A stretch of DNA of 46,251 nt, filler included, from Actinomycetota bacterium (GTDB lineage Bacteria; Actinomycetota; CADDZG01; JAHWKV01; JAOPZY01): assembly GCA_025963875.1 (NCBI GenBank). It is 2 parts of 2 records of this genome, joined end to end, with 100 filler letters (N's around TTAATTAATTAA, not from the genome) between each part and the next. Parts side by side here need not be neighbours in the genome. Positions count along the whole stretch, not along the records: positions 1 to 23,437 come from JAOPZY010000160.1; 1 more part is not named here. One strand, written 5' to 3'. The notes beneath the pieces were generated by a model. The model ran no database searches. It worked only from the letters and a program-made list of their open reading frames with translations, and was not told the DNA's origin. Both the position numbers and the translations under genes were made by a program. Shown piece after piece: positions 1 through 46,251 of the stretch (position 1 is its first letter; each line of letters begins with the position of its first letter).

Positions 1-97
1 CCGTGACGGCCACACCGGTGTCCGCAGGCACACCTCCTCCAGGCGCCTGCCTGCTTCCCGGATCTCGTCCAGGGTCACGAACTCACCCGTCGATGTC

Positions 98-1930
98 ATG
101 CGGGGATTCTGCCATCTCCTGGCGGTACTGGTCGTCTTTGCTGCCCTGGCACCCACCCTGTCGATGAGCACGCCCGCGAGCGCGGGCCAACCGCCGCAAG
201 CCCCCTCGCCCTCGCCAGCCCCTGTCTCTCTCGGCCCCGTTCGCTTCGTCTCGACCGGGGCAGGGTCGAAGATCACGGTCGATGCGACCTTTCCCCCGAA
301 CCCCAGCGCGTGCCAGGCGAACCAGCCCCAGAACCTGCAGGCGGCCTACCCCGGCACCTTCGAAGTCGGCAGGCAGCCCGATGGCCACCTCTACCTGATC
401 ACCGAGCTGACGTTTCCCCAGTACCTGAAGGGCATCGCGGAGGTGCCCGGGAGCTGGCCGCAGCAGGCACTGGAGGCGCAGGTGGTCGCCGCCCGGACCT
501 ACGCGATCGCCCACATGAACACGGGGGGCGCCCAGGCCCGGGAGCTCAACTACAACCTCTGTTCCACCGACGCGTGCCAGGTCTACCGTGGCCTTGCCAT
601 CCAGGACGGGGTCTACGGCGAGAACTGGGCCAAGGCGGTCGACGATACCTCGGGCCAGATCCTCGAATACGGCGGCAAGCCCATCGACGCCTTCTACTTC
701 TCGACGTCGAATGGCCATACCTATTCCGCGGCCGACGTGTTCGGGGGCTCGGGCGCGCCGTACCTCCAACCCGTCAGCGAGTCCGACGACACGGCGTCGC
801 CCACCTCCAGCTGGAGCGTTCGGATGCCCCTGACCGACCTGGCGGAGATCCTCCGGCTGTCGGGCTCGTGGGGCAGCGAGCCGATCGACTCGGTGGCACT
901 GCAGGGTGACACCGTGAAGGTCGCCGGCGGGGGGAAGTCGACCACCATGGCGCTCAGTTCGTTCCGGAACCGCCTGAACAACCAGGGGACCTGCCTCACC
1001 CCGAAGCGCTACCCCACGGCCGCCTCAGGGGGCGGGAACCTCCCACAGGTAGTGCCCTCGGTGTGGATGACCCTGCGCCAGGACGGCTCCGACATCGTGA
1101 TGGCGGGACGGGGATGGGGTCACGGCGTCGGCATGGTCCAGTGGGGAGCGAAGGGCAAGGCCGACCGGGGGCTCGACTACCGGCAGATCCTCTCCTACTA
1201 CTACGGTGGCCTCACCCCGGTGCAGGTAGCTGAGCCCGGCAGCATCAGGGTCCTGCTCGCCACCGGGGTGCAACAGGTCACGGTGGCGCCGAGTGGCCCG
1301 GTGCACGTCGTGGGGGGGCCCTCCGAGGCGCCCCTCAAGGCGCCGGGTAGCCCCGGAGTCGCCGGGACGGTGACCATCACCGGCGGCCCCGCGATGACGA
1401 TCGCTCCGGCGGTCCAGAACGCCATCGCCCCGGGGCTGGCGCTGTCGGGCGTCACCGTGACGGCCACGGCGACGCCGGGCAAGCCGGCGGGCTTCTCCTT
1501 CAACCTGAACCGCGCCGCCAACGTCGGCATCAGCTACCAGCAGGCCGGCGTGACGGCGACGGGCTCGGTGGCCCCCGTCCCGCTGCCCTCCGGGGACCAG
1601 ACGCTGCCGTGGGACCCCATCGCCGCAGGCCTGCCCCCCGGCACCTACGACGCCGCTCTCGTCGCCGACGACGGCGTCTCCCGGGTGGTGTCGCCGTCGT
1701 TCCAGATCACCGTGGCCACCACGGCGCCCACGCCCACGCCGACACCGTCGCGGGCAGCCGTCCTGGGAAGCAGGGGCGTGAAGACGAAGGTGCCGGCGTG
1801 GCTGCCGGTGGGGGTGGGGGCCGTGTTGCTGGTCGTGTTGCTTGGGGCGGGGGCGGGTCTCGCCGTCAAGCGCCGCCGACCACCGCCCGGCCCACCTGGT
1901 CCGCCGAACTTTGCTCCAAAACAACCATAA
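98..1930 (+). CDS. SpoIID/LytB domain protein (putative peptidoglycan lytic transglycosylase) with signal peptide and C-terminal membrane anchor
   Basis: Motifs YLKGIAEVPGSWPQQALEAQVVAARTYA, LCSTDACQVY and GRGWGHGVGMVQWGA; hydrophobic N-terminus; C-terminal TM segment followed by KRRR. Confidence 0.88.
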   Translation: MRGFCHLLAVLVVFAALAPTLSMSTPASAGQPPQAPSPSPAPVSLGPVRFVSTGAGSKITVDATFPPNPSACQANQPQNLQAAYPGTFEVGRQPDGHLYLITELTFPQYLKGIAEVPGSWPQQALEAQVVAARTYAIAHMNTGGAQARELNYNLCSTDACQVYRGLAIQDGVYGENWAKAVDDTSGQILEYGGKPIDAFYFSTSNGHTYSAADVFGGSGAPYLQPVSESDDTASPTSSWSVRMPLTDLAEILRLSGSWGSEPIDSVALQGDTVKVAGGGKSTTMALSSFRNRLNNQGTCLTPKRYPTAASGGGNLPQVVPSVWMTLRQDGSDIVMAGRGWGHGVGMVQWGAKGKADRGLDYRQILSYYYGGLTPVQVAEPGSIRVLLATGVQQVTVAPSGPVHVVGGPSEAPLKAPGSPGVAGTVTITGGPAMTIAPAVQNAIAPGLALSGVTVTATATPGKPAGFSFNLNRAANVGISYQQAGVTATGSVAPVPLPSGDQTLPWDPIAAGLPPGTYDAALVADDGVSRVVSPSFQITVATTAPTPTPTPSRAAVLGSRGVKTKVPAWLPVGVGAVLLVVLLGAGAGLAVKRRRPPPGPPGPPNFAPKQP

Positions 1931-1949
1931 ACGGTCACTTTTGGAGCAA
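1911..1949. repeat. Inverted repeat (REP-like element or terminator) overlapping the SpoIID stop
   Basis: TTGCTCCAAAA (1911-1921) / TTTTGGAGCAA (1939-1949). Confidence 0.6.
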
Positions 1950-2064
1950 CGTTGCTCGTCGAGCACCGAGGAACCGGACGCGACAACGCCGGGGAGGTCC
2001 CCCGGCGCCGTCGACGATGAGTGACTGCTGGCCCCCAAGACCGAGGGCCGACTCCCCGCAAGGT

Positions 2065-2235
2065 TTAGTACTTAATCTTGGTCTCCAGGTAGTTCAGGAT
2101 CGTCTTTGTCGGAGGATGAACATCGTGGACGTTGGTCAAATGGTCCACGAGCTTCCGCATCAACTCATCCTTGGTTGGAGCCGTAATCGGAACCTTGCAG
2201 GTTGCCCCTGCATCAGCTCAACAGATCGATGGCAC
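2065..2235 (-). CDS. 56-aa DUF1059-like small metal-binding protein with in-frame UGA (candidate selenocysteine) at codon 6
   Basis: SD GGAGGTGA 6 nt before GTG; hand translation MPSIC(U)ADAGATCKVPITAPTKDELMRKLVDHLTNVHDVHPPTKTILNYLETKIKY*; UxDxGxxC...ELM...HxxxxH pattern; TGA at 2218-2220. Confidence 0.75.
2189..2206 (-). promoter_or_regulatory. Candidate bacterial SECIS element
   Basis: 11 nt after the UGA: GG-C(bulge)-AACCU-GCA-AGGUU-CC; spacing, bulge position and loop G resemble the E. coli fdhF SECIS. Confidence 0.6.
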
Positions 2236-2303
2236 CGTCTATCACCTCCCCCCGGTATGGATTTCGACACTCGAAGCGAGATGATTCTCGCGCCGGTCGG
2301 GGT

Positions 2304-2474
2304 TTAGTACCTAATCCTCGACTCCAGGTAGTTCAGGAAGAGGCTAGCCTGACTTTCCGGGATCCGGGCCGTTCCGAACCCATAAGGGCAGGCCAGGGGC
2401 CAAATTTGGTCCGTTACACCTGTAGTACCCTCGCGGCCGATAGACGTCCCTTGGACCACCCTTAATTTTGGCAT
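2304..2474 (-). CDS. Putative 56-aa small protein whose C-terminal tail resembles that of the downstream DUF1059-like protein
   Basis: GAGGAG 7 nt before ATG; hand translation MPKLRVVQGTSIGREGTTGVTDQIWPLACPYGFGTARIPESQASLFLNYLESRIRY*. Confidence 0.35.
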   Translation of the reverse strand: MPKLRVVQGTSIGREGTTGVTDQIWPLACPYGFGTARIPESQASLFLNYLESRIRY

Positions 2475-2626
2475 TGAAACGCTCCTCGACGTCGGATTGC
2501 AGGGTACTACGCAATCTTGTGCTCATAGACGCGTGAGAACGCGTGCTGGAGCGCGACTACTCGCGATTTCGCGCGTAAGCACTGGGTCTCCCGAGCAGCT
2601 CTGAGGCCGTCACCCGGAAACTCCGG

Positions 2627-2988
2627 CTAGAGGTAGAGCCCGGTGTTCGACTCCGTCCGTTCCGACGCCACGGCGTGAATGTCCCGCTCCCGCAGCACCA
2701 GGTAGTCCTCCTGGCGGATCTCCACCTCGAAGGCGGTCTCGGGCGCGAAGAGCACGTGGTCCCCGGCCTCGGCGGCGCGCACCAGCGGGCCGACGGCGAC
2801 GACCTCGCCCCACATCGCCCGCTTCGCCTCGGATTCGGCGGTGGCGGGGATGAGGATCCCGCCACGGCTCTTTCGCTCCCCCAGCTCGGTCGGTGGGACG
2901 ACGAGGATCCGGTCCGCCGTCATCCGGATCGACTGCTGGGCCTCGCCGGCGAGTTGCCGGACCGAGGCCACGCCCTCAGAGGGAGACG

Positions 2989-2992
<4 letters not shown>
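2627..2992 (-). CDS. groES: GroES/Cpn10 family co-chaperonin paralogue (start may be the internal MTADR)
   Basis: DRILV...[11 protein letters not shown]...GEVVAVGP...GDHVLF...[12 protein letters not shown]; 4-nt overlap with the clpB stop. Confidence 0.85.
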
Positions 2993-5622
<2,630 letters not shown>

Positions 5623-5629
5623 TCCGGAA

Positions 5630-6085
5630 TCACCCTCCCTGTCCGAAGATTTGCCGCACGTCGTCGAGGCGCGCCAGTACTCCCCAGTGGGGCCGCCTGG
5701 GGGCCGAGCGCTCGGCCTGCTGGCCCTCCGCCTGACGCTGCACCTCGGCCATGCGCCGGCGGACCCGGTCGAGCTGCGCCTGGGCCTCCTCGAGGCGGCG
5801 CTGCATGTCCATGATGATGCGGACCCCGGCGAGATTGACGCCCTCGTCCTGGGTCAGCCGCTGGATCTGGCGGAGCTGCTCGACGTCCCGTTCCGAATAC
5901 CGGCGAGTGTTGCCCGCGGTGCGCTGCGGGGACAGCAGACCCTTCCGCTCGTAGATCCGCAGCGTCTGGGGATGCACGCCGGCCAGGTCGGCCGCGACGC
6001 TGATGACGTAGACCGCGCGCTCCTCGTAGGTGCCTTGTGCCTGCCGCTCTCCCTGATCGCGGGGCCCCTGGCTCTGGATCGACAT
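5630..6085 (-). CDS. hspR: Heat-shock repressor HspR (MerR family)
   Basis: [40 protein letters not shown] and GVNLAGV; follows dnaJ; start placed at ATG 6085. Confidence 0.93.
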
Positions 6086-6089
6086 GGCC

Positions 6090-7091
6090 TCAGCCCTTCG
6101 AGCCGCTTGTGGTCCCGAGGTGCTCACGCGGGGACTCCGGCTGCAGCCCGGCGAATTGCTCGAGCAGATGCTTGGCTTCCTTCGTCAGCTTCTGGGGGAC
6201 GACAACGTTGACCGTGACGAGCATGTCGCCGGCCCTGTCGCCGTTCGTGCCGCCGCCCTTGCCACGGAGCCGGAAGGTCTTGCCCGCCTGCGTCCCCGCG
6301 GGGATCTTCAACGTGACCGTCCCGCCGTCCAGCGTGGGCACCTTGACGTCGGCCCCCAGGGCCGCCTCGGGATACGTGATCGGCAGCGTCAGCGTCAGGT
6401 CGCGGCCCTTGCGGCCGAAGATCTGGTGCGGCACGACGGTCACCTTCACGAACAGGTCCCCCCGCGGCCCACCGTTCGGGGACTCGTCGCCCTTGCCGGG
6501 CACCTTGATCCGCGCGCCGTCGGTCACCCCGGCCGGGATGCGGACCTTGATCGAGCGTTGCTTGCCGCCCGGCTCGGTGAGGTGCAGGCTCGACGTGGTC
6601 CCCTCGAGGGCCTCCCGGAAGGCGAGGGCGATCTCGGTCTCCTGGTCGCGGCCCTTCGTGGGCCGCCCGGCGCGCGCCCCGCCGCCCCGTCCGAAGATCG
6701 AGCCGAAGATCTCGTCGGTGAAGACGTTGCCGCCGCCGCCGCTCTGCCCGGCCCTGGTGAAGATGTCCCCCAGGTCGCCCAGGTCCTCGAAGCGGATGCG
6801 CCGGCCCCCGGCCCCGGCCGGCCCGCCGGCCCCGCCGAAGCCCCCGAAGCCGGAGGTCAGCATCTCCCGGAAGTCGTCGTACTCCTTGCGGGTCTTGGCG
6901 TCGGAGAGCACGTCGTAGGCGTGGGAGACCTCCTTGAACTTCTCCTCCGCCGCCGTGTCGCCGGGGTTGGCGTCCGGGTGGTACTTCTGCGCCAGCTTGC
7001 GGTAGGACTTCTTGATGTCGGCCTCGGGCGCGCCCTTCTGGACGCCCAGGGTGGCGTAGTAGTCCTTGTCCGCCCACTCGCGCTCCGGCAT
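6090..7091 (-). CDS. dnaJ: DnaJ family chaperone, class II (no zinc finger)
   Basis: J-domain with HPD, G/F-rich region and C-terminal domain; no CxxCxGxG repeats. Confidence 0.93.
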
Positions 7092-7112
7092 CGGTCTCTC
7101 CTTTTGAACTCC

Positions 7113-7769
7113 TCAGCCCGTCCCCCGCCGTGCGACCTTCACCATCGAGGGCCGGAGCACCCGCCCCTTGTAGGTGTAGCCGCTGCGCAGCTCCTCGGCG
7201 ACGTACGCCTCGCCGTCCTCCTCGCCGTCGACCTGGAGGGCCGCCTCGTGGTAGTTCGGATCGAAGGCCTTGCCCTTCGCCGCGATGGCGGTGAGCCCCT
7301 CGGCGGTGAGGACCTCCTTCAGCTCTCCGAAGACCATCTCGATGCCTTTCAGCATCCGGTCGAACTCGCGGCTCTCCTCGGCGGAGGCCACCGCCAGCTC
7401 GAAGTTGTCGAGGACCGGCAGCAGGCGGTGCAGGAGGCTGGCCGACGCCCGCTCCACCAGGCCGGTCTGCTCCTTCACGATGCGCTTGCGATAGTTGTCG
7501 AACTCAGCCTTCAGCCGCTGGAGGTCGTCCAGGTAGGCGGCAGCCTCGGCCCGCGCCGCCTCGACCTGGGCCTCCAGCGGGTTCGGCTCGGCGGGGGCCG
7601 TCGGGCCCGCCGGAGCGGCCGGGGCAGGCGGGCCCGCGGGAGGCTCCGGGGCCGCTGCCTGCGTATTCACGCCGGCCGGCACTGTCGCCGCAGCCTCCGG
7701 ATGCAGCTTCCGGCGGTCGTTGATCGTGATGCGCCGCGGCGGCGGTTGGTCGCCTCGATGCTGGTCCAT
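7113..7769 (-). CDS. grpE: Nucleotide exchange factor GrpE
   Basis: RLKAEFDNYRKR, LLPVLDNFELA, FDPNYHEA, GY...RVLRPSMVKV. Confidence 0.96.
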   Translation of the reverse strand: MDQHRGDQPPPRRITINDRRKLHPEAAATVPAGVNTQAAAPEPPAGPPAPAAPAGPTAPAEPNPLEAQVEAARAEAAAYLDDLQRLKAEFDNYRKRIVKEQTGLVERASASLLHRLLPVLDNFELAVASAEESREFDRMLKGIEMVFGELKEVLTAEGLTAIAAKGKAFDPNYHEAALQVDGEEDGEAYVAEELRSGYTYKGRVLRPSMVKVARRGTG

Positions 7770-7770
7770 G

Positions 7771-8247
7771 TCAGCCCCTTTCGTTCCCCGAAGGGGACCC
7801 TGGCCCAGCCTTCACCTCGACGCGAACAGGCTGCGCCTTGGCAACCTTTGCCACCTCGATGGTCAGCAGCCCGTCGGACATCGACGCGTCGATGTGGGCC
7901 GTGTCAGAGCCCTGCGGCAGGGCCACCCGCCGCTGGAACGGACCGAACCGCCGCTCGATGCGATGGAACGACTCTTCGGGGACGTCGCCGTAGAACGTCC
8001 GCTCGCCCCGCAGTGTCAGGACGTTGTCCTCCACCGTGATGTCGACGTCGCCCGTCGTCATCCCGGCAAGCTCTGCAGTGATGATGTAGCGGTCCTGGGT
8101 CTCGTAGACGTCCAGCGGGGGCACCCAGCTTCCCTGGGTTTCCGCCTCCGCCGATTCGCCCGGACCGTAAGTACGGCCGAACAGCCGGTTCATTTCGTTC
8201 TGGATGCCCAACAGGTCCCGGAACGGGTCCCATCTGCGAACAGCCAT
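7771..8247 (-). CDS. Hsp20/alpha-crystallin small heat-shock protein
   Basis: WDPFRDL, WVPPLDVYET, LTLRGER, ERRFGPFQRRVALP, DGLLTI. Confidence 0.93.
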   Translation of the reverse strand: MAVRRWDPFRDLLGIQNEMNRLFGRTYGPGESAEAETQGSWVPPLDVYETQDRYIITAELAGMTTGDVDITVEDNVLTLRGERTFYGDVPEESFHRIERRFGPFQRRVALPQGSDTAHIDASMSDGLLTIEVAKVAKAQPVRVEVKAGPGSPSGNERG

Positions 8248-8261
8248 CTCGGAGCCTCCTT

Positions 8262-10109
8262 TCAGTGTCCTTCGTCAACGATCTCTGCGTCCACGACGTC
8301 GTCGTCCGACGAGGCCTTGTGATCGCCGGTGTGATCGGCGGCGGTGGCGTCGCCCTGCTGGCCCTGGCTCGTGTGGTAGATCTGCTCGGCCAGCTTGTGG
8401 GAGGCCGTCACCAGCGCATCGGATGCCGTCTTGATGCGGGCGGCGTCGTCGCTCTTGAGTGCGTCCTTGACCTCTCCGAGGGCCTGCTCGACGGCACGGC
8501 GGTCGGCCTCGTTCAGCTTGTCGCCATGCTCCTTGAGGGTCTTCTCGGTCTGGTAGGCGAGATTGTCCGCCATGTTGCGGGCCTCAGCCACCTCACGCCG
8601 CCGCCGGTCCTCCTCGGCGAAGCGCTCGGCCTCCTTCATCATCTTCTCCATCTCGTCCTTGGGCAGGGCCGTGCCGCCGGTGATGGTCATGGCCTGCGCC
8701 TTGCCCGTCCCGAGGTCCTTGGCCGCCACGTGGACGATGCCGTTGGCGTCGATGTCGAAGGTCACCTCGATCTGGGGCATGCCTCGCGGCGCTGCCGGGA
8801 TGCCCACCAGCTGGAACCGGCCCAGGGTCCGGGCGCCGGGGGAGTAGACGGTTTCCGCCTCGCCCTGGAGCACGTGGACCTCGACCGAGGGCTGGTTGTC
8901 CTCGGCGGTGGAGAACACCTCGGACTTCTTGGTCGGGATGGTGGTGTTGCGCTCGATCAGCTTGGTGAAGATGCCGCCCTTGGTCTCGATGCCGAGCGAC
9001 AGCGGCGTGACGTCGAGGAGCAGCACGTCCTTGACCTCACCCTTGAGCACGCCCGCCTGGAGAGCGGCGCCGATGGCGACGACCTCGTCCGGGTTCACGC
9101 CCTTGTGCGGCTCCTTGCCGCCGGTGAGGCTCTTCACCAGGTCCTGGACCATGGGCATCCGGGTTGAGCCGCCGACCAGGATGACGTGGTTGATCTGGCC
9201 CACCGGCTTGCCCCAGTCCTTGACCGCCTGGTTGAAGGGGTCCTTCAGGCGCTGCACCAGGTCCTCGGTGAGCTGCTCGAAGGCGGAGCGGGTGAGCTTC
9301 ATCTCGAAGTGGATCGGCCCGGTCGCCTCGGTGGCGGTGAGGAACGGCAGGGTGATGGTGGTCTCGGCCGCCTGGGAGAGCTCGATCTTGGCCTTCTCGG
9401 CGGCTTCCTTGAAGCGCTGGAGGGCCATACGGTCATTCGAGAGGTCGACGCCGTGGTTGTTCTTCACTTCTTTGATCATGGTGTCGATGATCCGCTGGTC
9501 CCAGTCGTCGCCACCGAGGTGGGTGTCACCGGACGTGGCCTTGACCTCGAAGACGCCGTCGCCGATCTCCAGCAGCGACACGTCGAAGGTCCCACCGCCG
9601 AGGTCGAACACGAGGATCGTCTGATCGGCCGACTTGTCGAGCCCGTAGGCGAGCGACGAGGCGGTGGGCTCGTTGATGATCCGGAGCACCTCGAGGCCGG
9701 CGATCTGGCCGGCTTCCTTGGTCGCCTGGCGCTGGGCGTCGTTGAAGTAGGCCGGGACGGTGACGATCGCCTGTACGATCTTGTCGCCCAGGTAGGCCTC
9801 GGCGTCTCGCTTCAACTTCATGAGGATCTGGGCGGAGATCTCCTGGGGCGTCCACTTCTTCCCGTCGATGCTCGTGGACCAGGAGGTCCCCATCTCCCGC
9901 TTGATGGAGCGGAAGGTCCGGTCGGGGTTCGTGATGGCTTGGCGCTTGGCGACCTCGCCGACGAGGATCTCTCCGGTCTTGCTGAAGGCGACCACCGATG
10001 GGGTGGTCCGATGGCCCTCGGCGTTGGGGATGACGACGGGCTCCCCTCCCTCGAGGACCGAGACCACGGAGTTGGTGGTCCCCAGGTCGATTCCAACGGC
10101 TTTCGGCAT
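8262..10109 (-). CDS. dnaK: Chaperone DnaK
   Basis: [31 protein letters not shown]; 615 aa. Confidence 0.98.
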
Positions 10110-10237
10110 GGCACATCCCTTTCTTCTTGCTTCGTATTGTTCTTGGCTGTTTTGTTTGCTTCGTCTGAAGCTCTGGGAGGCCTACCGCATCGGTTTGGGA
10201 TCGCCCGGCCCCCGCAACGCTTGGCCCCAGATTAGGA

Positions 10238-10258
10238 CCTGAGTGCCATGCTGTCAAC
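10238..10258. promoter_or_regulatory. Degenerate HAIR (HspR operator) upstream of dnaK
   Basis: CCTGAGT-N7-TGTCAAC versus consensus CTTGAGT-N7-ACTCAAG; hspR is in the operon. Confidence 0.6.
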
Positions 10259-10438
10259 TTTTATGATGCTGGGCGTTAACCGCCGCGGCGGGACCTGGCG
10301 GACAACTATCTGGCCGTCGTCGACGGGGTCCTGCGGGCCAGGCCGACCGCCAAGGACAAGTACCTTAAGTCGGTGACTCTTGCCGCCAGCATGAGACCGA
10401 GGTCCAGACCTCGTAGCGAGCCTCCGGAGATCAGCGAG

Positions 10439-10487
10439 GTAGTTTCCGTCAAAAAGTGGGCTCACGGCCCTTTTTGACGGAATCTAC
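10439..10487. repeat. Long imperfect hairpin (REP-like)
   Basis: GTAG-T-TTCCGTCAAAAAG...CTTTTTGACGGAA-T-CTAC. Confidence 0.65.
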
Positions 10488-10890
10488 TCCCTGACCGAGC
10501 CGAGCTGGCCGCCGGACACGACCGCGGCCCCCCTGGACGGTCGTCCTGGGGGACTCGCGAAGACGAAATCCTCGGCGATGTGGCGGGCCGGGGGCTCGCT
10601 ACGTAAATCACAGGAATGTAGGTCGATTGCACGAACATCCCGGGGGGCACCGAACAACCTCCGGGGCCGTGAATCGCCGGTTGTATCGGAACTGCGATGC
10701 CAGGCCGACAACGCCCTGCTCAAAGACGGTACCCGGCGACGGCGCTGTCTCGGCCGCAGTGGAGCAACCGGCTAGCCGGCACTCGACCGCCGCCCGGCTC
10801 TCGTTGACAGGACGCCGTCAGCGCCGACGCATCTCGCGAAACTGTTGTCGGCTGCAATAGTTATCATGGGCAACAGATCCTACGGAGGGC

Positions 10891-11376
10891 TTGCCACTGT
10901 TGCCGGAGCACGAGCCGGTCGATGACGAGGCGCTGGTCTCTGCCGTGTTGCTGGCCTCGCGGGCACTGGTCGCCATCGCTGCCCGCTCGCTGGCGGCGGC
11001 CCCGGCGGATGTCACCCTCGCCCAGTATCGCCTGCTCGTCCTCCTCGCCTCGCGCGGCCCCCACATCCCTTCGGCGATCGCCGCCGACCTCGGCGCAGCC
11101 CCCTCGTCGGTCACCCGCCTGTGCGACCGGCTGGTGGCCAAGGGCCTGATCACCCGCCGGGCGTCCACCGACAACCGCCGGGAGGTGCTGGCATCGATCT
11201 CGCCCGCCGGACGGCGGGTGGTCGATGCGGTGACCCGCGTGCGGCGCAGCGAGATCGAGCGGGTGGTCCGGGCCGTCCCCCCGGGGCGGCGGGCCAACGT
11301 CATCGAGGCGTTGAACGATCTCGGGTCGGCGGCCGGCGAGGTCCCCGACCCGTCGTGGCGCCTGGGCTGGGAATGA
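10891..11376 (+). CDS. MarR family transcriptional regulator
   Basis: VTLAQYRLLVLL, SSVTRLCDRLVAKGLITR, DNRRE; start codon uncertain (TTG). Confidence 0.88.
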   Translation: MPLLPEHEPVDDEALVSAVLLASRALVAIAARSLAAAPADVTLAQYRLLVLLASRGPHIPSAIAADLGAAPSSVTRLCDRLVAKGLITRRASTDNRREVLASISPAGRRVVDAVTRVRRSEIERVVRAVPPGRRANVIEALNDLGSAAGEVPDPSWRLGWE

Positions 11377-13088
11377 CCGAAGCCCGCGCCGCGCAGCGCT
11401 TCCGAGCCGGCTTCGAGCGCCGCCGTGGGCAGATCGCGGCCCTCGGCCGGCGGGGGAGCCAGGTCCTCGTCCTCGCTGGGTTGACCGGGGTGCTGACCGG
11501 CCTGGCGGTCGCAGGGTTCGAGTGGGTGACGCGCGACCAACTCTTCGAGGGCCTCCGGGACCAGCCGGTCGGGGTGCAGGTCGCCGCGCCCCTCGTCGGC
11601 CTCCTTCTCGCGGCGGCGATCCTGCGATGGATCGCCCGGACGACCTCCCCGGCGACCGCAGACGAGTACATCCACAACTTCCACGAGACGGGGCGCAGGC
11701 TCGACCTGCGGCTCCTGCCGGGAAGGATCCTCGCCAGCATGGTCACGCTCGGCTTCGGCGGGGCCCTGGGCTACGAAGGCCCGTCGATCTACCTGGGGGC
11801 GGGGATCGGCTCGGCGCTGCAGGCCCGCTTCAGCCGCTTGTTCTCCCGCAGCGACGTCAAGGTCCTCCTGGTGGCCGGCGCCGCCGCCGGTGTGGCCGCC
11901 ATCTTCAAGGCACCCGCCACCGGCCTTGTCTTCGCCCTGGAGGTGCCGTACCAGGAGGACTTCGCCCGGCGGATGCTCCTGCCGGCCGGGATCGCGGCCG
12001 CTTCGAGTTACGTCGTGTTCGCCACCTTCTACGGCACGGCCCCCCTCTTCGCCGTCAGCGGCGCTCCCCCGTTCGACTTCCGGGACCTGGCCGGCGCCGT
12101 CGTGCTGGGGGTCATCTGCGGGGTGGGGGCACGGGGGTTCACGCGGGCGCTGGCGCGTGCGAAGCAGCTGTCGGGGCGGGGGAACCCGTGGGTCCGGGCC
12201 GCCGGCGCCGGCGTTGGCCTCGGGGGCCTCGCGGCCGCCTCCTATGCCCTCTTCGGCTCGGCGCTGACCCTCGGCCCCGGGTACGACAACCTCCAGTGGG
12301 CGTTCAATCCCCACCGGGCCGTCATCCTCGTCGTGGCCCTCCTCCTCATGCGGGCGGCGGCCACGGTGGTGACCGTCGCCGGGGGTGGTGCCGGAGGGCT
12401 GTTCATCCCACTCGTGGTGGAGGGGGCGCTCCTGGGCCGGACGCTCGGGGGGATCTTCCGCACCGCTTCCTCGGGGAGCAACTTCTTCCCGCTCGTCGGG
12501 GTGTCGGCCTTCCTGGGAGCCGGCTACCGGGTGCCCCTTGCCGCCGTGGTGTTCGCTGCGGAGGCAAGCGGGAGGCCCGGCTTCATCGTGCCCGGTCTCA
12601 TCGCCGCCATGGTGTCCCAGCTCTTCATGGGTTCCGCCTCCGCCTCCACCTACCAGATGAGCGCCCGGGCCGGGCACCTGGAGCGGCGCTTCCCCCTGCC
12701 CCTTTCGTCCGCCCTGCGGACCGATGCCGCAACCGCCGCTCCCGACATGACCCTGGACGAGTTCTTCCGCTACCACGCGGTGGGCCTTCGTGAGCACGCC
12801 GCCGTCGTCGTCGAGCAAGGCCGGTACCTGGGGGTTGTCCGCGTCGAGGAGCTGGCCGAGACCCCCCAGGAGCTGTGGGCCACCACACCTGTCTCGGACC
12901 TCATGCGCATGGACTTCCCGACCGCCGATCCGCTCTGGCACCTCCGTGATGCGCTCGGGGCCATGGAGAGGGCCGACATCGACCTGCTGCCGGTGGTGGA
13001 GGGGGAGCGGTTCGTCGGGGTGGTGACCACGGCCGAGATCCTGAAGCTCGACGACATCCTGCAGATCACCGGCGACGAAGAGACGTGA
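11373..13088 (+). CDS. ClC-family chloride channel/antiporter with C-terminal CBS pair
   Basis: LGYEGP, AGAAAGVAAIFKAPATG and GGLFIP motifs, many TM segments, CBS repeats; ATGA overlap with marR. Confidence 0.9.
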   Translation: MTEARAAQRFRAGFERRRGQIAALGRRGSQVLVLAGLTGVLTGLAVAGFEWVTRDQLFEGLRDQPVGVQVAAPLVGLLLAAAILRWIARTTSPATADEYIHNFHETGRRLDLRLLPGRILASMVTLGFGGALGYEGPSIYLGAGIGSALQARFSRLFSRSDVKVLLVAGAAAGVAAIFKAPATGLVFALEVPYQEDFARRMLLPAGIAAASSYVVFATFYGTAPLFAVSGAPPFDFRDLAGAVVLGVICGVGARGFTRALARAKQLSGRGNPWVRAAGAGVGLGGLAAASYALFGSALTLGPGYDNLQWAFNPHRAVILVVALLLMRAAATVVTVAGGGAGGLFIPLVVEGALLGRTLGGIFRTASSGSNFFPLVGVSAFLGAGYRVPLAAVVFAAEASGRPGFIVPGLIAAMVSQLFMGSASASTYQMSARAGHLERRFPLPLSSALRTDAATAAPDMTLDEFFRYHAVGLREHAAVVVEQGRYLGVVRVEELAETPQELWATTPVSDLMRMDFPTADPLWHLRDALGAMERADIDLLPVVEGERFVGVVTTAEILKLDDILQITGDEET

Positions 13089-13116
13089 GGAGGCCGCGGC
13101 GGCCATCGGCTTCGAA

Positions 13117-13159
13117 GTTTGGTGAAAATTTGTTCGCAGCGAACGAAAAAGCACCAAAC
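13117..13159. repeat. Imperfect hairpin (REP-like)
   Basis: GTTTGGTG...GTTCGC-A-GCGAAC...CACCAAAC. Confidence 0.55.
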
Positions 13160-13176
13160 ATCTTTAGAATCTGTCG

Positions 13177-15210
13177 GTGCTTACCGCCGTCGCAATGACC
13201 CTGGCGATTGCCGTCGCCCTGGGCCTGTTCACCCGGCGGGCCCTCCAGCTCCTCGCCATGCTGCGCCTCGGCAAGCCGGAGAAGCGCTGGGACAACCTCG
13301 GTGCCCGGATCGGCAGGGAGCTGCGGGTGGTCTGGAGCCAGCAGAAGCTCCTGCAGTGGCCGTTCCCGGGCATCATGCACACCTTCATCTTCTGGGGCTT
13401 CGTGGTCCTGTTCACCACGATCGTCGAGGCGTTCGGCAAGGCGTACTCGTCGTCGTTCGCCCTTCCCGTGGTCGGGCACTGGGGTCCCCTCGCCGCCCTC
13501 CAGGACACGTTCGCCGGGCTCGTGCTCGTCGGCATCGCCATGGCCTTCTACATCCGCAAGGTGCTCAGGCCGGGGCGCTTCCGGGGTTCGCACCTCAAGG
13601 AGGCCGACCAGATCCTCATCGCCATCTCGGGCATCATGCTGACGGTCATCGGGCTGCGGGCCACCGAGATCGCTGTCGGCCACTTCCCCTACCCCCGCGC
13701 CGCCGCCTACATCTCCTCGTTCGTCGCTGCCCACCTGTTCGACGGCCTCGCCCACGGCTCCCAGGAGGTCTGGAACGGCGGTTTCCTCTGGGCCCACTCC
13801 CTGCTGGTCCTCGCCTTCCTCGTCTACCTGGGCTACTCCAAGCACCTCCACATCATCACGGCGCCGTTCAACGTCTTCTTCTCGTCGACGGCCAGCCGCC
13901 CCCGGGGGGCCCTGAAACGGGTCGACGTGGACTTCGAGGAGATGGGTGACGACGACGTCATCGGCGCCGCGACGATCACCGACCTCACGTGGAAGGGGCT
14001 CCTCGACACCTACACCTGCACGGAGTGCGGCCGGTGCCAGTCCGCCTGCCCCGCCTGGAACACCGGCAAGCCGCTGTCACCGAAGCTCCTCGTGATGGAG
14101 CTGCGGGACCATCTGATGCAGGCGGGGCCGGGGCTCGTCGCCGCCAGGAAGGCAGGCGGGTCACCGGAGACGACGACGCCGCTCAACCCCGACGTCCTCG
14201 ACGACGAGGTGGTCTGGGACTGCACCACCTGCGGTGCCTGCGTCTACAACTGCCCGGTGGACATCGAGCACATCGACCACATCATCGACATGCGCCGCAA
14301 CCTCGTGATGATGGAGGCCCGCTTCCCCCGGGAGATGGGGACCGCCCTGAACAACCTCGAGAACTCCGGCAACCCGTGGGGCCAGCCCGCCCGGGCCCGC
14401 CTCGACTGGGCGCAGGGCCTGGACATCCCCGTCGTCGGCCGGGACGTCGCCCCTGGCGAGTTCGAGGTGCTCTTCTGGGTCGGCTGCGCCGGTGCCTTCG
14501 AGGACCGCAACAAGAAGGTGGTCCAGAGCTTCGCCCGGCTCATGAAGCGTGCCGGCGTGTGCTTCGCCATCCTCGGGTCCTCGGAGGGCTGCAACGGCGA
14601 CCCCGCCCGGCGCATGGGCCACGAGTACCTCTACGAGACGATGGCGAAGGCCAACATCGAGACGATGGAGGCGGGGGGCGTGACGAAGATCGTCACGGCC
14701 TGCCCCCACTGCTTCAACACCATCGCCAACGAGTACCCCCAGTTCGGCGGCAACTACCAGGTCCGTCACCACACCGATTTCCTCGCCGAGCTCGTGGCCG
14801 AGGGCCGCCTTCCCATCGAGCGGGACTTCCCCGAGAGCGTCGCCTACCACGACCCCTGCTACGCGGCCCGGCACAACGACATCCTGGAGGCCCCCCGCCG
14901 CATCCTCGAACAGGCGGGCGCCCCCACCAGGGAGCTGCACCGCCACGGCCGGCACACCTTCTGCTGCGGCGCCGGCGGGGGCCGGATGTGGATGGAGGAG
15001 CGTCTCGGCAAGAAGGTGAACCTCGACCGGGTGGACGAGGCCCTGGCGGTCGGCACCGACGTCGTCGGGGTCGGCTGCCCGTTCTGCCACGTCATGCTGG
15101 GCGACGGGATCGCCGAGCGCGGCGCCGACGCCGACATCAAGGTCCGGGACCTGGCGCAGATCCTCGAGGACGTGGTGGCCGCGGAGGCCCCGGAGACGAC
15201 GCAGGGTTAG
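13177..15210 (+). CDS. Membrane-bound Fe-S oxidoreductase (FadF/HdrD-like, with CCG domains)
   Basis: N-terminal TM region, CTECGRCQSACP and CTTCGACVYNCP, YHDPC, CCGAGGG; TAGAAT 6 nt before the GTG. Confidence 0.92.
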   Translation: MLTAVAMTLAIAVALGLFTRRALQLLAMLRLGKPEKRWDNLGARIGRELRVVWSQQKLLQWPFPGIMHTFIFWGFVVLFTTIVEAFGKAYSSSFALPVVGHWGPLAALQDTFAGLVLVGIAMAFYIRKVLRPGRFRGSHLKEADQILIAISGIMLTVIGLRATEIAVGHFPYPRAAAYISSFVAAHLFDGLAHGSQEVWNGGFLWAHSLLVLAFLVYLGYSKHLHIITAPFNVFFSSTASRPRGALKRVDVDFEEMGDDDVIGAATITDLTWKGLLDTYTCTECGRCQSACPAWNTGKPLSPKLLVMELRDHLMQAGPGLVAARKAGGSPETTTPLNPDVLDDEVVWDCTTCGACVYNCPVDIEHIDHIIDMRRNLVMMEARFPREMGTALNNLENSGNPWGQPARARLDWAQGLDIPVVGRDVAPGEFEVLFWVGCAGAFEDRNKKVVQSFARLMKRAGVCFAILGSSEGCNGDPARRMGHEYLYETMAKANIETMEAGGVTKIVTACPHCFNTIANEYPQFGGNYQVRHHTDFLAELVAEGRLPIERDFPESVAYHDPCYAARHNDILEAPRRILEQAGAPTRELHRHGRHTFCCGAGGGRMWMEERLGKKVNLDRVDEALAVGTDVVGVGCPFCHVMLGDGIAERGADADIKVRDLAQILEDVVAAEAPETTQG

Positions 15211-15250
15211 AATAGGGGCTCCCTCCGGCTCCCTGTGGTGGAGGGATCAC

Positions 15251-15321
15251 GCGGATGTAGTTCAATGGCAGAACGGAAGCTTCCCAAGCTTCAGGCGGGG
15301 GTTCGATTCCCCTCATCCGCT
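15251..15321 (+). tRNA. tRNA-Gly (anticodon CCC), CCA not encoded
   Basis: Acceptor stem GCGGATG/CATCCGC, anticodon arm GAAGC-TTCCCAA-GCTTC, T-loop GGTTCGATTCC; TAGAAT -10-like hexamer at 15208-15213. Confidence 0.95.
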
Positions 15322-15474
15322 CGAAGACGTCGGGCCATTCGTCCCATAGCGCTCGTAACCCTCGGCTCGTAGTCCCTTTGCGTCCCCACAGGGTCCCCCA
15401 AGAAGGTGAGCGAGAAATGATGTATCGACGTTATGTACCTTGGGCGTCGACAGGCCGAAACTAGTACTAGTTCG

Positions 15475-15612
15475 ACAGCCGAAGGAAACGGCACCGGGTC
15501 AAGGTCTGGAACCGAACCCCGAACCCCCCCGGGGGGATCCGCTTCCCGGTTCCAAGCCCTTCGGTCTGGTTTCACCCAGGGCCCGCCCACCACCCCCCCG
15601 GTGGCGGAGCCT
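15475..15612 (+). ncRNA. Candidate structured small RNA, family unknown
   Basis: Nested stems CAGCCGAAGG/CCTTCGG(T)CTG and TGGAACCG/CGGTTCCA, C-rich loops, terminal GC hairpin; no credible ORF; strand is a guess. Confidence 0.4.
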
Positions 15613-15661
15613 CGCAGCACCCGCTCGCCACCCCACCCCCCTCGGGTGGCAGCGCGCCCGG

Positions 15662-16303
15662 CTACGGGTGGAGCTCCCCGGCCCGCACGGCCTGGACGCC
15701 GCGAAGCCGGCGGGCAGCCCGCGGCTCGACGATGCGGTCGATGATCCCGTAGAGAAGGGCCTCCTCCGGCGACATGATGAAGTCCCGGTCGGTGTCCGCC
15801 GAGATCTGGGCCACGGGCTTGCCGGTGTGGTGCGCCAGGATCTCGTCGATCAGCCGGCGCTGGCGCAGGATCTCCTTGGCCTGGATCTCGATGTCGACCG
15901 CCTGCCCGCCCACCTGGCCGTGGGGCTGGTGGATGAGGATGCTGGAGTGCGGGAGGGCGTAGCGCTTGCCGGCCGTGCCCCCGGCGAGGACCACCGCGGC
16001 CGCCGAGGCGGCGTAGCCGACGCACCATGTCGCCACGTCGCAGGAGACGGTCTGCATCGTGTCGTAGATGGCGAGCAGCGCCGCCGACGAGCCGCCCGGA
16101 GAGTTCACGTACAGGTTGATGTCCCGCTCGTCGTCCTCCGATTCGAGGTGCAGGAGCTGGGCGGTCACGACGTTGGCGACGCCGTCGTCCAGTGGCGATC
16201 CGAGGAAGACGATCCGCTCCGACAGGAGCCGGGAGTAGATGTCGAAGGCGCGCTCGCCTCGCAGCGTGGTCTCGATGACCATGGGGACGGTGTACTCGCT
16301 CAT
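15662..16303 (-). CDS. clpP: ATP-dependent Clp protease proteolytic subunit
   Basis: [31 protein letters not shown] (Ser), IHQP (His), DTDRD; AAGGAGG SD. Confidence 0.95.
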
Positions 16304-16324
16304 GCCTGGCCTCCTTGCTATAAT

Positions 16325-16365
16325 GCAACCCATTGGTTGCGAGTATAGCGCAACGTTTGGGTTGC
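16325..16365. promoter_or_regulatory. Two 16-bp palindromes, probable operator for the adjacent ArsR
   Basis: GCAACC-CATT-GGTTGC (16325-16340) and GCAAC-GTTTGG-GTTGC (16350-16365) between divergent genes. Confidence 0.65.
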
Positions 16366-16379
16366 ACAAGGAGGAGCCG

Positions 16380-16820
16380 ATGCATCCGAGGGCAAGAGTG
16401 GAGAAGCGGATCGTGTACCCGGTCGGCCGGGAGGAGGTCTGGGCTGCGCTCACGCGGGCCGAGGAGCTGTCCCGCTGGTTCGGCATGGAGGTGGTCTCCT
16501 TCGACCTGCGGCCCGCGGGCCGCATCGTATTCAGGGACGCCGGCGGAGCATCGCGCCGGGCGCTGATCGAGGAGGTGGAGGCCCCGTGCCGGTTCGCCTT
16601 CCGGTGGATGCCCGCTCCGGCGGGCGGGTCAGCCCGTGATTCCGGCTCGCGCGTGGAGTTCGTGCTGGAGGAGGTCGCCGAGGGCACCGCCCTCACCGTG
16701 GTCGAGACCCCGTCGCTGGCGGTCGGCGAGTTGATCCCGATGGTGGGGCCGGTCGTCATCGGTTCCTCGATCCCCGACCCGATCGGGGCGCCCCCCCGGA
16801 TCATGGCGCTCAGCAGGTAG
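16380..16820 (+). CDS. SRPBCC/AHSA1-like domain protein
   Basis: [61 protein letters not shown]. Confidence 0.85.
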
Positions 16821-16822
16821 CA

Positions 16823-17137
16823 GTGGACCCCGCCGACGCAGTGTTCAGCGCGCTTGCCGATCCCACCCGCCGGGAGGTCATCCGACGGTTGTCGGAGCAT
16901 GCCTCGATGACGGCGACCGAGCTTGCCGGGGTCCTGCCGGTCACCCGCCAGGCCATCGCCAAGCACCTTGCCGAACTGGAGCAGGCCAGCCTCGTCGTCG
17001 GCGAGCGGGTGGGCAGGGAGAACCGGTTCCGCCTCACCCCCGCGCCCATGGGGGAGGCCGTGTCGTGGATGAACTCGGTGGGGGCCCAGTGGGACGACCG
17101 GCTGTCCCGCCTCGGCGAGCACCTCCAATCGCCGTGA
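16823..17137 (+). CDS. ArsR/SmtB family regulator
   Basis: [40 protein letters not shown]. Confidence 0.92.
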
Positions 17138-17156
17138 CCCGAGCCTGGGGGGCGGC

Positions 17157-17942
17157 TCACTCACCCGTGAAGTGCGGACTCCGCTTCTCGAAGAAGGCAC
17201 TGATCGCTTCCTGGAGGTCCTTCGTCGAGAAGATCATCGACTGGTGCAGGGACTCCTGCTCCAGGACCTCGTCGAACGGCCGGGAGAACGAGTCGTTGAT
17301 GGCCCGCTTCATCAGCGCCATCGCCACCGGCGGCCCGGCAGCGAGCTTCGCCGCGAGGGTCGCCGCCACCGCCTCCAGCTCGCCGGCGGGCACCACGCGG
17401 TTGGCGATCCCCATCTCGTAGGCCCGCACCGCATCGATCGTCTCGCCCAGGAGCGCCAGCTCCTTGGCACGGTGCAGCCCGACGGACCGGGGCAGCGTGA
17501 ACGTGCCGCTCATGTCCATCACCAGGCCCCGCCGCACGAAGAGCTCGGCGAACCTGGCGTCGTCGCCCATCACGACGAGGTCGCAGGCGAGGGCCAGGTT
17601 GGCGCCGCCCCCTGCCGCGTACCCCCGGACTGCGGCGATCCCCGGCTTCGGGCAGTACATGATGCGGGCGAGCACGCCGTGGATGCGCTCCATCCGGCGG
17701 CGCATCTCCTCGGGTGAGCGGGGCAGCTCCTCGAGGGCGGAGAGGTCGACGCCGGAGCAGAAATGGCCCCCCGCCCCCGTGAGGACGAACGAGTGGATGG
17801 AGGGCTCGGCGGCGATGTGGGAGAACGCGGCGTCGAGCTCCTCGAACATGGTCGCGTTGATGGCGTTGCGTTTGGCGGGTCGGTTGAGGGTGACGGTGGC
17901 GACGGCGTCGGACTGGCTCAGCTGGAGCGTCTCGTAGGGCAT
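17157..17942 (-). CDS. Enoyl-CoA hydratase/isomerase family protein
   Basis: [43 protein letters not shown]. Confidence 0.93.
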
Positions 17943-17966
17943 CGCGCGCCCATCCTACGCGCGCGG

Positions 17967-18722
17967 TCAGCGCAGCAGGCGAACCACCGCCACGATGCCG
18001 ACCACGACGATGATCGCCCGCAGCGCCCCGGCCGGGAGGCGGCGGCCCGCCTTGGCGCCGATCTGGCCCCCGATGGTGGAGCCGACAGCCAGCAGCAGTG
18101 CGGGACGCCAGGCGACGTGCGCCACCACGATGAACAGGACGGCAGCCACCCCGTTCACGATCGCCGCCAGGACGTTCTTGGCGGCATTGATCCGCTGGAT
18201 GTCCTCCCGCAGGGTGAGGCCCATGATGCCCAGGAGCAGCACGCCCTGCGCGGCGCCGAAGTAGCCCCCGTACAGCCCCGCCCCGAAGAGGCCGGCGAGC
18301 AACAGGAGCCCGCCGTCGGCCGGAGGCGCCTTGCGACCTCGCTCCTCCATGCGCCGGGTGATCGCCGGCTGGAAGATGACCAGCAGGCAGGCGAGGACGA
18401 TGAGCGCCGGGACGATGGCCTTGAAGGCCGAGGCGGGCAGGACCAGCAGCAGCAGTGCCCCGCTCAGGCCCCCGAGCCCCGACGCGAGCCCCAGGCGGAT
18501 GAGGCGCCGCCCCTGGCCCGCAAGCTCCTTGCGGTAGCCCCAGGCGCCCGACACCGAGCCCGGCACGAGGCCAACCGTGTTCGAGACGTTGGCCACCACC
18601 GGCGGGTAGCCGAAGGCCAGCAGGGTGGGGAAGGTGATGAGGCTGCCGGAGCCGACGATGGTGTTGATGGTGCCCGCCGCAACCCCGGCGCCGAAGACGG
18701 CGACCTGCTCCAGCCCCGTCAC
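17967..18722 (-). CDS. Sulfite exporter TauE/SafE family membrane protein
   Basis: AGTINTIVGSGSLITFPTL, YGGYFGAAQG; start placed at GTG 18722. Confidence 0.9.
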   Translation of the reverse strand: MTGLEQVAVFGAGVAAGTINTIVGSGSLITFPTLLAFGYPPVVANVSNTVGLVPGSVSGAWGYRKELAGQGRRLIRLGLASGLGGLSGALLLLVLPASAFKAIVPALIVLACLLVIFQPAITRRMEERGRKAPPADGGLLLLAGLFGAGLYGGYFGAAQGVLLLGIMGLTLREDIQRINAAKNVLAAIVNGVAAVLFIVVAHVAWRPALLLAVGSTIGGQIGAKAGRRLPAGALRAIIVVVGIVAVVRLLR

Positions 18723-18858
18723 GGCGTGTTGTCGGCCCTTCCCGGTGGGAGTCCCAGCAGGGAGCCCCACCAGGTGGGGGCATGGTACGCCGCGCCCAAC
18801 GCGCCGGCAGGCCCGGCCTTCGCCCGGAAGCGAGGTTAGTAAGAAATCCCGCGCAGGC

Positions 18859-19077
18859 AGGCCGTCGCAATATGGCGAGCCGGATTCCGGGGTATGGCTT
18901 GTCCGGACCTCCGCGCGCCACCCAGGGCCGGAGGAGGAGGTTGGGAGCCTAGCGCGCGTATACGCGCGATTCGCCCCCAACTTCGGACCAGGGCTGGTCG
19001 GAAACGGAGCAAGTCGGTCTGAAAACGGGCCGTGTACAACCTCGGAGGCCCTCCTCAGTGGAATTTCGCGACGGCCT
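18859..19077. mobile_element. MITE-like element, copy 1
   Basis: Termini AGGCCGTCGCAATAT / ATTTCGCGACGGCCT; inverted diverged second copy at 39374-39579; no transposase ORF. Confidence 0.75.
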
Positions 19078-19237
19078 CCAGGCGAAGGATTTTCTTCCCA
19101 CCTCGCTTCCGGGCGCGGGCAACCGCGCCCACCACCCTCCGGGGCCGGACGGAGCGCGCCCGGCGAACCTGCTCGGCGTCGCGGAGCAGCTCCTCGTGGC
19201 GCAGCCGGGCCATCTCGCCCAGCAGGGCCGGATGCAT
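19055..19237 (-). CDS. Small basic hypothetical protein that ends inside the MITE
   Basis: AGAAGGGA SD-like sequence; MHPALLGEMARLRHEELLRDAEQVRRAR resembles small actinobacterial proteins found beside regulators. Confidence 0.5.
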   Translation of the reverse strand: MHPALLGEMARLRHEELLRDAEQVRRARSVRPRRVVGAVARARKRGGKKILRLEAVAKFH

Positions 19238-19525
19238 GGCGTTCCCTTCTCGGACTAGCAGCGGCCACCGGTGCTGCGTGAGATCAGCGTCTCCTCTGCC
19301 GGCCGGAGGCGGGCTGTTACCCGGCGCCTTGAGGGGCGCCTCGGGGCCCGGGCGCCGGCGCGGCGCCAGGACGTGACGAGCTCCGTCAGCAGCTGGAGCA
19401 GCCGTGCGGCACTCCGGCTCCGTGACTGGGCCTGCCGGGTGGTCGCCTCGTTCATGGGCCCATCCTCGCAAGCCGGGGATGCCCAGACGAGTGGCAGGAC
19501 TGCCTATATTCGCTAAGATGCTGCC

Positions 19526-20560
19526 ATGAACTTGCTGGAGTTCGGTGCCCGCAGAACCGTGGCGGTGGTGGTCTTCGACCGCCTGGCGGTCTTCGAAACG
19601 GCGGTTCCCTGCGAAGTCTTCGGCATCGACCGCTCGGCGATGGGCGCTCCCACCTACGGGCTCCTGCTGTGCGCCGCCGATCCGCCGCCGCTGCGGACGA
19701 CGGAGGGAAGCTTCACCATCGACACTCCCTACGACTTGACGCACCTTCCCGGGGCCGACACCGTGATCGTCCCGGCCTGGCGGGACGTCCGGGAGATCCC
19801 GCCGGACCACCTGCTCGATGCGCTGCGGGCGGCCCACGACCGGGGATCACGGATTGCCTCGCTCTGTTCCGGGGCCTTCGTGCTCGCCCACGCCGGGCTG
19901 CTCGACGGCAAACGGGCCACGACGCACTGGATGTACGCCGGGCTCATGGCCCAGATGTTTCCCAAGGTCAACGTCGATCCGTCGGTGCTGTACATCGACG
20001 AGGGTCAGGTCCTCACCTCGGCCGGAACCGCTGCCGGCATCGACCTCTGCCTCCACATGGTCCGCCAGGACCACGGAGCCCAGGCCGCCAACCTGTTCGC
20101 GCGCCGCATGGTCGTGCCGCCGCACCGCTCCGGGGGCCAGGCGCAGTACGTCGAGGCGCCCCTGCCGCCGAGGATGGACGACGACCCACTCGGCGAGACG
20201 ATGAGCTGGGCGGTCCGGCACCTCGGGGAGCCGCTCACCGTGCCGGCCATGGCGTCGCACGCCCACCTGTCGCCCAGGACCTTCGCCCGGCAGTTCCTGG
20301 CGATGACCGGCACGAGCCCCCTGCGGTGGCTACTCGTGCAGCGGGTGGCGGCGGCGCAACGCCTTCTCGAGAGCACCGACCTCCCCATCGACCGGGTGGC
20401 AGAGGCCTGCGGGCTCGGATCCGCCGCCAACCTGCGCCTGCACTTCGGGAGGGTGGTGGGGACCTCGCCGACCGCCTACCGCAAGGCGTTCAAGCAGCGG
20501 CCCCAGGACGACGTGCGGCCCGGGGCTCTTGACGTCCCGGCTGGGCTCACGGCCTCTTGA
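19526..20560 (+). CDS. GlxA-family regulator (DJ-1/PfpI domain plus AraC HTH)
   Basis: SLCSGAFVLAHAGLLDGKRATTHW, TSAGTAAGIDLCL, C-terminal HTH; TAAGAT 6 nt before the ATG. Confidence 0.93.
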   Translation: MNLLEFGARRTVAVVVFDRLAVFETAVPCEVFGIDRSAMGAPTYGLLLCAADPPPLRTTEGSFTIDTPYDLTHLPGADTVIVPAWRDVREIPPDHLLDALRAAHDRGSRIASLCSGAFVLAHAGLLDGKRATTHWMYAGLMAQMFPKVNVDPSVLYIDEGQVLTSAGTAAGIDLCLHMVRQDHGAQAANLFARRMVVPPHRSGGQAQYVEAPLPPRMDDDPLGETMSWAVRHLGEPLTVPAMASHAHLSPRTFARQFLAMTGTSPLRWLLVQRVAAAQRLLESTDLPIDRVAEACGLGSAANLRLHFGRVVGTSPTAYRKAFKQRPQDDVRPGALDVPAGLTAS

Positions 20561-20900
20561 GCAGCCTCACGACGAAGTCGCCGCCCTCCTTGCGGGTCAG
20601 CTCGTTCGCCCGCAGCACGAACTCCTTCGTGCGGTCGTCGGGCTCCACGCGGCAGTCGAGCACGATGCGCCAGGGAAGGTGCGCATAGTCGGGATACATC
20701 CTCGCCAGGCCGCCGTGGATGGCAAAGCCCACATAGTGCTGCCACTTCTCCTCAAGGCGCAGCAGCAGCCCGGTGGACCGGTCCCAGACGCCGGTGTGGA
20801 CCATGATCAGATCGATCCGGTCCTCCTCGGGCGACAGCATCACCATGTCGATCATGGTGGGGTCGTCGAGGCCTCGGATCCGGTCGGACATGACGGCCAT
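20547..20900 (-). CDS. Hypothetical protein (DUF6572-like)
   Basis: IDMV...LEEKWQHYVGFAIHGGLARMYP pattern; packed behind the oxidoreductase; start may be 20891. Confidence 0.6.
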   Translation of the reverse strand: MAVMSDRIRGLDDPTMIDMVMLSPEEDRIDLIMVHTGVWDRSTGLLLRLEEKWQHYVGFAIHGGLARMYPDYAHLPWRIVLDCRVEPDDRTKEFVLRANELTRKEGGDFVVRLLKRP

Positions 20901-20908
20901 TATCGTCG

Positions 20909-21841
20909 TCAGCCGTCTACTTCGACCACTACCTTCCCGCGGGTGTGGCCGGACTCGATCTGGTCGAATGCGGCCACGGCGTCGTAGAAGGCGAACTTCG
21001 CCGAGACGTGGACCGAGAGGTCACCCTTGGCGGCGAGCAGGCCGAGGTCGGTGAGTTGCGCTGCATCGGGGTGCACGAACAGGTACCGGCCACCCAGCTC
21101 CTTCAGCCGGAGCGCGTCCGTGACCCCGACGATCTGGCCGCCCTCCTTGAGAAGCGCCGGCACGGCGTCGAGGGCCGCCCCGCCGACCAGATCGATGACG
21201 GCGTCGACCCCGCCGGGGGCGAGTGCCAGGACGTCGTCGACCAGTCGACGTCCGTAGGGGACCGGCTCCACGCCGAGCCCCCGGAGGTACTCGTGGTTGC
21301 CCGGGCTGGCGGAGCCGATCACCCGGGCCCCAGAGCTTCCCGCAAGCTGCACGGCGAAGGAGCCGACCCCCCCTGATGCCCCGTGCACGAGCACCGTGTG
21401 GTCGGGGGCGAGGGCAAGGCCGTCGTGGACCAACTGATACGCCGTCAGCCCCGAGTGGGGCAGGGCAGCGGCCTCCGCCCATGGCAGCTCCGGAGGCTTG
21501 GGCGCTGCGCAGCGCACCGGGACCGAGACATATTCGGCGAGGGTTCCCCACTGGATGTGATCCTCGCGATCGTAGGCGATGACTTCGTCGCCGGGCTGAA
21601 AACCGGTCACGGCCGGGCCCACGGCTTCGACGACGCCCGCCACGTCCCAGCACGGCACGAGCGGGAAATGGACGGGAAAGGCGCCGTCCAGATAGCCCCG
21701 AAGCACTTTCCAGTCGAAAGGATTGAGGCCGGCGGCCCGGGTTCGCACGATGATCGTGTCCGGACCCAGTTTCGGATCCTCCACGTCGGCGACATTCAGC
21801 ACGCTGTTGTCGCCGTATCGGTTGGCTGCTATCGCTCGCAC
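20909..21841 (-). CDS. NADP-dependent oxidoreductase (MDR / quinone reductase-like)
   Basis: AAGLNPFDWK, VLVHGASGGVGSFAVQLA, GHTRGKVV; start placed at GTG 21841. Confidence 0.92.
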   Translation of the reverse strand: MRAIAANRYGDNSVLNVADVEDPKLGPDTIIVRTRAAGLNPFDWKVLRGYLDGAFPVHFPLVPCWDVAGVVEAVGPAVTGFQPGDEVIAYDREDHIQWGTLAEYVSVPVRCAAPKPPELPWAEAAALPHSGLTAYQLVHDGLALAPDHTVLVHGASGGVGSFAVQLAGSSGARVIGSASPGNHEYLRGLGVEPVPYGRRLVDDVLALAPGGVDAVIDLVGGAALDAVPALLKEGGQIVGVTDALRLKELGGRYLFVHPDAAQLTDLGLLAAKGDLSVHVSAKFAFYDAVAAFDQIESGHTRGKVVVEVDG

Positions 21842-22048
21842 CGATCCACCCCCAGTCCGGGTTGCAGCGGTCTCCTCGATTGTTCCGCATTCGCCGTCTT
21901 TTTGCACCCGGAACCTCCAGACGCCAAAGGAGCGCTCGAAATGGTGCGAAGGGATCTGTGGCCGTACGGGAACTTGGCCGACGAGGAAGGGAGAGGTTGA
22001 ACTTTGAACAGAGCGGCAGCCGCCGGCGTCGATTTGGGAGCAGGACAC

Positions 22049-23437
22049 ATGGTGAAGCAGGACGTGGTCGCGGGCGACGGGCCGGGACGCACGCCAAGCC
22101 TCCAGCGTGAATGGTCGCGGGCGTTCGGGATCATGTTGGTCCTTTTGGTCGCTGCCTTCGTGGCGACCCTGGTCGGCGTTCTCGTGAAGGAGTTCGGCGG
22201 CGCGGCCCAACAGGTCGACAGGGGATCGACGATCGTCGCCTCCCTCCGTGGCAGCCTCGTCGATCACGAGGGCACGGCACATCAACTGCTGAGTGGGTCG
22301 CCGGTGGACCGCCAGGCCTTCCTGGGCCAGCAGTTCGAGATTTCCCAAGCCTTCCAGGATGCGCTCGGCACGTTGCCGGCCGGCAACGACACCACCGGGG
22401 TGCTCAACCAGGCGGCTCAATCCTGGCAGGCGGGGCTGACCAAGGCCGGCCTGTGGGGCGACCAGGTGAATGTGTTGCAAGGCCCTCAGGACGAACTCCA
22501 GGCCGAGCTCAGCGCCAACAGCGACCAGGCCCGGGCACTCCTGGACGGCCTCCAGAACTCTGCCCTCCGAGCGATGCGCAACCGGCTGGCCAAGGACGCT
22601 GGAGTGGAGCGGCTGCTGGCGGTCGCCCTTGGCGCATTGTTGGGCGTGGCCTTGGCCGTGACCGCCTATTTCCGCCGGCGATTGGCCAGGGACATCGTGC
22701 AACCGATCGCCAGCATGCGCCAGAGCGCCTTGAGGATGCAGGCGGGCGACTTCGACCGTCGCATCGAGGTGGCTCGCCACGACGAGCTGGGGGAGCTGGC
22801 CGAGGCGTTCAACGGCATGGCCCGCGCCCTGCGCGGCAGCCAGATGGCGCTCCAGCGTGGGGCCAGCCACGACTCGGTCACCGGACTCGCGAATCGCGCC
22901 TCCCTGATCGAACGCCTGGAGGAGTCCTTCGGCGCAGGCAGCGACCGCAGGGCCCGTAAGGAGAGCGTGCTCTCCATCGACATCGACGATTTCAAGGACT
23001 TCAACTACTCCCTGAGTCGCGACGGAGGCGACGTGCTGCTCGCGCAAATGTCCGTCCGCCTCAAAGGCTGCGTCCGGCCTCACGACCTGGTCGCCTCCCT
23101 CGGCGGCGACGAGTTCGCCATCGTGGTCCTGGAAGACGACGCCGGCTCCGCCGCCGTGGTCATCGCCGAGCGGATCCTGAAGGTGCTGCGGGCGCCGTTC
23201 ACCGTCCGCGGGACGCGCCTGCACGTCACCGTGAGCATCGGCGTGGCCGAGCGACGCCCCGAGACTGCCGGCGCGGTGGAGATGCTTCGGGATGCGGACT
23301 TCGCCATGGGGATGGCAAAAAGCGGCGGCAAGAACCGCTACCAGCTCTTCGACGTCCAGCTCCACGACGACATGGTCGCCCGCTCGGCCCTCAAGGCCGA
23401 CCTCGCCCTGGCCGTCAGCTCGCACCAACTGCTCCTG
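22049..23437 (+). CDS. Membrane HAMP-GGDEF signalling protein, truncated at the contig end (probably continues into an EAL domain)
   Basis: Two TM segments, DELGELAEAFNGM, HDSVTGLANR, IDIDDFK, LGGDEF, GKNRYQLF. Confidence 0.88.
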
Positions 23438-23537
23438 NNNNNNNNNNNNNNNNNNNNNNNNNNNNNNNNNNNNNNNNNNNNTTAATTAATTAANNNNNNN
23501 NNNNNNNNNNNNNNNNNNNNNNNNNNNNNNNNNNNNN
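23438..23537. other. Artificial contig linker (44 N + TTAATTAATTAA + 44 N)
   Basis: Symmetric N runs around a 12-mer that has stop codons in all six frames. Confidence 0.97.
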
Positions 23538-25067
23538 CCCCGTGATGCGGTTCAGCTCGTTGTTGACCGCGGCATGGGTGAGTCCCGTCTGGCGGGCGAT
23601 GGCCCGGACCTTGTTGGTGTTTGCCTCCCGCAGCCACGCCTTGTGCTCCCGCAGCGTCCGGCCCTCCGGCAGCCGCCCAACTCCTGGTCGCCCTCCCGAT
23701 GGCAGCGGCGGCAACGGGATCGTGAGGGCGGCGTCGTGGGCCGGCTCGGGGATGCCCCGCTCGTCGAGCTCCCAGTCCGGGACGCCGCCGTCATCGAGGG
23801 GGACCGCCGAGATCGGGGCGAACAGCGAGACCTGCTCGGACTCCAACTCGTCCAGCTCGGCGGCTCCTTCCCCGGGGACCTCGCTCGGCTCCTGCCGGCG
23901 CAGGCAGTGGCGACGCTGCTCGGCGATGGCGAACGCCCGGGCCCGCAGCCTCGGTTCGTCGGGGATGAAGAGGAAGGACCTCTGGCCGGTGGTCCCGGGC
24001 GTCCAGCGCACGAGGCGCCCTACTGCCTGCCGGAAGAACAGCTCGGTGGTCGTGGTGGTGGCGAACACGCCCACGCGGAGGCGGGGGATGTCCACGCCCT
24101 CCGACACCATCCGCACCGCCACGATCCACGGATCGCTGCCGGTGGCGAAGCGGGAGATACGGGCCGAGGCCTCGGGGTCGTCGGACGTCGCCACGACCGC
24201 CCTGACCCCGAGCCGGAGCTGCAGGATCTGCGCGATGCCCCGCGCGTGGTCCTGGTCGGTGGCGATCACGAGGCCCCCAGCCCCCGGCTGCTGCTTGCGG
24301 ACGGCGAGGAGCTGCTCGTGGGCCTGGCGAAGGACGTGGGGGAGCCACTCGCCCTCCAGGGAGTAGGCGGTTCGGAGGCGCTGGCTCGCCCGCGTCGCGT
24401 CGAGGGCGTCCTCGAAGGAGTGGGCGTGCACGCTGCCGTCCGGGGCGCTCCACTCCATCATGCCGTCGATGCGGGGGAAGTAGACCGGCCGGACGACGCC
24501 GCCGTCCCGGAGCGCATCCGCATAGCCGTACTCGTAGTCGGCGACGGCCTCGTCATCGGCGTAGCGGACGAAGGGGATCGCCTGCACGTCCGAGCGGAAG
24601 GGCGTGCCGGAGAGGGCCAGGCGCCGTGCCGCCGGCTCGAACGCCTGCCGGACTGCGTCGCCCCAGGCCCGATCGTCGGCGGCGTGGTGCAGCTCGTCGA
24701 AGATGACGAAGGCGTTGCGGGCGAGGCCCCGCAGCACGGGGGCGCTCGTCGCCACCTGCTGATACGTGGTCACGACACCGTGCATGTCCCGAGGGAGCGT
24801 GCCGTCGGCCGCCGACCATCGGGGGTCGAGGTGCAGGTCGAACGCGGCGGCCGCCGCTGCCCACTGCGCCTTCAGGTGGGCCGTCGGCACGACGACGACC
24901 AGCCTGCGGCCGGGATCGGCGGCGAGGGCCTGCCGCGCGGCGGTCAGCGCAAAGGTCGTCTTCCCGGCCCCCGGTGTGGCAACGGCGAGGAAGTCGGCGG
25001 CGCTCGAGGCCGCGAAGCGCTCCAGTGCGCTCTTCTGCCAGGGGCGAAGCGTGACGGTACGAGGCAT
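23538..25067 (-). CDS. SF2 DEAD/DEAH-box helicase, C-terminus truncated
   Basis: LRPWQ, ATPGAGKT, DELHH, LSGTPFRSD, MVSEGVDIPRL, FRQAVGR. Confidence 0.9.
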
Positions 25068-25445
25068 ATGGCTGGAGATCATGCCAGGCCTTCGCCTGAG
25101 GCGCCGCTCGTTGCTGCTTGCGGAGCCATGCAACCCACCGTTTCGGTGGTTCAATTCGCTGAGAAAGGATTGGCTAGGCCTGCGAGAGCGCGCGCGGATG
25201 ACGGACTGAGTGTTTGTCCTGGTCAGGATGGCAATGCCCGGCTGAGAGGGGACTCCACCCCTGTTCCCGAAGGCGTAGGTTCCCCCCCAAGCCGTCAGGA
25301 ATATGTTCGGTCTTTGGTCGGTCCGAGTTTAGGCACAATTAGTTACGTTCCGGTTAAGCGGCACCACTGCGACGCGCGTTCACCACCTGGCCCCCAGCAG
25401 CCCCGTGCCCCTCCCACGGCCCCGCACCCGTTCAAACTGATCCCC

Positions 25446-25475
25446 TTGACAAACACAGGCAAACGGGCGTATACA
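25446..25475 (+). promoter_or_regulatory. Putative sigma-A promoter of the fructose operon
   Basis: TTGACA (25446-25451) and TATACA (25470-25475), with AAAC-rich direct repeats nearby. Confidence 0.5.
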
Positions 25476-25511
25476 CATATAAACACAGAGCCGACCGGGG
25501 AGAAACGGGCG

Positions 25512-26273
25512 TTGTACGCAGAGGAACGGCTTCAGGTGATCGTGCAGCGGGCTCGCCTCGACGGCAGGGTCGACGTTGCGGCCCTCGCCGAAGAGCTCAA
25601 CGTCACCGCCGAGACCATCCGCCGGGACCTGACCGCCCTGGAGCGTCAGGGCCTGCTGCGGCGGGTCCACGGCGGCGCCATCCCGGTGGAGCGGCTCCGC
25701 TTCGAGCGCAGCCTCGACGTGCGCGACACCCTCATGCAGGCCGAGAAGGAGCGCATCGCCAAGGCGGCCCTCGACGAGCTGCCCGAACAGGGCACCATCC
25801 TTCTCGACGCTGGCACCACGACCGCCCGGATGGCCGAGATCCTCCCCGCCGAGCAGGAGCTCACCGTGGTGACGAACTCGCTTCCCATCGCGATGACCCT
25901 TGCGGCGCAGCCGAACAACACCGTGCTGATGGTGGGGGGCCGGGTCCGTGGCCGGACACTTGCCGCCGTCGACGACTGGGCCACCCGCGTCCTCGCCGAC
26001 ACCTGCGTCGACGTGGCGTTCGTCGGGACCAACGGCGTGTCGACCGAGCGGGGCCTGACCACCCCCGACGTCGCCGAAGCCGCAGTCAAGCGGGCGATGC
26101 TCGCCGCCGCACGCCGCCGGGTCCTCCTTGCCGATCACACGAAGGTGGGCAGCGATCACTTCGCCCGCTTCGGCAGCCTGGAGGACCTGGACGTCCTGGT
26201 GAGCGACACGGGCCTCGAGCCCGACGCCGCCGCCCAGCTCGGCGCAGCCGGCCCCCGCGTGGTGCTCGCATGA
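25512..26273 (+). CDS. DeoR/GlpR family regulator (FruR-like)
   Basis: YAEER...VTAETIRRDL...RRVHGGA, LLDAGTTT, VVTNS; TTG start. Confidence 0.92.
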   Translation: MYAEERLQVIVQRARLDGRVDVAALAEELNVTAETIRRDLTALERQGLLRRVHGGAIPVERLRFERSLDVRDTLMQAEKERIAKAALDELPEQGTILLDAGTTTARMAEILPAEQELTVVTNSLPIAMTLAAQPNNTVLMVGGRVRGRTLAAVDDWATRVLADTCVDVAFVGTNGVSTERGLTTPDVAEAAVKRAMLAAARRRVLLADHTKVGSDHFARFGSLEDLDVLVSDTGLEPDAAAQLGAAGPRVVLA

Positions 26274-27214
26274 TCGTCACCGTCACCCCGAACCCGAGCC
26301 TCGACCGCACGGTCGAGATCGACGCCCTCGTGCGGGGCGATGTGCTGCGGGCCCGCCGGGCGAGCGTCGAAGCCGGGGGCAAGGGTGTCAACATCTCCCG
26401 GGCGCTCGCCGCGAACGCGATCCCGACCCTGGCGGTGCTGCCGTCGGGAGGCTTCGAAGGGGCCCAGCTCACCGGGCTGCTGGCAACGCCTGGTGTCGAG
26501 GTCGTCCTCGTCCGGATCGCCGGAGCGGTGCGGGCCAACATCAGCATCGTGGAGCCGGACGGCACCGTCACCAAGATCAACGAGCCCGGTCCCGAGCTGA
26601 CGAACGACGAGCTCGACGCCCTCAGCCAGGCTACCCTCCGGGCCGCGGCCGGGGCGGAGTGGCTGGCCGCCTCGGGAAGCCTTCCTCCCGGTGCACCCCC
26701 GGGTTTCTATGCCCGGCTGATCGAGCTGCTGGCTCCGACCAGCTGCCGCATCGCCGTCGACTCCAGCGGTGAGCCGCTGCTGAGGGTGCTGCCGCTGCGC
26801 CCCGACGTCGTCAAGCCCAACCGGGAGGAGCTGGCCGAGGCAGTCGGCGGCTCCATTGACACCCTCGGCGACGCCGTCGACGCCGCGGGGCGCCTTCAGG
26901 AAAAGGGTCCCCGGGCCGTGCTTGCCAGCCTCGGCGCCGACGGGGCCATCCTCGTCGATGCCTCCGGCGCCCTGCACGGCGAGGCGCCCGTCGAGACGCC
27001 ACTCAGCGCCGTCGGCGCCGGCGACTCGCTCCTCGCCGGGTTCCTGGCGGGTGGTGGTTCCGGCAGGCAGGCCCTCCTCGAAGGGCTCGCCTGGGGCGCC
27101 GCAGCAGCCAGCCTCCCCGGGAGCCGGGTGCCCGGTCCCTCCGACCTTCGACGAGACGCGGTCCTCATCCATTCCCATATCGACCGGCAGCGCCGGCTGA
27201 AAGGAGTTTCCTAG
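26270..27214 (+). CDS. fruK: 1-phosphofructokinase (PfkB family)
   Basis: MIVTVTPNPSLD, GGKGVNIS, VKPNREEL, AVGAGDS; operon context. Confidence 0.92.
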   Translation: MIVTVTPNPSLDRTVEIDALVRGDVLRARRASVEAGGKGVNISRALAANAIPTLAVLPSGGFEGAQLTGLLATPGVEVVLVRIAGAVRANISIVEPDGTVTKINEPGPELTNDELDALSQATLRAAAGAEWLAASGSLPPGAPPGFYARLIELLAPTSCRIAVDSSGEPLLRVLPLRPDVVKPNREELAEAVGGSIDTLGDAVDAAGRLQEKGPRAVLASLGADGAILVDASGALHGEAPVETPLSAVGAGDSLLAGFLAGGGSGRQALLEGLAWGAAAASLPGSRVPGPSDLRRDAVLIHSHIDRQRRLKGVS

Positions 27215-27216
27215 CC

Positions 27217-27669
27217 ATGTCGGAGCTCATCACGACGGACCTGGTCGATCTCGACCTCAAAGCGACCGAGCGCGGGGAAGCGACGGCGCATCTGGCAGGC
27301 CTGCTCGCCGCGGCCGGGCGGGTCACCGACCTTGAAGGGTTTCTGGCCGACGTCCGGGCGAGGGAGGCCCAGATGCCGACGGGCATCGAGGGGGGCATCG
27401 GCATCCCCCACGCCCGGTCCCGGTTCGTGGCGGCCCCCACCCTCGGGTTCGGGCGCAGCACCGCGGGCGTCGACTTCGGGGCCGAGGACGGTCCGGCCCA
27501 CCTGATCTTCCTCATCGCCGCGCCCGAAGGCGGCGACTCGGACCACATGACGATCCTGTCGAAGCTCGCTCGCCGTCTGGTGCACCGCAGTTTTCGGGAA
27601 GCGCTCCTGGGAGCCGGAGACCCCCAGGCCATCGTCGACCTGGTCGACAAGGAGGTGTTGGGGAAATGA
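27217..27669 (+). CDS. PTS fructose-family EIIA
   Basis: REAQMPTGIEGGIGIPHAR, HLIFLIAAP. Confidence 0.92.
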   Translation: MSELITTDLVDLDLKATERGEATAHLAGLLAAAGRVTDLEGFLADVRAREAQMPTGIEGGIGIPHARSRFVAAPTLGFGRSTAGVDFGAEDGPAHLIFLIAAPEGGDSDHMTILSKLARRLVHRSFREALLGAGDPQAIVDLVDKEVLGK

Positions 27670-29177
27670 AGATCGTGGCAGTGACGTCATGCCCGACGGG
27701 CATCGCGCACACGTACATGGCCGCCGAGTCCCTTGAAGAGGCGGCCAAGGAGGCGGGGCACAGCATCGCAGTGGAGACGCAGGGCGCCGCAGGGGCGAAC
27801 CCGCTCACCGACGAGCAGATCGCCTCGGCCGACGTTGTGATCCTGGCGGCCGATGTCGAGGTGCGCAACCGTGAGCGCTTCGCCGGCAAGCCCACCGTCA
27901 CCGTTCCCATCAAGCGGGCCATCAACGACCCGAACGCAGTCCTCGGCCAGGCCGCGGCCCTCCTCGCTGCCGAGCCGGTGGCCGCGGCCGCGCCGGCTGC
28001 AGGATCACCGCCACCACCGGCCCGCGTTGCGGCTACCCCCGCCGACCGCGGACCCTCCGGCGCCACCCGGCTGCGCCAGTGGCTCATGACCGGCGTCAGC
28101 TACATGATCCCGTTCGTCGCTGCCGGGGGCATCCTCATCGCCCTGTCCTTCGTGATCGGCGGTGCCCAGATCGCCACGAAGGTCAACGGCGGCACCTTCC
28201 ACGGGGTCACCTACCCGGGCGTGACCGACATCTCGAAGCTGCTCGCCCAGACCGGGCTGGCCGGTGTGATGTTCAAGATCGGCGGGATCTCGTTCTCGAT
28301 GCTCGTCCCGATCCTTGCCGGCTTCATCGCCTATGCCATGGCGGACCGGCCCGGCCTCGTGCCCGGCATCGTCGCAGGGCTCCTCGCCAACGCCATCGGC
28401 GCCGGCTTCCTGGGGGGGCTGGTCGGCGGATTGCTGGCCGGCGGAGTGGCGCTGGCGATCCTCAGGATCAAGGTTCCGAAGGCGGTGGCCGGCATCATGC
28501 CAGTGGTGGTGATCCCGCTGGTCTCGACGCTCATCGTCGGCTTCCTCATGATCGCCGCCGTCGGCCAGCCGATCGCCGCGGCGACCAGGGGCCTCACCGA
28601 CTGGCTCAACGGACTCAACGGTTCGAACGCCATCGCCCTCGGGGCGCTGCTCGGACTGATGATGGCCTTCGACATGGGCGGCCCGGTCAATAAGGTCGCC
28701 TACACCTTCGGCCTGGCGAGCCTCGCCGCCGGCAACCAGCAGGTCATGGCGGCGGTCATGGCGGCGGGAATGACCCCGCCCCTCGCCCTTGCCCTCGCCA
28801 CCGCAGTCCGTCCCGGGCTCTTCACCAAGCCCGAGCGGGAGGCGGGCAACGCCGCCTGGCTGCTGGGGGCCTCGTTCATCACCGAGGGGGCCATCCCCTT
28901 CGCGGCGGCGGACCCGTTGCGGATCATCCCGTCGCTGATGGTGGGCAGTGCGGTCACCGGGGCCGTGGTCATGGCGCTGCACGCAGCGTCACCCGCTCCC
29001 CATGGCGGCATCTGGGTCATCGGCCTCATCGGCAAGCCCCTCGCGTGGCTCGTCGCCATCGTCGCCGGGACGGCGGTCAGCGCAGCCTGTGTCGTCGTTG
29101 CCAAAGGCCTTGGCCGGCGGTCGCTCGCAACACCCGGCCTCACGGTGGACTCCCGCAAGGTTGCCGTCGCCGGTTAG
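27666..29177 (+). CDS. fruA: PTS fructose-family EIIBC
   Basis: VTSCPTGIAHTYMAAE, LMTGVSYMIPFV, FDMGGPVNK, FITEGAIPFAAADP. Confidence 0.94.
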   Translation: MKIVAVTSCPTGIAHTYMAAESLEEAAKEAGHSIAVETQGAAGANPLTDEQIASADVVILAADVEVRNRERFAGKPTVTVPIKRAINDPNAVLGQAAALLAAEPVAAAAPAAGSPPPPARVAATPADRGPSGATRLRQWLMTGVSYMIPFVAAGGILIALSFVIGGAQIATKVNGGTFHGVTYPGVTDISKLLAQTGLAGVMFKIGGISFSMLVPILAGFIAYAMADRPGLVPGIVAGLLANAIGAGFLGGLVGGLLAGGVALAILRIKVPKAVAGIMPVVVIPLVSTLIVGFLMIAAVGQPIAAATRGLTDWLNGLNGSNAIALGALLGLMMAFDMGGPVNKVAYTFGLASLAAGNQQVMAAVMAAGMTPPLALALATAVRPGLFTKPEREAGNAAWLLGASFITEGAIPFAAADPLRIIPSLMVGSAVTGAVVMALHAASPAPHGGIWVIGLIGKPLAWLVAIVAGTAVSAACVVVAKGLGRRSLATPGLTVDSRKVAVAG

Positions 29178-29226
29178 CCGGTCCCCCCATAACGCAGCAC
29201 TTCAGCGAAACGAGAGGGTGTTGGGA

Positions 29227-29499
29227 ATGGCTCAGCGCAACGTCGTCATCGGTTCCTCGGTCGGGCTCCACGCCCGACCGGCGGCCCTGTTCGTGCAGGC
29301 GGCTGCCCGTCAGCCGGTGAAGGTGAGGATCGCCAAGGCCGGCTCCGACCCGGTCGACGCCCGAAGCATCCTGTCGGTGCTGGCCCTCGACGCCCGCAAC
29401 GGCGAGGAGGTGGTGCTCTCCGCCGAGGGCGAGGGGGACGAGAAGGCCCTTGCGGAGCTGGCGGAGCTGCTCCAGAGCGACCTCGACGCCCAGCCATGA
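29227..29499 (+). CDS. ptsH: HPr phosphocarrier protein
   Basis: GLHARPAA, VDARSILSVLAL. Confidence 0.94.
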   Translation: MAQRNVVIGSSVGLHARPAALFVQAAARQPVKVRIAKAGSDPVDARSILSVLALDARNGEEVVLSAEGEGDEKALAELAELLQSDLDAQP

Positions 29500-31166
29500 A
29501 CAGTACCTCCACGCAGCTGGCAGGTATCGGCGTCAGCCCGGGGATCGCCTCCGGGCCGGTCGAGTGGCTGGCGCCGCCGCCCGTCGTTCCGCACGACCTC
29601 GCCCCCGCCGGGGACCCCGAGGCTGAGGCCAGGATCGCCGGCGAGGCGGTCGCCGCCACCGCCGACGATCTCGAGGCCCGCAGCTCGTCGCTGGTGGGGC
29701 CGTCGGCCGACGTCCTGGCCGCCCAGGCGATGATGGCGAGGGACCCCGTCCTGGGCGACCGCATCGCGGAGCTGGCGGGGGAGGGCCTGGCCGCTGCGGT
29801 GGCGGTCGCCATGGCCTTCGACGAGTTCCGCGAGCAGCTTGCGGCCGCCGGCGGCTACATGGCCGAGCGGGCCGCCGACCTGGCGGACATCCGCAACCGT
29901 GCAGTGGCCCGCCTGCTGGGCGTCCCCATGCCCGGCGTGCCCGACCTCGACTACCCCTTCGTGCTGCTGGCCGGCGACCTGTCCCCGGCGGACACCGTCA
30001 ACCTCGATCCGGCGCACGTCCTTGCGATCGTGACCGAGCACGGGGGACCGACCAGCCACACCGCGATCATCTCCAAGTCGCTCGGCCTGCCCGCCGTGGT
30101 CGGCTGCGCGGGTGTGCGCGCTCTGGCCACGGGCACCATCGTGATGGTCGATGGCGCCGAGGGCGTGGTGATCGTCGACCCGGCGGCCGCGCTTGTGAAC
30201 GAACGGCTGGGACGCCTCGCCGCCCGCCGTGCCGCCCTCACCGGAGTGTCCGGCCCCGGCAGGACGTCCGACGGGATGCCGGTGCAGCTCCTCATCAACC
30301 TCGGGAGGGAGCGGGACCTCGGTGTGGTCGCCGCCGCCGACGCGGAAGGCGTCGGGCTCTACCGCACCGAGTTCCTCTTCCTGGAGCGCCACGACGCTCC
30401 CACGGTCGAGGAGCAGCGGGTCGCCTACTCCGAGGTCTTCCATGCCTTCGCAGGCCGCAAGGTCGTGGTGCGGACGCTGGACGCCGGCGCCGACAAACCA
30501 CTGCGGTTCGTGACCCAGCCCGACGAGCCGAACCCCGCGTTGGGCGTCCGCGGCCTCCGCACCTCGCGCCTGTTCCCCGACCTGCTGGACGGACAGCTGC
30601 GGGCCATCGCCAGGGCCGCATCCGGCAGCGGGACGGACGTCTGGGTGATGGCGCCGATGGTCTCGACGGCTGGCGAGGCTGCGGCCTTTGCCGCCCAGGC
30701 CCACTCCCACGGCGTGCCCGTCGCGGGGGCCATGATCGAGGTCCCGGCGGCAGCGCTCCAGGCCAGTGCCGTGGCGGCCGCCTGCGACTTCCTCAGCCTC
30801 GGGACGAACGACCTCGCTCAGTACACCTTCGCCGCCGACCGGATGGCAGGGGAGCTGGCCGACCTCCTCGACCCGTGGCAGCCGGCCCTGCTGGAGCTGA
30901 TCCGCCTCACCGCAGATGCGGGCCGCGCAAGCGGGCGGCCGGTGGGCGTGTGCGGGGAAGCCGCCTCGGACCCCCTGCTGGCGCTGGTGCTGGTGGGCTT
31001 CGGCGTGACGAGCCTCTCGATGGCGACGACCAGCCTGCCGGAGGTGCGACTCGCGCTGAGCCAGCACAGCCTGGCGGAGTGCCAGGCACTGGCCGCAATG
31101 GCGCTGCGCGCGCCCGATGGCAAGGCGGGACGCGAGACGGTGCGGACGGCGAGCGCCAAGGTCTGA
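29496..31166 (+). CDS. ptsI: PTS enzyme I
   Basis: GGPTSHTAI, GVGLYRTEFLF, RTLDAGADK, SLGTNDLAQY, GVCGEAA. Confidence 0.95.
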   Translation: MNSTSTQLAGIGVSPGIASGPVEWLAPPPVVPHDLAPAGDPEAEARIAGEAVAATADDLEARSSSLVGPSADVLAAQAMMARDPVLGDRIAELAGEGLAAAVAVAMAFDEFREQLAAAGGYMAERAADLADIRNRAVARLLGVPMPGVPDLDYPFVLLAGDLSPADTVNLDPAHVLAIVTEHGGPTSHTAIISKSLGLPAVVGCAGVRALATGTIVMVDGAEGVVIVDPAAALVNERLGRLAARRAALTGVSGPGRTSDGMPVQLLINLGRERDLGVVAAADAEGVGLYRTEFLFLERHDAPTVEEQRVAYSEVFHAFAGRKVVVRTLDAGADKPLRFVTQPDEPNPALGVRGLRTSRLFPDLLDGQLRAIARAASGSGTDVWVMAPMVSTAGEAAAFAAQAHSHGVPVAGAMIEVPAAALQASAVAAACDFLSLGTNDLAQYTFAADRMAGELADLLDPWQPALLELIRLTADAGRASGRPVGVCGEAASDPLLALVLVGFGVTSLSMATTSLPEVRLALSQHSLAECQALAAMALRAPDGKAGRETVRTASAKV

Positions 31167-31185
31167 GCGCCCTATTGCCGGGAAC

Positions 31186-33429
31186 TCAGGGCCAGGGTTC
31201 GTCCTCGGTGTCCTCGGGAACTGGCGGATCCTGCAGTGCTGCGACGGCTTCGCAGAGCTCGTAGCCTTCTCCGTCCTCGCACAGAGCGAGGATGTCCAGC
31301 TCTTTGCCCGGGGCGACCGGGAACATCCCGCCGATGAACTGGTGGCTCTCACCGTCGGGCACCGCACGGGCGCAGATGAGTCCTCCGACCTGGGCCTCCT
31401 CGCTGAGGCTCTGCTCATGTACGTCGAGCTGGTCGCCCGTGGCGACATCCCGGACCGTCACGCCCGTGCCGGGCCGGACCTCGACGATCTCGTACACCGT
31501 CCGCCTCACCGGCATCCATGCAGTGACCAGCGTGACCTCGTCCTCGGGGAGCAGCGGCCCGCGTTCATCCAGGAACCGCTGGAACCAGCCGCCCTCGGTG
31601 AGGGCGCAGTCGATGACGATGGGATCGTCGAACGCTTCCAGAATGTCGTCGTCGTCATCGGGGTCCACGGCCCGGGCCTGCGCGTACTCGACGAGGGCGA
31701 GCTCGGCTGCGCCTCCCCGGCGCTCCAGGAAGGCGGCGGCCTTGCGGTAGATCCAAGCCACCCGATCCGGCAGCGGGGGCAGGGCGGGGCGGTTGAGGTG
31801 ACAGTTCTTGTACTTGCGGCCCGAGCCGCACCAGCAGGGTTGATTGCGGCCGAGGAGCCGCGTGGGCGTGTCTTCGAACGGCTCCACCACGTCGAGGTCC
31901 CGGGTGTCCTCGGCATCGAGGCTGCGCCACAGCTGGGCGGCGGTCCTCGCATCTCCCCGGTCCGATGCGTACCAGGCCGCCCGGTCCACCGCGGGTCCCC
32001 AGCTCGGCGCCGAGTTGAGCGCGATCTGCAGGTGCCGCTCGGCAACCAGCGGTTCCCGCCTGCGCTCTGCAACGACGCAGCAGAGCCAGCGCGCAACGGC
32101 GATCTCCGCGGGGCGCTTGGCCGCCTGGAGCAGGCGTTGGGCGAACCGGTCCGTGGACTCGATTGCCTCCTTGCTGTCGTCGCCGCCCAACAACTCGTCG
32201 GCGACGAAGATCAGCACTTCATGCGTCTGGAGTCCCTTGAGTACGGACTTGAGGACGACGGCATCGGCGCTCTCGTCCGCGGCAGCTTCCAGGGCCTCCA
32301 TGGCAGCAAGTCGGTCTTCCTTGTCCTCGAAGTGGTGAATGACGCGCCACATCCGCAGGGAGGCCTCCTCGTTGTCCCAGACGCTCTGGTCGTGGGCGAC
32401 CTCGTCCCCCCTCCGCTGCAGTCCTGCCGCCGCGCAGAGGTCGGCGAGTGGCAGCCGTGGAATATCGAAGGTGGTTCGGTCCTCGAGGAGGAGGTCCAAG
32501 ACGAGCTCTTCTGCTTCGACCGGCAGCCAAGGCTCCTCGACCGCTCGGTCATAGGCGGCGCGGAGCCGAGCCACCAGCCCCTGGTCGGTCTCCGGCTCGT
32601 CGCTGGCCGGGATGGCGGAGATGGAAACGACGCCGGCATCCGACACCCGGAGGGCCAGGAGGTCTCCAGGGCCGGAGGCCCCCAGCCATCCCTCCCGGCC
32701 GCGCCACCCGAGATCCCCGGACTCCTCTTCGTAGACGTCGATTGGCGTGCCGTCGGGCAGCGTAAGGTCGTCCCGTCGCCAGAATGTGGCCAGGTCGAAG
32801 GTGCCCACGATCATGCCAAGCCTTGCCTCGGTGTCAGACAACCGGTGCGTCATCACGACCCCGGCGGTCAGGTCGCCGACGTGGACCATCCGGTCCCCGG
32901 CAAGCAGCGCCAGGGGGCCATCGTCCTCGACGAGGTCGTCGACGAGGTGGCTGATCAGCTCCTCGGTCAGTACGTCGTCCGGCTCCCGTCCGAGGCCCGC
33001 CAGCACGACGTGCACCAGGTGGTCACCGTCGATGCCCTGGCAGGCCAGCACCGCGTCCGGCACCGCCGCCGCGGCGTCGTCGGGATCCGGGAGCGGAAGG
33101 CGGTGGAGTGCCGCGACATAGGCCGCCTCGTCGAACGGCGACTGCTCGGCGAGGATGCGACGGGTGAAGAACGTGAGGTTGAGCGTCAGTTGCTCCAGCA
33201 CCACGCCACGGTCGATGCCGCGCCCCACGAGGTCCTGGGCCACCTGCCAGACCTCCGCCGGCGTGTCGTCGGCGATCTGGTTGGCGATGACGGACTGGAG
33301 TGCCGCCCAGGCGGGCCTGTCTTCGGATGGAACGGCCTCCTCGAAAAGCAGCGCGCGCACGTCGGCATCGTCCAGGTCCATCCCGTCGGGAACCTCGCCG
33401 AACAGGAACCGCGCCTTCGCCTCGTCCAT
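31186..33429 (-). CDS. SEC-C motif-containing protein, function unknown
   Basis: GRNQPCWCGSGRKYKNCH; acidic 747-aa ORF; TAGGGT 6 nt before the ATG. Confidence 0.8.
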   Translation of the reverse strand: MDEAKARFLFGEVPDGMDLDDADVRALLFEEAVPSEDRPAWAALQSVIANQIADDTPAEVWQVAQDLVGRGIDRGVVLEQLTLNLTFFTRRILAEQSPFDEAAYVAALHRLPLPDPDDAAAAVPDAVLACQGIDGDHLVHVVLAGLGREPDDVLTEELISHLVDDLVEDDGPLALLAGDRMVHVGDLTAGVVMTHRLSDTEARLGMIVGTFDLATFWRRDDLTLPDGTPIDVYEEESGDLGWRGREGWLGASGPGDLLALRVSDAGVVSISAIPASDEPETDQGLVARLRAAYDRAVEEPWLPVEAEELVLDLLLEDRTTFDIPRLPLADLCAAAGLQRRGDEVAHDQSVWDNEEASLRMWRVIHHFEDKEDRLAAMEALEAAADESADAVVLKSVLKGLQTHEVLIFVADELLGGDDSKEAIESTDRFAQRLLQAAKRPAEIAVARWLCCVVAERRREPLVAERHLQIALNSAPSWGPAVDRAAWYASDRGDARTAAQLWRSLDAEDTRDLDVVEPFEDTPTRLLGRNQPCWCGSGRKYKNCHLNRPALPPLPDRVAWIYRKAAAFLERRGGAAELALVEYAQARAVDPDDDDDILEAFDDPIVIDCALTEGGWFQRFLDERGPLLPEDEVTLVTAWMPVRRTVYEIVEVRPGTGVTVRDVATGDQLDVHEQSLSEEAQVGGLICARAVPDGESHQFIGGMFPVAPGKELDILALCEDGEGYELCEAVAALQDPPVPEDTEDEPWP

Positions 33430-33474
33430 GCTGCCACCCTAACGAACTGCCCGGGGATTTCGGGGCAGGCCGCG

Positions 33475-34651
33475 TCAGGCCTCGAGGATCCCTACCACCT
33501 CGTCAGCAGCAAACACGCGGGCATAGTTGCCCCCGGTGGTTTCCCGAAGGATCTTGAGGTCGACGAGGCGCCCGACTGCTGCCGAGGCCGCCTGCCTGGT
33601 CACCGAGTGGAGCTCGGCCACCGTGGAGATGCTGAAGACGGGCCTGCCGATCAGGCTCTCGACCAGATCCAGTGCGAGTCCCCGAAGTCCCTGGTCTCTC
33701 GCAGTCCTGATGGTGGCTTCCTGATAGGCGAGAAGCCGGCTCACCTTGTCTGCCGTCGATGCAGCCTGATCCCGGACGCCTTCGGCGAAGAAAGCCACCC
33801 ACTGATCCCAGTCGCCTGTCTCGCTGAGGTGCTGGAGATGATCCTGATAGTCCCTTCGGCGGCTCTCGAACCATGGCGAGATCGTGAGGAGAGGTTCCCG
33901 GAACACACCGGCTCTCAGCAGTTGCAAGACGATCAGCAGCCGTCCGATTCTCCCGTTGCCGTCGTGGAAGGGATGCAGGGCCTCGAACTGGTAGTGAGCA
34001 AGGGCAGCTCTGACCACGATGTTCAGCTCGGAAGGCTCTCCCACCCAGGACACCCAGTCCCGAAGTGCCTCGAACAGGTCCGGGCCTGGTGGCGGGGGAA
34101 CAAAGCGCGCTCTGGGGACGGGAGTTCGGGGTCCGCCGATGACCGCTTGATGGGTGCGCACGGCGCCCGCCATGGGGCCGTCGGCAGCGGTTCGGGCGAC
34201 GAGGAGTCGGTGAAGATCCAGCACCAGCCCCAAGGAAATGGGACGTTGGACCACCTCCGCATATGCGAATTCAGCCATCCGAACGTAGTTGAGGACCTCG
34301 CGCAGCTGTGGGGATAGCTGCTCGGGAGCGTCGCCTGGCTCCGCTTCGAGGACGTCGCTGAGGGCCGCGTAGGTGCCCTCCAATGCGGACGTCGCCTGTG
34401 CCTCGCTGCGGAGCGTGGGCCGCCGCAGCATCGCTGGATCCGGGAGCTGTCTACCGGCCTGGTCAAGCCTGCCCAGGGCCAGCATTGCCTCCCCCACCAT
34501 GGACCACGTCGAAGGCCGCAACTCGACCGTGGGCGGCAGCGGGTTCGGAACATATGCCCAATGGTCGTAGTCCTGCCTGAACCGCGCGTCGTGGCCACGG
34601 ATGCGCACTACGCTCCCAATGGGGGCTCCCCCGGAGCCGCTCGACCTCCAT
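33475..34651 (-). pseudogene. Fic-family protein with an apparent +1 frameshift near codon 10 (or sequencing error)
   Basis: HPFHDGNGRIGR and TSALEG motifs; ATG 34651 (MEVERLRGSP) joins the Fic frame (IGSVVRIRGHD) if one base is removed from the C5 run (G5 at 34621-34625). Confidence 0.75.
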
Positions 34652-34832
34652 TTTGTCAAGTATAAGGCTAGATACTTGCTATTGGTTCGGTGAATGCCCA
34701 GTTGACTTATGAACGATATGATCGAATGCATGTGAACGGAGCGTCCCTTGAGTTTCAGGACTGGAATTCAAAGTCAGGACGAACTCATCGGCCCAGGCTG
34801 GCGGTGAGGGCGTAGGCCGCGCCATGCAGGTT

Positions 34833-37037
34833 CTATGTCGCGACGGGTTCCGGCTCCGGGATTACCTCGGGCTCGGCCCCCTCGACGTCGACCTTGGGCA
34901 GCAGCCGGTCCAGCCACCGCGGCAGCCACCAGTTGGCGCCGCCCAGCAGCTCCATCGTCGCCGGCACGAGGACCATCCGTACCAGCGTGGCGTCGACGAA
35001 GACTGCCGTTGCCAGGCCGAGCCCGAACAGCTTCAGCACCCGGATGGGGTCGTTGATGAGGAACGACCCGAAGACGCACACCATGATGGCCGCCGCAGCC
35101 GTGATGACCCTGGCCGTCGCTGCCAGGCCGTCGGCGACGGCGGTGGCGTTGTCGCCCGTGCGCAGGTACTCCTCACGGATGCGGGAGAGCAGGAACACCT
35201 CGTAGTCCATGCTGAGGCCGAACAGGATGGTGAACAGGAACAGCGGGACCCACGGATCCACCGGACCCGTCTTGCCGATCCCGATCACGGATCCGAAGTA
35301 GCCCTTCTGGAACACGGCGACGACCACGCCGTAGGCGGCCCCGATCGACAGCAGGTTCATGATGGCCGCCTTCACCGGCACGGCGATGGACCGGAACACG
35401 GCCATGAGCAGGATGAAGGACAACCCCACGACGAGACCGATCACCCACGGCAGGCGTCGGGCCAGATCGGTGGAGGAGTCGACCCCGACCGCGGTGAATC
35501 CCCCGACCAGGACCTGGGCATCGGAGCCTCGCGTCGCCGAAGGGATGACGCCCTGGCGGAGTGCGTGGACGAGGTCCTGCGTCTTGCTGTCCTGCGGGGA
35601 CGACTTCGGAATGACGACGAGAATGGCCGTGTCTCCCTCGGGGCTGATCCGGGGAGGAACGACGAACGCAACGTCGGTTGTCTGCTGGATCGCCCCGGAG
35701 AGCCTGGTGAGGACGCCCTGGTCGGCCGTCGAAGGGAACTGGACCGCGAGCACGAGGGGGCCGTTGCTGCCGGGCCCGAACCCCGTGGCAAGGAGGTCGT
35801 ACGCCTTGCGCGTGGTGAGGTTGGTCGCCGCGTTGCCGTCGTCCGTGAAGGCCAGGTGCATGGAGAACAGCGGAAGGGACAGGCCCACCAGGATCGCAAG
35901 CGACAGCAGCGCAGCGCTCCACGGATGGCGCTGGATGACCCGGCTCCACCGGTAGGCCATCGTCTTGCGCCCGCTGCCGGTGTCCTTGTGGTGGAGGCCG
36001 GGGATCCGGAGCTTGTCGATCGCCCGCCCGCAGAAACCGAGCAGGGCGGGGAGGAGGGTGACGGTGCCGAGCATGACGAACAGCACGGTGGCGACCGCCC
36101 CGAGGGCCAGGCCCACGACGAAAGGCTGGCCCATGAGCAACAGCCCGAGGAGGGAGATCACAACCGTGATGCCGGCAAACAGCACGGCGCGGCCCGAGGT
36201 GGTCAGGGCAAGCTCGACGGCGTCCTCCGGTTCCAGCCCGTCGTGCAGGCCGTGGCGGTATCTCGTGACGATGAAGAGGGCATAGTCGATGCCGACCCCG
36301 AGCCCGATCATGGCCGCCAGCTGCGGGGCGAATTCGGGAGTGCTGAAGCGGTGGCTGAGGATGTCGAGCACGGCAAACCCGCAGCCGACCCCGAAGATGG
36401 CGATGATGAGCGGCAGCCCCATCGCCACGACGGAGCCGAACGCGATCAGCAGGATGACCATGGCGGCGATGATGCCGATGTACTCGCTGGTCGGGACGGC
36501 GAACTCGACGAGATCGATCGGGGGGCCGCCGAGCTCCACGTCAAAGCCGGGGTGGCGCGCCTGCTCGGCGGTGGCGATGACCGCCTTGATCGCCGGCTTG
36601 GGCAGGTCCTGGCTTGGCTTGTCGAACTGGACGGTGGCGAACGCGATATGGCCGTCCGGGCTGACCTGGCCCCGGGCGGTTGCCGACAGCGGGTTCGTCA
36701 CGCTTCCCACGTGGGGCAGGCCGGCCAATGCGGAGACGAGGGCCCCGATCGCAGCCTGGTTGGCCAGGTCGGTGACGGGGCCGGTGGCGCTGAAGACCAC
36801 CTGGGCGCTGTCGCCGGACGCGGTCGGAAAACGTTGCTGCAGCAACTTCTGGGCCCGGGCCGACTCGGAGCTGCCGGATCCGAACTTGTTGGAGAACGAG
36901 GCGCCGAAGAGGCCCTGGCCGACGACCGTGATCGCGATCAGGCCGAGAATCCACAGACCGAGGACCAGCTTGCGCCGGGTATAGCAGTAATGGGCCAGGC
37001 GACCGAGGCGGGTGGCGGAGCGTGCCGTCGTTTGCAT
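34833..37037 (-). CDS. MMPL family (RND) transporter
   Basis: GLGVGIDYALF, FGLSMDYEVFLLSRIREE, DATLVRMVLVPA, NWWLPRWL; start may extend to 37082. Confidence 0.94.
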   Translation of the reverse strand: MQTTARSATRLGRLAHYCYTRRKLVLGLWILGLIAITVVGQGLFGASFSNKFGSGSSESARAQKLLQQRFPTASGDSAQVVFSATGPVTDLANQAAIGALVSALAGLPHVGSVTNPLSATARGQVSPDGHIAFATVQFDKPSQDLPKPAIKAVIATAEQARHPGFDVELGGPPIDLVEFAVPTSEYIGIIAAMVILLIAFGSVVAMGLPLIIAIFGVGCGFAVLDILSHRFSTPEFAPQLAAMIGLGVGIDYALFIVTRYRHGLHDGLEPEDAVELALTTSGRAVLFAGITVVISLLGLLLMGQPFVVGLALGAVATVLFVMLGTVTLLPALLGFCGRAIDKLRIPGLHHKDTGSGRKTMAYRWSRVIQRHPWSAALLSLAILVGLSLPLFSMHLAFTDDGNAATNLTTRKAYDLLATGFGPGSNGPLVLAVQFPSTADQGVLTRLSGAIQQTTDVAFVVPPRISPEGDTAILVVIPKSSPQDSKTQDLVHALRQGVIPSATRGSDAQVLVGGFTAVGVDSSTDLARRLPWVIGLVVGLSFILLMAVFRSIAVPVKAAIMNLLSIGAAYGVVVAVFQKGYFGSVIGIGKTGPVDPWVPLFLFTILFGLSMDYEVFLLSRIREEYLRTGDNATAVADGLAATARVITAAAAIMVCVFGSFLINDPIRVLKLFGLGLATAVFVDATLVRMVLVPATMELLGGANWWLPRWLDRLLPKVDVEGAEPEVIPEPEPVAT

Positions 37038-37157
37038 CCTTGCCCCTTGCTCTAATGATTTCATCACGGATGACGTCACCACACGGTTCGCCGCTGGTGA
37101 ATTGACGGTATCAGCAATCCCCCCGATCGGAGCACTTCCCCCATCTGGGGGAACCCA

Positions 37158-37773
37158 GTGGCCCTCGTAGGCCGCAGACCAGGCAGGCGCGACACGAGGG
37201 CGGAGATCCTGGCCGCTGCCAGAACGGCGTTCGTCGAAGAAGGCTACGAGCGGCCCAGCCTGCCGGCATCGCCCGGCGGGCGGGCGTCGATCCCGCGCTG
37301 GTCCATCACTATTTCAAGACCAAGGCCGACCTGTTCACCGAGGCGCTGAAACTCGGACGAGACCCGCGGGAGATCGTCGTCGAGCTGTCCCAGTCCGGTG
37401 GCGAGCACACCGGCGCCGATCTCGTCAAGGCCTTCCTGGGCCTGTGGGAGAGCGGGCGTCCGGGCGAGCCGGGCCCGCCGCCGTTCGCCGCAATCGCCCA
37501 GGCCGTGAGTTCGAGGCGGCCACGGGGTTGCGTGAGTACCTGCAGGACCGCGTCTGGTCGCTGGCGGCGCAGCACCTTCCTCCGGGCGAAGGGGAGCAGC
37601 GCCGGCCCCTTGTCGCCTCGCAGCTCGTGGGCCTGGCCTGGACGGGCTACCTCCTACGTCTGGAGCCGCTGGCCTCGGCCCACCCGGAGGGGGTTGCGCG
37701 CTGGATCGGCCCGACGCTCGACCGGTACATGCGGGAGCCACTTCCCCCTCCCAGCGAGCAGTCAGTTCGATAG
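37158..37773 (+). pseudogene. TetR family regulator with two frameshifts
   Basis: GRRPGRRDTRAEILAAAR...SL / GIARRAGVDPALVHHYFKTKADLF...AQAVS / EAATGLREYL...LEPLASA lie in three successive frames; shifts near 37263 and 37512. Confidence 0.85.
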
Positions 37774-38331
37774 GGCTTGGTGGTAGGAGCCTATGGCGCA
37801 GGACCAGGTGGCTGCGCCCTGGGGACATTCCCAGAACGAGCCAGAAGGAGTCGCTACCGGGTTGAGCGGATGGCCATGCAGTGGGCAGGCCGGTCGTGCT
37901 TCCCGTACTTCCTCAATCACTGCGTCCTGAATTGACTGCGCTAGGAGGAATGGCAACTGTTCCCGGTAGGACTCCAGGTAGGAGGCTGGCACTTCGATCA
38001 GCAACGACCGGCGCCCTCCCAGGTAGGCAATCCCCGCCCAACTCCCTTGTTCCCTGGAGCGGCTCTGGCCCCCCCAAGGCGGATCGACCTCATCCAAACG
38101 AGAGGCTGGTATCCAAGCCACGTCGATCAGGTTGGCCAGCGACTCGTCGCCGAGATCGCTGACGACGGCTTCCAACGCCTGGTCTAGGAGGCGGACAGTG
38201 GCTCTTTCCTCCTTCTTCGCCTGCTCTGCATACTGCTTGACGAGTTTCTCCCTATCGTTCTCAGAGAGCGCGGCTGGCCGGTAGCGATCGCCGACAGCTC
38301 CATCAGTCCGATCCGTTTCAGCTTCTTTCAC
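37762..38331 (-). CDS. Hypothetical protein with C-terminal CPxHxH...WxC motif
   Basis: 189-aa ORF with GAGGAGGTGA SD; PACPLHGHPL...FWECP. Confidence 0.65.
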   Translation of the reverse strand: MKEAETDRTDGAVGDRYRPAALSENDREKLVKQYAEQAKKEERATVRLLDQALEAVVSDLGDESLANLIDVAWIPASRLDEVDPPWGGQSRSREQGSWAGIAYLGGRRSLLIEVPASYLESYREQLPFLLAQSIQDAVIEEVREARPACPLHGHPLNPVATPSGSFWECPQGAATWSCAIGSYHQALSN

Positions 38332-38343
38332 GGGGTCACCTCC

Positions 38344-38916
38344 TCAGCGGATTCCGATTCGATAATTGGCCCAAAAGTCATGCTGCAATACCCCCGGTAC
38401 GGTGTAAGTGAACTTAGAAATGATGTCGACAGTGTCTCCAACGCGTAGAGAATGATAGGTCCAAGGTGCATCGCCTTTGAATTGGAAGGTCGATCCAATG
38501 GACGAGTGAAATAGGTAGGAAGCAGGTTCAGAATGAGGACGATAGTTGTTGACCTCCTTACCTCTCGTGTATATGTGGTACTCAAAGTCAACAGGGTTTG
38601 CTCCGGCTTCGGTTTGCCATTGCTTGGCGATGCCAAAGCCCCACTGCATGGTGGAATTCGCGTAGTTGTACTGCACATGGAAGAGACCGACATAACTTGA
38701 GTCGTACGTGAAAGGCGCTTGCCTCCTGAGTTCGCGGTAGATGAAGTTCGTCGATGACTCAGGCCCAGTCGATCTGACGCCGCGGGGACCGACCCTTGCG
38801 AATGCAGGAGGCCCGAGAAACATCAAGCAGAAGATGGTCATGCCCATGACTCCGCCCAGCGGAACGCGCCTGAATCGAGATTCTGCAGATCCAGGGCTCA
38901 ACACTGTCACCTCCAT
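38344..38916 (-). CDS. Hypothetical, possibly secreted protein (start uncertain)
   Basis: Lower-GC ORF rich in aromatic residues; hydrophobic stretch ending in AFA; ends 12 nt before the next gene. Confidence 0.55.
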   Translation of the reverse strand: MEVTVLSPGSAESRFRRVPLGGVMGMTIFCLMFLGPPAFARVGPRGVRSTGPESSTNFIYRELRRQAPFTYDSSYVGLFHVQYNYANSTMQWGFGIAKQWQTEAGANPVDFEYHIYTRGKEVNNYRPHSEPASYLFHSSIGSTFQFKGDAPWTYHSLRVGDTVDIISKFTYTVPGVLQHDFWANYRIGIR

Positions 38917-39373
38917 TCTGGCTGCGGCGTGGCAACAGCCGCGTAGCCCTTCCGATCCCGCGCAATCTGATGCCCACTTCTCTGTCCCCTGCGCCATTCT
39001 CCCAAGGCGCGTACCTGAGTACGAACGGACGCTGCCGGTGACCTGATGGTCCGTACAGTTCACGGGGACCATCGATCGTTAACAATTGGTATGGTATCAG
39101 AAGACATAAGAAGACGCAACTACGCTACCCGATGTAACGCTTAACTTCATGGCCAAGGGCACGCCGAGACGCTTGCCGGGGCGGCGCGGGGCGGGAACTC
39201 TGATCGCCTTGGCCTACGGCATCAGCTTGGCATGTCGGTCGCAGAGCGCCTCCCGGATAGGAGCGACATGAACCCGGCATGCAGGGACGAACTCATCGCA
39301 GGCTTCGGCGCCTTGGCTACCTTGTCGAGGCAGCTACCTCGTTGCTGAAGGTGTGAAGGATTCGGCACCAGGC

Positions 39374-39579
39374 AGGCCGTCGCGAAATTCCACTGAGGGG
39401 CCTCCGAGGTTGTATGCGGCCCGTTTTCCGCCCGAATTGCTCCGTTTCCGACCAGCCCCGGTCCGAAGTTGGGAGCGAATCGCGCGTATGCGCGCGCTAG
39501 GCTCCCAACCTCCTCCGGCCGCTGGGTGGCGACGGAGTTCCGGACAAGCGCTACCTCGGGTCGCCATTTTGCGACACCC
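39374..39579. mobile_element. MITE-like element, copy 2 (inverted relative to copy 1)
   Basis: AGGCCGTCGCGAAAT...ATTTTGCGACACCC; interior is a diverged reverse complement of 18859-19077. Confidence 0.75.
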
Positions 39580-39634
39580 CGCAGTGGTCGCTTGCCTCCC
39601 ACATCTCCGCGGGAACTTGTCTGACTGGGGCTGG

Positions 39635-40492
39635 TTACGGCCCTCCGAGCGCCTCCTCGACCGCTCGGCCCACAAGGACGTCGGCCAGGTGCCGGCGGTA
39701 GTTCGCCCCGGCGTTCGTGTCCGACGTTGGGCTCGTGCCCTCCGGGGCCATCGCCGCCGCGGCTGGGATCGCGTCCCGCTCGGCCCCCGCCAGCGCCTGC
39801 TCCACCGACGAGGCTCGCAGCGGCGTCGCTCCCATGTTGGTGAGGGCGACCCTGGCGCTGCCGATGCCCCCGTTGGAGCGCTCGACGATCGCCGCCACCC
39901 CCACGATCGCCCAGTCCTGGGCCCGCCGGCTGAACTTGAGGTACGACCAGCCTGACGAGGCGCCGAGCTTCGGCACCCGGATCTCGGTCAGTATCTCTTC
40001 CGGCCCGATCGCGGTCTCGAAGAACCCTTTGAAGAAGTCGGAGGCGGGCACCACCCGGGTCGCCCCGCCGGACCCGGTCAGGACGAATTCGGCGTCGAGC
40101 GCCAGCAACACCGTGGGCAGGTCGGACGCCGGGTCGCCGTGGGCCACCGACCCCCCGATCGTCCCCTTGTGCCGGACCTGCGGGTCGCCGATGAGCCCCG
40201 CGGTGAAGGAGAGGAGCGGGCAGCCGGCTTCGATGAGCGGACTGTGGTGCACGTCGTGATGCCTCGTGCCCGCACCGATGCGGATGTGGCCGTCGTCCTG
40301 CTCCACGTAGGAGAGCGCAGCGATCCGGCCGATGTCGACGAGGGCCGAGGGCCTGGCGAATCGCAGCTTCATCATCGGGATCAGCGAATGGCCGCCGGCG
40401 AGGAGCTTCGCCTCCGGGCCGTAGCCGGCGAGCAGCGACAAAGCATGGTCGACCGAGTCGGCGACCTCGTAGTTGAACTCTGCGGGGATCAT
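39635..40492 (-). CDS. coxM: Molybdenum hydroxylase FAD subunit (CoxM-like)
   Basis: LLAGGHSLIPMMKLR, GDPQVRHKGTIGGSVAHGDPASD. Confidence 0.92.
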   Translation of the reverse strand: MIPAEFNYEVADSVDHALSLLAGYGPEAKLLAGGHSLIPMMKLRFARPSALVDIGRIAALSYVEQDDGHIRIGAGTRHHDVHHSPLIEAGCPLLSFTAGLIGDPQVRHKGTIGGSVAHGDPASDLPTVLLALDAEFVLTGSGGATRVVPASDFFKGFFETAIGPEEILTEIRVPKLGASSGWSYLKFSRRAQDWAIVGVAAIVERSNGGIGSARVALTNMGATPLRASSVEQALAGAERDAIPAAAAMAPEGTSPTSDTNAGANYRRHLADVLVGRAVEEALGGP

Positions 40493-42870
40493 GCCGGACC
40501 TCCGTTCCGACCGGTTGCGTTCTTGATGGCGTGCCATACCCGTTGCGGCGAGACCGGCATCTGCAGGTCCGTGACCCCGAGTGGGGAGAGGGCATCGGCG
40601 ACAGCGTTCAGGACCGCCGGGGGGGCGGCGATCGTTCCCGCTTCGCCGATGCCCTTCACCCCCATCGAGTTTGTCGACGACGGGGTGACGGTGCGGTCCA
40701 GCGTCGCCACCGGGATCTCCACCGCCGACGGCACCAGGTAGTTCATCATCGAGCTGGTCAGCAGGATGCCGTTTTCGTCGTAGATGGCCTCCTCGTACAT
40801 CGCCTCGGCGATGCCCTGGGCGATGCCGCCCTGGACCTGCCCGTCGACGATCATGGGGTTGATCACGGTGCCGCAGTCGTCGACGGCGACGTACTTCAGG
40901 AAATCCACCTTGCCGGTCTCGGTGTCCACCTCGACCGCGCAGATGTGCGCCCCGGAGGGGAACGTGAAGTTGGGGGGATCGAAGGTTGCGGATGCCTCGA
41001 GGTTGGGGTCGAGGCCCGGAGGCAGGTTGTGCGCCTGCCAGGCGGTGAAGGCGAGCTCCGGGATGCTCCGGGCCTGCTTGGGCGCGCCCTTGACGCTGAA
41101 CCGCCCGGATTCGTAGTCCAGGTCGACCTCGGCCACCTCGAGTTCGTGGGCCGCCAGCTTGCGAGCCTTGTCGACCACCTTGTCGGTCGCCATCTTGAGG
41201 GCGACCCCGCCCACCGCCAGGCTTCGGCTCCCGTAGGTGTCGAAGCCGAGCGGCGACACCGCGGTGTCGCCGTGGAACACCTCGATGTCGTCGAAGGGGA
41301 TCCCGAGGCCGTCGGCGACGATCTGCGACCAGGTCGTCTCGTGGCCCTGCCCGTGCGGCGATGTTCCCGTAAAGACCTCGACCTTGCCGGTGGGCAGCAC
41401 GCGGACGCTGGCCGAGTCCCAGCCTCCGCCGGCATAGCGGATGGCTCCGAGCAGGCTGGACGGTGCCCACCCGCAGTTCTCGATGTACGTCGAGATGCCG
41501 ATGCCGAGCAGTTTCGCGTCCTTGCGATCCAGCCGTGCCTTCTGTTCCTTCCGGAGCTCGTCGTAGCCGGCCAGTTCCAGGGCCCGGTCGAGGGTCGCCT
41601 CGTAGTCGCCGGAGTCGGCCTGCAGGCCCGTCACCAGCGCCGTCGGCTCGGAGAACGGCGGGATGAAGTTCATCCGCCGCACCTCGGCGGGGTCCTTGCC
41701 CACCCGGCGGGCGAGGGCGTCCATCGCCCGCTCGATGGCATAGGTGGCCTCGGGCCGACCGGCCCCGCGGTAGGCGTCGGTCGGCGTCTGGTTGGTGAAG
41801 ACCCCCGTGTACTCGAACCAGTAGGCGTCGGCCTTGTAACACCCGCCGTAGAGCCAGGCCCCGAGCATGGGGATACCGGGAGTGATGAGCTGGAAGTACG
41901 CCCCCATATCTGCGATGAGCTTCGCCCGGATGGCGAGCAGCTTGCCGTCCTCGGTCGCCGCAAGCTCCATGTCCTGGAGAACGCCGCGGCCGTGGATGGT
42001 GGCGAGGTAGTTCTCCGACCGCTCCTCGATCCACTTGACCGGTCGCTGGAGGCGTCGGGCAAGGGCAAGGCAGAGTGCTTCCTCGGCGTAGATGTCGAGC
42101 TTGGACCCAAACCCGCCGCCGACCTCCGGCGCCACGACTCGCAGCTTGGCCTCGGAGATGCCGGTCACCATCGCCAGGGTGACCTTGGCGACGTGGGGGA
42201 TCTGGGTGGCCGACCACATCGTGAAGTCCCCCTGGCTGAGTCCCGGCTGGACGAGCACGCCGCGGGGCTCCATGGCGTTGGGGATCAGGCGGGGGTGCCA
42301 GTAGCGCTCCTTGACGACGACGGGCGCCTTGGCGAACGTCCCCTCGACGTCACCGACGCCGCCGTGGGACCAGGTGAAGCTCTTGTTGGTCCCGAGGTCC
42401 TCGTGGACCAGCGGCGCATCCTCTGCCATCGCCGCCTCGACATCGGTCACGGCGGGCAGCGGTTCGTACTCCACCTGGACCGCCTCGGCGGCGTCACACG
42501 CGAGCGCCCGGCTCGTCGCAACGACCACGGCGACGGCGTCGCCCATGTAGCGCACCTTGTCCTTGGCGACCGGCCAGTGCTGGGGCATCTTGATGTCCTC
42601 GGTCACCGGCCACACGCAGGGCAGCGGCCCCGCCCACTCCGACGCCAGGTCGTCGCCGGAGAGGGCCGCGACGACGCCGGGCATGTCGCGGGCCGGGGCG
42701 ACGTCGACAGCCTTGATGCGGGCGTGCGCGTAGGGGCTGCGCACCACCGCCATCCACACCATCCCCGCCAGGGCCAGATCGTCGACGTACCGACCCCGGC
42801 CGGTGAGCAGCCTCGAATCCTCCTTGCGGAGGACCCTGCCTCCCACATACCGCTGGACTGCCTGCACCAT
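40489..42870 (-). CDS. coxL: Molybdenum hydroxylase large subunit (form II CoxL-like)
   Basis: VGGGFGSK, AYRGAGRPE, GQGHET, TYGSRS, KGIGEAG. Confidence 0.9.
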   Translation of the reverse strand: MVQAVQRYVGGRVLRKEDSRLLTGRGRYVDDLALAGMVWMAVVRSPYAHARIKAVDVAPARDMPGVVAALSGDDLASEWAGPLPCVWPVTEDIKMPQHWPVAKDKVRYMGDAVAVVVATSRALACDAAEAVQVEYEPLPAVTDVEAAMAEDAPLVHEDLGTNKSFTWSHGGVGDVEGTFAKAPVVVKERYWHPRLIPNAMEPRGVLVQPGLSQGDFTMWSATQIPHVAKVTLAMVTGISEAKLRVVAPEVGGGFGSKLDIYAEEALCLALARRLQRPVKWIEERSENYLATIHGRGVLQDMELAATEDGKLLAIRAKLIADMGAYFQLITPGIPMLGAWLYGGCYKADAYWFEYTGVFTNQTPTDAYRGAGRPEATYAIERAMDALARRVGKDPAEVRRMNFIPPFSEPTALVTGLQADSGDYEATLDRALELAGYDELRKEQKARLDRKDAKLLGIGISTYIENCGWAPSSLLGAIRYAGGGWDSASVRVLPTGKVEVFTGTSPHGQGHETTWSQIVADGLGIPFDDIEVFHGDTAVSPLGFDTYGSRSLAVGGVALKMATDKVVDKARKLAAHELEVAEVDLDYESGRFSVKGAPKQARSIPELAFTAWQAHNLPPGLDPNLEASATFDPPNFTFPSGAHICAVEVDTETGKVDFLKYVAVDDCGTVINPMIVDGQVQGGIAQGIAEAMYEEAIYDENGILLTSSMMNYLVPSAVEIPVATLDRTVTPSSTNSMGVKGIGEAGTIAAPPAVLNAVADALSPLGVTDLQMPVSPQRVWHAIKNATGRNGGPA

Positions 42871-42927
42871 CTTCGTCGCCTCCCGTCGGAGCGTTCGTGG
42901 TTTGGGCTGCGGATCCCCGGCTGGTGT

Positions 42928-43434
42928 CTAGCCCCCCGGGACTCCGGCCTCTGCGGCGGCATGGCCGTTCATCGCCGGGGCCGCCGCCAGGATCGACCGC
43001 ACGATATTGGTGTAGCCCGTGCACCGGCACAGGTTGCCTTCGAGAGCGAGGCGGACCGACTCCTCCGAAGGGGTGGGGTTCTTCTGGAGGTAGCCGAGCG
43101 CCGCCATCACCATCCCGGGGGTGCAGAAGCCGCACTGCAGGCCGTGGTTCTCCTGGAACGCCCGTTGCAGCGGATGCAGCTCGCCGCCCTCGGCGACGCC
43201 TTCGATGGTGGTGACCTCCCGTCCGTCGGCCTGGACCGCCAGGAGGGTGCACGACTTCACGGACTCACCGTCCATGAGGACGGTGCACGACCCGCAGGAC
43301 GAGGTGTCGCAACCGACTTTGGTCCCGGTCAGGCCAAGGCCCTCCCGGAGGAAATAGACGAGGAGCGTTCGGGGCTCAACCTCCGCTTCCTGGGGAACCC
43401 CGTTGACCCTCAGCGAGACGCGTCTGGTCCCCAT
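42928..43434 (-). CDS. coxS: Molybdenum hydroxylase 2Fe-2S subunit (CoxS-like)
   Basis: [38 protein letters not shown]. Confidence 0.93.
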
Positions 43435-43804
43435 CTGACCTCCCTTCTCACGACAGACGGCTGGGTGCCTGGAGCAAGTGGTTTCGAAAGGATGGGGGCC
43501 TGGCCGCGCGGAACTGACCTGATGCCGTTCGGCGGTGAAAGCTTCACCGGTCCGGCCCCCCTCGACGGCGTGCTGCGTGTTTCGGCGAAACACGAGCGTA
43601 ACACTGCCTTCCGTCGAGGGGAATGGGTCCGAACGCCGCAAAGAGCGTGATGCCCCCGGCCCACGAGGCCGGACGGGAATGACGGTGTGCCGAGGTTGGT
43701 CCGAAATCGCGCCTGTGCGCGAACGGCGACCGACCTCTTGGTCACGGGTGGCGGACGGGAGCTTCCTGCCGCCATGTTTTGTTGGTGCCGGGGCCGAGCT
43801 CGGC

Positions 43805-44827
43805 TTACGCCGCCTCCTCCATTTCCGGCGTGTACTCGCCGGAGCGGGCGATGCCGTTGAGGCGCACCCGGTGGTACAGGGCCTTCTGGGCGGCGTCGAC
43901 GTTGGCCTGGTCGCCTTTCCACGTCGCCAGGGCAGGGTCCTGCAGCGCACGACCGTAGGAGAAGGACAGGCTCCACGGCAGCGGACCCATCTTGCTCATG
44001 GCGTTGAGATGGGCGGTCGCCACGTCGGCGCTTTGGCCACCCGAGAGGAAGGCGACGCCGGGGACGGCGGCGGGTACCGTGTTGAGCAGGCAGCGAACCG
44101 TCTCCTCGGCCACCTCCTGGATGTCCGCCTGAAGGGAGGCCTTCTTGCCGGCGATGACCATGCTCGGCTTCAGGACCATGTCTTCAAACCTCACGCCCTG
44201 GCCGGCGAGCTCGCCGAAGACCGTGCGGAGCGTCTCCGAGGTCACCTCGTAGCTGCGCTCGATGGAATGGTCGCCGTCCATCAGCACCTCGGGCTCCACG
44301 ATCGGCACCAGCCCGCCTTCCTGGCAGAGCGCGGCGTAGCGGGCGAGGGCGTGGGCGTTGGTGGCAATGGCGTTGCGAGTGGGGCGACCGTCCTCGGCGA
44401 TGGTGATGACCGCACGCCACTTGGCGAATCGGGCGCCCAGGTCGACGTACTCGGCGATGCGCTCACGCAGGCCGTCGAGGCCCTCCGTGATCGTCTCGCC
44501 CGGCGCACCGGCGAGGGCCTTGGCGCCCGTGTCGACCTTGATGCCGGGGAAGATGCCGCTCTTGTTGAGGATGTCGGCGAATGGCGTGCCGTCGGTGAGC
44601 CCCTGGCGGAGGGTCTCGTCGTAGAGGATCACACCGCTCACATAGGTGGAGATGTCCGGGGCGGTGAGCAGCAGCTCCCGGTACTGCCGCCGGGTCTCAA
44701 ACGTCGACTCGATGCCCAGGGCAGCGAAGCGCTTCGAGATGGTGGCGACACTCTCATCCGCAGCGAGGATTCCCTTGCCCGGAGCCACCATTTCCTGGGC
44801 GGTTGTGGCGAGATCGTTGTCACTCAT
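43805..44827 (-). CDS. Class I fructose-bisphosphate aldolase
   Basis: [50 protein letters not shown]. Confidence 0.95.
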
Positions 44828-45148
44828 GTCGATTCCTATCTCTCGGTGCTGCCACGGATCGGGGGTGTGGGGGAGCGACGTTTCGGAAGAGTGCGAAGTC
44901 TCTCCGCGCCGCGTCGCCCAGCGGTCAAATATTTTACCCAGCCACCGGGGGTCGCGACTAGAGGGAGACCGGCGGCGGTCCCGCGGGAACAACAGCGTCG
45001 GGCATGTAGTGGCGAGCATTTTGTCCCCGATAACCGGATAGGAGGCTATCGCAATCTGGCCCTCGGGTTTCCATGCGCCACGTAAACCCAGAGGCGCCCG
45101 GCCGTGGCCCGGCCCCTGGCCTGATGTTAGGAGCAGATCGCGCGCAAC

Positions 45149-45220
45149 GACCGGCGGGAGTCGCTCAGGGAGAAGGACGCCCAGATGCAGATCGACCGGG
45201 CGATGAAGCGCCGCCGCTAG
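45149..45220 (+). pseudogene. Isolated fragment resembling the SmpB C-terminal tail
   Basis: DRRESLREKDAQMQIDRAMKRRR*; in-frame stop just upstream (45128-45130). Confidence 0.45.
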
Positions 45221-45221
45221 G

Positions 45222-45267
45222 CGTTTGAGTAAATCCCGCCCCTATAGGGGCGGGAAACGCTCAAACG
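45222..45267. repeat. Hairpin (terminator or REP-like)
   Basis: CGTTTGAG...CCCGCCCC-TATA-GGGGCGGG...CTCAAACG. Confidence 0.65.
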
Positions 45268-45431
45268 TTCATAGAGGCGCGCGCTGGCCGCCTAACCTTC
45301 TCCTCCGGGCCCCTGGCTGGTGCGGAGGTCCGTGTCACGCCACGCGGCCGCGGGATGTGGCTCCCATGCCGGCGGGGGTAAGGATCGTGGGACACGGGGA
45401 CGCACGCGCCGACAGGGAGAGGGACGACATC

Positions 45432-46251
45432 ATGCAGACCGACACCATGCAGCCGGCCAGATCGAGCGGCACGTTCAAGATCGGCGGTGACCTGCCGGTG
45501 GTCCGGCTCGGCTACGGCGCCATGCGGATCACCGGGCCGGGTATCTGGGGGCCACCGAAGGATCCGGACGAGGCGATCCGGGTGCTTCGCCGGGCGGTCG
45601 AGCTCGGCGTGAACTTCATCGACACCGCCGACGCCTACGGGCCCTACGTGAGCGAGGAGCTGATCCACAAGGCGCTGTACCCGTACCCGAGCGACCTCGT
45701 CATCGCCACCAAGGCGGGCTTCGTGCGGCCGGGGCCCAATGAGTGGGCTCCCGTCGGCCGGCCCCCGTACCTTCGCCAGGAGGCCGAGATGAGCCTTCGG
45801 CGTCTGGGCCTGGAGCGGCTCGATCTCTTCCAGCTCCACCGTATCGACCCTCAGGTGCCACTGGAGGACCAGCTGGAGGTCTTCGTCGAGCTGCAGCGTG
45901 AGGGCAAGGTAGGCCACATCGGGCTCTCGGAGGTATCGGTGGCGGAGATCCTCTCAGCGCAACTGTCGGCGAAGATCGCCACAGTCCAGAACCAGTACAA
46001 CCTCGGCAACCGGGCCTGGGAGCAGGAGCTCCGGCTCTGCGAGCGCGAGGGCATGGGCTTCATCCCGTGGTCCCCCGTCGGCACCGGCCAGCTCGGCCGC
46101 CCGGACGGTCCGCTGGCCCGGATGGCGCAACAGTTGGGGGTGACGCCCGCTCAGCTCGCCCTCGCCTGGCTCCTGCGGCGGTCGCCGGTGATGCTCCCGA
46201 TCCCAGGCACCTCGTCGGTGATCCACCTGGAGGAGAACCTCGCGGCTGCAA
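45432..46251 (+). CDS. Aldo/keto reductase (partial, runs off the window)
   Basis: Hand translation: RLGYGAMRITG, GVNFIDTADAYG, IATKAG, LFQLHRID, GHIGLSEV, PIPGTSS; GGGAGAGGG SD; not in the ORF track. Confidence 0.93.
   Translation, partial: MQTDTMQPARSSGTFKIGGDLPVVRLGYGAMRITGPGIWGPPKDPDEAIRVLRRAVELGVNFIDTADAYGPYVSEELIHKALYPYPSDLVIATKAGFVRPGPNEWAPVGRPPYLRQEAEMSLRRLGLERLDLFQLHRIDPQVPLEDQLEVFVELQREGKVGHIGLSEVSVAEILSAQLSAKIATVQNQYNLGNRAWEQELRLCEREGMGFIPWSPVGTGQLGRPDGPLARMAQQLGVTPAQLALAWLLRRSPVMLPIPGTSSVIHLEENLAAA

Follow-up and report, generated by a model that had tools for sequence, protein, structure and literature searches.

A candidate SECIS hairpin at the fdhF spacing in a predicted selenoprotein gene of the DUF1059 family in Actinomycetota

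The closest described counterpart of the element considered here is the SECIS of fdhF in E. coli. In that gene (NC_000913.3), the UGA is codon 140, and a hairpin of 17 nt (+15..+31, the U of UGA being counted as +1 here and below) follows it after a spacer of 11 nt. The hairpin starts with GG at +15, bulges a single pyrimidine, U17, holds G22 and G23 in its loop, and closes with CC. A review (PMC8659212) gives U17, G23, and U24 as the key SECIS bases. According to PMC4513850, the ribosome covers about 11 nt and unwinds the region by the UGA in fdhF, such melting under the ribosome being the known behavior of any lower part of a SECIS, and early recruitment of SelB is proposed to matter in E. 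coli. A broader consensus is embodied in the bSECISearch rules as presented in PMC13188914: a loop of 3–9 nt that lies 16–37 nt from the UGA and has G among its first two positions, an upper stem of 4–16 bp, and a free energy of at most -7.5 kcal/mol. Within the phylum, a preprint (10.64898/2026.03.03.709296) describes formate dehydrogenase (FDH) as the only selenoprotein of mycobacteria.

A small gene of an actinomycetotal genome contains a UGA followed by a hairpin in the fdhF register. We compare this locus with fdhF, with the consensus, and with its own homologues. The window, by which is meant the whole stretch of 46,251 nucleotides analyzed, joins two pieces; only positions 1–23437 come from contig C271, and positions 23438–23500 are a run of N with the linker.

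A DUF1059 gene interrupted by UGA and its homologues

An unannotated gene of the family DUF1059 (PF06348) occupies 2235–2065 on the minus strand and is predicted to encode a selenoprotein of 56 codons, with a GTG start and a TAA stop. A Shine-Dalgarno-like GGAGGTGA (2242..2249, minus strand) lies 6 nt 5' of the start codon, and the identical 8-mer precedes 26 of 27 orthologous starts. The UGA (2218..2220, minus strand), whose frame position the first-pass annotation had left unstated, proves to be in frame. It is codon 6, predicted to specify selenocysteine (Sec), and aligns with the first conserved Cys of DUF1059. With U read as C, the protein matches the Pfam model at 39.2 bits (gathering cut-off 21.1), and the sequence downstream of the UGA, matched from profile position 7, is enough by itself for 30.6 bits against the same cut-off. 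No NCBIfam model matches the protein at E ≤ 1. Contigs from RNA libraries of three studies, one of them a study of the possible source sample, span the UGA with no difference listed, though such contigs may derive from DNA. Gene callers miss the Sec form: the 31 matches in the protein library are exclusively Cys forms and fragments that start after the UGA.

When 61 genomes were searched for DUF1059, 31 of them yielded 82 matches in total. Of these matches, 78 were recovered; three were unfetched, and one, in a genome without selA (G052), was rejected as spurious. A motif filter removed four more (three Cys members and one broken frame), leaving 74 aligned homologues. Where the family has its first Cys, 42 of the 74 carry TGA and 32 carry Cys. 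These rows include some from unpublished genomes, three with TGA (G009, G030) and two with Cys (G035, G060), which were kept out of the tree described below and on which the conclusion about TGA and Cys does not depend. Among orthologous loci, TGA stands at this codon in 26 of 27. The named relatives are Actinomycetota MAGs. In a sample of the whole phylum, DUF1059 was found in 91 of 401 genomes. Forty of these regions were fetched, chosen either for a Pfam match starting after position 6 or for the presence of TGA. Four have TGA, in three genomes outside the class, and in the other 36 no UGA was found at the Sec column.

UGA and Cys have exchanged repeatedly. A FastTree phylogeny of 106 sequences, whose deep branches are weak for a protein of only 56 residues, calls for at least 11 changes between Sec and Cys, and in it the Cys copies of this locus nest among Sec copies. 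In family, length, and the pattern Cys-x6-Cys...His-x4-His, the window protein is like the Cys-type members of DUF1059. It differs from them in that its first Cys is replaced by UGA and in that an additional Cys comes before, giving a Cys-Sec pair in 21 of 23 orthologous coding sequences (CDS) of this clade. Across 29 sequences, C13, H32, and H37 are invariant, and column 6 is at least 90% conserved. Taken with the preserved reading frame and the selenium machinery considered below, the interchange makes it very probable that the window UGA encodes Sec and that the DUF1059 gene is that of a selenoprotein.

The candidate SECIS hairpin and an overlapping fold

The first-pass annotation had described the fdhF geometry correctly and had read the same layout here. 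The layout is borne out on the minus strand, where the UGA (2220–2218) is directly followed by an 11-nt spacer (2217–2207) and then by the candidate SECIS hairpin (2206–2189, +15..+32). The hairpin consists of two base pairs, the bulged C17, five base pairs, and the loop G23-C24-A25. Like the fdhF element, it begins with GG at +15 after a spacer of 11 nt, bulges one pyrimidine at +17, presents G23 in the loop, and closes with CC; the stand-alone energies of the two are also similar (-4.2 versus -4.5 kcal/mol). The two differ in that the window hairpin has 18 nt rather than 17, its UGA is codon 6 rather than codon 140, and its bulged base is C rather than U. C17 is found in 16 of 16 distinct Sec segments because the Ala11 codon fixes it. 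The loop has C24 in place of U24, which appears in only 4 of the 23 orthologous Sec CDS, and in free mRNA G23 is paired within a competing hairpin, unlike in fdhF. G23 itself (position 2198, the middle base of the Cys13 codon) is present in 16 of 16 segments, and the fdh and selD genes of the host likewise have G23 in the loop, their loops being GGU.

Held against the bSECISearch rules as given in PMC13188914, the hairpin conforms in its 3-nt loop, its 5-bp upper stem, its G in first place, and its 19 nt from UGA to loop. It departs from the consensus in that the window allele lacks the usual G[G/U] loop pattern and in that its free energy reaches the threshold only with a lower stem added (-4.5 to -6.1 kcal/mol alone, -9.3 to -9.7 kcal/mol with the lower stem forced). 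Rfam's SECIS families gave no match at the gathering score; a tRNA was all that matched the window. The published rule is loose, being satisfied after 198 of 669 true UGA stops in this genome, while the exact fdhF register is found after 5 of the 669.

How much of the hairpin has been maintained by selection is harder to judge, since it is largely dictated by the codons: G23 falls in the middle of a Cys codon, and the protein sequence constrains much of the stem. The window hairpin's score is reached in about 17% of 40 synonymous shuffles, and a further comparison with such shuffles gives z = -0.29. Over a wider set of segments, the observed hairpin exceeds its synonymous null in 37 of 53 with TGA versus 12 of 40 with Cys, the segments being kin and thus not independent. 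Constrained energy, compared between TGA and Cys within spacing classes, shows no difference (p = 0.38 and 0.44), and the synonymous entropy of codons 7–16 (0.44) is barely under that of the rest (0.54). A check for covariation, which had been proposed at the outset, came out in favor of the hairpin at one pair and in favor of the competing fold at none. At pair 18–30, both of whose sites are synonymous, 6 of the 16 distinct Sec segments have A-U and 7 have G-C, and 3 of 500 shuffles reached the covariation score. The exchange follows a split between subclades and may amount to one or two events or to GC drift. The bottom pairs 15–32 and 16–31 are kept in 15 and 16 of the 16 segments, respectively.

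All 23 Sec CDS share one Thr12 codon (C20, C21), and synonymous changes at this codon have cost the two diverged Cys copies the hairpin fold. The first-pass annotation held that equal presence of the hairpin in Cys homologues would speak against it. Such presence was found in part: three of the five Cys copies at this locus retain the hairpin, probably because they are recent copies, as their nesting among Sec copies suggests. In a Sec paralogue with Ile15 (4 of the 23 CDS), the UGA is kept, yet the stem is broken and the probability of the hairpin is near 0.

On balance, we favor the reading in which the hairpin, as drawn or nearly so, is the SECIS of the DUF1059 gene, though with reservations: as an insertion signal it is plausible and unproven, while the unit of UGA and SECIS is probably real and functional. 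Perhaps, instead, the gene encodes a selenoprotein whose working SECIS is looser or different, either a loop centered on G23 whose stem is short and variable, or the original upper stem with its loop above another lower stem, in which +13..+17 pair with +40..+44 (2177..2181, minus strand). The two bottom pairs and the C17 bulge would then be incidental. A change of G15 to A, which disrupts the original bottom pair, suits the alternative lower stem, and the two structures fit equally well, both being about 95% paired. Moreover, the register of the stem shifts across subfamilies while the best loop obeying the rules keeps its place at the second Cys codon (36 of 53 TGA segments versus 18 of 40 Cys segments), and the Ile15 paralogue retains its UGA despite its broken stem. 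Against this, the alternative lower stem is broken at pair 14–43 in 3 of 16 segments with no compensatory change, and the original bottom pairs are retained almost throughout, as noted above. We regard this reading as unlikely, if the most serious of those that compete with the hairpin as drawn. A third register, produced by RNAalifold from unmasked segments (13–17 with 28–32, enclosing a 10-nt loop), was set aside, its covariation being weak (-0.21).

The competing fold is a 6-bp hairpin at 2196..2212 (+9..+25, minus strand) that pairs G23 and can be extended into the UGA itself (+2..+6 with +27..+31). As had been described, it starts 5 nt after the UGA and shares nucleotides with the candidate SECIS, so that the two are mutually exclusive. 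It had also been proposed that a ribosome at the UGA would cover the 5' arm of the competitor and so favor the SECIS-like fold. In equilibrium predictions, as all the folding probabilities given here are, the proposal holds locally. The competitor of the window allele stays at a probability (P) of 1.00 as long as +11 is exposed and falls to 0.49 when the free mRNA begins at +12 and to 0.12 when it begins at +13. Masking its 5' arm flips the fold, the SECIS-like structure rising from P 0.05 unmasked to 0.88 with +13..+48 free. When more of the mRNA is considered, however, with +13..+75 free, a third fold downstream takes the 3' arm and leaves the SECIS-like fold of the window allele at P 0.03–0.12, and only 6 of 23 Sec CDS reach P ≥ 0.5. 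Fast local folding or the binding of SelB could override such equilibrium folds.

One might suppose that the competitor has been selected as an anti-SECIS, concealing G23 before the ribosome arrives at codons 5–6, preventing early loading of SelB, and making expression depend steeply on selenium or on ribosome pausing. The competitor dominates the free mRNA of the window and is dominant in 16 of the 23 Sec CDS. The codons that favor it (Asp8 GAT in 23 of 23, Ala9 GCA in 20 of 23) end in A or T within a genome of 69% GC, and A stands at +12 in 28 of 53 TGA segments versus 14 of 40 Cys segments. The importance proposed for early SelB recruitment in E. coli (PMC4513850) speaks for the same idea. 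But the entire gene is AT-rich (50–55% GC), so the favoring codons need no special reason. Furthermore, none of the pairs in the competitor is compensatory, 4 of 16 segments carry a mismatch in it, its P is 0.00 in 5 of the 23 Sec CDS, and 4 of 5 Cys copies have it as well. The absence of covariation, its absence from those five CDS, and the existence of the third fold leave a conserved switch unsupported, and we consider selection for one improbable. Most likely, the competitor is a by-product of the Ala-Gly...Thr-Cys codons. If it is effective at all, it should hinder insertion, since by pairing G23 it would block the early SelB loading proposed in PMC4513850, and it may lower efficiency in some alleles.

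To return to the favored reading, the small DUF1059 protein would have Sec at codon 6, specified by the UGA, and the SECIS that binds SelB would fairly probably be the hairpin or, at a minimum, the upper stem and G23 loop within it. A ribosome at codon 6 would cover about 11 nt after the UGA and melt the overlapping hairpin, and the local stem-loop would then offer G23 to the complex of SelB, GTP, and Sec-tRNA, leading to the insertion of Sec. Where insertion fails at codon 6, a peptide of five residues would be released.

Selenium machinery and genomic neighborhood

The genome carries selA adjacent to selB, along with selD containing an in-frame TGA, all above curated cut-offs, and a formate-dehydrogenase-like gene with TGA. 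No tRNA-Sec above cut-off was found by Rfam, ARAGORN, or a pattern scan in this assembly of 273 contigs, nor was one found in G001; 17 low-threshold UCA calls from a relaxed run of ARAGORN were not accepted. Four of five relatives have tRNA-Sec above cut-off, and one relative (G005) has two such matches, at C55:3940-4029 and C30:363-452. A selA match is present in each of the 27 genomes that have a TGA member, two of these matches being partial and at contig ends, but as 56 of the 61 relatives have selA, the co-occurrence is a weak test.

Upstream of the DUF1059 gene and on the same (minus) strand lies a chaperone cluster (2627..10109) of dnaK, hsp20, grpE, dnaJ, hspR, clpB, and a groES-like gene. 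Either groES or clpB is upstream in 20 of the 27 orthologous loci; five of the others have short flanks, and two with about 2 kb have neither. On the other side, a gene on the plus strand (98–1930), convergent with the selenoprotein gene, encodes a secreted protein with a SpoIID/LytB domain and a C-terminal membrane anchor, and it is syntenic in many orthologous loci. A scan of 1900–3100 for sigma-70 promoters and terminators gave none, and no pattern like an HspR operator was found in 1–12000.

Between groES and the DUF1059 gene is a MITE-like insertion of 279 bp (2348..2626, with no strand assigned), bounded by imperfect terminal inverted repeats of 14 bp and by a duplicated CTAG (2344–2347 and 2627–2630). 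CTAG is an IS5-type target. Two other loci (L108 and L110) show the empty site, blastn found no second copy in the assembly, and one junction is spanned without differences by a 213-nt contig of run X3. The insertion may affect read-through from groES; the RNA contigs do not cover it and have no bearing on co-transcription. Next to it (2304..2343, minus strand), an upstream DUF1059 copy has been deleted except for its last codons; 38 nt of this 3' remnant are 89% identical to 2062–2099. An ORF of 56 codons at 2474–2304 on the minus strand was rejected as a second gene. It is the insertion fused to the remnant and has no Pfam or NCBIfam match, and its equality in length with the DUF1059 gene is probably coincidence.

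Several loci have two to four tandem copies of DUF1059, Sec and Cys together. In L102–L107, L109, L112, and L113, arrays of two to four copies follow groES, with Cys-Sec copies mixed with Arg-Cys copies, and some of the Cys copies are nearly identical in DNA to the adjacent Sec copy, which suggests recent duplication or conversion. In the sister family (L026, L028, L050, L052, L060), one Sec and one Cys copy are immediate neighbors, and the loci with enough flanking sequence to show it (L026, L028) have gltX next to the pair. This genome has a second UGA-bearing DUF1059 paralogue (L013, G000:C88:890-1057), whose hairpin is poor under the bSECIS rule (0.16). It lies directly downstream of msrB-msrA, and msrB-msrA is upstream also in 3 of 14 other loci tested. 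In another genome (L033, G021:C427), a UGA-bearing DUF1059 gene is about 500 bp from the end of selB. Cys-type DUF1059 genes in L149, L154, L156, L159, and L041 are among genes for hydrogenase maturation and NifU-like genes, and DUF1059 has been noted in clusters of group 1m hydrogenases (PMC9561532). The context of DUF1059 genes is therefore mixed: chaperones, msrB-msrA, selB, gltX, and hydrogenase maturation genes. The chaperone neighbors here set the window gene apart from the several Cys members found among hydrogenase maturation genes.

The UGA might be a true stop, marking either a pseudogene or a gene for a peptide of five codons, with the hairpin a chance product of codons. The failure to find tRNA-Sec in this assembly, the insertion and the deleted DUF1059 copy just upstream, and the unexceptional standing of the hairpin among synonymous shuffles would all be in keeping with decay. 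Decay would not, however, be expected to leave what is observed across 23 distinct CDS, an intact frame after the UGA with mainly synonymous change, nor a stop that in 27 genomes is without exception TGA and never falls outside the Cys column, nor a strong Shine-Dalgarno sequence and a start codon 5' of the UGA. We consider this very improbable. Still more so is the decoding of UGA as Cys or Trp, through a reassigned code or through readthrough independent of a SECIS, although reassignment of UGA to Trp is reported in another family of actinomycetes (PMC13462651). UGA is the main stop codon here, at the end of 671 of 1112 long ORFs, and it also terminates 6 of 7 chaperone-cluster genes, so the code is not changed; homologues have Cys rather than Trp in the UGA column, and the default output of ARAGORN contains no UCA tRNA.

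The protein and its significance

AlphaFold2 gives the protein two strands and two helices (pLDDT 94.7). A search of PDB sequences returned nothing under E 0.64, Foldseek gave no match at E ≤ 0.001, and the best VIA Z was 3.9 (rmsd 2.0, 43 aligned); on this basis, no fold is assigned and no new fold is claimed. The residues of ligand type are predicted to be Cys5-Sec6, Cys13, His32, and His37. To judge by invariance rather than by distances, Sec6, Cys13, His32, and His37 are probably the ligands of a single metal, such as Zn. The label of the family is "small metal-binding protein" (COG5466). The vicinal Cys-Sec, with a presumed role as metal ligand, recalls the CU-motif selenoproteins of Table 1 in PMC13188914 (KCU-star/DUF466, MbdU, SaoC, and HgcA). 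Those belong to different families, and no NCBIfam model links the window protein to them at the threshold given above. The place of the gene behind a chaperone cluster, along with that of the Sec paralogue behind msrB-msrA, suggests a role in stress that damages proteins. The protein may thus be a redox-sensitive metal buffer or chaperone, a prediction that we hold only tentatively.

No literature was found that links DUF1059, COG5466, or "small metal-binding protein" to selenoproteins or selenocysteine, and papers naming DUF1059 do not, as listed, concern selenoproteins. PF06348/DUF1059 is absent from the main text and the 119-family Table 1 of the 2026 review PMC13188914 and from the text and four supplements of PMC12013277; the family list of BSepDB (PMC13326102) may bear on the matter. 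The locus probably combines a known mechanism with a protein family that the selenoprotein list checked here (PMC13188914, in the parts named) does not include.

A more ambitious picture would make the locus a selenium-gated module for a micro-protein at the end of a heat-shock cluster, with Sec at codon 6 placed behind the anti-SECIS, a SECIS switched on by the ribosome, and SelB loaded late. We think it improbable. If it were true, a failed attempt at insertion would cost five residues, the tandem Cys copies would be the selenium-independent version, and the SECIS would be tuned allele by allele through synonymous sites.

The preferred reading, a DUF1059 selenoprotein with its SECIS just after the UGA, adds a probable selenoprotein family in little-studied Actinomycetota of soil metagenomes. 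Selenium would take the place of a likely metal ligand, and at 56 residues the protein is of a size fit for synthesis and NMR. The Sec and Cys copies lying side by side offer a natural test set for the contribution of Sec to a metal site. Alleles that form the competing fold and alleles that lack it offer another, for the recruitment of SelB by a SECIS that has a loop other than that of E. coli or that lies near the start of its gene.
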